A stretch of DNA of 64,000 nt. It comes from Gammaproteobacteria bacterium (GTDB lineage: Bacteria; Pseudomonadota; Gammaproteobacteria; GCA-001735895). The notes under the pieces are model-generated. The model worked only from the letters and a program-made list of their open reading frames with translations. It was not told the origin of the DNA and made no database searches. Location of the stretch: the NCBI GenBank assembly GCA_050298595.1, contig JBNKUM010000085.1:192001-256000 (forward strand), given 5' to 3'. Both the position numbers and the translations under genes were made by a program. This document shows, in pieces, positions 1 to 64,000 of the stretch. Position 1 is the first letter of the stretch. Every line of letters begins with the position of its first letter.

Positions 1-533
1 TGCCGTCTGGTATGGTTGGCATGGGTGAGTGTAAAAATGCAAATCAACTGCTGGAGCTGATTCGGTCGCATTTTGGTAATTATTTTAATCTGACGGTTGC
101 GGCCTACCCAGAGGCCCATCCTGATTCCAGACACCTGCTAAGCGAAGTCGAATTCTTCGTCCAAAAGATGAATGCTGGAGCTGACGCAGCGATCACCCAG
201 TACTTCTATAACTGTGACAGCTATTATCACTTTATGGATCTATGTACAGCACAAGGTATTCAGCAGCCGGTTTATCCGGGAATAATGCCGATAGCCAATT
301 TCGACAGTCTTAAACGGTTTTCCAGACAATGCGGTGCTGAGATTCCGCGCTGGATCAAAAAAAGCATGGCTGCTTATGAAAATAACTCGGAGTCGCAACG
401 TCAGCTTGGAATAGAAATTGTAACCCGCCAGTGTGAACAGTTGATTGCCAACGGTGTGCCAGGATTACACTTTTACACCATGAACCAGTCAACACTGACT
501 CGTGCTATCCTGCACAATCTGAATCTGGATTAA
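1..533 (+). CDS. metF: 5,10-methylenetetrahydrofolate reductase (5' part outside window)
   Basis: VAAYPEAHP, AITQYFY, PGIMPI and GLHFYTMN motifs; frame is open back to the window edge. Confidence 0.93.
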   Translation, partial: PSGMVGMGECKNANQLLELIRSHFGNYFNLTVAAYPEAHPDSRHLLSEVEFFVQKMNAGADAAITQYFYNCDSYYHFMDLCTAQGIQQPVYPGIMPIANFDSLKRFSRQCGAEIPRWIKKSMAAYENNSESQRQLGIEIVTRQCEQLIANGVPGLHFYTMNQSTLTRAILHNLNLD

Positions 534-547
534 TTCTCAAGGGTAAG

Positions 548-1282
548 ATGCGTCTTTCACGTATATACATTGATGAGCCCCTCTCCACTGGTCAAAGTGT
601 GTCACTACCAGTGGACAGGGCTCATTACGTAAAAAATGTATTACGACTGCAAAATGGCCAACAGATTTTGCTGTTTAATGGAACTGAAGCCCTTGACCAT
701 CTGGCTCAGATTCGCATTGAGGGCAAAAACGTTAGTGCCCAGCTGCAATCATCTATTCCGAAATCCAATGACCCCTCTATCGACATCCGCCTGATACAGG
801 CTCTGGGACGCTCAGAACATAATGACTTTGTGATTCAAAAGGGTACTGAGCTAGGCGCCAGTCATTTCATTTTTTTTAATGCTGAGCGGACTCAATCACC
901 CCTGAAATCGAGTCGCCTGGATAAGAAGTTATCGCACTGGAAATCGATAGCGATCAGCGCCAGTGAGCAGTGTAAGCGAAATATAATTCCTCAAATTACC
1001 TTCTCCCGATCACTTGAAGATTGCCTGCTTAAAACAAGTTCAGGCAATGGCATATTACTGGATTTAGGGGGTGAAAAATTTTCTCAGATTGCTGGACGTT
1101 TAAATCCAGTTAATCCACTTTACATTGTAATCGGGCCGGAAGGCGGATTTAATCACCAGGAAGTTCAGCTATTAACTGACAGTGAATTACTGGCCTGTAA
1201 TATTGGGCCAAGAGTTTTGCGCATGGAATCTGCAGCAATTAGTGCAATAACGCTAATGCAACATTATCTGGGAGACATGTAA
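548..1282 (+). CDS. rsmE: 16S rRNA m3U1498 methyltransferase
   Basis: HYVKNVLRL, QKGTELG, SASEQC and IGPEGGF...GPRVLRMESA SPOUT motifs. Confidence 0.95.
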   Translation: MRLSRIYIDEPLSTGQSVSLPVDRAHYVKNVLRLQNGQQILLFNGTEALDHLAQIRIEGKNVSAQLQSSIPKSNDPSIDIRLIQALGRSEHNDFVIQKGTELGASHFIFFNAERTQSPLKSSRLDKKLSHWKSIAISASEQCKRNIIPQITFSRSLEDCLLKTSSGNGILLDLGGEKFSQIAGRLNPVNPLYIVIGPEGGFNHQEVQLLTDSELLACNIGPRVLRMESAAISAITLMQHYLGDM

Positions 1283-1311
1283 GAAATAACATAAAAAAAA
1301 TTACTAAGTGA

Positions 1312-1770
1312 TCAGTGTTGAATTTTCTGTTTCAGACTAATCAGGATGGCATCAAGATCCGGGATAAACAACTGACCAATTATCGCGTCGGCCTGTGTCA
1401 CTAAATACTTACAATCAACAGCCACATTTGACTGAATCAATCGCTCTTCTTCAGCCAGATAGGCGCGTGGAATATCCTGCAAGATGATGCCAAAATAGGG
1501 CATACTCTGATCTCCGGTCAAATTATACACAATAGCGATTCGACTACGTGGCCCAGGCTCAATCGTGACATTCTGGCACATTTTTTCTACGGATATCACT
1601 GGCACCATAGCACCGCGCCAGGAGATTTCACCATTGTACCAGTCAGATCCTTCATAGCCGACTTCAGGCTCCGTGTAACCGATGATTTCTGCTACCGCCG
1701 AATTAGGTAACAGCAGATACATACCCATCAAAGGTAATTGCATACAACGAATTGAAGAATTCTCAGCCAT
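1312..1770 (-). CDS. chpC: CheW-like chemosensory pili protein ChpC
   Basis: LLLPNSAVAEII...GEISWRG..VPVISVE CheW-like fold; directly downstream of chpA. Confidence 0.85.
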   Translation of the reverse strand: MAENSSIRCMQLPLMGMYLLLPNSAVAEIIGYTEPEVGYEGSDWYNGEISWRGAMVPVISVEKMCQNVTIEPGPRSRIAIVYNLTGDQSMPYFGIILQDIPRAYLAEEERLIQSNVAVDCKYLVTQADAIIGQLFIPDLDAILISLKQKIQH

Positions 1771-1793
1771 AATCTAATTCGTACTCTTAGTCA

Positions 1794-7895
<6,102 letters not shown>

Positions 7896-7913
7896 ATCTG
7901 CCCTATACCGTTG

Positions 7914-10061
7914 TTAAACCTGCTCTGATTCTGGATTGAAGCTAGCCAGATCATTGACATTATTGATAATTGTACTTTCCGGCGTAACCTGCAGGTCATC
8001 TGGCAGTTTAAATCCAGCCACAGAATGATGCAGTGCTTTAACCATTCCAGATAACTGACCTATTGATTCGGCTGTATGCACGGCATTTTCTGATGTCTTT
8101 ATAGTAATCTGTTGAATCTCATCCATATTTTGGGTGATTTCCACACTGTCCTTAGCGTGCTTCTGAGTCGCATTGGATATCTGCAAAATACGTTGCGCGA
8201 GATTGGTTGATACCGTTTCAATTTTATCCAGAGCGTTACCCGCATCCTCTGCCAGATTGGCGCCTTCAACCACGTTAGAGGTACTTTGTTCCATTGATGA
8301 AATCGCTTCATTTGTATCTGCCTGAATGGTTTTCACCAGCGCTTCTATCTGCTTGGTCGCATCACCCGTCCTTTCCGCCAGTCGTTGTACTTCATCCGCA
8401 ACCACCGCGAAGCCTCGACCCGCTTCACCCGCCATGGATGCCTGTATTGCCGCATTCAATGCGAGAATGTTGGTTTGATCCGAGATCTCATTAATCAGGT
8501 TTACGATATCACCGATTTCCTGCGAGCTTTCACCCAATCGTTTAATTCGTTTTGAAGTTTCCTGTATTTGCTCACGTATAGATTCCATACCAGCAATAGT
8601 TTTTCTTACTGTTTCACCACCATTATGAGCGATGTTTACCGAGTTTCTCGCAACATCTGCAGAGTCAGATGCATTCTTAGACACCTCACTCATGCTTTCT
8701 GATATTGAAGTAATGGATGAGCTGGCTAGAGAGATTTCTTTTGCCTGTTGTTCACTTGCCCTCGCCAGCTCACTGGTAGTAGCCTGGGTTCTCTTCACCG
8801 AGCTGGCAACCTGCACAGCAGTTAAGTTGATAGTTCCAACCAGATCACGTAGTGCATCAATAGAGTAGTTTACCGAGTCAGCAATCGCACCGGTAATATC
8901 TTCAGTTACTGTAGTATGTGTAGAGAGGTCACCATCAGCAAGATTGGTCATCTCATCCAGCAGCCTGAGGATCGCTCTCTGGTTTCTTTCATTCTGTTGC
9001 TGAGACTCTTCTAACTGTTGATTAGATGCTTTTACCAGTTGCATACCAAGCAATATGAGAAGGATAACCGCCACACCACCAGCCAAATAAGAAAGAAAAA
9101 TCAGATAGCCAAGCCCTTCATTATAAAGAGAGAGATTGCTGCCAAAATCTCGCGATGCCGCCAACAATTTAACACTGATAAGTTGAATGTTACTAGCTGC
9201 GTCACGTACTTCAAATAACTGCGGAGAATTTTTCAGAATCTGATCTACATTCTTTTTCACCACTGAAAACAGATCAGCAAGTTGTAACAGCTTTGAAACA
9301 ACTTCATCTCCGGTTAACTTTGTTATACCTAGCTCTCTGTCTCCTTCCAGCATACCAATCAGAATGCGTTCGATGAGCACGGTTTCTCGGCCGAATTGAT
9401 CAGCAGCAGCCATAACTACTTCACCACCACCCATGATTCGATTCAGGCTGTTTTGTACCGACTGGATTAATGCCAGCTGTTTAGAAGCCGAAGCGATATC
9501 GGTTCTAGGCGCTTTATTTTTTACCAGAATTTTAACTACATCATCTGACAGCACCAGCAGTTCTGGTATTGATTCATTAATCAGCGTGACATATTCGGTT
9601 ACTGTCTCGATTGCCACACGAGCATTAAGGATAGTGTCTATGCCTTTATTGTACTCCAGCCAAACCTGCTTGATTTTATCCAGATCCCCCTGCAATTCAA
9701 AAGGAATCGGTGGTAGACCCTGCTCAGGATCACCTGAATTAAGCTGTGTTAAAGTGTTTTCAAAACGTGACTGATAGCGTTTCAACTGTACAAATGCAGC
9801 AGAATTGCCTATGGATGCTTCCAGTGCAAAGGTAGCAATCTGCTGCGATACGATCTGTTGCTCATTTGAAATATTAGCATAAGCCTTAGTATGCTTTTCC
9901 TGAGTAGTTTCATAGCTAAATAAAATAACCATGGCCAGAATGGCAGCAACAATCCCCAGGGCATAAACCAACACACTGCGGCTGCCTTTTGAAACTGACC
10001 TACCCCTAGCACTAGCCCCTTTTTTTCCTAGTAATGATTTTTTTGTACCAAATAACCCCAT
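7914..10061 (-). CDS. pilJ: Methyl-accepting chemotaxis protein PilJ
   Basis: Two TM segments; [36 protein letters not shown] signalling domain; [12 protein letters not shown]. Confidence 0.95.
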
Positions 10062-10092
10062 AATACCCTCGATAAAAATAGTCGCTTAGCGA

Positions 10093-10626
10093 TCAGACAA
10101 TCTTGAGAAATTGTTCGTGTTGAACCAGTCTGTCTACGCTAAAAATAAACCATTCATTCTGGTCATCATCGAAAACACCATCCAGATAGGGTTCCAGAGA
10201 TCCATTTCCAGACACCTCCAGTTCCTTTCTCATATCAGGCTTAAATCTGCGTAGACCGAAAACCTCTTCAACCAACAAAGCAGCCACAACTCCATTCCGA
10301 TCAATAATCAAAACTCGACTATCCCCAGGTTTATCGATAGCTTGACTGTTTAAAAATTTATTCATATCCAGCACAGGCATCAGGTTGCCACGAATATTGG
10401 CCAATCCCTTTACCCAGCTCAGCACACCGGGTACCCGTATGGTTTGAGGCGGAGGCAGGATTTCAGCTACTTCATTCATCGGTGCAATTAGTCTAGTACC
10501 TGCTAATTTAAAGCCTATACCCACCCAATCATGGACGACTTTAGCACCTGTAGGCAGACCATTGGCGTTCTGACGGCAGCGCTGGTCATATTCCTGCAAT
10601 AGCGCAAAAGGGGAGGAGGCTACCAT
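10093..10626 (-). CDS. pilI: CheW-like protein PilI
   Basis: VPGVLSWVKGLANIRGNLMPV; lies between pilH and pilJ. Confidence 0.92.
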   Translation of the reverse strand: MVASSPFALLQEYDQRCRQNANGLPTGAKVVHDWVGIGFKLAGTRLIAPMNEVAEILPPPQTIRVPGVLSWVKGLANIRGNLMPVLDMNKFLNSQAIDKPGDSRVLIIDRNGVVAALLVEEVFGLRRFKPDMRKELEVSGNGSLEPYLDGVFDDDQNEWFIFSVDRLVQHEQFLKIV

Positions 10627-10631
10627 AATTT

Positions 10632-10994
10632 TTAGTTAAGCACCTGGTTGATTCTCGAAATAAGATCAGCTTCATTTGCTGGTTTTACAATATAATCTTT
10701 AGCACCCTGACGCATCCCCCAAATCCTGTCAGTCTCCTGGTCTTTGGTAGTAATAATAATTACCGGGATATTTGCAGTAGCTGGATTACGGCTAAGATCT
10801 CGAGTTGCCTGAAATCCATTCTTACCTGGCATCACTACATCCATCAAGATACAATCAGGTTTCAAATTAATAGCTTTTTCTATGCCTTCTTCGCCATTAC
10901 TGGCTACTGAAACCTGGATTTGATTCTTTTCCAGAATCGATTTAAAAACATGGACTTCAGTAGGTGAATCATCAATGATTAATATGTGTGTCAT
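10632..10994 (-). CDS. pilH: Response regulator PilH
   Basis: DDSPTE, LMDVVMPGKNGFQATR, KDQETDRIWGMRQGA. Confidence 0.95.
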   Translation of the reverse strand: MTHILIIDDSPTEVHVFKSILEKNQIQVSVASNGEEGIEKAINLKPDCILMDVVMPGKNGFQATRDLSRNPATANIPVIIITTKDQETDRIWGMRQGAKDYIVKPANEADLISRINQVLN

Positions 10995-11025
10995 TTATCT
11001 TAAGCCTCGATAACTGGAAACGACG

Positions 11026-11445
11026 TTAAACGCTCGCCACATGCGAGGTAATCGCCCCTATCAGATCTTCTTTAGAAAAAGGTTTGGTTAAATATTCTTC
11101 AGAACCAACAATACGTCCTCTAGCCCGATCAAAAATACTATCTTTACTAGACAGCATAATTACCGGGGTAGACTTGAATGTCTGATTATTTTTAATGAGA
11201 GCACAGGTCTGATAACCATCCAGACGTGGCATCATAATATCTACAAAAATGATATCAGGGTTATGCTCGGTAATTTTGGCCAGTGCCTCAAAACCATCTG
11301 TGGCTGTAACCACATCGCAGCCTACCTTTTTAAGTAAGGTTTCAGCGCTTCTCCGTATCGTTTTACTATCATCAATTACCATAACCTTTACATTTAGCCG
11401 TAAAGGTGGTTTTAGATTTGCTGATTGTTGAGACTCGTCGCTCAC
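11026..11445 (-). CDS. pilG: Response regulator PilG
   Basis: KVMVIDDSKTIRRSAETLL...DIMMPRLDGYQTCALIKNN; GTG start. Confidence 0.95.
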   Translation of the reverse strand: MSDESQQSANLKPPLRLNVKVMVIDDSKTIRRSAETLLKKVGCDVVTATDGFEALAKITEHNPDIIFVDIMMPRLDGYQTCALIKNNQTFKSTPVIMLSSKDSIFDRARGRIVGSEEYLTKPFSKEDLIGAITSHVASV

Positions 11446-11650
11446 ATCTCCCCCGATTTTAATATAAGTGCTTCACAGCCAATTCGGTCGCAAGTGATTA
11501 TAGACAGCATTTTGTTTTAAACCAGTGCTTTATTAAAAAAAAGTAAAGTAGATTCTAAATCAATACTAACAATACTGCCACGTTAAATATTTTTTACATT
11601 ATAACTACTAAATCAGTAGAATAAGCCGACATAAATCAACCAGATCGAGC

Positions 11651-12949
11651 ATGAACGTTCTAAGCTTACCTACAGTCCCTCATCTCATCACCGCCAACTA
11701 TCATCCACCAGAAGAATTAGAGAGACACATTCTTAACCATCAGGATGATATTGAGATCTGGTTTCACCAGCAATTCCAGGAATTTCCTGCTCCTTTCTAT
11801 ACCAGTGTAGACCTGCGTAACACAGGGTACAAACTGCCCCCGATAGATACTAACCTTTTTCCTGCAAGCTTTAATAACCTGAATCCAGCATCTAAGCCCT
11901 TATGTATACAGGCTATACAGATCGCACTGGAACGCTTTTGCCCAGATGCGAAAGGCATATTGATTATACCTGAAAACCATACACGTAACCTTGCTTACCT
12001 GGAAAATGTAGCAACCATTCAGGATTACATCAGTATTGCTGGTTATCGTTGCGCTTTAGGCACTCTAAGAGATGATGTTAAGTCCATAATCTCTATCGAT
12101 CTTCCTAGTGGGCGCTCAATTACGTTAAATAAAATCCACCGTAACGAAAACAATCAAATCAGTATAGATGATTTTACGCCATGTGCAGTATTATTAAACA
12201 ACGACATGTCTAGCGACCTGCCCAGAATTCTTAAGAACATACAACAAACCATAATCCCACCGTTAGATCTGAACTGGTCTAACCGTTCTAAGTCTGATCA
12301 TTTCCAGATTTATGATGATGTGGCAAGTAAATTCTGCGAGATAATAGATATAGACCCCTGGTTAATCCCCCCCCTGTTCACCAATTGCGGTGCAATTGAC
12401 TTTATGAAGCGCGAAGGAGAGGAATGTCTGATTAAAAACACTAGAGATCAGCTAGAGCAGATACAGAAGAAATACAATGAATACGGCATTACCGATAAGC
12501 CTTATGTAGCCATCAAGGCTGACCAGGGCACCAATGACATGCGTATTATGGTCGCTTATTCAGAAGATGACACAAAAGGCCTGAATAGAAAACAACGTAA
12601 CAATATGTCTTCAATTAAACAAGGTTGCGATACCTCAGAAGTCATACTGCAGGAAGGCGTACCGACCAGTGAAACCAGAGGCGATAACCGGCACACAGCA
12701 GAACCTGTAGCTACTATGATCGATCATTATATGGCTGGTGGCTTTTATCGCATACATCCCAGGAAAAGCACCACAGGCAACCTGAATTCTCCAGACATGT
12801 CTTTCGAACCTCTGGCATTTGCCGAAGCCTGCAATACCCCTGATGAAGAACTTGCAGAAGACGCCCGTCCAAACCGTTTCTATTCCTATGGCGTCATTGG
12901 CCGACGGGATCAATTAGCTGCTGCACGCGAAATTCAACAAGTCGATTAA
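11651..12949 (+). CDS. gshA: Glutamate-cysteine ligase, Acidithiobacillus/betaproteobacterial type; strongly diverged, possibly decaying
   Basis: VPHL, SVDLRN, DTNLFP, IPENHTRN, LLNND and PNRFYSYGV motifs; immediately upstream of gshB. Confidence 0.88.
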   Translation: MNVLSLPTVPHLITANYHPPEELERHILNHQDDIEIWFHQQFQEFPAPFYTSVDLRNTGYKLPPIDTNLFPASFNNLNPASKPLCIQAIQIALERFCPDAKGILIIPENHTRNLAYLENVATIQDYISIAGYRCALGTLRDDVKSIISIDLPSGRSITLNKIHRNENNQISIDDFTPCAVLLNNDMSSDLPRILKNIQQTIIPPLDLNWSNRSKSDHFQIYDDVASKFCEIIDIDPWLIPPLFTNCGAIDFMKREGEECLIKNTRDQLEQIQKKYNEYGITDKPYVAIKADQGTNDMRIMVAYSEDDTKGLNRKQRNNMSSIKQGCDTSEVILQEGVPTSETRGDNRHTAEPVATMIDHYMAGGFYRIHPRKSTTGNLNSPDMSFEPLAFAEACNTPDEELAEDARPNRFYSYGVIGRRDQLAAAREIQQVD

Positions 12950-12953
12950 ACAT

Positions 12954-13913
12954 ATGTCCACAGAAAAAAAACTGGGCATCGTAATGGATGCCATCGAAAG
13001 CATTAAGCCTTACAAAGACAGTAGCTTTGCCATGTTGCTGGAAGCACAAATACGTGGCTGGCAGATCTTTTATATCCAGCTAACGGATATCTTCATGGAT
13101 CAATCAGTCAGCTACGCCGAAAGCATGCAACTCAAGGTCACTGATAATACAGCTGACTTTTTTGAGCTAAGTAATCCCTCTACAATAAAATTATCCGATA
13201 TGGATGTCATCCTGATGCGCAAGGATCCACCCTTTAATATGGAGTACATCTATGCAACCTACTTACTGGAACAGGCTGAACAGAAGGGCACATTGGTCAT
13301 CAATAAGCCGCAGAGCCTGCGCGACTGTAATGAAAAACTTTTCACCTATCAATTCCCGCAATGCTGCGCCCCCTTTCGTGTTTCACGCAAAGCGAGTCTG
13401 TTAAAAGAGTTTCTGGATATTCATCAGGATATCATTATCAAACCACTGGACGGCATGGGTGGTCGATCAATCTTCCGCGTTAATCAAGATGACCCGAATA
13501 CTAACGCCATTATTGAGAATGTGACTCAGTATGGCGAGCAACAGGCCATGGTGCAGAAATTCATCCCGCAAATCTCTGCCGGTGACAAACGCATTTTGTT
13601 GATAGATGGAAAACCCGTACCTTATGCTTTAGCCCGCATACCTGCAGAGGGAGAAAATCGTGGCAACCTGGCCGCAGGCGCCAGCTCTAGAGCACAACCA
13701 CTTAGCGAACGTGACTACTGGATCTGCCAGCAGATAGCGCCTACCCTGCAGCAAAAAGGATTGATATTTGTCGGAATAGATGTGATTGGCGATTATCTTA
13801 CCGAAATCAATGTGACCAGCCCGACCTGTATCCGCGAGCTCGATAAAGCTTATAACCTGAATATTAGTGCAGACCTATTTGAATGTATCGAACAAAAGTT
13901 AAACTCCGTCTGA
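12954..13913 (+). CDS. gshB: Glutathione synthetase
   Basis: KDSSFAML, MRKDPPF, KPLDGMGG, RGNLAAG, TEINVTSPTCIRE. Confidence 0.97.
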   Translation: MSTEKKLGIVMDAIESIKPYKDSSFAMLLEAQIRGWQIFYIQLTDIFMDQSVSYAESMQLKVTDNTADFFELSNPSTIKLSDMDVILMRKDPPFNMEYIYATYLLEQAEQKGTLVINKPQSLRDCNEKLFTYQFPQCCAPFRVSRKASLLKEFLDIHQDIIIKPLDGMGGRSIFRVNQDDPNTNAIIENVTQYGEQQAMVQKFIPQISAGDKRILLIDGKPVPYALARIPAEGENRGNLAAGASSRAQPLSERDYWICQQIAPTLQQKGLIFVGIDVIGDYLTEINVTSPTCIRELDKAYNLNISADLFECIEQKLNSV

Positions 13914-14923
13914 TTCAGTTTTTTCTACTCATTGCCCTTATCTCAAGCACCGCCTGTCAAACGGAAAGAAACCATTCACAACAGTTTCTTCAGTTTGGGA
14001 CGCTGATTGATATTACACTGGCATCAACTACCGAGGAAAAAGCCAACAGCTCCTTTGCCGAGATTGAAGCATTGTTAGTTAAAAGACATAGTGACTGGCA
14101 CGGCTGGGAAGACGGAAGCCTGACACGCTTTAATAAAGCGCTGCATGAATCACCTGACAAAGGCATTCCTGTACCAGAAAATCTGCACCGCTTAATTCAG
14201 GATTCAAAAAAGTATTATCAAATCAGCGGCGGATTATTTAACCCTGCATTAGGCAAACTGATAGGTGCCTGGGGCTTTCATGGTCATGCTGAATCCGATC
14301 TACCATTGATTAATGAAATAAAGAAAAACATCCCGGGCATGGATGACCTCCAAATTCGCAATCAACTCGCCTATTCAAACAACCCCCATCTACAGCTTGA
14401 TTTTGGCGGTATTGCCAAAGGCCTCGCGATCCAGGAAATCCAGCAATTATTAGAAGGCAAAGACATTGAAAATTTTATTATAAATGCTGGCGGCGACATC
14501 CTCGCAGCTGGTCAAAATGGCAATCGAAACTGGCGAGTCGCGATACAGGACCCATTTAAAGAAGACGTAATTGGTACTATCGAACTGGCACCGTCACAGA
14601 GTATTTTCACCTCAGGCAACTATCGCCGATTTCACAACCAGCCCGACCATAAAAAACGTCACCACATCATCAATCCCAAAACAGGTGAACCATCACTTTA
14701 CATCAGCTCAGCCACTGTAATTAGCAATGACCCGATATTGGCCGATGCTGCAGCAACGACACTCATGCTTGGGGCCAAAGATCAAATCAAAGATCTTGCT
14801 TTAGCGCTGGGTATACAGCAATACATGGTCATCACCGAACAAAGCGAAGTTATTATCAGCCAATCGATGTACGATAAACTAGTTTGGCATGAACAGCAGC
14901 AATTCAAAATTCAATTACAGTAA
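13883..14923 (+). CDS. apbE: FAD:protein FMN transferase (lipoprotein)
   Basis: Lipobox-like STAC; DFGGIAKG, INAGGD, TSGNYRR, HHIINPKTG; exact start uncertain. Confidence 0.9.
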   Translation: MYRTKVKLRLIQFFLLIALISSTACQTERNHSQQFLQFGTLIDITLASTTEEKANSSFAEIEALLVKRHSDWHGWEDGSLTRFNKALHESPDKGIPVPENLHRLIQDSKKYYQISGGLFNPALGKLIGAWGFHGHAESDLPLINEIKKNIPGMDDLQIRNQLAYSNNPHLQLDFGGIAKGLAIQEIQQLLEGKDIENFIINAGGDILAAGQNGNRNWRVAIQDPFKEDVIGTIELAPSQSIFTSGNYRRFHNQPDHKKRHHIINPKTGEPSLYISSATVISNDPILADAAATTLMLGAKDQIKDLALALGIQQYMVITEQSEVIISQSMYDKLVWHEQQQFKIQLQ

Positions 14924-14985
14924 GTAATTCACCTGGCTAATTAAATAACTGGCGAGGCTAGCAGCATGTTGGCAAAATATAAAAT

Positions 14986-15879
14986 ATGAGTAACCCCACC
15001 CTAATTTCAAGCAAACCCAGCATCGGTGCCAATGACCGCCTGGGCTTCACTTTGTTTATTGCAATCGCGATACATTTGATCATAGTACTCGGCATAGGCT
15101 TCACTAAATCTGACGCAACCCAGGCAGAAACCATGCCCAGCCTGGATATCATACTGGCGAACACCAGCTCCCCAGAACAACCAGACAATCCGGATTTTCT
15201 CGCTCAGGACAACCAGACCGGAGGCGGAAACCAGGATGAAAAAGCGCGCCCAAGCGCACCTATATCAGCATCATCACCCATCAATGAGAAGGGACTAAGC
15301 GAACGCGCACAATCCCGAAAAATCGCCAACCGAGTGAGGGTTGAAAATATTTACTACATCAATAAACGCGAAGCACCGGACAAGATCGAACATGCAAAAC
15401 GTGATGATCGTGCGATACCACAGGAAATCAGTACCCAGGAAATCGAACGTCAACAACAGCGGATCGCCAGCCTGCGCGCTGAAATCCGCAAGATGACTGT
15501 TAATTACGCCAATCGTCCACGCTCAATCACACTTACTGCCAGCACCCGTAAAGCTGTGGAAGCTGGCTATCTAGCGAAATGGGTGAGCAAGATCGAACAC
15601 ATTGGTAACCTCAACTATCCGGCCGAAGCTGAGGTAAAAAAAATTAATGGTAGACTGCGCCTGAATGTTCGTATCAACTCACTGGGAGAGGTTATCGACG
15701 CTAAAGTAACCAAATCATCTGGAGAAGCCTTACTGGATGAAGCCGCCAGACGCATCGTTCGCCTGGCACAACCGTTCGACGCCTTCCCGGCAGAACTAAA
15801 GCAACGTGCGGATCAGATAGTGATCGTTCGCACCTGGGATTTTAACAGTAACAAACTCACCACCAGCGGCGGCTCCTGA
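14986..15879 (+). CDS. tonB: Energy transducer TonB family protein
   Basis: N-terminal TM with conserved His; DFLAQ; IGNLNYP and SSG..LLDEAARRIV TonB C-domain; usual position between gshB and yqgE. Confidence 0.85.
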   Translation: MSNPTLISSKPSIGANDRLGFTLFIAIAIHLIIVLGIGFTKSDATQAETMPSLDIILANTSSPEQPDNPDFLAQDNQTGGGNQDEKARPSAPISASSPINEKGLSERAQSRKIANRVRVENIYYINKREAPDKIEHAKRDDRAIPQEISTQEIERQQQRIASLRAEIRKMTVNYANRPRSITLTASTRKAVEAGYLAKWVSKIEHIGNLNYPAEAEVKKINGRLRLNVRINSLGEVIDAKVTKSSGEALLDEAARRIVRLAQPFDAFPAELKQRADQIVIVRTWDFNSNKLTTSGGS

Positions 15880-15881
15880 TC

Positions 15882-16445
15882 ATGCAGATCCAAAACAACC
15901 TGACCAATCAATACCTGCTTGCTACCCCTAATATTCAGGATCCACTGTTTGCTTCCAGCATCGTATACATGTGTGAACACAGTAGCGAAGGTAGCATGGG
16001 CATGGTCATCAACCATCTAGCAGACCAGACCTTGCAAAACATATTCGAGCAACTCGACATCGAATGCGATGACCCGGATATTCTCAGCACCCATGTATTC
16101 ATTGGCGGCCCGGTAAAGCTACAACAGGGATTCGTTTTGCATACCCCCCGTGGCAACTGGGATAAAACCATGCCGGTAGGTGATGATATTTACCTCACCA
16201 GTTCACGCGACATTCTGCAAGCTATTGCACAGCACGAAGGTCCACAAGAATTTCTGGTGTTACTCGGATTCTCCGGCTGGGCGGCTGGGCAACTGGAAAA
16301 AGAATTAGAGGAAAACTCCTGGTTAACCGCCAAAGCCTCACCTCTTATCACCTACAATCAGGATATAGATCAGAAGTGGCAAATGGCATTCGACACCCTC
16401 GGTTTTAATCTGGATAAACTATCCCCCTTCACAGGCCATGCCTGA
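15882..16445 (+). CDS. yqgE: YqgE/AlgH family protein (UPF0301)
   Basis: CEHSSEGSMGMVIN, GGPV, GFSGWAAGQLEKEL..NSW, C-terminal GHA. Confidence 0.93.
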   Translation: MQIQNNLTNQYLLATPNIQDPLFASSIVYMCEHSSEGSMGMVINHLADQTLQNIFEQLDIECDDPDILSTHVFIGGPVKLQQGFVLHTPRGNWDKTMPVGDDIYLTSSRDILQAIAQHEGPQEFLVLLGFSGWAAGQLEKELEENSWLTAKASPLITYNQDIDQKWQMAFDTLGFNLDKLSPFTGHA

Positions 16446-16869
16446 AGACAATATCACCGCCATCGGTTTTGACTTTGGCAGCTTCTGGATCGGTTCAGCC
16501 GTTGGGCAGACTCGCACCTGCACAGCTTCACCTCTGGAAGCCATACGAGCAAATCAATTCAAACCCGACTGGCCACATATCGAAAAACTGATCAAAACCT
16601 GGCAACCCACTCGACTTATCGTTGGTCTTCCGACCACCATGAATGATCAGGAGCATGAAATGACACGTCAGGCGCGCCGTTTCAGTCGCCAACTGGAAGG
16701 TCGCTTTCATATTAAAACCGAACTTATAGATGAGCGACTAACCACCCGAGAAGCCTGGCAGATAGTCGAACATCAAGCGAGCAAAAAACAAGACAAACAA
16801 ACCATCGACTGCATAGCAGCGGTACTCATCACTGAAAGCTGGCTGCATCACTATAAAAGCCAGCTTTAA
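16438..16869 (+). CDS. yqgF: Pre-16S rRNA nuclease / Holliday junction resolvase-like YqgF (RuvX)
   Basis: GFDFG..IG.AVGQ, VGLP, DERLTT. Confidence 0.93.
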   Translation: MPEDNITAIGFDFGSFWIGSAVGQTRTCTASPLEAIRANQFKPDWPHIEKLIKTWQPTRLIVGLPTTMNDQEHEMTRQARRFSRQLEGRFHIKTELIDERLTTREAWQIVEHQASKKQDKQTIDCIAAVLITESWLHHYKSQL

Positions 16870-16967
16870 GCGATTAGGACACCTCTAATCAAAAAAGTCA
16901 TTTCTGCTTAATTGTCAAATATGGTATAAAGCGACTACATTTATCGACTCAACCCCGGCTGTAAAAA

Positions 16968-17471
16968 GTGACTGATATACCTGTCGAACCACTTATCGAA
17001 CAACTCAGCGAAACACTGGCTCCTTTATTTTCTGTTACGGACCAACCAATCATCATTGGTATCGAAACTGGTGGTTACTGGATAGCCCGAGAGATCCACA
17101 ACAAACTCAACCCAGATACCGAGTTAGGTAAGCTCAACATCACCTTCTATCGTGATGATTTCACCAAAATCGGCCTGCACCCCACCGTAAAACCATCACG
17201 CCTGCCCACCGATATTGATGGCAAAACCATCATACTGGTAGACGATGTTTTACACTCTGGCAGAACCATTCGCGCAGCAATGAATGAAATATTTGATTAT
17301 GGTCGACCCGATAAGATTTTACTGGCGATACTCATTGACCGAGGGGATCGCGAATTACCCATCCAGGCAGACTTTGTAGCAAAAACCATCAGCTTGAATA
17401 AAAATGAACATATTAAGCTTGAAGGATCTGAATCCCTAACACTCACAATCCAGCAACTAACGACTGAATGA
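16968..17471 (+). CDS. pyrR: Pyrimidine regulatory protein / uracil phosphoribosyltransferase PyrR
   Basis: [36 protein letters not shown]. Confidence 0.93.
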
Positions 17472-18436
17472 GCTATCAAAACCTGCAACTGACCCAAGAT
17501 GGCAAGCTCAGACACTTTCTGAGCATAGAAGGCCTTAATAAATCCATTCTCAACGATATACTGGATACCGCCGAATCTTTCACCTCTATTACAGATCGAA
17601 CCATCAAGAAGGTACCCATCCTGCGCGGCAAAACAGTTGCTAATCTGTTCTTTGAAGCTAGTACTCGCACCCGCTCCACATTTGAACTGGCCGCACAGAG
17701 ATTATCAGCCGATATCCTCAACCTGAATATAAACACCTCGGCCACAGTAAAAGGAGAATCGCTACTGGATACCATTCAGAATCTGGAAGCCATGCAAATA
17801 GACATGTTTGTTATCCGTCACCAGGACAGCGGTAGCGCACATTTTTTTGCTCAACACGTTAGGCCAGGGGTAAGCGTTTTAAATGCAGGCGATGGACAAC
17901 ATGCCCACCCCACCCAGGCAATGCTCGACATGTTCACTATTCGTCGACATAAGCAACAGTTCGAAAACCTGACGGTCGCCATAGTGGGTGACATCAAACA
18001 TTCTCGTGTTGCACGCTCACAGATCCATGCACTCAATATTCTCAACACCGGCCAGGTCAGAGTCATCGGACCACAAACTCTGCTACCCGACCACTGCGAG
18101 ACGCTGGGCGTACAGGTTTACCATGATTTTGATCAGGGACTGAAGGATGCAGATGTCGTGATCATGCTACGGTTACAGAAAGAGCGTATGACCGGCGCTT
18201 TACTACCCAGTGAAAAAGAATATTTCCAGCAATATGGATTAACTGCAGAACGATTAAAGCTGGCCAGGCCCGATGCCATAGTGATGCACCCTGGGCCTGC
18301 CAACCGAGGAATTGAAATCGAGTCCAGTGTCATGGATGGCAAGCAATCAGTGATTCTGCAACAGGTCACCTTTGGTATAGCCGTTCGTATGGCAGTGATG
18401 TCAATGATAGCTTCAAGTGCGGAAACCGAGCTATGA
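17468..18436 (+). CDS. pyrB: Aspartate carbamoyltransferase catalytic subunit
   Basis: [22 protein letters not shown]. Confidence 0.97.
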
Positions 18437-19704
18437 AAATCCTTATTCAAAACGGTCGAGTCATTAACCCTGCCAGCGCGCTTGATAGCATTAGCGACAT
18501 CTACATTGACGGCCAGTTAATCGTAGCTATTGGACAGGCTCCCATTAATTTTATTGCCGATCAAACCATTGATGCCAGCGACAAGCTGATAATACCCGGA
18601 CTTATTGACATTCAATGCCGAGTACGCGAACCGGGCTATACCCTGAAGGCGACTATTGCCAGTGAAAGCAACGCAGCTGCGCATGGAGGCATCACCAGCC
18701 TGTGCATCCCACCCGACAGCAATCCAGCAATCGATAACTCTGCAGTCGTTGAACTGATACATCACAGCAACCAGAAAGCAGGAAATCGTTGTCATTTATA
18801 CACCATCGGAGCATTAACCAAAGGTCTGGAAGGTGAGCAATTAAGCAATATGGGAACGCTTAAATCTGCCGGATGTATTGCACTCAGTAATGCGCAAAAA
18901 CCTATTGCCAACAATTTAATTCAACGTCGAGCTATGGAATATGCGCACGGCCAGGAGATGCTGGTAGTAATTCAACCTTACGATCATGCTCTGTATGCCA
19001 ACGGCTGTGCACACGAAGGTGCATTATCCACTCGTATGGGGCTACCACCGATTCCTGAAGCAGCGGAAACTGCGGCGCTTGCCAAAGATATTGAACTGGT
19101 AGTACAAACCGGTGCCAGAACCCATTTTGGTCAGCTATCCTGTGCGCGCTCGGTAGAAATGATCCGACAGGCCAAGAAAGATGGATTACCCATCACAGCA
19201 GATGTCAGCATGCATCAGTTATTTCTGACAGACCGTGATATTGATGGATTTGATACCGCCAAACTTACCATCCCACCCTTGCGCGATGATCAGGACAGAC
19301 TGGCATTACGCGAAGGTCTTTCTGATGGGACAATCGATATCATCTGTTCCGATCATCAGCCGCATGACCGAGATGCCAAGCTCATGCCATTTCCTTCAGC
19401 CGAAGCAGGCTGTAGTACATTAGATACGTTTCTACCGCTCGCATTCAGGCTGGTCGAAGAAGGACTATTCGATCTGGCAACCCTGTTAAACAAGATCACA
19501 ACAACCCCTGCCAGAATATTCAAGTTACCCGCTGGCAATCTGGCCCAGGGGGAACTCGCTGATGTTGTCATTATCGATGATAAATGTCACTACCAATGTG
19601 CCGCTAAAAATTTCTATTCGGCCGGTAAAAACACACCATTTGAAGGATGGGATTTTAATGCCAGAGTGATTAAAACGTTGGTAGCAGGAAAACTGATTCA
19701 ATAA
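18433..19704 (+). CDS. pyrC: Dihydroorotase-like protein (probably catalytically inactive PyrC'/PyrX type)
   Basis: Amidohydrolase fold with REPG, SDHQPH and GKNTPF; the HxH metal motif reads QCR ([13 protein letters not shown]). Confidence 0.85.
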
Positions 19705-19709
19705 TAAAA

Positions 19710-20597
19710 CTATTGTGTTTTCTCAGTAAGCGAGAGAAAAACGCCAGCACCAATCGCTGCGGCCCCTATTACATGAAACCAGTATAACTGCTCACCCAGA
19801 AAAGCCACCGCCATCAGGGTTCCGAGCACAGGCATTAAATGAATAAACTGCCCAGCTGTTGCAGCACCCACCATCTTTACCCCCTGGTTCCATAATAAAA
19901 AAGCACCAATAGACGGAAACAACGCGACATAAGCAATGGTAAGCAGATTAGGTGAATTTATTTCCAGATAGACGCCCTGAGACAGCACGTAAAGATAAAA
20001 CGGAATCAATATCACCACACCCACCAACATGGTAAATAATAAAAAACCTGAAGAAGACAACCCCGCAGGTCGCCAGCGTAAACTAATTGAATAAAGCGCC
20101 CAGAACAGGGCCGCCAGTAAAATCCACAAATCACCAAAGTTAATTTGCAGAGCGAAAAGATTTTGCATATCGCCTTTTACCACCAGTAACAAAACACCCA
20201 GGCTGGAAATCAGCACTGCAATAATCTTGCGTAAACTCATGGTTACACCCAGCATAATACGGGTGAGGATAATGATAAAAATAGGGATAAAGCTATTGAT
20301 GAGCAAAGCGTTGGTAGCGCTAGTATGACGCAGACCTAAGTAAACAAAGGTATTGAAAGCAGCAACTCCCAGTGCTCCCATTAATATCATCAGAGGTAAA
20401 TTGTTTCTGACAATTCGCCAGTCCCTGATCAGAGCCATTATAGAAAACGGCAGAAATACCAGCAGCGCGATCATCCAGCGCCAGAACGAAAGCGTAATTG
20501 GCTCTATATCCAGAGACATTGCACGGGCTAGCACAAAATTGCCCGACCAGAACAACACTGGGCCGCACAGCATCAGATAAGCCCAGTTTTTATTCAA
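19710..20597 (-). CDS. EamA/DMT family transporter
   Basis: About 10 hydrophobic segments; FWSGNFV, GDLWIL, LGEQL. Confidence 0.9.
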   Translation of the reverse strand: MNKNWAYLMLCGPVLFWSGNFVLARAMSLDIEPITLSFWRWMIALLVFLPFSIMALIRDWRIVRNNLPLMILMGALGVAAFNTFVYLGLRHTSATNALLINSFIPIFIIILTRIMLGVTMSLRKIIAVLISSLGVLLLVVKGDMQNLFALQINFGDLWILLAALFWALYSISLRWRPAGLSSSGFLLFTMLVGVVILIPFYLYVLSQGVYLEINSPNLLTIAYVALFPSIGAFLLWNQGVKMVGAATAGQFIHLMPVLGTLMAVAFLGEQLYWFHVIGAAAIGAGVFLSLTEKTQ

Positions 20598-20632
20598 AAC
20601 ACAACTTCACTATAGTTAGAGAAGAACTCGAT

Positions 20633-21787
20633 TTATTCTTCTGATGGTAATTGCAACTCATCAGGAAATGGCTGCTCATTAAGATTATGACGGGTGTCCC
20701 GAGTCTGCTCACCACCAAAATTGATTTTCCATTCCAGATTACTGCTCGAGTCAGCATAAGCCAGGGCAGTTTTGATAGAGATCACATCGGCTTTATAGAG
20801 ATCGTATAATGACTGGTCAAAGGTCTGCATAGCTGCCGCATCGCCTTTTTCCATAATCTCTTTAATTTCGTTAAAGTTACCTTCGCGTAATAGCTCAGAG
20901 ATATAGGGGGAGTTCATCATTATCTCTACCGCACAGGCCAGTTTGCCATCCATAGATGGAACCAGGCGTTGTGAGATAACCGCTCTCAGATTGAGCGATA
21001 AATCCATCAACAGCTGCCCTCGCATATCGGTTGGAAACATATTCATAATCCGGTCCATCGCCTGATTCGAGTTAACCGCATGCAAAGTGGTCAGACATAG
21101 ATGTCCGGTATCCGCATAGTTAATCGCCGCCTGCATAGTTTCACGATCACGCGCCTCACCAATCATGATCACATCGGGTGCTTCACGCAAAGCTTCGCGT
21201 AATGCATTCTCGTAAGACAGGGTATCTATACCCACCTCACGTTGTGAAACCACTGACTTATCATGCTTAAATACGAATTCAATCGGGTCTTCAATGGTCA
21301 GAATATGCCCACTCTCGATCTGGTTTCGATAATTAATCATTGAAGCCAGCGTGGTAGATTTACCCGAACCGGTAGAACCTACTACCAGTACCAGTCCGGT
21401 TTTATCCATCACGATTTTTTTTAAAATCTGCGGTAGTAACAACTCATCGATACTGGGGATATCCCACTTGATATAGCGAATCACCATGGAAACTTCAGAA
21501 CGCTGGATGTAGATATTTACCCGGAAACGGCCTACTCCTAACAAAGTAAAGCCCAGATTCAATTCACGGTTGATTTCAAAATCCTGAACCTGGTCATCGT
21601 TTAGCAGGCTATATGCCAGCTTTTGCACATGACCCGGCTTCAATGGATTTTTGGCCATGGGCGCAGTCTTGCCCTGTATCTTGATATGAGGAGAAGCACC
21701 AGAAATGAAGTAAATATCTGAGGCCTGTTTCTCCGCCATAATCTTCAGGTAGGGCTCCAGTAACTGGGTAGTTGGCTCACGTTCCAT
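20633..21787 (-). CDS. pilU: PilT/PilU family type IV pilus ATPase (second PilU paralogue)
   Basis: GSTGSGKSTT, TIEDPIEF, ALREAPDVIMIGE, GHLCLTTLH, LLMDLSLNL. Confidence 0.88.
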   Translation of the reverse strand: MEREPTTQLLEPYLKIMAEKQASDIYFISGASPHIKIQGKTAPMAKNPLKPGHVQKLAYSLLNDDQVQDFEINRELNLGFTLLGVGRFRVNIYIQRSEVSMVIRYIKWDIPSIDELLLPQILKKIVMDKTGLVLVVGSTGSGKSTTLASMINYRNQIESGHILTIEDPIEFVFKHDKSVVSQREVGIDTLSYENALREALREAPDVIMIGEARDRETMQAAINYADTGHLCLTTLHAVNSNQAMDRIMNMFPTDMRGQLLMDLSLNLRAVISQRLVPSMDGKLACAVEIMMNSPYISELLREGNFNEIKEIMEKGDAAAMQTFDQSLYDLYKADVISIKTALAYADSSSNLEWKINFGGEQTRDTRHNLNEQPFPDELQLPSEE

Positions 21788-21798
21788 ACAAATAACCT

Positions 21799-22971
21799 CT
21801 AAATCAGCCCACCATCATTATCTTCATCGGTTTCTTCCAGCTCAAAATCATCCCGATGATCATCCACCAAGCCGGTTTTACGCGCAGTGTCACTTTCCAG
21901 TTTAATACGTAAACGTAAATCATTCACTGAGTCGGCATTTCTTAACGCATCCTCGAAAGTAATCTTGCGCTGTTCGTACAGGTTGAATAAAGCCTGATCA
22001 AAGGTAATCATACCCTGCTCGTTTGACTTGGCCATCAAAGATTTCATTTCATGTACTTCACCTTTAAAAACCAGATCCGCCATTAATGGCGTATTCAACA
22101 TAATCTCAACCGCAGGAATTCGCCCTTTGCCATCAATCCTGGGTATCAGGCGCTGTGAAACCAGCCCTTTGAGGTTGAGCGACAGATCCATCAACAACTG
22201 CTGACGGCGCTCCTCCGGAAAAAAGTTGATGATGCGATCCAGCGCCTGATTGGTGCTGTTAGCGTGCAAAGTTGACAGGCAGAGATGACCGGTTTCTGCG
22301 AAGGCTATGGCATGATCCATGGCTTCACGGTCGCGAATCTCACCGATAAGAATGACATCTGGCGCCTGTCGCAGCGTATTCTTCAGAGCGACCTCATAAC
22401 TCTCGGTATCCACACCCACTTCGCGCTGTGTGACCAGGCAATTTTTATGTTCATGTACAAACTCCACCGGATCTTCGATCGTAATAATATGACCATAACT
22501 ATTACGATTACGATAATCCACCATAGAAGCAAGTGAGGTCGACTTACCCGAACCGGTACCACCCACAAAAATCACCAGACCACGCTTGGTCATAGCTATA
22601 TCCTGCAGCGTATCCGGCAGGTTCAACTCGCTGAAACTGGGAATATCTGAATTGATAATACGTAACACCAGGCCGGTACTACCTCGCTGCACAAACGCAT
22701 TAACCCTGAAACGGGCCACGCCGGGTAAGGCGATTGAAAAATTACATTCCTGGTTTTGTTCAAACTCAGATACCTGCTTATCATTCATGATAGAGCGCGC
22801 CAACATCTGAGTATGACTGGGCGCCATTATCTGCTTGGACACGGTCTGGATCTTGCCGTCAACCTTCATCGCAGGTGGAGAACCAGAAGTGATAAATAAA
22901 TCCGAGCCATCCTTGCTGACCATCATGCGTAATAAATCATGCATGAAACCAATCGCTTTATTTCGATCCAT
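21799..22971 (-). CDS. pilU: Type IV pilus retraction ATPase PilU
   Basis: GGTGSGKST, LRQAPDVILIGE, AFAETGHLCLSTLHAN, NADSVNDLRLRIKL. Confidence 0.95.
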   Translation of the reverse strand: MDRNKAIGFMHDLLRMMVSKDGSDLFITSGSPPAMKVDGKIQTVSKQIMAPSHTQMLARSIMNDKQVSEFEQNQECNFSIALPGVARFRVNAFVQRGSTGLVLRIINSDIPSFSELNLPDTLQDIAMTKRGLVIFVGGTGSGKSTSLASMVDYRNRNSYGHIITIEDPVEFVHEHKNCLVTQREVGVDTESYEVALKNTLRQAPDVILIGEIRDREAMDHAIAFAETGHLCLSTLHANSTNQALDRIINFFPEERRQQLLMDLSLNLKGLVSQRLIPRIDGKGRIPAVEIMLNTPLMADLVFKGEVHEMKSLMAKSNEQGMITFDQALFNLYEQRKITFEDALRNADSVNDLRLRIKLESDTARKTGLVDDHRDDFELEETDEDNDGGLI

Positions 22972-23003
22972 TGTGACTCCCGTCTATCTCTAGAAAATTC
23001 AGT

Positions 23004-24038
23004 CTATAGCGAGTCAGGACTAACCGACTTACGCATTGCCTCTTCCTTGGAAACCAGGCCCTGAGCCAGAATTTTCTTCAGGTTCTGGTCCAGAGTCTGC
23101 ATACCCACACTCTGCCCGGTTTGAATCGCCGAATACATCTGCGCCACCTTATCTTCGCGAATCAGGTTGCGAATTGCCGGGGTTCCAATCATGATTTCAT
23201 GTGCCGCGATACGCCCACCGCCTATCTTTTTTAACAGAGTCTGAGAGATGACCGCTTTCAGTGATTCTGACAACATAGAGCGGACCATAGATTTCTCAGC
23301 CGCAGGGAATACGTCAACAATACGGTCGATAGTTTTAGCTGCAGAGCTGGTGTGCAGGGTACCAAACACCAGATGTCCCGTTTCAGCCGCTGATAAGGCT
23401 AGTCGAATGGTTTCCAGGTCACGCATTTCACCCACCAGTATAGTATCTGGATCTTCACGTAAAGCTGAGCGCAAAGCTTCGTTAAAGCCTAACGTATCGC
23501 GATGTACTTCCCTCTGGTTAACCAGGCATTTTTTGCTTTGATGAACAAATTCGATAGGATCTTCAACGGTCAGAATATGCCCGTACTCAGAGTCATTTTT
23601 ATAATCGACCATGGCCGCCAGTGTGGTGGATTTACCCGAACCTGTCGGACCTGTGACCAGCACGATACCACGTGGGTATTCGGAGATTTCCTTGAAAATA
23701 GAGGGAGCGCCGAGGTCTTCCAGCGACAGTATCTTTGAAGGAATGGTACGGAAAACACCGCCGGCACCACGATTATGATTAAAGGCGTTTACGCGGAAAC
23801 GTGCCAGACCGGGGATTTCAAAAGAGAAGTCGGTTTCCAGAAACTCTTCAAAATCCTTACGCTGTTTATCACTCATGATGTCGTACAACATATCATGGAC
23901 CTGCTTATGATCCATCTCCGGCACATTAATACGGCGAATATCGCCGTCGACCCGGATCATAGGCGGTAATCCCGCAGACAGATGCAAATCAGATGCACCC
24001 TGTTTTACACCAAAGGCCAGTAATTGAGCTATATCCAT
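23004..24038 (-). CDS. pilT: Type IV pilus retraction ATPase PilT
   Basis: MDIAQLLAF, GPTGSGKSTT, ALREDPD, AIRNLIRE. Confidence 0.97.
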   Translation of the reverse strand: MDIAQLLAFGVKQGASDLHLSAGLPPMIRVDGDIRRINVPEMDHKQVHDMLYDIMSDKQRKDFEEFLETDFSFEIPGLARFRVNAFNHNRGAGGVFRTIPSKILSLEDLGAPSIFKEISEYPRGIVLVTGPTGSGKSTTLAAMVDYKNDSEYGHILTVEDPIEFVHQSKKCLVNQREVHRDTLGFNEALRSALREDPDTILVGEMRDLETIRLALSAAETGHLVFGTLHTSSAAKTIDRIVDVFPAAEKSMVRSMLSESLKAVISQTLLKKIGGGRIAAHEIMIGTPAIRNLIREDKVAQMYSAIQTGQSVGMQTLDQNLKKILAQGLVSKEEAMRKSVSPDSL

Positions 24039-24226
24039 GTTAAAACCACATTATGTTTGTTCGTTATAATAAGATTTAGTGTATATTCGTGAGTTTTTTG
24101 AGTTGTCTCAGTCAACGCTCCTAAACACTTCAGCCCTCGTATGCATAGAACACAAACGATACAATTAGTGTGATCAGAGCAAACCATTAAAGTAAACGCA
24201 TGACACCATGACTATAGCAAAAACCT

Positions 24227-24925
24227 ATGCATAACATCGAAAAAAATCTTTTACAGGTGAAATCTCTGATTGCCGATGCTGCAACTGCTGTTGGCCGCTC
24301 ATCAGATGACATTACTCTGTTAGCGGTAAGCAAAACCAAACCCGTGTCAGACATTCTTGCAGCCTACCAGGCTGGTCAAATTGATTTCGGAGAAAACTAC
24401 CTGCAGGAAGCCGAGCAAAAGATTCTGGCTTTGGCCGATAAAGGCATACGGTGGCACTATATCGGCCCAATTCAATCTAATAAAACGCGTAAAATCGCCG
24501 AACTATTCGACTGGGTACATAGCGTTGAACGCTTTAAGATTGCTAAAAGACTCAGTCAGCAGCGTCCCGAGAAACAAAAGCCGCTCAACATCCTGCTGCA
24601 GGTTAATATCGATAATGAAGCCAGCAAAGCGGGTATCAGTGCCGATCAGGTATTACCACTCGCAGAGCAGATTGCAGAGTTACCACAGCTTAAATTACGA
24701 GGATTGATGGCGATACCGTCGGTGCAGGATGACTATCAGCAACAATGTATTCCATTCGCCAGAATGCATACACTGCTGCAGGAATTACACAAACAACACC
24801 CTGAGTGCGATACTTTATCCATGGGCATGAGCGGTGATATGCAGGCGGCCATTGCACAGGGCTCAACGCTGGTTAGAATAGGCACAGCCATTTTTGGAAA
24901 ACGCAACACACAGGTCAATGTATGA
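24227..24925 (+). CDS. yggS: Pyridoxal phosphate homeostasis protein
   Basis: LLAVSKTKP, FGENYLQE, WHYIGPIQSNK, LSMGMSGD; divergent from pilT. Confidence 0.95.
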   Translation: MHNIEKNLLQVKSLIADAATAVGRSSDDITLLAVSKTKPVSDILAAYQAGQIDFGENYLQEAEQKILALADKGIRWHYIGPIQSNKTRKIAELFDWVHSVERFKIAKRLSQQRPEKQKPLNILLQVNIDNEASKAGISADQVLPLAEQIAELPQLKLRGLMAIPSVQDDYQQQCIPFARMHTLLQELHKQHPECDTLSMGMSGDMQAAIAQGSTLVRIGTAIFGKRNTQVNV

Positions 24926-25734
24926 CACAGGTAACTCTTTGTTTTATAGGTGCTGGCAATATGGCAGGTAGCATGATTGGTGGATTGGTCACCAAAGGCT
25001 ACCCTGCTGAAAAAATCATCGCCTGCGATATCAATCAGGAAAAACTGGAGCAACTACAATCGGATTTTAATATTAGTTATGAAACCGATATTAATCAGGC
25101 CGTTAGCCAGGCAGCCATAGTAATTCTTGCGGTTAAACCACAGGTCATGCAGTCGGTATGTGGCGAGATCACTCAAACCCAGCATAAACCCTTATTCATC
25201 AGTATTGCTGCCGGACTACGCGAAAAGGACATCAACCGCTGGTTAGGGGATGGCTTTGCCATGGTTCGATGCATGCCAAATACCCCAGCCCTGGTAGGAC
25301 AGGGCGCCACCGGTTTATATGCGAATCAATACGTGACTGAATTACAGAAGCAACAGGCTGAATCTATCATGCAAAGCACTGGCATCACGGTTTGGGTCAA
25401 TACAGAAAGCCAGCTGGATGCGGTAACAGCCATATCCGGTAGCGGCCCAGCGTATTTTTTCCTGTTCATAGAAGCACTCGAAAAAGCCGGCATTCAACTG
25501 GGGCTGGATGCAGAAACCTCAGCGAAATTAGCACGCCAAACCGCGCTGGGGGCCGCCACCATGGCGGTTGATCAAGATGTAGTCACTCTACGCAAACAGG
25601 TCACCTCACCGGGTGGCACTACCGAACAGGCCATTGCCAGTTTCATTTCCAGCGACATATATGGCATGGTTGCTCAGGCAACTGCAGCAGCGAATACCCG
25701 TTCAACCGAGCTAGCCGAACAACTGGCTCAATAG
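24922..25734 (+). CDS. proC: Pyrroline-5-carboxylate reductase
   Basis: FIGAGNMA, RCMPNTP, SGSGPAY, VTSPGGTT. Confidence 0.96.
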   Translation: MTQVTLCFIGAGNMAGSMIGGLVTKGYPAEKIIACDINQEKLEQLQSDFNISYETDINQAVSQAAIVILAVKPQVMQSVCGEITQTQHKPLFISIAAGLREKDINRWLGDGFAMVRCMPNTPALVGQGATGLYANQYVTELQKQQAESIMQSTGITVWVNTESQLDAVTAISGSGPAYFFLFIEALEKAGIQLGLDAETSAKLARQTALGAATMAVDQDVVTLRKQVTSPGGTTEQAIASFISSDIYGMVAQATAAANTRSTELAEQLAQ

Positions 25735-25795
25735 AGCACCTTGATAAGTAAGATAAAAGCAATACATAAGCAACATTAATTAAGAGAAAGAAGCA

Positions 25796-26404
25796 ATGGG
25801 ATCATCTTATCTGGCATCACCCCTGTTACTGATCATCAATACACTGTTTGATCTGTATGTCATGCTGGTATTGCTGCGATTTTTATTTCAGATGCTACGC
25901 GCCAACTTCTACAACCCCATTTCTCAATTTGTGGTGCGAGCGACTACACCACCACTTAAGCCATTACGCCGGGTAATCCCTGGCTTTGCCGGTCAGGACA
26001 TGGCTGCGATAGTACTATCTCTGCTACTGCTCATGGTCAAATATTTTCTGGTGCGCGCTCTGGGCGCTGCTGCTCTGGATATTGCGAATGTGCTAGCCCC
26101 TATCGCCAGCATTAGCATTGCAGGACTGGTTGTGGTCGCTATTGCTGAAATACTCGCTACTATTATCAATATCTTCCTGTTCGCGATTATTATTGAGGTG
26201 ATCCTCAGCTGGGTTAACCCAGGGGCTTACAATCCCGTGACCGCGCTCATTTCATCCATCAGCCGTCCAGTCATGCAACCGATCCGTCGATTTATCCCCC
26301 CCATGGGTGGACTTGACCTCTCTCCTTTATTTGCCACACTGGCACTTATGGTGATTAAGATGCTATTAATCCCACCTGTCATCTATATAGCTACCCAACT
26401 ATGA
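25796..26404 (+). CDS. yggT: YggT family membrane protein
   Basis: RANFYNPISQF and PIRRFIPPMGGLDLSP, duplicated YGGT domains. Confidence 0.92.
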   Translation: MGSSYLASPLLLIINTLFDLYVMLVLLRFLFQMLRANFYNPISQFVVRATTPPLKPLRRVIPGFAGQDMAAIVLSLLLLMVKYFLVRALGAAALDIANVLAPIASISIAGLVVVAIAEILATIINIFLFAIIIEVILSWVNPGAYNPVTALISSISRPVMQPIRRFIPPMGGLDLSPLFATLALMVIKMLLIPPVIYIATQL

Positions 26405-26700
26405 ACCCACAGCCCTGGTCGCTGGAAAATAAGCGCCTGACACTTTACTGCCATCTACAACCTGGAGCGAAACAGAATCAAATATGCGGTCTATATAATG
26501 AGCGCTTAAAAATCCAGATCAAGGCCCCTGCCGTTGATGGCAAAGCCAATAAGGCATTAATCGAATTTCTATCAAAATCATTCAACATAGCTAGATCAAA
26601 AATTCTGATACACAAGGGATTAAATCAGCGCGTTAAAACAGTTTTGATTGAAGGTATCGAGCAGCTACCCAGCGCTCTACTACAGCTCGACAATAAATAA
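26401..26700 (+). CDS. yggU: UPF0235/DUF167 protein
   Basis: LQPGAK, APAVDGKANKALI; follows yggT. Confidence 0.9.
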   Translation: MNPQPWSLENKRLTLYCHLQPGAKQNQICGLYNERLKIQIKAPAVDGKANKALIEFLSKSFNIARSKILIHKGLNQRVKTVLIEGIEQLPSALLQLDNK

Positions 26701-26795
26701 TCGAATCTTTTTCGATAGAATCAATCTATACTGTTTACAGTTGGGGTCATATAAAAACAAACCCTCAGCCGCTTTGTTACCAGAGGAGAATAACA

Positions 26796-27230
26796 ATGAA
26801 AATAACCATTAAATTAATCATTTCCACTCTACTTTTCTGCTTACCCGCCTTCGCTTTTGCAGAAAACTCACTAACCATCGGCAATTACATCGTCCATTAC
26901 AACGCCTTATCCACCGAATCTTTACCCCCGTCAGTAGCCAAAGCCTATGGCATTACTCGCAGTACAAACCGGGGCTTACTGAATATTTCGGTGCTGAAAA
27001 AAGGCAGTGGATTTGAAGGCGCTGAAGCAGATATCAAGGTTAGCGCAACTAACCTGAGCGGCCAGTTGCGCGCTATCGACCTGCGCAAAATTAAAGAGCA
27101 AAACGCGGTGTATTACATCAGTGTATTTTCAGTCGCCAACGAAGAAACACTGGATTTTTCTATTGATGTGACCACTCAGGATAATCAGACTGGCAACATC
27201 AAAATACGCCAGCAGTTCTTCACCAAATAA
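26796..27230 (+). CDS. DUF4426-like exported protein
   Basis: Signal peptide; VHYNAL, AYGITRS, LLNISV, AVYYI motifs; usual position after yggT/yggU. Confidence 0.8.
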   Translation: MKITIKLIISTLLFCLPAFAFAENSLTIGNYIVHYNALSTESLPPSVAKAYGITRSTNRGLLNISVLKKGSGFEGAEADIKVSATNLSGQLRAIDLRKIKEQNAVYYISVFSVANEETLDFSIDVTTQDNQTGNIKIRQQFFTK

Positions 27231-27250
27231 TGCGTGAAATCCTCAGCCTA

Positions 27251-27709
27251 TCAGGCAGAGGCAGCAGCTTCTGCCTGATGGCGAGCCTGGATAAAATTAG
27301 CGTGGTCAACATACAGTAAATCTGATATCTGGCGCATCAAATGTTCTTCATAGTGATGTTTCTCTCCATCGGCGTAGACCACCTTCCACATAAGCTCTAT
27401 CACCTTAACCTTACCCTGTTGATCGAGCTGCTCATTCATTAAACGTGTAATATGCTGTAACGAAACCAGTTGATCAGCCTCTTCATGCGCATTCTCTAAC
27501 AGCGTATCAACCTCCTGCTCGCCAAGAGATAAATGCTTTAATAACAGGCTTCTGATCGTTGCCAGTTCAGTTTCATCCTGCTCGAAGTCTGCCTTACTCA
27601 CCTCAATCAGCAACACAGCAGTGGCCAGATCAATGGCCATTGCTGGTTGTTGTTGTTGATTAAAACGATCAAACGCGGGTTTAAAAAAACGGTCAATTAA
27701 TGCTTTCAT
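27251..27709 (-). CDS. TerB family (tellurite-resistance-like) protein
   Basis: LATAVLLIEVSKAD, MWKVVYADG..HHYEEH; start moved to the ATG at 27709. Confidence 0.85.
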   Translation of the reverse strand: MKALIDRFFKPAFDRFNQQQQPAMAIDLATAVLLIEVSKADFEQDETELATIRSLLLKHLSLGEQEVDTLLENAHEEADQLVSLQHITRLMNEQLDQQGKVKVIELMWKVVYADGEKHHYEEHLMRQISDLLYVDHANFIQARHQAEAAASA

Positions 27710-27831
27710 ATCGTCATTTTTAAGGATTATTAAAATAAATTCAATAGGTATAATTGATCGATAACATTTTTTTAATTGCAAAACACAGTCTATCCTTACA
27801 CAATAATCGTTCAATCATAGTTTCAGCTGTC

Positions 27832-28752
27832 ATGACGCTCACCGAACTCAGATATATAGTTGCAGTTGCCCAGAAAAAACATTTTGGCCAGGCTGCGCAA
27901 TCCTGCTTTGTAAGTCAGCCCACCTTAAGCATAGCGATCAAAAAGCTCGAAGAAGAACTTGATATTAAGCTATTTGAGCGCAGTTCAAAAAACGAAATAC
28001 GCATTACCGAAATCGGCCAGAAAGTCGTACAACAGGCACAGAAGGTATTACGCGAAGCTCAGGTTATCAATGAAATTTCACAGCAGGGTAAAGATCCATT
28101 ATCCGGCACCTTCAGATTAGGTGCTATCTACACCATAGCACCTTACCTACTACCCGGTTTGATACCTCGCATTACAGAAAGTGCCCCACGAGTGACATTG
28201 ATTATCCAGGAAAACTTTACCCACAACCTGAGCCTTTTATTGAAACAGGGGGACCTGGATGCGATTATTATTTCCTATCCTTTTGACGAACCGGGCATAG
28301 AAACTCAAGCACTTTACGAAGAGCCCTTTATGGTCGCCATGCACAATCAACACCACTGGAGTGAACGAAAGGAAATAGGCGTTAATGAACTAGCCGGTGA
28401 AGACCTGATGCTGTTGGGTGCTGGACACTGCTTTCGCGATCAGGTGCTTGAGGCCTGTCCGCAATGCATATCTTCAAGAAATGAACTCACTCGTTCACTG
28501 GAAGGAAGCTCGCTGGAAACCATGCGCCATATGGTTGCTGCCGGTACTGGCATCACGGTTTTACCCTGTACCAGCATGCTACACAGCCAGCACAATCAAC
28601 AGTTAATCAAGATTAAGCCCTTTGCCAAACCCCAGCCCAGTCGTACGGTAGCGCTGGCATGGCGCAAGCACTATCCACGTAAGGAAGCGATTCAACTCGT
28701 CATTGATATGGTGCGCAAATGCAAGCTCCCAGGCACTCTGGGTATCAAGTAA
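27832..28752 (+). CDS. oxyR: Peroxide-sensing LysR regulator OxyR
   Basis: MTLTELRY HTH; GHCFRDQVLEAC redox cysteine pair; SSLETMRHMVA; start moved to the ATG at 27832. Confidence 0.93.
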   Translation: MTLTELRYIVAVAQKKHFGQAAQSCFVSQPTLSIAIKKLEEELDIKLFERSSKNEIRITEIGQKVVQQAQKVLREAQVINEISQQGKDPLSGTFRLGAIYTIAPYLLPGLIPRITESAPRVTLIIQENFTHNLSLLLKQGDLDAIIISYPFDEPGIETQALYEEPFMVAMHNQHHWSERKEIGVNELAGEDLMLLGAGHCFRDQVLEACPQCISSRNELTRSLEGSSLETMRHMVAAGTGITVLPCTSMLHSQHNQQLIKIKPFAKPQPSRTVALAWRKHYPRKEAIQLVIDMVRKCKLPGTLGIK

Positions 28753-28787
28753 ACAAACGAGCAAAGTCCATAAGTCCCGAGATAAGC

Positions 28788-29099
28788 ATGACTGAACCCG
28801 AAATCACATCACAGGAATTAATACGCGGTAAATTAAACAGTGAAACGGCGCGCATTCCCTGGAAAGAATTACAACGCTATTTTGCGGGTGGTTACACCCT
28901 GAATGTAGATCTACAGCTAGATCTGATCGATGTCGCCTACCAGATGCATTGCGATAATGCCGCTCAGATTGAACAATGGATGAACAGCAATCTGGTTCAC
29001 CAGGTCAGCAATGAACAGGCACGCGAATGGTATAACGACGACCAGATCATGTGGGCCTGTGTCATTAAGCCCTGGGTGCTGGTTCAACCAGCGGATTAG
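28788..29099 (+). CDS. DUF2288-like protein
   Basis: KLNSETARIPWKELQRYFAGG...WACVIKPWVLVQ. Confidence 0.85.
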   Translation: MTEPEITSQELIRGKLNSETARIPWKELQRYFAGGYTLNVDLQLDLIDVAYQMHCDNAAQIEQWMNSNLVHQVSNEQAREWYNDDQIMWACVIKPWVLVQPAD

Positions 29100-29941
29100 C
29101 GTAACTGATCAAGGATATTGACCAGCGCATAACCGTCCAGCACAGTTAGCCAGTGAGTAAAGCCCTCAATGATGCGGGTAGAGTTTTTACCAATGGCCTG
29201 CACATTCGCCATATCCTGACTATGCCCTGGCACTATCGGATCACCCAGCATGCCATTAGCAAAAGTACGCACTATTGAAAAATATCGAATGGGCGGATGC
29301 TGGCGCGTATTCAGCCAGTGCAAGATCTTGCCAGGCACCTCGGGGACAATATCGTGTAGCAACCCTTTGGAACGTTGCAGCGTGTCATAGGTAGTCCCTC
29401 CAAAGAATTCTTTCATCATTCTCAAAGGGAGTGGATCATCCAGCTCTTCAAGGCCTCGATAAGCCAGTACTGTACCCAGATGAGGGCTGGCAATGGTAAT
29501 CAAAGCCTTAACATTGCTAGCACCGTTACGCACCAGCGCCAGTCGAGCAGAAACCCCACCCAGTGAATGCCCAGCGATAATAAGCGGCTCGCCAGGGTAA
29601 CGATCATTAATCCAGCGCATGGCGCCGGTCACCACATTAGCCTGACCCAGCAGCGGTACTTCTGAGTTCAATTGAAGGAAGACCACTTTATTTTCCGCGT
29701 TCTGCCATTTCATCTGAATCGCCTGAATACCGACAGGAGTCGAGATTAATACCGCAGCCCTTTTCCAGCCAAATTGATGCAATACGGGCGAAACACCTGA
29801 CCGTTCCCAGCTCATCACATTACCCTGATAACCATGCACCAGCAATAAAACATCTGCTCGTGCCGCTGAAGCAGCCAGCAGGCAAAAGAGCAGCAGAAAT
29901 CCGACTAATTTATGCGAAACATTCATTGTATTTATCCGCAA
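29096..29941 (-). CDS. Secreted alpha/beta hydrolase (lipase/esterase family)
   Basis: Signal peptide; LVHGY, GHSLGG nucleophile elbow, TIASPHLGT. Confidence 0.85.
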   Translation of the reverse strand: MRINTMNVSHKLVGFLLLFCLLAASAARADVLLLVHGYQGNVMSWERSGVSPVLHQFGWKRAAVLISTPVGIQAIQMKWQNAENKVVFLQLNSEVPLLGQANVVTGAMRWINDRYPGEPLIIAGHSLGGVSARLALVRNGASNVKALITIASPHLGTVLAYRGLEELDDPLPLRMMKEFFGGTTYDTLQRSKGLLHDIVPEVPGKILHWLNTRQHPPIRYFSIVRTFANGMLGDPIVPGHSQDMANVQAIGKNSTRIIEGFTHWLTVLDGYALVNILDQLR

Positions 29942-30027
29942 CCTTTAGATTTATGCAGTAAAAAACATCCCAGCCCAGTAATTATGCATTAACATAACGC
30001 GATACATTAGTATTTTCTTATGCAAAT

Positions 30028-30375
30028 ATGAAACAAATCAATTCCTTCATTTTTGACGTGCATCTGGAAGATTTTCAGTCTTCCGTTTTGCAACGCTCCC
30101 ATGAGACTCCGATTCTGGTCGACTTCTGGGCTGACTGGTGCGGCCCCTGTATTACCGTCGCACCCGTGTTAAATCGAGTAGTTGAATCCTTTCAAGGTCA
30201 GGTGCTACTCGCCAAACTGGAGGTAGATGAGGGAGATAATATGAAACTCGCGGGCAGGTATAAAGTGCGCGGCTTTCCCACCATCATACTATTTCGAGAC
30301 GGCAAAGAACAGGATCGGTTCAGTAGTGCCCGTCCCGCCCATTTTATTGCGCAATTCATCACTCAACAGCTGTAA
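30028..30375 (+). CDS. Thioredoxin family protein
   Basis: VDFWADWCGPC; VRGFPT. Confidence 0.92.
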   Translation: MKQINSFIFDVHLEDFQSSVLQRSHETPILVDFWADWCGPCITVAPVLNRVVESFQGQVLLAKLEVDEGDNMKLAGRYKVRGFPTIILFRDGKEQDRFSSARPAHFIAQFITQQL

Positions 30376-30391
30376 GAACTGGTGTGGTGCT

Positions 30392-30736
30392 CTAACGCTT
30401 TCTTAATAACAAAAATAACTCATGCACCAGACGCTCATTGGTTTGAATCTCCAGCCATTTATCTTTGGGTATCCTGCGTTTTACCAGCTCACGAACAACC
30501 TGAATGGTAAAGGAATCACTCTCCAGGTTGGGGTCGTGTTTGCCTTCCGAAATTTTCTGAAGAGTACGACTTAAGATTAACGTGGTAGATTCATCTGCAT
30601 CCTGATATAGACGCGTTCTAAGACGACTATCATTAATTAAGGTTTCTACAGCCAGACGCTGTTTGCGAACCTGAAAGATAACAACAGCCAACAGAAAAAT
30701 AGTAATCACCGATAATATTGAAAGCATTTTGTTCAC
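30392..30736 (-). CDS. Hypothetical membrane-anchored protein
   Basis: N-terminal hydrophobic helix; AGGA immediately before the GTG start; no recognised domain. Confidence 0.55.
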   Translation of the reverse strand: MNKMLSILSVITIFLLAVVIFQVRKQRLAVETLINDSRLRTRLYQDADESTTLILSRTLQKISEGKHDPNLESDSFTIQVVRELVKRRIPKDKWLEIQTNERLVHELFLLLRKR

Positions 30737-30747
30737 TCCTGATTATT

Positions 30748-31150
30748 ATCCCGGATTCCGCAGTTGACCGCTCGCATTAGAGGGTAACCCACTGTTTCGT
30801 AGACCATTACGCTCGATTTATCTTTTCACGCTCCTATGCATCGGCTCTAGCATCCTGCTTCGCCCTACCTCCTCCCTCCCTGGAGTCGTGCTTCGCTCTA
30901 TCACCTAAATCCCTTTATGCGTCCATACATTCGCGAAATAACAACATCCATGCTGAAATCCAGCAGATGACTCCCGCCACGAGCTGAATTGCACGTTTGA
31001 GGCAGCGTATCTCTGCGCTGCCTAGAGAGACTAGGTAAGGGGCGTGAGCAGGACGCGGGAGCCTTGTAACGCCTTAATCTACACCACCACAAACGCACTA
31101 CAACTCGTCCAACTTGCAGATGCAAGGATTATATTTAACTGCGTTTTATA
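30748..31150. repeat. Structured palindromic intergenic element (MITE/REP-like mosaic or structured RNA)
   Basis: Imperfect inverted pair 30843-30865/31040-31063; hairpin 31000-31023; short outer inverted motif CGCAGTTRA. Confidence 0.5.
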
Positions 31151-31344
31151 ACAATGATTCTAGCAGGCACAGGTATTAACGAAGCACCATATGTCTTAAA
31201 TATGCCGCCCCATTTCATTCAACAGAAATTCTCTATAAGCCATAAAAAATAGTTATTAGAAAACAGTGCAAAGTGATATCTAATATTCGTCATGCTGCAG
31301 CCTGAATAGTCTATACTGATTTAAAAAATAACCACACTCATCCA

Positions 31345-33705
31345 GTGTCTGATTTAGAATTTCCAGCAAAAATTGACCGCTTTACTATTCAGAACGTGCT
31401 CGGTAGAGGCGCTCAGGGAATAGTCTATCTGGCGTATGACCCCCAACTCGACCGCGAAGTAGCGATTAAATCGGTTTCCATAAAAACAAGTTTTCAACAG
31501 CAAGATAAAATCGATCACCTGTTACAGGAAGCACGAACTGTCAGCAAGCTGCAACACCCCAATATTGTCAGCATCTATGATGTGGGCAGCGACAAGATAC
31601 CCCCCTATCTGGTGCTTGAATATGTAAAAGGTGTATCACTCTACTCGATGATCAAGAAAGACATTCCAGAGCAACAGGCCATTCATATCATGCGCGATGT
31701 ATTGAGTGCTGTCGCAGCAGCTCATGCCAAAGGCATAATCCATTGTGATCTAAAACCTGCAAACATCATCATAACCCCATCTGGACAGGCCAAGGTCGCC
31801 GATTTCGGTCTCGCGCTACTCGCAAATTCACAACAGGAAGACAATGCTCAGCTTGCCGGTACGCCACAATATATGGCTCCTGAATATATCGAAACACGCA
31901 AACATCTGACGGTTTCGGATGTATTTTCGCTCGGCCTGATCTTTTATCAACTGATGACGGGCAAACTGGCGGTGGAAGGTGAGGATGTCTATCAGCTGCT
32001 CAACGCAATTGCCAATCAACAGATAACACCACCCTCAAGCATCAAGCCTGAAATTGATGAAAAGCTCAGTGCACTGATCATGAAAGCACTCGAAAAAGAC
32101 CCAAAGGATCGCTATCAGAATGCTTCAGAAATGCTCTCTGCGCTGGAAAACACCCTCGCCCTGACTGAGGCAGTGAAACAGTCCGACAAAAGTGATGCCA
32201 CGGCTCAATTTCTGTTGCGCCGTATGAATCACAAGAAAGACTTCCCTGCTTTTTCACACACCATTGGAATCCTTAACCGCGTCTCCAACAGCGACACCGA
32301 AAGCCTGTCCATCGTATCTAATGCAATCCTGAAAGATATTTCGCTCACCAACAAAGTACTACGCGTGGTCAACTCTGCCTATTACAACCGTGGTTACTCC
32401 AAGATCAGCACCATATCACGTGCGGTTATTATGCTCGGTATCAACCCTGTCAAAAGCCTCGCTGTATCGCTATTACTATTCGAACATTTGCAGAATAAAT
32501 TTCAGGCACAACAATTGATGGAAGATGCTGTAACCTCATTATTCAGTGCACTGATGGCTAACGATATCGCGAGCAAACAACATATACAGCAGCGCGAAGA
32601 AGCCTTCCTCTGCGCCCTGTTACAGCAGTTGGGAAAACTGCTGGTGCGCTTTTATCTACACGAGGAAAGCCTCGCTATTGATCAGCAGGTTCAACAGCAT
32701 GACATGGAAGAAAACACCGCAGCGTTAAAGGTGCTAGGCACGTCTTACCATAAACTGGGAATGGCCGTCGCTAAAGAATGGGGCTTTCCAAATCAGATCA
32801 TCCTGAGTATGAAACCGATGCAGGACGATGAATTCGGAAATAAGAGCAAGCACGCCGATCCCTTGCGGGTTATTGCCAACTTTAGCAATCAGATCATACA
32901 GATCCTGAAAAAACCGAAAGATCAACAGGAGTCGGCGTTGAAAGATTTAGCCAAAAAATATCGCCGACATCTGGAATTCGATACCGAACAGGTCAACGGC
33001 CTTATTAATCATTCTCAAAAGGAGCTCAACCACTTTGCTAAATTAATCAATTTCAACCTGGAAAAAAGCGCTTTTTACAAGCAGCTAAATATCGAAGAAA
33101 CACCAGATGGCAGCGAGCAGGCAGCTAAACCTGCTGAAACCAGTTTTCACGTTTTACAGGAAAGCAACCTGCCATCAGGACTGAATCAGCAACGACCAGA
33201 AAAGGCGCTGACCGATGGCATTCAGGATATCACCAACACACTGACCGGTGAATACACCATCAACCAGGTGATGCAGATGGTGCTAGAAACCATCTACCGC
33301 GCGCTACCCGGCTCGCGCGTGATTCTCGGTCTACTCGACAGGGCGAATAACTGTATTGTTGGCAAACTTGGTTATGGGGACAAGGTGGATGATCTGATCG
33401 AACATTTTCGTATTCCGCTTGCTTATCAGGCTGACGTATTTCATATTGCCTTTAAGAACAATGTGGATATTAAAATCGATAATACCCGAGACGAAAAAAT
33501 AAAAGACAAGATTCCAGACTGGTACCACCGCAAAATTGGCTCCAGATTTTTCATCCTGTTTCCGATTGTGATCAGACATAGCCCTATTGCAGTGCTCTAC
33601 ATCGACAGCACCAAAAATCGAGATATCCATATTTCAGACGACCAGCTCAGCCTGCTTAAAACATTGCGCAACCAGGCAATCCTGGCTATCAAAAATCTTA
33701 ATTAG
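31345..33705 (+). CDS. Hanks-type Ser/Thr protein kinase fused to HDOD and a C-terminal GAF-like domain
   Basis: LGRGAQG, VAIK, HCDLKPAN, DFG, GTPQYMAPE; HDOD DFPAF..ILKD..LTNKVLRVVNSAYY, LLQQLGKL, EWGFP. Confidence 0.9.
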   Translation: MSDLEFPAKIDRFTIQNVLGRGAQGIVYLAYDPQLDREVAIKSVSIKTSFQQQDKIDHLLQEARTVSKLQHPNIVSIYDVGSDKIPPYLVLEYVKGVSLYSMIKKDIPEQQAIHIMRDVLSAVAAAHAKGIIHCDLKPANIIITPSGQAKVADFGLALLANSQQEDNAQLAGTPQYMAPEYIETRKHLTVSDVFSLGLIFYQLMTGKLAVEGEDVYQLLNAIANQQITPPSSIKPEIDEKLSALIMKALEKDPKDRYQNASEMLSALENTLALTEAVKQSDKSDATAQFLLRRMNHKKDFPAFSHTIGILNRVSNSDTESLSIVSNAILKDISLTNKVLRVVNSAYYNRGYSKISTISRAVIMLGINPVKSLAVSLLLFEHLQNKFQAQQLMEDAVTSLFSALMANDIASKQHIQQREEAFLCALLQQLGKLLVRFYLHEESLAIDQQVQQHDMEENTAALKVLGTSYHKLGMAVAKEWGFPNQIILSMKPMQDDEFGNKSKHADPLRVIANFSNQIIQILKKPKDQQESALKDLAKKYRRHLEFDTEQVNGLINHSQKELNHFAKLINFNLEKSAFYKQLNIEETPDGSEQAAKPAETSFHVLQESNLPSGLNQQRPEKALTDGIQDITNTLTGEYTINQVMQMVLETIYRALPGSRVILGLLDRANNCIVGKLGYGDKVDDLIEHFRIPLAYQADVFHIAFKNNVDIKIDNTRDEKIKDKIPDWYHRKIGSRFFILFPIVIRHSPIAVLYIDSTKNRDIHISDDQLSLLKTLRNQAILAIKNLN

Positions 33706-34352
33706 CCCTGTGTCATCAGGGGCTTGAAAAAACCTGCTGAAAAACTAACGGCTTCATTCAAATCAAAAATCTGCCGATTTTCAGAATCTTCATCCAACCA
33801 GGATTGCGCTATTTGCGGATCTTTTAAAAATAGCATTTCAGTACATAGGCTGTCGGAACAGCTGCAACAACCACTGGCTGCCATCCAGTTGATCCCAAAA
33901 TGTAATCCAGCCACGCTGTCGGCATTCAAGATCTGCTGATTGTCCAACTCGAGGTGTACCGCTGCTCTGCTCACAGCACATTCTGAATCAACCTCTGTAC
34001 GACATTCAAACATAGCAGCTGGAGCCAAGGCATCCAGCGCACACATAGCATGAACCACAAATCCGTTGAGGCGGATTCGATGTACTCTTTGCTCCATAGT
34101 AAATGGGTAACAGCCGAGGATATTGCCGGCTTCGTCCAGCGTAATCATATCCAGTTGCTCAAGCTTCTGAATACGAGCTTTGGCCTCACCATCCCATTCT
34201 ATCAATTGCTGCTGAGCGGGTGCTTTGCCCTGATGATAAAAACTGGATAATACCGCCATATATATCGAAGCCGTTTCACTTTCCAGCTCGTCCAGATTCT
34301 TTTTTAACGGCAAAATCCCGTTCAAGCGAGCTACCGCTTTCTCCACTTTCAT
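33702..34352 (-). CDS. Organomercurial lyase (MerB)-like protein
   Basis: GCYPFT, AMCALDAL (Cys/Asp pair) and SLCTEMLF (second Cys). Confidence 0.78.
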   Translation of the reverse strand: MKVEKAVARLNGILPLKKNLDELESETASIYMAVLSSFYHQGKAPAQQQLIEWDGEAKARIQKLEQLDMITLDEAGNILGCYPFTMEQRVHRIRLNGFVVHAMCALDALAPAAMFECRTEVDSECAVSRAAVHLELDNQQILNADSVAGLHFGINWMAASGCCSCSDSLCTEMLFLKDPQIAQSWLDEDSENRQIFDLNEAVSFSAGFFKPLMTQG

Positions 34353-34488
34353 ACTTAGTCATCCTGTAAAACAACTGACTTTAGCATAGCTATGTGATTG
34401 TACTCATATAACACGCATCATTTTTTAGTTGAATTTCATCCTGACAGCCACTATCTGCTAGAATCATATTTTTCCGATTGAATTTCTT

Positions 34489-34755
34489 ATGGCTCGCGTT
34501 ACTGTTTACAGCACTGGTAGCTGCCCGATTTGCGAACAGACCAAAAAACTGCTCGCTAAATGGCGCATTCCCTACAACGAAATCCGTCTCGACAACGAAC
34601 CTTCTGAACAGCGTCGCTTTTTAAAGCTGACCGAAGGCGCGCGTTCGGTCCCACAGATATTGATTGATGACCAATGGATAGGTGGATTTACTGAGTTGAC
34701 TGAGATGCATATGGAAGACCAGCTGGATGATTTGATGGAGCCGTTAGAATCATGA
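34489..34755 (+). CDS. Glutaredoxin
   Basis: CPIC, RSVPQI, IGGF. Confidence 0.9.
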   Translation: MARVTVYSTGSCPICEQTKKLLAKWRIPYNEIRLDNEPSEQRRFLKLTEGARSVPQILIDDQWIGGFTELTEMHMEDQLDDLMEPLES

Positions 34756-35093
34756 CTAATAAAAAATCCAAAAGTATCTTCCGTGTCATATTCATTAACC
34801 AGAACAAGATTTATGAGCTATACGCACACGAAGTCAGTCAGGCATCCATGTTGGGTTTCATTGAAATCGGGGATATTATTTTCGGTGAGCGCAGTAAGTT
34901 ACTGGTAGACCCGGCAGAAGAAAAGCTTAAATCTGAATTTGAAGGCGTTACAAACACCTATGTTCCACATCACTCGATCATTCGTATTGATGAAGTGGAA
35001 AAAGAAGGCAAAAATCGTATCCATGATGTAGATGGCTCCAGCATATCCATGTTTCCGGGTAGCCAGTTTTCACAACCACCTACCAACCGATAA
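34752..35093 (+). CDS. DUF1820-like protein
   Basis: FINQNKIYELYA...VDPAEEKLKSEF...IIRIDEVEKEG. Confidence 0.85.
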   Translation: MTNKKSKSIFRVIFINQNKIYELYAHEVSQASMLGFIEIGDIIFGERSKLLVDPAEEKLKSEFEGVTNTYVPHHSIIRIDEVEKEGKNRIHDVDGSSISMFPGSQFSQPPTNR

Positions 35094-35109
35094 TAAGTGG
35101 TTGCGTCCG

Positions 35110-35937
35110 GTGCAAATTAGTGTAGTCATCCCTAGCCATAATCGCGCCCATACCCTTGAACGAGCATTGCTTTCAGTGCTCACACAGACGTCAGCGGCCG
35201 ATGAAATAATTGTGGTTGACGATGGCTCTACCGATCACAGCGCTACGCTGATGCAACAATACCCTGCTATCAAACTAATCCAGCAGGAGAACAAAGGGGT
35301 CAGTGCAGCGCGAAACACTGGTATTCGTGCAGCAACCCACGAATGGATAGCACTACTTGATTCCGATGATGAATGGCTAGCCGACAAACTCTCAGCCATT
35401 AGACTGGCTCAACAGGATCACCCTGAGATAAAATTATTCCACTCCAATGAAATCTGGATTCGAAATAGCGTTCGCGTTAACCCGATGAATAAACACAACA
35501 AATACGGTGGAGATATCTTTCATTACTGTCTGCCTTTATGTGTTATTTCCCCCTCGGCAGCAGTGCTACATCACAGCCTGTTCGATCACTGCGGGTTATT
35601 CAACGAAAATTTGCCAGCCTGCGAAGACTACGACCTGTGGTTACGCATCTGCCACCAATATCCTGTGGTCTATCTGCCGCAGGCGTTAATCAAAAAATAC
35701 GGCGGGCATGACGATCAGTTATCACGTCGATTTTGGGGGATGGACCGCTTTCGCATTCAGTCCTTGCATGAGTTAATGCAATTAAAAACCTTAAACTCCG
35801 TGCAACAACAACAGACCCGGGACATGTTGGTTAAAAAACTCAAGATTCTGATCAAGGGGGCGCTTAAACACAATAACCAGAAAGTTCTGCATCAGTTCCA
35901 GCCCCTGCTTGATCAGTACGAGGCTGAAACATGTTGA
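35110..35937 (+). CDS. Glycosyltransferase family 2
   Basis: ISVVIPSHNR, VVDDGSTD, LLDSDD, CEDYDLWLR; start moved to the GTG at 35110. Confidence 0.9.
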   Translation: MQISVVIPSHNRAHTLERALLSVLTQTSAADEIIVVDDGSTDHSATLMQQYPAIKLIQQENKGVSAARNTGIRAATHEWIALLDSDDEWLADKLSAIRLAQQDHPEIKLFHSNEIWIRNSVRVNPMNKHNKYGGDIFHYCLPLCVISPSAAVLHHSLFDHCGLFNENLPACEDYDLWLRICHQYPVVYLPQALIKKYGGHDDQLSRRFWGMDRFRIQSLHELMQLKTLNSVQQQQTRDMLVKKLKILIKGALKHNNQKVLHQFQPLLDQYEAETC

Positions 35938-36560
35938 TCTGGATGTGCGCGCTACATTGTGAAGCCAAACCTGTTATCGATTTCTATCGCCTTAAAAAGA
36001 ATACTGATAGCAACGCTTTCGATCTTTATCAACTTAACGATATCGCCTGCATAGTAAGTGGTATCGGCGACCTCAACATGGCAGCTGCCTGCGCCTGGGC
36101 TGCGAGCCGTTTTGAACATGATAACCCCTGCTGGATCAACCTCGGTATAGCCGGGCATAAATCTTTAACGCCAGGAACTACGTTGCTAGCTAACCAGGTT
36201 TACCGTAAAGATAATGCACAGGCCATATACACTGTGCCACTGGTAGAGCATAACTTTACTAGCGCCTGCGTCATATCTCTGCCAGGCGAACAGACGGATT
36301 ATCACCCTGACGCTGCCTACGACATGGAAGCCTATGCTTTTCTGAACAGTTGCAGGCATTTTACTATGCTGGAATTATGCGCAAGCATAAAAGTCATCAG
36401 TGACAATGCCGATAACCCACCCGTACGAGACAAGGCTCATATCAGTCAATTGTTCGCCGATAATATTCAGGCTATTGCTGACTATGCTACGCGCTTACAG
36501 CAAGTTGCTGACAACATATTCCTCAGTCAGCCTGTTTCCCCTGCCGCTGGTAAGCCATGA
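35931..36560 (+). CDS. Nucleoside phosphorylase / MTA-SAH nucleosidase-like protein
   Basis: CALHCEAKP, SGIG, WINLGIAG, YDMEA, KVISDN. Confidence 0.8.
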   Translation: MLIWMCALHCEAKPVIDFYRLKKNTDSNAFDLYQLNDIACIVSGIGDLNMAAACAWAASRFEHDNPCWINLGIAGHKSLTPGTTLLANQVYRKDNAQAIYTVPLVEHNFTSACVISLPGEQTDYHPDAAYDMEAYAFLNSCRHFTMLELCASIKVISDNADNPPVRDKAHISQLFADNIQAIADYATRLQQVADNIFLSQPVSPAAGKP

Positions 36561-37273
36561 CAACACTCGCTCATAAAACCGCCCTGATCACTGGCTCCAG
36601 TTCCGGAATTGGGCTGGCTATCGTTAATACCCTGTTACAGCAGCAATGCCGGATTATAGGCATTGCACGCAATCATCAAAAAGCCGCCATCGATAATCCA
36701 TTATTTACAGCATATGATCAGGATTTGTCAGACCTAAAACAGAGCGAAACCTTGATCAAGGGCATTTGCAAAACGCATAGCATCGATATCTTTATTCATT
36801 GCGCTGGAGAGGGCCTCTTTGGGTCTATAGAACAATTTTCAATCACCCAGATAGACCGAAATATCCGTACCAATCTGACCAGCTCACTAGTACTTGCTCA
36901 CTATATAGTGCCCAACATGCGCAAGCTTGCGAGCGCAAACATGCTTTTTATTGGGTCTGAGTCATCAATAAAAGCCGGGAAAAAAGGTGCACTGTATAGC
37001 AGTGCCAAGTTTGGCCTGAGAGGGCTTGCGCTATCTTTACGTGAAGATTGCGCGCGAGATGGTATACGTGTAACGCTAATCAATCCCGGTATGGTAGATA
37101 GCCCCTTCTTCGACAATCAAAGCTTCCGGCCCGGTAGTGATAAAAGCAACTCCATCTCAACCCAGAATATCGCCGATTGCGTGCTGTATGTATTAAACAG
37201 TAGTCCTGAGATAGTATTTGACGAAATCAATATTTCACCGCGTAATAAATCGATAGATTTCAAGCCCTCCTGA
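36557..37273 (+). CDS. SDR family oxidoreductase
   Basis: TGSSSGIG; YSSAK catalytic motif; INPGMV. Confidence 0.9.
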   Translation: MTTLAHKTALITGSSSGIGLAIVNTLLQQQCRIIGIARNHQKAAIDNPLFTAYDQDLSDLKQSETLIKGICKTHSIDIFIHCAGEGLFGSIEQFSITQIDRNIRTNLTSSLVLAHYIVPNMRKLASANMLFIGSESSIKAGKKGALYSSAKFGLRGLALSLREDCARDGIRVTLINPGMVDSPFFDNQSFRPGSDKSNSISTQNIADCVLYVLNSSPEIVFDEINISPRNKSIDFKPS

Positions 37274-37394
37274 TGGCCTTAACCCTTACAAATCACAATA
37301 AAATTACAAATCCATTGATTGTGTTCTATATATTCGTAGAATCGCTATATATAATTAATAGATATATCAGCCCAATCTATACCGAGAGGTTTTT

Positions 37395-38396
37395 GTGAAG
37401 CTACAACAACTACGTTTTCTGGATGCCGTTGTCAGAAACAACTTGAATGTGTCATCAGCAGCTGAAGAGTTATACACCTCACAACCCGGTGTAAGTCACC
37501 AGATAAAATTGCTGGAAGAAGAACTGGATATCAAAATATTCGAACGTTCTGGTAAAAAACTGACCGGGATTTCTCCAGCAGGATATGCTGTTCTCGAACA
37601 CGTTAACGAGCTGCTGAATAATGTCAAAAGCATCAAACAGGCCGCGCGGGAATATTCGCATGCCAATCGAGGCAGTCTGAGTCTCGCGACAACTCATACA
37701 CAGGCACAATTTATACTGCCTCCTATATTACAGAAATTCACCCAGAAATACCCACGTATAGATTTACAGGTACATCAGGGCAACCCCAAAGAGATGTGTA
37801 AACTCGCCGCCAATAACTCAGTCGACTTTGTTATTGCTTCCGAAACCATCGATGAATTTGACGAATTGATTACCATCCCGGCCTATCTATGGAATCGCTA
37901 TATCGTAGTCCCTAAAGGGCATAGCCTGACGCAAAAGCCTGAGGTTTCTCTGGTAGACCTGGCTGCATTTCCAATTTTAACCTATATGCTTGGCCTTACC
38001 GGCAGATCAAAACTGGATCGCACCTTTCATTCCGCCAATCTGGAACCTAATGTAGTGTTTACAGCTACCGATTCAGACGTCATTAAAACTTACGTCAAAC
38101 TCGGACTTGGCGTGGGTATCATTGCCGAAATGGCGAAAGGTTCAAAACAGGATGATTACCTCACCTGCATCCCTGCCAACCATCTGTTTCCTGATAGCGT
38201 GATTAAAATCGGCTTTAGACATTCACGCCATATCTCAGCATTCCAGTACGAATTCCTGCATATGATGACGCCTTATCTGGAACTGGATACGATAAAAGAA
38301 CTGGCCAATACCAAGGCGTTAAATGACCGCAACAAGATTCTGGAAAAATATAAAACCCCTAAATACTCAGACATGAATAATGAAGAACCCGTCTGA
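37395..38396 (+). CDS. cysB: CysB/Cbl family LysR regulator
   Basis: MKLQQLR, LYTSQPGVS, ATTHTQA, VFTATDSDVIKTYV. Confidence 0.9.
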   Translation: MKLQQLRFLDAVVRNNLNVSSAAEELYTSQPGVSHQIKLLEEELDIKIFERSGKKLTGISPAGYAVLEHVNELLNNVKSIKQAAREYSHANRGSLSLATTHTQAQFILPPILQKFTQKYPRIDLQVHQGNPKEMCKLAANNSVDFVIASETIDEFDELITIPAYLWNRYIVVPKGHSLTQKPEVSLVDLAAFPILTYMLGLTGRSKLDRTFHSANLEPNVVFTATDSDVIKTYVKLGLGVGIIAEMAKGSKQDDYLTCIPANHLFPDSVIKIGFRHSRHISAFQYEFLHMMTPYLELDTIKELANTKALNDRNKILEKYKTPKYSDMNNEEPV

Positions 38397-38503
38397 GCAT
38401 GTTAGCTGAGCCTGCCGGGTAACAGAGTTTTCGATAAGCTATTTTCGTTATATTCCTGTCGAAATTTTTCCATCTCTTTTTACCGCGTAGCTGCATTAAG
38501 ACC

Positions 38504-41224
38504 TTACTCAAGCACATTGGGCAGCTCCAACAGTTCGATTGGAGCAGGTTTTCCAATCGTATAACCCTGAAGGTAATCAACCTTAGCTTCACGCAGGGTA
38601 TGGAACATGTTCCTGGATTCCACAAATTCAGCGATTACTTTCATACCAAGACAATGCCCAACCTCGGTGATCGAGCGTACAAAATCATACGACTGGGCAT
38701 CGTGCAAAATATCCTTGATAAACACCCCGTCAATCTTCAGATAATCAACTGGAAATTGTTTTAAATAGGTAAACGATGAGAGTCCGCTACCAAAGTCATC
38801 GAGAGAAAATTTAGCACCGAGACTTTTAATAATACGAATAAACTCTATCGATTTTTCAACATCCTTAACAGCTGCTGTTTCAGTAATTTCAAAACACAGG
38901 CTGGTGACATCAACCGATTCGCTTTCCAGCAGCTGCACCAGAAACCGATGAAAGCTGGTGGAACCGACACTACGGCCGGAAAGGTTGATAGATAACTGAA
39001 TCTTTCCATCCAACTGGGGGTTAGCCGCTAACCAGTGAATCACTTCAGAAACTACCCAGCGATCAATTTTCTCGATCAGGTTAAAGCGTTCTGCAGGCAG
39101 CAGAAATTCACCAGGACGGATAATGCTATCGTCTTCATCCTGATAGCGAATCAGGATCTCATAATGTTTACGCTTTTCCTGTTGCTTAAGCGGTACGATA
39201 GGCTGCGCATAAAGCTTGAATCGCTGTTCCGAAAACCCTTTATTAATACCTGAAGCCCAGCCCATGGTCGAGTGATGCTCCTGCAGCTTTTCATCATCAT
39301 CACCAATCAGGTAGTACTGGTTACCACCATTGTCTTTGGCAATGCTGCAGGCAGCGGTTAAACTCGCCAGTTTTTCAGAATAATCATCGCCCGCCAGACC
39401 AAAAGGTACCAGAGCAGCACTGGCCGTTATGGTGTATTCGCGACCATCCCAGCTGAACCCTTCCTGATTGATATAGGTAATAATTTCATTCACGGTATTG
39501 GCAGCAGTACTGGTTTCCGCATAGGGCAGCAGGATACCGAACTCATCCCCACCGAGACGCGCCAGAAGATCGGACTTTCGCACATTGGCTTTTATCACTC
39601 TTGCGACCTGCTTAAGTAATAGATCGCCTACAGTATTACCACAGGTATCATTCACCAGTTTGAATTGATCCAGATTCAGGTACACGAGAATATGCTGATT
39701 GCGCGTGTAATCGTTATCGGTAACCATAAAGTCAAACTTTCTTTCAAACGCGGATCGATTGAGAAAACCTGTCAACCTGTCATGACGCCCTTCGTAACTC
39801 AATTTTCGACGCAATTTGCGATCTTCGGTTACATCCTTAAATACCAGTACATAACCGATATCTTCCGATCCCTTCTCTAGCATAGGAGATGCCATCATTT
39901 CCAGCTCTATGATATGTCCATCCTGCTGTATAAATACATTTTCCTGATGCGGGGGACTTTTTAGTAGACGTTTTAAATTAGTTATATGAGTCGTAGAACG
40001 GTTGCTATACATGACTACCACTTCATCCAGAGTGTATAGCCGCATATTTTCTTCCGTATCCCCCAGTAATCTTTCTGCCGCTGGATTAGCCAGCTGAATC
40101 ATTAATTTCGAGTTCACCACAACAACAGCATTGGTAATTGAATCGAGCGTTGTAGAGATAAAGTCACGCTCACTGATCAATTCTTTTTCAGCCAGCTTTT
40201 GAAGCTGCGAAGCCTCTTGCATTCCATACACTAGCTCATTGTAAACCTCAACCAACTCGCCTAATTCGACGGGTAATTTTTCTGTTTTGATAGGCGTGTA
40301 ACTGCCTGTTAGCAGAGCACCGACAGAACTACGTATAAGACCCATCGGGCGAAATGCAAGCCCCAGCAAAAGTATCACTAACACCAGAACTACCAGGGCA
40401 ACACTCACTGTGATGATCAACAGCCTCATACTGGTTTGTTCGATCATCTGGTTGAAATTACTGAAGTCAAATAGCGCTGAAACAATTACCCCGATTGCAT
40501 GATCGTCACCATATAGACTGTAGGAAACAGGCCTGACCTTGTTATCCTTATACTTAGCATTCGACCAGTTGGGCGACTGAAACAACTGACGATGGTTGGC
40601 ATTACTGAGTTGAACAGGTGCCTGTATTTCCTGCGCCAGTTGTTGTAACTGGTCCTGGGTGTAGGCAATAACATGCATAAAGCCTTTTGGTTTGAGCGCT
40701 CCCATCGACAGCATTGCTTCTGCGTATAATTCTCCATCATGGCTACACAAAGCAAACCTGGGTTTCAGTTTCTGGATAGCGCTCAAGCTTTTGATCTTGT
40801 CAATAAGTACCGGGCAACCCGTGTATTGTGAATTTACATCTTCGTGTGCACTGGTGATGATTAAGCCTTGCGGATCACGAATTAAAAGGGTTTTGAAATG
40901 AATCAGGCCACTGTTGTTATAAACCTGAGAAAAACTCTTCTGCAGAAACACAGATAATGCCGGCAAATCACCTTCAGCAAATGCCTGACGAAATTGCTCA
41001 TCATTCTGCAGCTGATAGGAAAACTGTTTTTGACGCTGATTTAACTCCCTGACCAACTGATGGGTTTTAATACTTAAAATATGAATGTTTGATTGAAGCT
41101 GATTTTCAAAAGCAAATCTTTCATAGGTGGAAGAGGAATACCAGGCCAGTCCCAAAGCCAGTAACGTTAATACAATCATGCCTATTAACGCTATTGCTCG
41201 AATACCAAAGAGACGGCTTAACAT
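38504..41224 (-). CDS. Membrane-bound HAMP-PAS-GGDEF-EAL c-di-GMP signalling protein
   Basis: Two TM segments; ARLGGDEF; YEILIR, EITET, DDFGSG, YLKIDG, QGY. Confidence 0.92.
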   Translation of the reverse strand: MLSRLFGIRAIALIGMIVLTLLALGLAWYSSSTYERFAFENQLQSNIHILSIKTHQLVRELNQRQKQFSYQLQNDEQFRQAFAEGDLPALSVFLQKSFSQVYNNSGLIHFKTLLIRDPQGLIITSAHEDVNSQYTGCPVLIDKIKSLSAIQKLKPRFALCSHDGELYAEAMLSMGALKPKGFMHVIAYTQDQLQQLAQEIQAPVQLSNANHRQLFQSPNWSNAKYKDNKVRPVSYSLYGDDHAIGVIVSALFDFSNFNQMIEQTSMRLLIITVSVALVVLVLVILLLGLAFRPMGLIRSSVGALLTGSYTPIKTEKLPVELGELVEVYNELVYGMQEASQLQKLAEKELISERDFISTTLDSITNAVVVVNSKLMIQLANPAAERLLGDTEENMRLYTLDEVVVMYSNRSTTHITNLKRLLKSPPHQENVFIQQDGHIIELEMMASPMLEKGSEDIGYVLVFKDVTEDRKLRRKLSYEGRHDRLTGFLNRSAFERKFDFMVTDNDYTRNQHILVYLNLDQFKLVNDTCGNTVGDLLLKQVARVIKANVRKSDLLARLGGDEFGILLPYAETSTAANTVNEIITYINQEGFSWDGREYTITASAALVPFGLAGDDYSEKLASLTAACSIAKDNGGNQYYLIGDDDEKLQEHHSTMGWASGINKGFSEQRFKLYAQPIVPLKQQEKRKHYEILIRYQDEDDSIIRPGEFLLPAERFNLIEKIDRWVVSEVIHWLAANPQLDGKIQLSINLSGRSVGSTSFHRFLVQLLESESVDVTSLCFEITETAAVKDVEKSIEFIRIIKSLGAKFSLDDFGSGLSSFTYLKQFPVDYLKIDGVFIKDILHDAQSYDFVRSITEVGHCLGMKVIAEFVESRNMFHTLREAKVDYLQGYTIGKPAPIELLELPNVLE

Positions 41225-41227
41225 GCA

Positions 41228-41668
41228 TTACTCCATAAGATAAGGGTAATCCTTTAACCGCCACTCTTGAAATCCACCTTTAAACCAGTAGAGGTATTTA
41301 TATCCACATTTTTGAGCAATTTTAATTGCCTTCATACTGCGCCCACATTTAATACCATTGCAATAAAAAGCTAGCATCCGAGTTTTATCACTGGTGATTT
41401 TATTCAATGTTTTACAACTGGTTAGCTCATCAGGCAAGCTTATTGAATCTTCAATATATCCAAGCTTGCGGTCATCGCTTACTCTGGAGTCGATCACAAC
41501 AAGTTCGGGACTGGCATGCGCCAGTTCGATGAGTGATTCTGCATCAAGGTTTTGAACACCCGAAATTTCACTGACCTGAGAATCCGCAACCAGTAATGGT
41601 GGAAAAAGGGCTATCACGATAGTACAAAGCGCCCCCAAATGTCTAAATCGCATCGCCCTCACATACAA
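41228..41668 (-). CDS. Exported rhodanese-like domain protein
   Basis: Hydrophobic N-terminus; IDSR, FYCNGIKCGRS, WFKGGFQEW. Confidence 0.85.
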   Translation of the reverse strand: MYVRAMRFRHLGALCTIVIALFPPLLVADSQVSEISGVQNLDAESLIELAHASPELVVIDSRVSDDRKLGYIEDSISLPDELTSCKTLNKITSDKTRMLAFYCNGIKCGRSMKAIKIAQKCGYKYLYWFKGGFQEWRLKDYPYLME

Positions 41669-41753
41669 TCAGAGAAGATAAAACTAGATTATAGAAGAGA
41701 TATGGGATTTATCTGGGGCATTAGACAAATAACTGCGACTTAAATCAGAAGGT

Positions 41754-42380
41754 TCACAGGCAAGCGACGCCCGTGCCTCCGAGCCCACAATATCCCTGTG
41801 GATTTTTTGCCAGATATTGCTGATGGTACTCTTCGGCATAATAAAACGGACCTGCCGCTAATATCTCGGTAGTGATCTCAGAGTAGCCTTGCTGAGCAAT
41901 CGCCTGTTGATAGCGCTCACGCGTATTAAGCGCGGCCTTCAACTGGATTTCATTTCTATAATAAATACCGGAACGGTACTGGCTACCTCTATCGTTTCCC
42001 TGCCGCATGCCCTGGGTAGGATCATGAGACTCCCAGAAAATCTTCAGCAGTTGTTCTATAGCGATTATCGCAGGCTGATAAATGACCAATACTGTTTCAT
42101 TATGACCGGTAAGACCTGTGCAAACCTCCTGGTAACTCGGGTTGGGCGTTATTCCTGCTGAGTAACCGACCGCTGTACTATAGACACCCTCCACAGGCCA
42201 GAACTTGCGTTCAACACCCCAGAAGCAGCCCATGCCGAATATGATCGATTCACAGTCATCCGGAAACGGTTCCAGCATACTGCGTCCATGTACAAAATGG
42301 CGACCTGAGATTTCTATCGACTGACTGCGTCCCGCTAGAGCATCCTTTGCTGAGGGTAACTTTATCGGTTTTCCGAACAT
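41754..42380 (-). CDS. msrA: Peptide-methionine (S)-S-oxide reductase
   Basis: [27 protein letters not shown]. Confidence 0.96.
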
Positions 42381-42393
42381 GAGTCATTATCTC

Positions 42394-43167
42394 TCAATAC
42401 AGTGAATGGACCTGAATCGATGCAGGGCTAAAATTCGACAGCTTGCACAGGGCATCGATATCATGAATTTTCAGCGTTTTGCCAGAAATTTCCATCAGGC
42501 CTTCTTCGCGTAAGGTTCTTAAGGTGCGGTTCACATGGATCTTGGTAAGCCCGGTGGCATCTCCGATATCTTCCTGAGAGATAGGAAAATTGATATGGTA
42601 ATCATCATTGTTATTGTAAATTGATTTCACCCTGAAAAATAACTCAGTGCAAAAGAAAGCAATCCTTGCTATTGCTGACTGCTGTCCAATGGTTAATAAG
42701 CGACTTTGACAGATATTCATATCGCGTGCGTTAAGTTCGGTCAGACGTTTGGCTACGCTCAGATTTTTACGCAGTAAATCAGGTATATCCTTACGAGGAA
42801 ATGCACACACTACGGCATCATTGAGACTCATCGCAGAATGCGTCATAACCGCACCCATATTAGCCTGGAACCCCAGCATATCACCCGGCAGGGCAATCCT
42901 TAGAATCTGCCGCTTACCATTATCAAGAGTTTTGTAAACTGCAAACCAGCCATGATAGATAGTAAACATATACTCATTAACCTGCGATTCCCGGAAAATT
43001 TCCTTACGTGATTTAACGGTAAACTGATTAATTCTATAGGTCTGTGTCCAGTCCAGTTCGTTTTCGGGCACCCCGTGAAACAGTGCCAGTCGACGTATTG
43101 AACATTCAGTACAAACGGTCTGATTGTTTTCCACCGGTAACAAATTGGCATGTCTATCTATCTTCAT
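42394..43167 (-). CDS. Crp/Fnr family transcriptional regulator
   Basis: N-terminal CTEC, NGKRQI..LPGD, HTH IGDATGLTKIHVNRTL; start moved to the ATG at 43167. Confidence 0.88.
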   Translation of the reverse strand: MKIDRHANLLPVENNQTVCTECSIRRLALFHGVPENELDWTQTYRINQFTVKSRKEIFRESQVNEYMFTIYHGWFAVYKTLDNGKRQILRIALPGDMLGFQANMGAVMTHSAMSLNDAVVCAFPRKDIPDLLRKNLSVAKRLTELNARDMNICQSRLLTIGQQSAIARIAFFCTELFFRVKSIYNNNDDYHINFPISQEDIGDATGLTKIHVNRTLRTLREEGLMEISGKTLKIHDIDALCKLSNFSPASIQVHSLY

Positions 43168-43169
43168 TA

Positions 43170-43976
43170 TTAAATCTCTATCCATACAGGTGCATGATCG
43201 GAGGGTTTTGCCATACTTCGAATATCATAATCGATACCAGCATCAGTTACTTTAGTTTTCAAAAGATCCGATACCATCAAATGATCAATACGCAAGCCTC
43301 TTCGAGGCTCTCGCTCAAAACCCTTACTTCGGTAATCAAACCAGCTAAAAAGATTGTCTTCCTGCGGGTAAATCAGGCGAAAACCATCATGATAACCCAA
43401 CGCACAAAGCTCAAGAAACCATTCTCTTTCTTCTGGTAAGAAACTCGTTTTACCGGTTTTTAACCAGCGCTTTGCATTATCAGCGCCGATACCGATATCT
43501 TTATCATCCGGTGCAATATTGTAGTCCCCCATGACTACAATACGCTGTTTAGAATTATGATTATTTTTCAAAAAATGATTTAAATCCTGATAAAAGCGGG
43601 CTTTCGCTGGAAACTTGACCGCATGGTCGCGCGATTCACCCTGTGGAAAATAACCGTTATAGATATACCACTCTTCACCATCAATTTGATAAAGACCACC
43701 AATGAAGCGCTTTTGCGCTTCGTCACCATCATCGGGAAATCCCATCTGTGCCTGTTGACAGGAATGACGTGATAGTAAGGCGACACCATAGTGTGTTTTC
43801 TGCCCCATGAAGATAGCCTGATAACCCAGCGCTTCAATATCCTTTAATGGAAACTCATGATCCTGAACCTTGGTTTCCTGCAGGCCGATAAACTCCGGAT
43901 CGTGCTTTTCAATGACCGCCTCGAGCTGATGCAGCCGCAGGCGCACACTGTTTACATTAAAAGAAACGATTTTCAT
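43170..43976 (-). CDS. xthA: Exodeoxyribonuclease III
   Basis: SFNVNS, GLQETK, GYFPQGESRDH, MGDYN, GLRIDH, PSDHAPV. Confidence 0.96.
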   Translation of the reverse strand: MKIVSFNVNSVRLRLHQLEAVIEKHDPEFIGLQETKVQDHEFPLKDIEALGYQAIFMGQKTHYGVALLSRHSCQQAQMGFPDDGDEAQKRFIGGLYQIDGEEWYIYNGYFPQGESRDHAVKFPAKARFYQDLNHFLKNNHNSKQRIVVMGDYNIAPDDKDIGIGADNAKRWLKTGKTSFLPEEREWFLELCALGYHDGFRLIYPQEDNLFSWFDYRSKGFEREPRRGLRIDHLMVSDLLKTKVTDAGIDYDIRSMAKPSDHAPVWIEI

Positions 43977-45283
43977 AACTCTATTAAATCTCTGAGCGTT
44001 TTATCTGACAACTGCTGTTGCCTTGATGACTCGATATTCTGTTGTAGCTCGCTGACCGCAACAGATTGTTTAAGCTGGGCATGACGGTTACCGTCTTCCG
44101 CCAGGCGTGCACAGTTAAGGATATCCAGCAGTTGAATTTTTTCAACAGCCCGCGCAGGCAGATAACTCAATTTAGCCCCCTGAGTCGGCACGATTAAACC
44201 ACAATCCTCCAAAGTATTTAGCATACGATCCACCATGGATTGCGGTACCTTCAAATGCTGCGCAAGATTTTTACCCGAGGTTTCAAAACCTTTGGAGTGA
44301 AAATGTTCGTTTGCGATTTCATACATTAACTGAAGGCAGAGATTTTCACGTAATACCCCGCTCATATGCTGAGTTTCAGCCTCTTGATTCAGGCTTTCAG
44401 GATGCTGATGATAATAGGATATGCTGGCACCGATGAGCAGGATCAACCACCCCAGATAAAGCCAGATCATAAATAGCATCATGATCGCAAAACCTGAATA
44501 GATTGCAGTATAGCTGGTTGATCCACTGGCAAAGTCAGCAAACAGTAACCCCGTCCAACGCCACAGCAAACCTGCCACTACCGCACCATATAAAGCTGAC
44601 AACGGTTTAACCCGAGTATTCGGCACCAGTATATAAACAAAGGAAAATGCCGCAATAATCAAAACATAAGGAACCAGTAAACCAAGAAACTGAATCAGGT
44701 CACCCATATAAGGCAGCGCTTCAATCTTACCCACGATGGCATGACTGCGTAGCGATGCAGTGATTCCTATCGCTGAGAAAACCAGTACCGGGCCAACCAT
44801 TACCACGCTCAGGTAATTGCTGAAACGCTGTGATAAATTTCGTACACCGCTTAAGCGCCAGGTAAAATTGAATGCCGCTTCGATTTTCTGTACCAGAGAA
44901 ATAACGGTAAACATCAGCATGCCGAGTCCGAGTGCACCCAAAACACCGATTTTCATATTCTCCACAAAACCAACTATGCTATGGGTAACTTCAACCCCTT
45001 GATCACCCAGCGATTCGAAAATATTTAACAGCATAGGCTCGATCTGGTTATGCACACCAAAGCCTTTCAGTACCGAAAAACTCACCGCCAGCAATGGCAC
45101 AAAGGAAAGCAAAGTTGTGTAAACCAGGCTCATCGAACGCAGTGTTAGCATCCCGCCCTGCAAATCACGTAATACCATCGCCATAATGCGCAGAAAACGG
45201 GTACCCTCAACCTGCCAAAAAGGCGCATTGCTCAGGTCACGCGTCCAGACGATGTATTCGAGTTGTTTCAAAATGCCCTGCAT
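43973..45283 (-). CDS. YihY/virulence factor BrkB family membrane protein with C-terminal winged-helix-like extension
   Basis: SLVYTTLLSFVP, IEAAFN, VPNTRV, IYSGFA. Confidence 0.88.
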   Translation of the reverse strand: MQGILKQLEYIVWTRDLSNAPFWQVEGTRFLRIMAMVLRDLQGGMLTLRSMSLVYTTLLSFVPLLAVSFSVLKGFGVHNQIEPMLLNIFESLGDQGVEVTHSIVGFVENMKIGVLGALGLGMLMFTVISLVQKIEAAFNFTWRLSGVRNLSQRFSNYLSVVMVGPVLVFSAIGITASLRSHAIVGKIEALPYMGDLIQFLGLLVPYVLIIAAFSFVYILVPNTRVKPLSALYGAVVAGLLWRWTGLLFADFASGSTSYTAIYSGFAIMMLFMIWLYLGWLILLIGASISYYHQHPESLNQEAETQHMSGVLRENLCLQLMYEIANEHFHSKGFETSGKNLAQHLKVPQSMVDRMLNTLEDCGLIVPTQGAKLSYLPARAVEKIQLLDILNCARLAEDGNRHAQLKQSVAVSELQQNIESSRQQQLSDKTLRDLIEL

Positions 45284-45287
45284 TTAA

Positions 45288-45845
45288 CTACCAGTTTGCG
45301 TGTTTTAAATATTCAATTTCTTCTTCGGACGATTGCCTTCCGAGCACTTCGTTTCGATGTGGAAAACGTCCAAAGCGCTTAACCACGTCTCGATGATGAT
45401 GAGCAAAACGCAGGTTATCTTCCAGCCCTGCTTTCTGATACATCTCTACCGCAAAATCCTGATCCTGCAGGTTCTCGCTGTGCATATAGGGCAGGTATAG
45501 AAAAGCTTTCTGCCTGTCGCTAAGCTGTTGATCCTGCCCACTTTCGATCAAGTTTCCTGCTATGGTTCGGGCATGCGCTTCCGTGGAATACTGGCGAGCA
45601 TCCTGTCGAAACATGTTGAGTGGAAATTGATCCAGAATGATAACCAATGCCAGTGCAGAAAGCGGCTCCTGAGCCCAATGGTCATAAACCCCGGCGCGTG
45701 CTCTACCCCAGGTTTGCTCATAGCGCTCACGCAGTAACGCATCGAATTCGGGCGTTGAATTAAACCACATGGGTTGCACGTGATCTGAAAACCAGAAATC
45801 AATGATTTCAGCAACCAGCTCATCGTCTTTCTGCAATGTACTCAC
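45288..45845 (-). CDS. DUF924 family protein
   Basis: IIDFWF, LDQFPLNMFR, FLYLPYMHSE, RFGRFPHRN. Confidence 0.9.
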   Translation of the reverse strand: MSTLQKDDELVAEIIDFWFSDHVQPMWFNSTPEFDALLRERYEQTWGRARAGVYDHWAQEPLSALALVIILDQFPLNMFRQDARQYSTEAHARTIAGNLIESGQDQQLSDRQKAFLYLPYMHSENLQDQDFAVEMYQKAGLEDNLRFAHHHRDVVKRFGRFPHRNEVLGRQSSEEEIEYLKHANW

Positions 45846-45857
45846 TACTTCCCCCTG

Positions 45858-46112
45858 TTACTCATCAGCCAGCCACTCAGCTAGATAGTATAAATATTGA
45901 CCTTCGGATGATTTTGATGGCCCTAACACCTTAGCGGCAAAGTATTGCTGATCGGGTTGAGCATCGCTGATAGCCTGTTCAGCGGAGTTTTTAATCACGA
46001 CACAACTGGCTGAAAAACGATTTCGATTACGCCGCGGCACATACACCACAGCGTATTGACAGGTTGAAACCTCGGTTTCAGGATCAGGAGGGACAAAACC
46101 CCGCATACTCAA
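45858..46112 (-). CDS. Hypothetical protein
   Basis: GGAG before the TTG start; co-oriented with the downstream operon; no recognised domain. Confidence 0.65.
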   Translation of the reverse strand: MSMRGFVPPDPETEVSTCQYAVVYVPRRNRNRFSASCVVIKNSAEQAISDAQPDQQYFAAKVLGPSKSSEGQYLYYLAEWLADE

Positions 46113-46216
46113 CTCCTTGACTGGCTGATATGCTTAACCAACCACTTGAAAATGCTGTATTTTAAGAATGTTGCTTAGGGTATTCTAACCGCCAAGAGAA
46201 ATAAACATTAATTGAC

Positions 46217-46915
46217 ATGTCATCCATCTTTATTACCGGTACCAGTAAAGGCCTTGGCCTGAGTCTAAGCCGCTACTATCTACAACAAAAGGCAGAAATC
46301 TACAGCGTTGGCCGTAGCCCCTGCCCGCTGCAACATGCTTTATTACATCATACACAGATCGATCTTGCTGAGCTGGATAGCATCCAAAACAAGCTGAAGG
46401 GCTTTCTTCCCCCACAGCTTGATCTGGTTATTCTGAATGCAGGTGTATTGGGTGAAATCAAAGATCTGTCCGACACTTCGATGTCTGAGGTCACAACGCT
46501 GATGGACATCAATGTATGGTCAAATAAAGTCATTATCGATACATTGATCAAACAGACCATTAAGGTGCGCCAGCTGGTGATCATTTCATCCGGGGCCTCG
46601 GTCAATGGCAACCGGGGCTGGGGTGCTTACTCTATCTCCAAGGCCAGTATTAATATGATGGCCAAACTGTATGCCGCTGAAATGCCCGACACTCACATCA
46701 CCGCCTATGCACCTGGCCTGGTTCACACCGCTATGCAGGATTATCTTTGCCATGATGTGGATACTGAGAAATTCCCCTCGATTAAACGTCTGCAACAGGC
46801 CTATCAGACCGAAGATATGCCAGACATCGATAGTGCTGCTAAAAAAATCGCCTTAAGCTTCCCGCGCTGTCTGGAATTTGCCAGCGGAAGTTTCGTCGAC
46901 ATCCGTCAGCTATAG
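46217..46915 (+). CDS. SDR family oxidoreductase (sepiapterin/benzil reductase-like)
   Basis: TGTSKGLG, ISSGAS, WGAYSISK, PGLVHTAMQ. Confidence 0.88.
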   Translation: MSSIFITGTSKGLGLSLSRYYLQQKAEIYSVGRSPCPLQHALLHHTQIDLAELDSIQNKLKGFLPPQLDLVILNAGVLGEIKDLSDTSMSEVTTLMDINVWSNKVIIDTLIKQTIKVRQLVIISSGASVNGNRGWGAYSISKASINMMAKLYAAEMPDTHITAYAPGLVHTAMQDYLCHDVDTEKFPSIKRLQQAYQTEDMPDIDSAAKKIALSFPRCLEFASGSFVDIRQL

Positions 46916-46926
46916 GCAATAGAGCC

Positions 46927-48405
46927 GTGATTTTACTGTGTACATTAAATGCCCGTTATATTCATAGTGCGCTTGGCTTACGTTACCTGTATGCCAATAT
47001 GGGTGAATTACAGGAGCAAACCCAGATACAGGAATTCACCATCAATCAACGTCCGATTGATATTGCTGAAATCATTTTACAGCTTAATCCAGATATAATT
47101 GGTGTCGGCTGTTACATCTGGAATATCCAGCAGGTCACCGAAGTACTGGCGATACTCAAAAGTCTCAGGCCGCAATTAGTCGTCGTACTGGGTGGACCGG
47201 AAATAAGCTTTGAAAGTGAACAGTCCAGTGCTTACCCTTACACCGATCATATTATAAGAGGACAGGGTGACTTTGCCTTTGCCAGCCTGTGTCAGGACAT
47301 ACTTCAACACAAAACCGGCCTGGCAAAAATCATTGATGCTGAAGCACCACAGCCAAAGCAGTTACGACTACCTTACGATTACTATAGCGATGAAGATATT
47401 CGACAACGCGTACTGTATGTAGAAGCATCGCGCGGTTGCCCTTTTAAATGTGAATTCTGTCTGTCTGCCTTAGATAAAACCTCGCTACCTTTCGAGCTGG
47501 ATGACTTCTTACAGGCGATGGATAAACTCTACCAACGTGGGGCGCGTCATTTCAAATTTGTCGACCGAACCTTTAACCTGAATATCACCACCAGTCAGAA
47601 AATTCTTGGATTTTTTCTAAGCAAACCGCTGCATGATCTATTCCTGCATTTTGAGCTGATACCAGATCGTCTGCCCAATGAATTAAAACATCTGATCGAA
47701 CAATTCCCCGATGGCGCATTGCAATTTGAAATCGGTATTCAAACCTTTAACCCAGAAATACAGCAGTTAATCAGTCGCAAGCAGGATCATCAGAAAACAC
47801 TGCAGAACCTGCAATACCTGAAGTCACAAACTCAGGTGCATTTACACACCGATCTGATAGCCGGTTTACCCAGCGAAGACCTGGCCAGCTTTGCAAAAGG
47901 TTTTGACCTGATGGTTTCACTACAGCCACAGGAAATACAGTTGGGTATCTTAAAGCGCTTACGCGGTACTCCGATCACGCGACATACGCTAGCTTATCAA
48001 ATGATCTATAGCCCACTGCCACCTTACGAAATATTGAGCACCAGCCGCATGGATGCCAACACCCTGTTTCGCATCAAGCGTTTTGCTCGCTACTGGGATA
48101 TGCTTGCAAACTCAGGGCGCTTTGAGCACAGCATCCCGAAAATTCTGGGCGAGCATCCCTTCGATAACTTTATGCAACTGTCTGACTGGCTATTTGACAC
48201 TACCGCTCAGACGCATAAAATGGCTCTGCCACGTTTATTCAAACTGCTTTATGAATTCAACCCTGATTTGATCGACGCATTACAACAGGACTTCATCAAA
48301 ACTGGCATAAAAAGTACTTTTCAATCAGTAACGCAGAGCGAAACAGACAGACAAAAATCAACACCATCGGCATCAACACGACAACAACGACACGTAAACA
48401 CATGA
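46927..48405 (+). CDS. Cobalamin-binding radical SAM protein (DUF4080-type)
   Basis: LNARYIH, YIWN, GGPE; SRGCPFKCEFC; FVDRTFN. Confidence 0.9.
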   Translation: MILLCTLNARYIHSALGLRYLYANMGELQEQTQIQEFTINQRPIDIAEIILQLNPDIIGVGCYIWNIQQVTEVLAILKSLRPQLVVVLGGPEISFESEQSSAYPYTDHIIRGQGDFAFASLCQDILQHKTGLAKIIDAEAPQPKQLRLPYDYYSDEDIRQRVLYVEASRGCPFKCEFCLSALDKTSLPFELDDFLQAMDKLYQRGARHFKFVDRTFNLNITTSQKILGFFLSKPLHDLFLHFELIPDRLPNELKHLIEQFPDGALQFEIGIQTFNPEIQQLISRKQDHQKTLQNLQYLKSQTQVHLHTDLIAGLPSEDLASFAKGFDLMVSLQPQEIQLGILKRLRGTPITRHTLAYQMIYSPLPPYEILSTSRMDANTLFRIKRFARYWDMLANSGRFEHSIPKILGEHPFDNFMQLSDWLFDTTAQTHKMALPRLFKLLYEFNPDLIDALQQDFIKTGIKSTFQSVTQSETDRQKSTPSASTRQQRHVNT

Positions 48406-49544
48406 CTACAGAGATCTTCATTAATAGTAACTTCGACGCTGGCAATATCGAATGCATCGACGCAAGCAAGCCGGACAATATTCAACTCACCATCCGTAGC
48501 GATAAGCAGTCAGACTTTTATCAGTGGTTTTATTTTCGTGCGGCTAATGTTCTCGATTTATCCTGCCGTTACGTGATTATCAATGCGGCTAATGCCGCCT
48601 ATCCGCGTGGCTGGGAAAACTATCAGGCAGTTGCCTCTTACGACCGGGAATACTGGTTCCGGGTTGAAACCAGTTACGAAAATGGTCAGCTAATCATTCA
48701 ACATACCAGCACTCAGCCACAGATTTATTTCTCCTATTTCGCTCCCTATAGCATGGAACGCCATGCCGACCTGATTGCCTATGCACAAAGCAGCAGGGGG
48801 TGTCACATCCAGACGCTGGGCACTACCATCGATGGGCAAAGTATTGACTGTCTACAATTTGGTTCGCAAGATGAAAACAAAAAGAAACTATGGATGATTG
48901 CGCGTCAGCACCCCGGAGAAACTATGGCCGAATGGTGGATGGAAGGGATGATCAATCGACTACTGGATGAAAGCGATGCGGTGGTTAAGTCGATTCTTGA
49001 GAAAGCGGTAATTTACCTGGTGCCCAATATGAACCCTGATGGCAGCCGTCGTGGTCACCTTCGTACCAATGCTGTCGGTGCTAACCTGAATCGTGAATGG
49101 GAGTCACCAACGCTGCAACGCAGTCCCGAGGTTTACCATGTTTTTGAAAAGATGAAAACCAGCGGAGTCGATTTCGCACTGGATGTACACGGGGATGAAT
49201 CTTTACCCTATAACTTTATCGCAGGCACTCAGGGCATCCCGAGCTGGAACCCACAGCGTCAACACAAACTCGACACTTTCAAAAACACCCTGGCAAGTAT
49301 TAATCCAGACTTTCAAACTGCTCAAGGTTACCCACCTAACCCACCGGGTACAGCCAATATGAGTTATTGCTCCAACGCAGTGGCAGAATATTTTAACTGC
49401 CCGGCGATGACGCTAGAAATGCCCTTTAAGGATACCTGTGACAGCCCCGATCCTCTACAGGGCTGGAGTCCTGAGCGCTGTATCAAACTGGGGGAGAGTT
49501 GTCTTGATGCCATTCACCAGAGCTGGCAACAGCTTATCGACTAA
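48402..49544 (+). CDS. M14 family cytosolic carboxypeptidase
   Basis: FDAGN, QWFYF, RQHPGE, NPDG, NLNR, LDVHGDE, TLEMPF. Confidence 0.92.
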   Translation: MTTEIFINSNFDAGNIECIDASKPDNIQLTIRSDKQSDFYQWFYFRAANVLDLSCRYVIINAANAAYPRGWENYQAVASYDREYWFRVETSYENGQLIIQHTSTQPQIYFSYFAPYSMERHADLIAYAQSSRGCHIQTLGTTIDGQSIDCLQFGSQDENKKKLWMIARQHPGETMAEWWMEGMINRLLDESDAVVKSILEKAVIYLVPNMNPDGSRRGHLRTNAVGANLNREWESPTLQRSPEVYHVFEKMKTSGVDFALDVHGDESLPYNFIAGTQGIPSWNPQRQHKLDTFKNTLASINPDFQTAQGYPPNPPGTANMSYCSNAVAEYFNCPAMTLEMPFKDTCDSPDPLQGWSPERCIKLGESCLDAIHQSWQQLID

Positions 49545-49558
49545 CTCCTGGCGCAGTA

Positions 49559-49909
49559 CTATTTGAACAAATCGTTATCAAAAAGGAATTCAGCTACCGC
49601 CTTCACCTTTGCTTCAGGATATGCCAGGGTTGGCATTACCTTAAATCTTTGCACTGCGTGGGGCATCAGTGATTTAGAAGCATCAGGCTTATGAACATAA
49701 GACACGATAAAATTAACGAAATCATCCCGTTGCGGATGAACACGCATGACATTCCTTTTAATACCGAACATGGGCGGTGCGATAGTCGGTGGAGGCATGA
49801 GTTTATGACAGGCAGAACACAGCGTAGTATACGCAGCCTTGCCATCTTCTGCTGACGCAGAAAATGCAAAGCACAGGGAGAGTAAACAGGAAAGAATGAT
49901 TTTTTTCAT
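49559..49909 (-). CDS. Periplasmic monoheme c-type cytochrome
   Basis: Signal peptide ending ASA; CSACH haem motif; distal MP. Confidence 0.88.
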   Translation of the reverse strand: MKKIILSCLLSLCFAFSASAEDGKAAYTTLCSACHKLMPPPTIAPPMFGIKRNVMRVHPQRDDFVNFIVSYVHKPDASKSLMPHAVQRFKVMPTLAYPEAKVKAVAEFLFDNDLFK

Positions 49910-49922
49910 GATGCTTTACCTT

Positions 49923-49970
49923 AAAGTAATTAACTGCACTACCCGAAAAGTAATTAACAGCACTACCCGA
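49923..49970. repeat. 24-bp tandem direct repeat (2 copies, 1 mismatch) upstream of the cytochrome c gene
   Basis: AAAGTAATTAAC(T/A)GCACTACCCGA at 49923-49946 and 49947-49970. Confidence 0.9.
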
Positions 49971-50138
49971 CTCATCTATTTTCAGCAAGACTAAATCACC
50001 ACTTCCTGCCTGCTTTGCAGTATAGTCTGGCCCTCAGTTAAATCAATCAGATAGATCCATCCTTTAGAGACCTTTTCCTCTCACACTGTGCAGATATTTT
50101 CTGCTATAGTGCGCCCCAGGAAAAAGGACCTAAGCATT

Positions 50139-50660
50139 ATGAAAAACTCCCAAATTCTGAAATCGCTAATGCTACTCCTGGCGATAAGCACTCAATCGGC
50201 GCAGGCCGGCACTTATATAGAGCTATCACCGGCTGTGATGGCAGTTGAAACAAAACACGATGCTACCCATCCTAAACAGGCAGATTTTCGACTTGGATAT
50301 TCCAGCCAGTATCATCAGATAGAACTTGTACTGATGACCGGCATACAGGATGGAAATCTTAATCAACTAAAGGTTGAAGCCCCTCTGGTGAGCTCGGTGC
50401 TATACCATTACATACCCCATTTCAACAGCAGTGTGAAACTACATCTCATTGCTGGCGCCAGTCAGGTCAACATTAAATCAAGCTATCCAGGCACATCGGG
50501 TACAGATGATACTTTCAGTGGTATCAGCTTTGGTTTGGGTCTGGAAGAATCATTCAAGTCCATTCCTCAGCTGAGCCTGTCTCTGGACTGGATTCAGTTA
50601 TACCGAGGCAAGGATTTGAAGATCAATGCCACCAGTCTGGGAGTTCATTATGAATTTTAA
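50139..50660 (+). CDS. Small outer-membrane beta-barrel protein
   Basis: Signal peptide ending AQA; amphipathic beta strands; C-terminal GVHYEF; start moved to the ATG at 50139. Confidence 0.8.
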   Translation: MKNSQILKSLMLLLAISTQSAQAGTYIELSPAVMAVETKHDATHPKQADFRLGYSSQYHQIELVLMTGIQDGNLNQLKVEAPLVSSVLYHYIPHFNSSVKLHLIAGASQVNIKSSYPGTSGTDDTFSGISFGLGLEESFKSIPQLSLSLDWIQLYRGKDLKINATSLGVHYEF

Positions 50661-52056
50661 ACGCATTACACACTGGTTCCTGTTAAGCAGTCTACTTATG
50701 TTTCTCTTTTCCTGTAGCGATGAGGCGACCGAAACACAGCTGGTCAATTTACACACTACCGCCGCTGAGGATGTTATTGCTATCGAGTTCCCTGCCACTA
50801 CAGAAACAGTGGTACAAATCAAAAGCCTGACCGCTTTATCTGTACAGGGACTAAAATCCAATGGCATAGATAGCGTCAGCTTGTCCAGTCAGATTGACTG
50901 GTCTTTGTCGGATGGTGCTACGAGTACGATTGATAAAAATGGTCGCCTTACAGCCGGACCAACAGCCGAGACAATTACGGTTACCGCCACACTCGGCATA
51001 CTCAGCACCTCAATTGATATCCGAATCTCAGCAGCTAAATTCAACCAGGTGGTCAAGCTGAATCCGGATGATAAACTGCCTATCAACATCGAGATGTGCC
51101 AGTCGCAGACCATCACACCTTTTGGAGAATATATCGATGATTCAGGCACGGTAGAGATTCGTAAGGTAGACAATACTGTAATTAATAAGATCTCGTGGAT
51201 TATTTCTCCACCACAAAGCGCATACATTAAAACTGCAGATAACACCACCACCCTGTATAGCCTCGCCGCTGGAGACTTGATCATTCAGGCGAAGGCAACA
51301 TCAGATTATAGCGGCAATGAAGTCACTTCCGATCTCAACCAGACTATCGGTAATGGCCTGAGTAGTATCAAGATTTGCTCCGGTAGCGCAACAGACTATG
51401 CAAACTGCTCCATGACGAGCACAAGTGTTGAGCAGGATAAGGAGGTTTCATTTATTGCTATAGGTCAATACACCTCGGGGAGCTATCAGAATATCTCTCG
51501 AACCAGCAAATGGGGAATCAGTGATGACAACATGTCCGCTGTTCTCAGCAATGATTTTCAACAAATCAATGTGACAGGCTTGAAAGAATCGACAAACTCT
51601 ACGCTATCACTTGCCTGTGGTGACATTAATCAAACAATCGGTGATGATATTGATATTACCCAGAGCATCATTCTAAATAGCGCTATTGACTGTAGCGCCG
51701 ATACCGATTGCAAGGCCTCATCTGTAGATATTACAATAAAAAAACTTACTGCTAAATTCTCAGAAGTAACAGCAAATGAAAACAAACTTAGCGATTCCGA
51801 TACATATCAAATCAGTCCTCAACCCGATGAAATCGTACTGAAAGTTTCTGTTATCCAGTCCAATAGCAGTGAGCCTGTTGATATTACTGATAATAAGAAC
51901 CTGACATACGAAATTAAAAGTGGTGACACCGTGGTTGAACAAAAAACAAACACCCCCGGTACTTACACCGTCCTTACTACGGGTACAGTTAAAATTTTAC
52001 TCACTTATCTGGGCGAGAGTTTTCTTGTGGACATAGAGATCCTTGAAACCCCTTGA
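50650..52056 (+). CDS. Lipoprotein with bacterial Ig-like domains
   Basis: Lipobox LFSC after the ATG at 50650; IDWSLSD..STIDKNGRLTA..ITVTAT Big_2-like strand pattern. Confidence 0.75.
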   Translation: MNFKRITHWFLLSSLLMFLFSCSDEATETQLVNLHTTAAEDVIAIEFPATTETVVQIKSLTALSVQGLKSNGIDSVSLSSQIDWSLSDGATSTIDKNGRLTAGPTAETITVTATLGILSTSIDIRISAAKFNQVVKLNPDDKLPINIEMCQSQTITPFGEYIDDSGTVEIRKVDNTVINKISWIISPPQSAYIKTADNTTTLYSLAAGDLIIQAKATSDYSGNEVTSDLNQTIGNGLSSIKICSGSATDYANCSMTSTSVEQDKEVSFIAIGQYTSGSYQNISRTSKWGISDDNMSAVLSNDFQQINVTGLKESTNSTLSLACGDINQTIGDDIDITQSIILNSAIDCSADTDCKASSVDITIKKLTAKFSEVTANENKLSDSDTYQISPQPDEIVLKVSVIQSNSSEPVDITDNKNLTYEIKSGDTVVEQKTNTPGTYTVLTTGTVKILLTYLGESFLVDIEILETP

Positions 52057-52139
52057 TACAGTTCAAGGTTTTTTCAATCTACAGGGAGAGTAAATAAACT
52101 CATAGAAAACTATAAAAACCTCTAAAATCAATATTCAAA

Positions 52140-52160
52140 GGGGCTATTCAAAATAGCCCC
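52140..52160. promoter_or_regulatory. Perfect inverted repeat (possible operator or terminator) upstream of the TonB-dependent receptor
   Basis: GGGGCTATT-CAA-AATAGCCCC. Confidence 0.4.
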
Positions 52161-52251
52161 GAATTTTCCGCGACAATATGTCACATACCTTCGATAATTA
52201 ACGCCCCCTATACTCGCGGCTTTCGTATTAACAATATCCACGGGCGTTCGG

Positions 52252-54288
52252 ATGAAAAAAACAAACTTACTTACTCTCAGTGTTTGTGCCAGCTTAAGCT
52301 GTTTAAGCGCAAGCGCAGAGGAAAACAGCAACGAAAATACAGCAGATGTCTTACCTGTCATTCTGGTTGAAGGCAAAAAGATCAAACAGGTCAGCGTTAA
52401 TGAAGTTAAATCTGCCGATTTAGCTGAAGCTTTAAGCAAAAAAATCCCTAACATCTCACTGGTACGTCGTAGCGGCATTGCTAATGACATCATTCTGCGC
52501 GGCCAGAAAAAAGATAATATCAATATCCTGATCGACAATGCCAAAATCCACGGTGCCTGTCCGAACAGAATGGATCCACCCACTTCACACATTCTGACCA
52601 ACAATATCGAAGATGTTGAAGTCACTGAAGGACCCTATGATGTCGAGAACTTTGGCACCTTAAGTGGTGCGGTAAAAGTCACCACCAAAATGCCTGAAGC
52701 AGGATTTCGCGGTGAAGTAAATCTCAACATGGGCAGCTGGGAGTATCAGAAATTTTCCACAACCTTAAGTGGTGGAAGTGAAAAGATACGCGCTATGTTA
52801 AGCCTTTCTCAGGAAACCGGCGGTCAGTATAAGGATGGTGATGGCAATGACTTTTCACAACAGATTGAAGCCAATAGCGTCCCCTCTATGATGAATTACA
52901 AACCAGAATACGCTGACCATGACGCTTATAAGAAAAGCACCTTAATGGCTAAGGTATATGCATTCATCGCTGATAATCAGGAACTGGAACTGAGTTACAC
53001 GGCCAATCGAAGTGATGACATCTTCTACCCGTCAACACCTATGGACGCGATATATGATGACTCTGATCTTTTCAATATCAACTACCGCTTTATGGATCTT
53101 GGTGACTATTCCAGCAAACTGGAAATTCAGGCTTACAACTCAACAGTTGATCACCCCATGTCTACATATTATCGCATGTCATCTGGAACCAATGCTGTTA
53201 ATGAAAAAATAAGCGCGCTTGAAACTCATTCAACCGGTATCAAAATCATCAATACAGCAGACCTTTCTGCGCTAGCTGATATTAAATATGGTTTAGATAT
53301 CAACAGCCGTAACTGGGATGGAAAATATACCGGTTTTGGCACAGGTGCAGGAATCACCGGAATCGTCAGCATCCCTGATGTAGATACCGAAAACACGGCA
53401 TTATTTATTGAATATGATCGTGACCTGAGCGATAGCGTTAATTTCAAGATGGGTGCACGCTACGACGATACCAGCATCACCACCGCCGACAGCAGCTTAA
53501 AAAACAATGATTACAGCGCATTTAGTGCTTTCGTCTTCAGCAGCTATCAAATGAATGAGCAGCACAAACTGTTTGGCGGGCTGGGTAAAGGATCACGCGT
53601 ACCTGACGCACGTGAACTCTATTTTCGTTCTTCTATGATGGGAGGTATGTTACTGGGTACTCCAGACCTGGATGACACAAGTAATACCGAACTGGATTTA
53701 GGTGTAGAAAGCCAACTCGGTGACCTGTCGATGAAAAGCAAAATCTTCTACAGCAAACTGGACAACTACATATATTTTAATTCCAGTAAATCAATGAATA
53801 AATTCGAAAACATAGATGCCACAATATATGGCCTGGATATCAGTGGGCAATATATAATCAATCCCAGTTTCGATATTGATTTTGGACTTGCCTTACAAAA
53901 AGGTAGCAAAGACAATCCATTAGTTGGACAAACCGATACCGACCTGGCTGAAATCCCACCTATGAAATTAACCAGTGCTTTAAACTATCACTACCAGAAA
54001 GATAGTAGTGCGATGGTTGAGCTGATTTCATCAAGCAGTTGGGACGATTATGATGCCGATAACGGTGAACAGGCGCTGGAAAGCTGGACAGTGATGAACC
54101 TGAAGGTTAAACACCGTTTTAACGATCAATTTGGTCTCACCGTTGGTGTGGATAATGTGTTTGACAAAGCCTATGCCGTCAGTAACACCTACAAAGATCT
54201 AACACTGCTAGCCGATGGCAGTGGTGAAGTAATGCTGATCAATGAACCTGGTCGATACTTCTATGTAAATGGCACCTACTCCTTCTAG
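52252..54288 (+). CDS. TonB-dependent receptor, probable copper receptor (OprC/NosA-like)
   Basis: Signal peptide; plug GACPNRMDPP (CxxxM); Met-rich loops; VDHPM; C-terminal EPGR...YSF. Confidence 0.85.
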   Translation: MKKTNLLTLSVCASLSCLSASAEENSNENTADVLPVILVEGKKIKQVSVNEVKSADLAEALSKKIPNISLVRRSGIANDIILRGQKKDNINILIDNAKIHGACPNRMDPPTSHILTNNIEDVEVTEGPYDVENFGTLSGAVKVTTKMPEAGFRGEVNLNMGSWEYQKFSTTLSGGSEKIRAMLSLSQETGGQYKDGDGNDFSQQIEANSVPSMMNYKPEYADHDAYKKSTLMAKVYAFIADNQELELSYTANRSDDIFYPSTPMDAIYDDSDLFNINYRFMDLGDYSSKLEIQAYNSTVDHPMSTYYRMSSGTNAVNEKISALETHSTGIKIINTADLSALADIKYGLDINSRNWDGKYTGFGTGAGITGIVSIPDVDTENTALFIEYDRDLSDSVNFKMGARYDDTSITTADSSLKNNDYSAFSAFVFSSYQMNEQHKLFGGLGKGSRVPDARELYFRSSMMGGMLLGTPDLDDTSNTELDLGVESQLGDLSMKSKIFYSKLDNYIYFNSSKSMNKFENIDATIYGLDISGQYIINPSFDIDFGLALQKGSKDNPLVGQTDTDLAEIPPMKLTSALNYHYQKDSSAMVELISSSSWDDYDADNGEQALESWTVMNLKVKHRFNDQFGLTVGVDNVFDKAYAVSNTYKDLTLLADGSGEVMLINEPGRYFYVNGTYSF

Positions 54289-54313
54289 CACCACCGTTTA
54301 AATGAGCAATCAC

Positions 54314-54362
54314 CTGATGCAGCAATGCGTCAGCCTGGGCACAGGGAAGTGTCTGTTTTTTT
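54314..54362 (+). terminator. Double hairpin plus T tract, probable intrinsic terminator
   Basis: CTGATGCA-GCAA-TGCGTCAG then GGGCAC-AGGGAA-GTGTCT followed by seven T. Confidence 0.6.
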
Positions 54363-54751
54363 AATTCCGCTGCGCTTATCGTCAATAGAATAGTAGGTGC
54401 CTGACATTCTCAGCCATAGTAATAGCTTCAAGTTGAGAGATTAACTTTTGTTACCCCTTGTTGATGAAATCGATCGGCAGCAGATTGTCATTCAGCACAA
54501 CTCCGGCCACGGTGCCGATCATGGCGACAAAACTGTTTAGTATTCAAACTTTTGGGGCAATTAACTAACTCAGACTTTACAACCTGCCTTACAGATAGCG
54601 GTCATTCAAGAAATTAGTGTGTACGGACGCTGTCGACCCGAACCTGCCATTCCTTACAGGTCGTAGGGATCGCTAGATCCTTGGCGATACCAGTTGTTCA
54701 TAAAGCTTCAATAAATAATTATGGTGTCCCCAGAATACCGTGCCGATCGTC

Positions 54752-55033
54752 CTATGAATGCCTTTGTTTGGCATGCTTTCTCTTACGTGCTGGCTTTCTA
54801 AACTCTGAAACCGGAAACTTTTCTTTTGGGGCCTTAATTTCATCTTGCTCTTCTAATGGATTTCCAATGTCATTGTGGAACCTGTAACCATACTCGAATA
54901 AGGCCTTCAGTTTTTCCCATGCTTTTATATCTTTTTCTTTCGGTGCTTTGAAAGCTGACCCTGCTTCATGCATAGCGGAGCCGCATTCAGGGCAATTGAA
55001 TTTATTTTGTACTTCTGTCCAGTTACAACGCAC
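54752..55033 (-). pseudogene. Probably 5'-truncated zinc-ribbon hypothetical protein (cassette-like)
   Basis: Single CPECG followed by FKAPK..DIKAW; no RBS; 5' end runs into a degenerate attC. Confidence 0.5.
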
Positions 55034-55094
55034 ATTTTGGAGGGAAACCGATGCGTAGCGTAGTTTTTTCCTACTGGCTGTACTTGTTAAATGC
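55027..55094 (-). repeat. Degenerate attC site
   Basis: Minus strand: GCATTTAAC-AAGTA-CAGCCAGT then stem AGGAAAAAAC...GGTTTCCCT, 17 bp after the stop of ORF 55112-55477; L' box does not pair. Confidence 0.55.
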
Positions 55095-55111
55095 CTTTTT
55101 CTTTACTATTT

Positions 55112-55477
55112 TCATTCTCTGAACTCATGAACCAATTTTGTGACAATAAATTTTTTAACCTCTGGAGCAACATCACCAAAATTTTTATATATGAGATACA
55201 TGAGTCTAGGCAAATTAGGCAAACCATCAGTAATAAGCAATGGTGTTCCAGGGTGCTTTCCTGGCTTTGCGTCATCATCAACTCCATGATGACTAAACCC
55301 AGACTCTATTTTCCATGTTAACGCCTTCTCTGCATTCGGTTTGTCATAGGTAATTTGATAACAAACTATCTGATCGTCACTATTTACCCAAACGTAGACA
55401 TCCATTTTTGACCCAGAAAACCATCGTCGTTTAGGTTGATCGGATTTTTGAGATGTCTTTAAAATTTCCCGTAACAC
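55112..55477 (-). CDS. Hypothetical protein in a gene cassette
   Basis: AT-rich ORF (RRWFS, YDKP..EKALTW) bounded by GTTAAGTGC (55492-55484) and GCATTTAAC (55094-55086). Confidence 0.75.
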   Translation of the reverse strand: MLREILKTSQKSDQPKRRWFSGSKMDVYVWVNSDDQIVCYQITYDKPNAEKALTWKIESGFSHHGVDDDAKPGKHPGTPLLITDGLPNLPRLMYLIYKNFGDVAPEVKKFIVTKLVHEFRE

Positions 55478-55492
55478 TTGTTAGCACTTAAC

Positions 55493-55669
55493 CAGGGTGC
55501 AGAAAAATTAAAACATTAAAAGTAACATGGTTTACGACGCGCTTCTACACTTATAGAACTGTACTTTTAGAGCATAGCCGCAAGAATATTTACTTATGAT
55601 CGCATTTTGTTCAGAATTATTAATCATTTATTACCCTTCAAAATATCACCTTAATTTTTCTACAGCCTG
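55493..55669. mobile_element. 177-bp MITE with 19-bp terminal inverted repeats and 3-bp target duplication
   Basis: CAGGGTGCAGAAAAATTAA ... TTAATTTTTCTACAGCCTG (17/19 match); AAC at 55490-55492 and 55670-55672. Confidence 0.85.
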
Positions 55670-55734
55670 AACGCCGAGCTCAGCGGGAAAATCGACCACA
55701 GGGAGATTTTATCCGTTGCAGCACATTGTTAGGC
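55670..55734 (-). repeat. attC site
   Basis: Minus strand: GCCTAAC-AATGT-GCTGCAAC-(GGATAAAATC..GATTTTCCC)-GCTGAGC-TCGGC-GTT; L''/L' pair with an extrahelical G; begins 6 bp after the stop codon. Confidence 0.88.
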
Positions 55735-55740
55735 TTTGGG

Positions 55741-56283
55741 CTATTGCCAATATTGATATAGCCTCCATTGGCCCCCGCATGAACCATTTCTACCAAATTC
55801 ACTTACGGTAATCTTTCCATAGGATGATTTCTCTTCATTATTTAGAATAATTTCTCCGCTTACATCTAGATAAAAATCTTCTTTTCCATATTCAGTTTGT
55901 TTTAAAACGTAGACCCTATAATCTTTAAATGAGAAGCCTCCCTTTGCATTTAATGGCTCTTCAATTTCAACTATTTGCCCAGCCAGCAGGATATAACCAT
56001 AAGCTTTTCTATTTATGACCCAGAAGGTTGCTTTTAAACGGTGACCGCTTGAAGTTCTCTTTTTACTATTTAGATCTGTACACTTTAGTCGAAACTCCTC
56101 AAAAGGTTGAAAAGCAATTTCAAAATGTACCTCACCACCCCATTTACCGTTTAGTGAATTAAGAAATTTATCATCTAGTGTTTCTTTAATTGATGTATTT
56201 ACTGAGCTTATGGAACAAGCTGAATGGAATAATGTAATCAAAAAAATGTAGATAAATTTCATAGTTCTGTAAGTCACGTCCAT
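55741..56283 (-). CDS. Hypothetical putative lipoprotein in a gene cassette
   Basis: MKFIYIFLITLFHSAC lipobox-like N-terminus; bounded by GTTAGGCTT (56300-56292) and its complement AAGCCTAAC. Confidence 0.75.
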   Translation of the reverse strand: MDVTYRTMKFIYIFLITLFHSACSISSVNTSIKETLDDKFLNSLNGKWGGEVHFEIAFQPFEEFRLKCTDLNSKKRTSSGHRLKATFWVINRKAYGYILLAGQIVEIEEPLNAKGGFSFKDYRVYVLKQTEYGKEDFYLDVSGEIILNNEEKSSYGKITVSEFGRNGSCGGQWRLYQYWQ

Positions 56284-56388
56284 TATTTTTCAAGCCTAAC
56301 AGCTTGATTATGTGACACGCACAAATATTGACTTATGTTGCATTATATTCTCACTCATAGGTAAATTAATCAATGACCGCTCCTGGCA

Positions 56389-56558
56389 CAGGCTATATGA
56401 AAACTCGCTTCAATTTGATGACACCAAAAACATTTCCCACTACGGGATAATTTTTCAGGATTATTTAGAACTCAATTACCACAAATCACACAAAATTGAT
56501 CCTATATAAGCCCGCATATTCCACTTGAAAAATTGGAAAAAAGTTTTCACACAGCCTG
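56389..56558. mobile_element. 170-bp MITE with 17-bp terminal inverted repeats and 4-bp target duplication
   Basis: CAGGCTATATGAAAACT ... AGTTTTCACACAGCCTG (15/17 match); GGCA at 56385-56388 and 56559-56562. Confidence 0.85.
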
Positions 56559-56749
56559 GGCACATTCCAGCCTATTGCACCGCACAATACGAATGTCTGC
56601 TTTCAGGAAAAGGAGCCACTCAGCTTCCCATATTTCGGAAAATGATCGCTAACAAACTGCGCCATCAAATATTTACCCTATTATCCCCCTCATAAAAATA
56701 TTTCTACTATACTCAGCAATCGACAATTCAAATCAGAGGCACGGAAGTT

Positions 56750-59700
56750 ATGAAAAAGAAAATCAAGGGAGTATCCAATACGCTGTATCCCATCATTGCA
56801 CTGCTTGTATACCTGTTTTCCTGGGCAGTTACGGATGTGTTCGCCGCCGATACGACCGATGACTATCTGACCACCAACGGTAGCATTATCTACGACGATG
56901 TCGGCAATTCGGTCAGGATAACCGGCATCGCCTGGTTCGGGTTCGAAACAGAAAACCAGGTTTATCATGGTCTGTGGAGTGTGAAGATGGAGACCGTTCT
57001 CGACCAGATAGCCAACCTGGGATTCAACGTAGTGCGGATTCCCCTGAGTGTCCAACTGGTCAATCAGTGGCGTAACGGCAACGGCGGAGAACCCAATAGC
57101 ATCAACTACACTGCCAACCCTGCCCTGGAGGGCATGACCAGCCTGCAAATCCTCGACGCTTCGATTGCCTACTGCAAACAGATCGGCCTGAAGGTCATGC
57201 TGGATATGCACCGTGTAGTCAATACGCAGATGTTGAACACCTGGTATGCGGACGGCTATCCGAGCAGTGACTTCGAAGCTAACTGGCAATGGCTGGCCAG
57301 CCATTACATCAACGACGATACGGTCATCGCCGCGGATCTGTTTAACGAACCGCATGGCAGCCCTGGCGATACCAACATAGCGAAATGGGACAGTTCCACA
57401 GATCAAAACAACTGGAAATACGAGGCCGAAAGGGTCGCCAATCTGATACTGGATGTAAACCCCAGGCTTTTGATCGTTGTCGAGGGAGTCGAAGCCACAC
57501 CCAAAGATGGATACACATATACTGAAACGAACAGCGCTAACTATGACTCCACTTGGTGGGGCGGAAATCTGAGGCGTGCCCGGGATTATCCTATCAATCT
57601 GGGAAGCCGCCAGCGCCAGCTTGTCTATTCTCCCCATGATTACGGTCCCAGTGTCTTTGCCCAGCCCTGGTTTCATTCCGGTTTTACCAAAGAGACCCTG
57701 ACCGCTGAGTGCTGGGAACCCAACTGGCTCTACATCGCCACGCAGAGCCAGGCGCCGATACTCGTGGGGGAGTGGGGTGGAAGGTTAGATGGTGGAGACA
57801 ACGAGAAATGGATGGGCGCACTGGCTGAAACCATTGTTGAACACGACTTGAACCATACGTTTTGGTGCGTCAATCCCAACTCTGGTGATACCGGTGGCAT
57901 ACTGCTGGATGATTGGCAAAGCGTGGATACTGCCAAGTACAACCTGATCAAACCCACGCTCTGGCAGCAGAGCAACGGTAAATACATCGGGCTCGATCAT
58001 CAAGTCAACCTGGGAGCCAATGGCACACACGTCGGTGCAGACACGATCCCAGGTGACGAAGTGTCGGTAACCGGCGTATCAGTCACGCCGACAACCACAA
58101 CAGTCGAGGTGGGCGCCAGCGTGATGCTGAGTGCCACCGTGGCGCCGAGTGATGCTACCAACAAGGACGTTACCTGGGCATCGAGCGACAGCAGTGTCGC
58201 GATAGTAAGTACCGGAGGCGTCGTAACCGGTATAGCAACAGGCAATGCCGGGATCACTGTGACCACAGAGGATGGAGGCTACAGTAAGACCAGCGCAGTG
58301 ACGGTGACGGTCACCGAAACAGGTGATGTGGCGACACTGCCCCTCGTCATCAATGGAGAAGGTGATTTCTACCGCGTCACTTCGGGCGACATCACGAACA
58401 TCAATTCATGGAACACGCAACTGGTGGAGATCAATAGCGTCAACTTTACCAACACCTGGTCTAACCAGATGCCGCCCAGAATCGATGGAAACTACTATAT
58501 CCACTATGTGGGCCTGGAACCCTGGTCTCATCTCGAAGTAAATGGGAGCAGTCAGGAGACACCGGTCACCGGCGTGGCGCTTACACTTGCCAGCGCATCG
58601 ATCATGGTGGGAGATAGCACGACGTTCGTCGCCACCGTCTCACCAGACAATGCGACGAATAAGCTCGTCGTTTGGAGTTCGAGCGATAACGATGTCGCAA
58701 CAGTCAGTTCTACCGGTATAGTGACTGGTGTATCGATCGGCAGTTCCGTTATTACAGCAACAACGCAGGACGGTGGATTTACATCCACCGGCAATATCAC
58801 CGTGAGCGATGAAACGGCCAACTTCACCCTGACTCTGGCGGCAATCGGTAACGGGACGACGAATCCCGTGTTGGGCTCACACATATATACCGCGGGCACC
58901 TCGCTCAGCGTGACGGCGATTCCCGCAACGGGTGCGACGTTTATGGGGTGGAGCGGCGCCGTCACCGGCACGACAAATCCCATAACTATCACGCTGGATG
59001 CGAACAAGACCCTGACCGCCAACTTCTCGGATGATTTGAGTGGTCTCCCTGATGAATGTAGCAGTAGTGCGTGCAATTCGGCGACGCCCGTCTATCCAAC
59101 GCTGTTCAACGATGGTGGGCTAGGAAACGTTACCATGTACAGCACTGCATCCAGCAACGGCGGTGCCTGCAATTACGGCGCAACCAATGTCATGTATTAC
59201 GCGGCGATCAACGTCAACGTCACGCCGGGTGACCTCGCGGGGCAATGGCAGAATGGAAAGATCTGTGGTCAGTGTGCAGAGGTTACCGTGCTGACCTCTC
59301 AGGGCCCTAAAACCGTAGTGGCCCGAATCATGGACAAATGTTTCGATACCAACTGCGGCATTGATCTGGGCGGCGCCGCGCCCGCAACCGTAATGCTGGA
59401 CGGCAGTGGTCGCTATGAGGGCAAATGGCGATTTGTCTCCTGCGACGGACATCCTGAAGTGTCCGATGGAGCAACGACCCTCTATGTGTTCCCTGGCAGC
59501 AACCTCTGGTGGTCCCGTGTTCATGTACGCAATGCTCCCATGGCCATTGAGACCATCGAATGGCAAGACGCTGCCGGCTCCGCAAAAGGCTTCATGCCTT
59601 ATGCCAGCGATCCGGAGAATGCTTTTGAGGTACCGACCTCTGAAGTGCTTCAGTCCGGGATGTCGTCAGTTCTAATCACGGTGCACTATGTTGACGGGAG

Positions 59701-59770
59701 CACGATGTCGGTGACTCTCACGCCAGCTGAGTTGGGAACGGGGTCAGCCACGTATCCCCTGATCGATTGA
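56750..59770 (+). CDS. Secreted multidomain endoglucanase: GH5 - Big_2 - CBM64-like - Big_2 - InlB-B-like repeat - expansin (DPBB + CBM63-like)
   Basis: Signal peptide; WFGFET, LDMH, FNEPHG (acid/base Glu), YSPHDY, VGEWGG (nucleophile Glu); INSWN...YYIHY..PWSH; GGACNY, CGQC, MDKC, IDL, NLWW. Confidence 0.88.
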   Translation: MKKKIKGVSNTLYPIIALLVYLFSWAVTDVFAADTTDDYLTTNGSIIYDDVGNSVRITGIAWFGFETENQVYHGLWSVKMETVLDQIANLGFNVVRIPLSVQLVNQWRNGNGGEPNSINYTANPALEGMTSLQILDASIAYCKQIGLKVMLDMHRVVNTQMLNTWYADGYPSSDFEANWQWLASHYINDDTVIAADLFNEPHGSPGDTNIAKWDSSTDQNNWKYEAERVANLILDVNPRLLIVVEGVEATPKDGYTYTETNSANYDSTWWGGNLRRARDYPINLGSRQRQLVYSPHDYGPSVFAQPWFHSGFTKETLTAECWEPNWLYIATQSQAPILVGEWGGRLDGGDNEKWMGALAETIVEHDLNHTFWCVNPNSGDTGGILLDDWQSVDTAKYNLIKPTLWQQSNGKYIGLDHQVNLGANGTHVGADTIPGDEVSVTGVSVTPTTTTVEVGASVMLSATVAPSDATNKDVTWASSDSSVAIVSTGGVVTGIATGNAGITVTTEDGGYSKTSAVTVTVTETGDVATLPLVINGEGDFYRVTSGDITNINSWNTQLVEINSVNFTNTWSNQMPPRIDGNYYIHYVGLEPWSHLEVNGSSQETPVTGVALTLASASIMVGDSTTFVATVSPDNATNKLVVWSSSDNDVATVSSTGIVTGVSIGSSVITATTQDGGFTSTGNITVSDETANFTLTLAAIGNGTTNPVLGSHIYTAGTSLSVTAIPATGATFMGWSGAVTGTTNPITITLDANKTLTANFSDDLSGLPDECSSSACNSATPVYPTLFNDGGLGNVTMYSTASSNGGACNYGATNVMYYAAINVNVTPGDLAGQWQNGKICGQCAEVTVLTSQGPKTVVARIMDKCFDTNCGIDLGGAAPATVMLDGSGRYEGKWRFVSCDGHPEVSDGATTLYVFPGSNLWWSRVHVRNAPMAIETIEWQDAAGSAKGFMPYASDPENAFEVPTSEVLQSGMSSVLITVHYVDGSTMSVTLTPAELGTGSATYPLID

Positions 59771-59800
59771 TCTTTTTAAGGCAGGCCCTGTTGTACCTGC

Positions 59801-59868
59801 CTGCAGACTTTGTTGTCAAAACTTGCTGTGGTGCGTGGCTACAGCAATGTTTTGATGCCTTGCTGCAG
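59801..59868. repeat. Long imperfect palindrome between the cellulase gene and the transposase
   Basis: CTGCAG..TCAAAAC-TTGCTGTGG-loop-CTACAGCAA-T-GTTTTGA..CTGCAG. Confidence 0.6.
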
Positions 59869-59949
59869 CGTATAGAAGCATAAACGCTCCTTTCACCAAA
59901 GGCGAAAAGTATCAATACCCCTACTCTTGCACATAGCAAGGAGCGCATT

Positions 59950-61021
59950 ATGCCTAAAGCCAGGAAGACTCAGGTTTCTCTCGCGGCCACCCCTTATTAC
60001 CACTGCACCTCTCGCTGCGTACCCAAAGCGCTTCGCGGGGCAGGCTCTTCGACGTGCCTTTCTCTGCGGCAAAGATAATCAGACTGGACATGATTACGAA
60101 TCATCGAAGGCAGTGGATTCAGGATCGTATGCTTGAATTAGCAACCATCTTTTCTATCGACATTGCTGCCTATGCCATCATGAATAATCACTACCATGTT
60201 GTAGTGCATATCAATCAGAAAAATACAGCTAAATGGTCTGACCGTGAAGTCTGTAACCGATGGCATAAACTCTTTTCGGGTAATGACCTGTCCCGTCGCT
60301 ATCTCAAGAATGAAGAACTTAATACTTCAAAGAAAAAAATCCTGGCTGAATGAGTTTAACTATGGCGTACTCGATTGATCGACCTTAGTTGGTTCATGCG
60401 TTGTCTTAATGACAAAATCATCGGGAATGATTTTGAACAACTCTGCTGGCCCTGAAAGGGTGAATATCATGGATGATACGAATATCCGATTGCCCGTGAT
60501 GCGAATAAGGAAGATAAAGTCACTGGTCGATTTTGGGAAGGGCGCTACACGTCTCAAGCACTTCTGGATGAAAGGGCACTAGCTGCTTGCATGGCCTATG
60601 TAGATCTAAACCCCATTCGTTCCCGTATGGCAGAAAAACCTGAAAAATCGGATCACACCTCTGTTAAGAAGCGTATCGAACACCAAGACCAGACTAGCCC
60701 GGATAACCCAGAAGCAATACGCACACAACCTAATGATTTATTACCATTCGCAGGCTATCCTCGTAACAAAATGCCAAAAGGTTTACCCTTTCGCTACACT
60801 GATTATCTTGAGCTGGTGGATTCATTCCTGAACATCTTCCTGACATACTCACCCGACTGAATATCGATCCCAGGCACTGGGTTTACCTGACAAAGGATTT
60901 CGAAAGTCCGTTTATACCACTCGTTTGTAGCGCGTATAAAATCAGACAAACCTGTGAGCAAATGGGCAAGAACTGGGTGCACGGTGTGAAGCGCTGCGCT
61001 GAAGTTTTTCCTGCCACATAA
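59950..61021 (+). pseudogene. Degenerate Y1 (HUH; IS200/RAYT-like) transposase
   Basis: MPKARKTQVSLAATPYYHCTSRCV / RRAFLCG / YAIMNNHYHVV / SWFMRCLN / GRFWEGRY / MAYVDLNPIR / DYLELVD / IPEHLPDILTRL spread over several frames, with stops and two inserts. Confidence 0.9.
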
Positions 61022-61216
61022 CCCCAACAACCCTCTAAAAATTCTTTCAAACACCAACCTTGTATCAAAGGTTGCAGGATCATTTTGTCCTTTTGAACCC
61101 AGCCGAAGTAAAAACCTCCATTAAGGTAAAACAAAAATCTATTTTTAACTTAATGCCCCCTTCATTTAACTGAAACTATAGCTGAATAGTTGAAGTTTAA
61201 TTTCCTTTCCAATCGC

Positions 61217-61256
61217 TGGGTGTCTATAAAGATGAGTCTATAAAGATTATAAAGAT
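61217..61256 (+). repeat. Putative transposon end TGGGTGTCT followed by three TATAAAGAT copies
   Basis: TATAAAGAT at 61225, 61239 and 61248. Confidence 0.55.
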
Positions 61257-61262
61257 TTCCTG

Positions 61263-61367
61263 AACGCCGCAATCACTTGCCGGAGGTGTTTGGCGCTTTG
61301 TTTGCGGGGTTTTCGCAAAAAAAGTGACAAATATCGGAGGTCATCTGCATTGCCTTGTTATGTGATT
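61263..61367 (-). repeat. attC site (long type)
   Basis: Minus strand: AATCACATAAC-AAGGC-AATGCAGA...TTTTTTTGCGAAAACCCCGCAAACAAA...GTGATT-GCGGC-GTT, directly after the stop codon. Confidence 0.85.
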
Positions 61368-61745
61368 TTATAAATTATTACCTGCGTAATAAACTATTGC
61401 ATCACCTAAATAATCAACAATTTCTGGGTGGTAAGAGTTATGGAATTTTTTCATGTCTTCATTTTCTTTATAAAATATCCCCATACCTATATATGCTTCT
61501 TTAGATGGGATATAAAAACGACAAGCGATTTCAAAGTGCTCTTTCATTAATGCTTGAACATTTGCGTTATCAACCGCTGTTTCATCGACGTATTCTGCTA
61601 ATTTTTTATATAAAACATCCCAGTCCTGATGGACAAGTTCTCTATTAACATGCGCACAATTATCAGTGGTTGATAAACTCTGAGCCTGTTCTACCTCAAG
61701 GGCATTTTTACATTCAGTTAAATACTCTTTACTCAATTTATTCAT
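61368..61745 (-). CDS. Stand-alone TipAS antibiotic-recognition-domain-like protein in a gene cassette
   Basis: WDVLYKKL...VQALMKEH...EAYIGMGIFY..NEDM..F...YLGDAIVYYA; bounded by GTTATGTGATT (61802-61792) and its exact complement. Confidence 0.75.
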   Translation of the reverse strand: MNKLSKEYLTECKNALEVEQAQSLSTTDNCAHVNRELVHQDWDVLYKKLAEYVDETAVDNANVQALMKEHFEIACRFYIPSKEAYIGMGIFYKENEDMKKFHNSYHPEIVDYLGDAIVYYAGNNL

Positions 61746-61852
61746 TTATAGATATTACATTAATTTAGATTTATAAGTGCCAAACTTGGCGAATCACATA
61801 ACAGATATATTAACGAGGCCCCATGTCTCGTTATACATTTTTAGCTGTGATT

Positions 61853-62206
61853 TCAGCACAGGAACTCCTTAACTTTTTTGGTTTGTAGCAGTTTCTCTTT
61901 TAAGCGAGCCCTTGCTTGATTCAAGGACTCGTGATTTGCACCACCCTCGTATGAAGGTTCACGAACCTGTACCTCATCATCTTCCCAGCTGCATACTGAA
62001 CAGATCTCCCAAGAACCACTATTCCAATCGGAGAGTTTTAAGTAACCACAACAGGGGCAAGCTCTAGGTATTACCAAGAATTCTGTAGGTTTATTCGTTT
62101 CTTTTCGCTCTTCGATACATGACCAGAATAACTTGGCATCTCTCGGGTACTCGCTTATAAAAACATCCCACCCAAATATGATAATTCTCATCGGAGGGTT
62201 CGACAC
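61853..62206 (-). CDS. CPCC-family cysteine-rich protein
   Basis: CPCCGY..WEICSVCSWEDD..GGANHESLNQAR; N-terminus and start uncertain. Confidence 0.75.
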   Translation of the reverse strand: MSNPPMRIIIFGWDVFISEYPRDAKLFWSCIEERKETNKPTEFLVIPRACPCCGYLKLSDWNSGSWEICSVCSWEDDEVQVREPSYEGGANHESLNQARARLKEKLLQTKKVKEFLC

Positions 62207-62423
62207 CTCGACGCATGGCGTCGATCAGTTGAACCTGGATTCAGAACTTTGTCGCTAATTTATCACGACATAAAAAAAGCCCAGGAACCTTGTTACACCG
62301 TCTGGCTTGAGGTAACTTCCTGTAATTTACCTGGTATCTCACTATAATCAAACGACAGGAATTCAAACTTAGAGCATCTCTAGTCCTTAGATAAACTCAC
62401 TGCTGAATGATCAGGGAAACCCA

Positions 62424-63365
62424 ATGAAAATTGTAAATTTTAAAGACCTATCGATGAATAACTTTTCAGAGGTAGAAGTAGATTTTTCTGTATTACAATG
62501 GGTTGATATCAACCGACCGGTGGATAAATACATTCAGCATACTGAAAAATCCTTCCACAGCCGTCATAAAATCGACCTGGGTAATAGCTCTCATCCTCCA
62601 TCATTTGAACAAACGCAAGATTATGAAATCCTGATTTTTCGAAACATTGATAGGCGTTTTGAGGTCATTCATCCCAAAACACGATCAATAGCTTTTCTCA
62701 TTATCGGCAACACGATTACTTCAGTACATGACGAGGGGGATAACGTTTTTTCAGGTCTATACGAAAAATGGGTGGATAAATTTATCAAGAAACCCTCTGA
62801 TGTCGTTTCTTTACTACATATCCTGCTAGATGAAATAGGTAACTCCTTTTTAGCTATCAGAGAGCCGTTGGTTAACCAGGTGTCAGAATGGCAAACAAGG
62901 TTATTAGACCCTAACGACCCATTTAATGACTGGCAAGTTATCATGAAAGCCAAATCCAGTTTGAGATCACTGAATACGAACCTGGAATTACAAAGAGAAG
63001 CTCTATTACGCTGGCGGGAAAATACTCGCTTTGAACTATCTCCTTCCAATAACATCCGATTCAATGACCTGGATAACCATCTGGCACGTATAGAAAGATT
63101 AGCCTCGGGCATCAGCTCTGACCTCGATTCCCTGACCCAGATTTACTTTGCTTCAACAGGGCAAAGAACCAATAGCACCATGCAAATACTGGCTGTGCTA
63201 TCAGCTATTTTTTTACCCTTAAATCTCATTGCAGGAATATTTGGCATGAACTTTGAATTCATCCCGCTGCTGAAAAACCCCTGGGGTGTGGTCATAGCAA
63301 TAGGCTTGATGCTGGTTATTTCTATCACTCTGCTGTGGTGGTTCAAGAAGAAAAACTGGTTTTAA
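62424..63365 (+). CDS. corA: CorA family Mg2+/Co2+ transporter
   Basis: IFLPLNLIAGIFGMNF (GMN motif); two C-terminal TM segments ending KKNWF. Confidence 0.9.
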   Translation: MKIVNFKDLSMNNFSEVEVDFSVLQWVDINRPVDKYIQHTEKSFHSRHKIDLGNSSHPPSFEQTQDYEILIFRNIDRRFEVIHPKTRSIAFLIIGNTITSVHDEGDNVFSGLYEKWVDKFIKKPSDVVSLLHILLDEIGNSFLAIREPLVNQVSEWQTRLLDPNDPFNDWQVIMKAKSSLRSLNTNLELQREALLRWRENTRFELSPSNNIRFNDLDNHLARIERLASGISSDLDSLTQIYFASTGQRTNSTMQILAVLSAIFLPLNLIAGIFGMNFEFIPLLKNPWGVVIAIGLMLVISITLLWWFKKKNWF

Positions 63366-63368
63366 CTC

Positions 63369-64000
63369 TCATGAGAGATTCGTCGCTTCATGCGAAATAT
63401 AAGGTGTTAAAATCTTTCTGGATATCTGTATCCATACTGGACTGGCAAGTAGGCTTAAAGCAATTAATGCAATCGTTGTCTGATAACCAAAGGTATTAAT
63501 TAAACCAACCTGTAAACCCACCGTAGCCAGTATAAAACTGAACTCTCCAACCTGAGAAAGCAAGGCACCGGAGTACAGGCTTACTGCCCATTTATTACCC
63601 AGAATTTTTAATATAATGGCATTGATAAACGTATTCGTCACTAACACCCCCAGCAACAGACTTGCCAATAGAGCCCAGTTTTCGCCGATAAATGTTATAT
63701 CAATAATCATACCCATGGATACAAATAGCACAGCCACAAAAATAACCTTTAAAGGTTCCAGAGCATGCGTTACCCAGTCTGTCTCCTTAGCCGACGCAAC
63801 AACCAACCCTGCGACAAACGCACCTAATGCAGCAGACAAGCCCAGCACACCAGTGATAAAGGCAAAGCCAAAGCAGATCAACAGTGCAGAAAACAGCTGC
63901 AACTCATGATCCTTCTTAATTATTTTTGCAAAAGGAAGCTTGAGGTGTTTACGCGACGCTACCCAGATAGCGAAGACCGTAATGACCATACCACCGACCA
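63369..64000 (-). CDS. Cation:proton antiporter (CPA2/Kef family), 5' part outside window
   Basis: GLSAALGAFVAG, FVSMGM, LSQVGEFSFIL. Confidence 0.88.
   Translation of the reverse strand, partial: VGGMVITVFAIWVASRKHLKLPFAKIIKKDHELQLFSALLICFGFAFITGVLGLSAALGAFVAGLVVASAKETDWVTHALEPLKVIFVAVLFVSMGMIIDITFIGENWALLASLLLGVLVTNTFINAIILKILGNKWAVSLYSGALLSQVGEFSFILATVGLQVGLINTFGYQTTIALIALSLLASPVWIQISRKILTPYISHEATNLS

Follow-up and report, generated by a model that had tools for sequence, protein, structure and literature searches.

The window, a 64,000-nucleotide stretch of one contig (C85) of a gammaproteobacterial genome, contains a short run of integron-type gene cassettes in which a 177-bp non-coding element separates one cassette from the attC site of its upstream neighbor (Table 1). 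All three open reading frames (ORFs) neighboring the element lie on the minus strand, and the stop codon of the upstream-cassette ORF falls 6 nt before the R″ box of the attC. Read along this cassette strand, the R″ box GCCTAAC leads into an imperfect palindrome, followed by GGC GTT, the element, and GTTAAGT. The site at 55670-55734 carries the features by which attC sites are recognized, namely an RYYYAAC-type R″ box, an imperfect palindrome, an R′ box of the form GTTRRRY, and a co-oriented ORF upstream. Its computed fold is thermodynamically weak (-9.1 kcal/mol, z -1.0), and it is 83-89% identical to attCs that lack the element on five other contigs of the genus. The second attC-like site folds no better than shuffled sequence (z -0.14), and 55040-55098 has matches of 83-88% on about 12 other contigs of the genus. 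No match to the integrase IntI was found on the window contig, so the window holds a small attC cluster without an integrase. The IntI genes of the same genome lie on contigs C89, C75, and C99, the last of them broken, with a fragment on C101.

Table 1. Features of the insertion locus and the related autonomous element
Feature	Position	Strand	Basis or remark
Further ORF past the second attC-like site	54752..55033	-	ORF list
Probable second attC, ATTTAAC ... GC GTT then GTAA	55027..55092	-	read by eye
Downstream cassette ORF, 121 aa from GTG, no Pfam family	55112..55477	-	in-frame ATG at 55424
GTT (AAC on plus strand), downstream triplet copy	55490..55492	-	opens the original R′ GTTAAGT (55492-55486)
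MITE, non-coding, 177 bp	55493..55669	- (cassette orientation)	repeat search, copies, conserved interior
TIR arm beside downstream cassette	55493..55511	.	repeat search, 17/19 complementary
TIR arm beside attC	55651..55669	.	repeat search and match to C93 IS end
GTT (AAC on plus strand), upstream triplet copy	55670..55672	-	R′ crossover triplet still on the attC stem
attC of upstream cassette, 65 nt	55670..55734	-	R″ GCCTAAC 55734-55728, imperfect hairpin, GGC GTT
Upstream cassette ORF, 180 aa, no Pfam family	55741..56283	-	ORF list; GTTAGGC 56300-56294 precedes
Autonomous IS, 1810 bp	G000:C93:635-2444		ends CAGGCTGTAGAAAAAT..; same genome as the MITE

The element had been predicted to have 19-bp terminal inverted repeats (TIRs) agreeing at 17 of 19 positions and to be flanked by a duplicated AAC, and both the sequence and a repeat search bear this out. 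The search returned two 19-nt arms, 89% complementary (17/19) and 139 nt apart, and the repeated AAC reads as GTT/GTT on the cassette strand, bracketing the element. The CAGGCTGTAG end, on the 55669 side, adjoins the attC stem, and the CAGGGTGCAG end, on the 55493 side, adjoins the remainder of R′. The segment is AT-rich and has no transposase coding capacity, and no Rfam match was obtained at E <= 1 in 54600-56700. These features, together with the copies described below, identify 55493-55669 as a MITE, a non-autonomous TIR transposon. A small 31-codon frame was considered as a possible gene of the MITE and rejected, since 2 of 11 copies, in the alignment read by eye, have the frame disrupted.

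The MITE sits, as the original prediction held, on the GTT of the R′ core of the attC, with GTT on both sides; it changes R′ from GTTAAGT to GTTCAGG and lies between the next cassette and its upstream attC. Two functional suggestions made at the same time fared less well. An AT-rich promoter for the downstream cassette finds no support, since scanning both strands gave no promoter-like site inside the MITE; a single such site lies outside it on the plus strand, with 1.6 expected in shuffled sequence. The proposal that the insertion fixes cassettes in place is likewise unsupported, because the upstream attC retains its stem and GTT, and the first bases of the MITE, CAGGC, re-create in the computed fold an R′-like box that pairs with the R″ GCCTAAC with one bulged base. 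The downstream cassette has gained the MITE as its 5′ part, at a gene-free spot. The MITE is not an ORF-less integron cassette, which would carry its own attC at the 3′ end. No R″/R′ pair of its own is present, the only long pairing being that of TIR with TIR, flanked GTT/GTT, and inspection by eye found no AAC inside it that leads into a complement of its 3′ end.

Eleven copies of the MITE, with 78-91% identity, were found in 4 of 79 family genomes, which make up the whole order as sampled. Six copies are in one genome (G073), two plus a 40-nt fragment in another (G075), one truncated copy in a third (G072), and two in the window's own genome, where the second (C101:119536-119711) has 78% identity. 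A search of four genomes of the genus with the 19-nt TIR pattern, allowing up to two mismatches, gave 10, 15, 8, and 3 matches, against none for the reversed control, so the element is not a product of chance. The interiors of the copies align well and are well conserved, whereas their flanks are unrelated to one another. Of the 11 copies, 7 are flanked perfectly by AAC/AAC; among the other four, one shows CAC/AAC, one has a single-base ambiguity, one is truncated, and the degenerate copy with 78% identity has GGT/ATT in contig orientation. Eleven copies with differing flanks, and ends held in common with an IS, agree with the earlier identification of the element as a MITE.

The orientation of the copies is uniform. 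The attC-side end is preserved in 10, and in all of these the CAGGCTGTAG end adjoins AACGCC, AACACC, AACGTT, or, in the degenerate copy, ACCACC, and the opposite end of the MITE faces ..YTAAC. About eight of these 10 flanks run into an imperfect palindrome of 55-90 nt ending in a GTTRRRY-like box, folds having been computed for five of the eight or so; the attC-type reading is doubtful for the flanks at G073:C59 and G073:C5. One copy is without its attC-side end and has the 3′ end of a group II intron there instead. An attC without the MITE, paralogous to the window site and 89% identical to it (G074:C148), reads GCTTAAC followed by GCTGCGCTCAGCGGG, with a single AAC. Among 13 other genomes of the genus, neither an empty allele of the window site nor a locus with the same two cassettes was found, and contigs of four public runs (X3, X5, X6, and X7), which drop rare variants, contained no joint across the MITE. 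In a separate observation, read depth in X3 was 191-454 over the MITE and about 19-20 beside it, a figure that sums other copies and other organisms and marks multi-copy sequence only.

The window's own genome also carries an autonomous element on contig C93 whose ends are identical to those of the MITE over 20/20 and 16/16 nt and whose interior is unrelated. The MITE arm beside the attC, extended by position 55650, matches the right end of this IS (G000:C93:635-654) at 20 of 20 positions. The upstream flank of the IS reads, on the cassette strand, CATATAAC, a 66-nt palindrome, and GGC GTT, and its downstream flank reads GTTATAT, followed by the ATG of the next cassette ORF. Its transposase is interrupted by one TAA. 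Read through this stop, the protein scores 279.5 bits on the NF033551 profile against a cut-off of 270, and, taken separately, its two pieces reach 201 and 65.6 bits; the Pfam domains are DUF772, DDE_Tnp_1, and DDE_Tnp_1_6. An intact 517-aa homologue, 98% identical, is present in public metagenome data. Members of the IS1182 family are approximately 1.3-1.95 kb long, with TIRs and short or variable duplications, and the C93 element (1810 bp, TIRs, 3-bp duplication) fits these ranges. Judged by its transposase profile, the autonomous partner of the MITE is an IS1182-family IS, in line with the early guess that the ends of the MITE were of IS1182/IS5 type.

As the sole cognate IS of this genome has an in-frame stop, the window copy is perhaps immobile at present; its two TIR mismatches, that stop, and the lack of an empty allele suggest that it may now be inactive. 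In G073, with six MITE copies, the only related transposases are of a GAGG-type, 46-48% identical, and in G075, with two copies, a search at E <= 1e-40 returned no related transposase.

A second IS1182 element in the window's own genome, 23% identical, has ends CAGGSTGTGTGAAAAC and occupies a precise site in a different repeat, with a TGCC duplication. Since this more distant element targets another repeat, attC homing is a property of the clade and not of the family. Short duplications are normal in the family, as seen in this TGCC and in the 4-bp duplication of an experimentally trapped IS1182 member, as given in the accessible part of its description (PMC3281130).

Comparable elements extend well beyond the genus. 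The window's own genome has two more MITEs, of the GAGG type (C62:1989-2154 and C108:1334-1500). TIR-like hits on C28, at C62:17186, and on C106 were discarded as not being elements, as they lie in coding sequence and recur in what are apparently the same genes of relatives. In genome G320, five MITEs of 158-159 bp and two ISs of 1.76-1.79 kb, all GAGG-ended, are found in two cassette arrays, each preceded by an attC and GTT. Eight other genomes of the order encode related transposases, 42-73% identical, with the same placement: all 9 readable left ends follow GTT, all 7 readable right ends precede GTTA, and an RYYYAAC-type box lies upstream in 7 of 9, the remaining two having a flank that is too short in one case and interrupted by a group II intron in the other. 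An IS in Pseudoalteromonas piscicida (NZ_CP074588.1), with 39% identity, shows the same GTT/attC arrangement.

When an alignment of 11 transposases of the clade was used to scan genomes, one for each species, 80 loci in named Gammaproteobacteria were obtained, with transposases 42-75% identical in the best segment. The hosts include many Marinobacter, as well as Halomonas/Billgrantia/Vreelandella, Microbulbifer, Marinimicrobium, Zhongshania, Pseudohongiella, Granulosicoccus, Thiodiazotropha, Rheinheimera, Aliiglaciecola, and others. IS length, available for 69 loci, is 1671-2030 bp, with a median of about 1815 bp. GTT is present at 73 of 75 readable left junctions and 72 of 73 readable right junctions, and on both sides in 67 of the 69 loci where both could be read. 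GGC precedes the first GTT in 43/68 loci, and A follows the second, giving GTTA, in 65/72. The longest flanking ORFs are mostly co-directional with the transposase (43 of 47 upstream, 48 of 58 downstream), from which it follows that the IS lies in sense orientation and that insertion is at the 3′ (R′) end of the attC.

Pairing potential upstream of these elements was scored with a home-made test, in which the 25 nt after the distal AAC were paired with the 25 nt before GTT. A duplex of -10 kcal/mol or stronger was obtained for 36 of 61 upstream flanks, compared with 59 of 1000 random GTT sites of the window's own genome. Of the 36 strong cases, 28 have TAAC as the distal box, and 13 of the 61 flanks are weaker than -8 kcal/mol. 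Three other palindrome scores either failed to separate flanks from controls or had controls contaminated by cassette arrays, and a simple whole-genome attC finder was dropped because it missed even the window attC. RNAalifold gave no structure for a nine-site attC alignment, in which the 3′ arms are out of register by one column. The original prediction that this family of elements targets attC is borne out by the GTT/GTT flanks and by the attC-type palindromes upstream. The conditions set for abandoning it were randomly flanked copies elsewhere, or a lone copy lacking any unoccupied allele. An unoccupied allele was indeed not seen, but the element is present in multiple copies, with flanks that are far from random and strongly enriched for attC.

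The distribution of the clade was also sampled by its junction. A class-wide sample of 401 genomes includes 84 with the motif GTT+(C/G)AGGCTGTAG(A/G)AAA at no more than one mismatch. The reversed control gave about 20 hits overall, and the one-mismatch hits include chance matches. IntI is present in 48 of the 84 motif-bearing genomes compared with 102 of the 317 others (Fisher p = 4e-5), and, for the exact motif, in 16 of 22 compared with 134 of 379 (p = 1e-3), both p-values overstating the significance because related genomes are not independent. The unpublished genomes G219, G373, G385, and G117 are counted in these tallies. An IntI hit is absent from 36 of the 84 motif-positive genomes, many genomes being incomplete, and from 6 of the 22 with the exact motif. 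On plasmids, relatives of the transposase (E <= 1e-40) occur in 3 of 72,556 records, none of them a resistance plasmid.

The window element is thus very probably a MITE with IS1182-type TIRs, belonging with an IS clade that inserts in one direction at the GTT of the attC R′ box, after which GTT flanks both sides. Its structure, copies, flanks, orientation, transposase family, and clade breadth are established by the observations above, and they suggest a route of insertion. A DDE transposase from an autonomous copy, acting in trans, would bind the 16-20-nt ends and join them at GTT, cut with a 3-bp stagger directly 3′ of the attC stem (consensus ..GGC/GTT/A..). Repair would then duplicate GTT, and a MITE, carrying the ends only, would be moved in trans by the same enzyme. 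As read from the sequence, the upstream attC gains an R′-like GTT(C/G)AGGC while keeping its stem and GTT, and the MITE could travel with the downstream cassette.

A more speculative extension, which seems unlikely overall but deserves some weight, is that this IS1182 clade is a dedicated cassette parasite using both recombination systems, with IntI perhaps moving element and cassette together or delivering an intermediate. The (C/G)AGGC ends would rebuild an R′-like core, GTT-N-AGGC, so that the upstream attC would stay recombinogenic. The element plus downstream cassette might then be excised and re-inserted by IntI as a single cassette, which would spread the IS or MITE horizontally. IntI, or IntI on a folded attC, could also deliver a transposase-made intermediate to the bond between G and TT, and such delivery would account for the single-base precision, the choice of R′ and not R″, and the sense polarity.

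A stricter form of integrase involvement is quite improbable. On this account, IntI integrated the element, either as such or as a circle produced by the transposase, between G and TT, and the GTT pair is a cassette boundary and not a target-site duplication. GTT...GTT bounds every cassette, and the exact crossover triplet, the sense orientation, and the restriction to attC are all expected from it, so that sequence alone cannot separate the two routes. The enrichment of the junction motif in IntI-bearing genomes points the same way, but the exact motif also occurs in the six genomes without an IntI hit. The IS tip (C/G)AGGC resembles an R′ half-site, AGGC plus one base, and pairs with the R″ GCCTAAC; the MITE, however, has no attC of its own, and its flush TIRs are flanked GTT/GTT and not AAC...GTT, which leaves no possible R″/R′ box. 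Long intact DDE frames are moreover kept in autonomous members across the deep divergence of the clade (42-75% identity), and the distantly related IS1182 element of the same genome is equally precise, with a 4-bp duplication and no integron.

Insertion by the clade's own transposase into chosen attC sites also has to be set against mere tolerance, that is, a transposon with a loose GTT or AT-rich preference whose association with attC reflects sites where insertions do no harm. attC sites are numerous and gene-free, and some flanks are weakly or not palindromic, as in the 13 of 61 noted above. Although a genome contains tens of thousands of GTT triplets, the counts for GTT, GGC, and A at the junctions, the single orientation, and the roughly 10-fold enrichment of palindromic arms over random GTT sites all depart from what a loose preference would give. 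Tolerance alone leaves single-base precision and fixed polarity unexplained, and this account is very improbable. Less credible still is an immobile 177 bp, representing a conserved leader or segment of the downstream cassette, or else an attC of unusual length, the inverted repeat being structural, a reading that would suit a well-conserved unit always found between attC and ORF start but is already largely refuted by 11 copies with differing upstream attCs and downstream sequences, by paralogous attCs (83-89%) without the MITE and with one AAC, by the ends common to the MITE and a transposase-bearing IS, and by GTT/GTT flanks that, unlike AAC/GTT, exclude an attC, with no Rfam family matched.

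Targeted transposition to the attC R′ triplet has practical consequences. Inserts of 160-180 bp and 1.8 kb at these positions would be mis-called as cassettes or spacers during annotation, and cassettes would be merged. The clade occurs in many marine and saline Gammaproteobacteria. It gives natural material for finding out how recombination hairpins are recognized by a DDE transposase, and it raises the question of whether the inserts obstruct IntI recombination, allow it, or are carried along by it.

A literature search found no report of IS1182-type elements or MITEs targeting attC, although ISfinder or TnPedia may already record such a target preference. Integron-associated MITEs are familiar as short non-autonomous TIR elements, including the 439-bp MITEs of Acinetobacter and the IMUs. 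These differ in flanking and mobilizing whole integrons as composite units, and they are not known to insert into attC cores. Among cassette amplicons from plant-associated samples, 49% of transposases were assigned to the 'IS5 family', with no target given in the accessible part of the report (PMC11089894); these might include elements of the present clade. Within the IS1182 family, IS1272 targets stem-loops, and palindrome targeting is cited for the family from Siguier et al. (PMC5678879). As described there, IS1272 replaces the stem-loop with no duplication and no sequence specificity (PMC5678879), whereas in the present clade the stem is kept, GTT is duplicated, and insertion is at one foot of one class of hairpin.

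The known colonists of attC sites are of two types, IS1111-attC elements and group IIC-attC introns, both inserting on the 5′ side and antisense. The present elements form a third, unrelated class, consisting of DDE/TIR transposons and their MITE offspring, at the crossover triplet, on the 3′ side and in sense. To our knowledge, IS1111-attC elements do not have a TIR-plus-duplication structure, a point also made in the original prediction. The accessible portions of the sources describe ISPa21, ISPst6, and ISUnCu1, of the IS110/IS1111 family, as an attC-specific, monophyletic subgroup with fixed orientation (PMC3001079, PMC11089894), whose insertions lie close to the 5′ end of attC, in the direction opposite to that of the cassettes (PMC3001079), with a DEDD transposase and a seekRNA or bridge RNA guide (PMC11187229). 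They share with the present clade the targeting of attC by an IS in a fixed orientation. They differ in their DEDD chemistry, subterminal repeats, 5′ side, and antisense direction, as opposed to a DDE IS1182 transposase, flush TIRs, GTT/GTT, 3′ R′ placement, and sense direction, and the present element falls outside the IS1111-attC group by its defining features. Group IIC-attC introns are likewise attC-specialised, inserting on the bottom strand, antisense, near the attC 5′ end, in the part of the source available (PMC3001079). They are retro-elements made of a ribozyme and a reverse transcriptase, whereas the present clade consists of DDE transposons. Both kinds are attC-specialised and found in the same arrays, where RF00029 matches adjoin one IS and one MITE of the clade; in the window stretch 54600-56700, Rfam gave no match to a group II intron.

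The closest analogy in logic is with the ISAjo2-like subgroup of IS1202, which inserts one-way at XerCD dif and pdif sites, 5 bp from the XerC site, according to the portions available of its two descriptions (PMC10132070, bioRxiv 10.1101/2022.12.17.520857). Those elements belong to another family, and their target, in the same portions, is Xer dif and not IntI attC, at an offset of 5 bp and not at the crossover triplet. Both groups consist of TIR-bounded ISs that keep a constant spacing from the site of a tyrosine recombinase and a single orientation relative to it, and the present clade provides a further case, beside IS1202 and dif, of transposons homing to such sites.

At three loci, L125 (Marinobacter nauticus CP085245.1), L183, and L149, elements of the attC clade, which comprises IS1182-family insertion sequences and MITEs inserted in one orientation at the GTT of attC R′, are arranged in tandem, with the right end of one element and a single GTT followed directly by the left end of another. 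The GTT adjoining an inserted element therefore gets targeted again. Right-end fragments of attC-clade insertion sequences also occur alone on contigs C93 and C15 of the genome that contains the window, and both terminate in ...CAGCCTG followed by GTTA when read on the cassette strand. Because the C93 fragment occupies the expected attC place of the preceding cassette ORF (623-268), it suggests an IS-associated deletion that took out an attC and fused two cassettes. In two attC-clade MITEs with GAGG ends on other contigs of this genome (C62:1989-2154 and C108:1334-1500), TGTGGATAA lies roughly 17 nt inside the left end. It matches the DnaA-box consensus, and its presence may reflect chance or a host-factor site.

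Features in the window and at related loci
Feature	Location	Strand or direction	Description
Solo right-end fragment, attC-clade IS	own genome, C93:136-258		123 bp, 94% identity
Solo right-end fragment, attC-clade IS	own genome, C15:26688-26736		49 bp, 88% identity
Second MITE	window 56389-56558	minus	about 170 bp; ends CAGGCTGTGTGAAAAC / GTTTTCATATAGCCTG; TGCC/TGCC flanks
94-bp repeat, high-copy	window 56296-56389	minus	AGGAGCGGTCATTGATTAATTT...AATCAAGCT; terminates directly at GTTAGGC
Third cassette-like ORF	window 54752-55033	minus	93 aa; weak zinc-finger match
Group II intron 3′ end	L037:1325-1400 (G073:C59)	same as cassettes	RF00029, 67.6 bits
Group II intron 3′ end	L013:1666-1741 (G072:C139)	same as cassettes	RF00029, 52 bits

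The second MITE in the window has about 20 copies in its own genome and further copies in G073, another genome of the same family. Its parent is a 1.69-kb IS1182-family insertion sequence, found at C64:12057-13742 and on C67, that shares only 23% identity with the attC clade, targets the same TGCC in the same repeat as this MITE does, and occurs in either orientation.

In most of 11 own-genome copies of the 94-bp repeat, an ORF begins within 10-40 nt downstream, and read depth over the repeat in public run X3 is 880-1325, compared with about 20 alongside. The repeat is not a hairpin (fold z -0.7), and it may be a promoter/leader unit or an unusual recombination site where cassettes begin. The 93-aa ORF matches zf-Mss51 at 22.9 bits, under the cut-off of 27, with no attC recognized downstream.

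Group II intron 3′ ends lie beside attC-clade elements at two loci of genomes of the same family (L037 and L013). In one case the intron end and an attC-clade insertion sequence share an attC, with the intron end some 30 nt upstream; in the other it adjoins a MITE copy that lacks its attC-side end. Both are cassette-sense, unlike group IIC-attC introns, whose polarity is described as antisense (PMC3001079).
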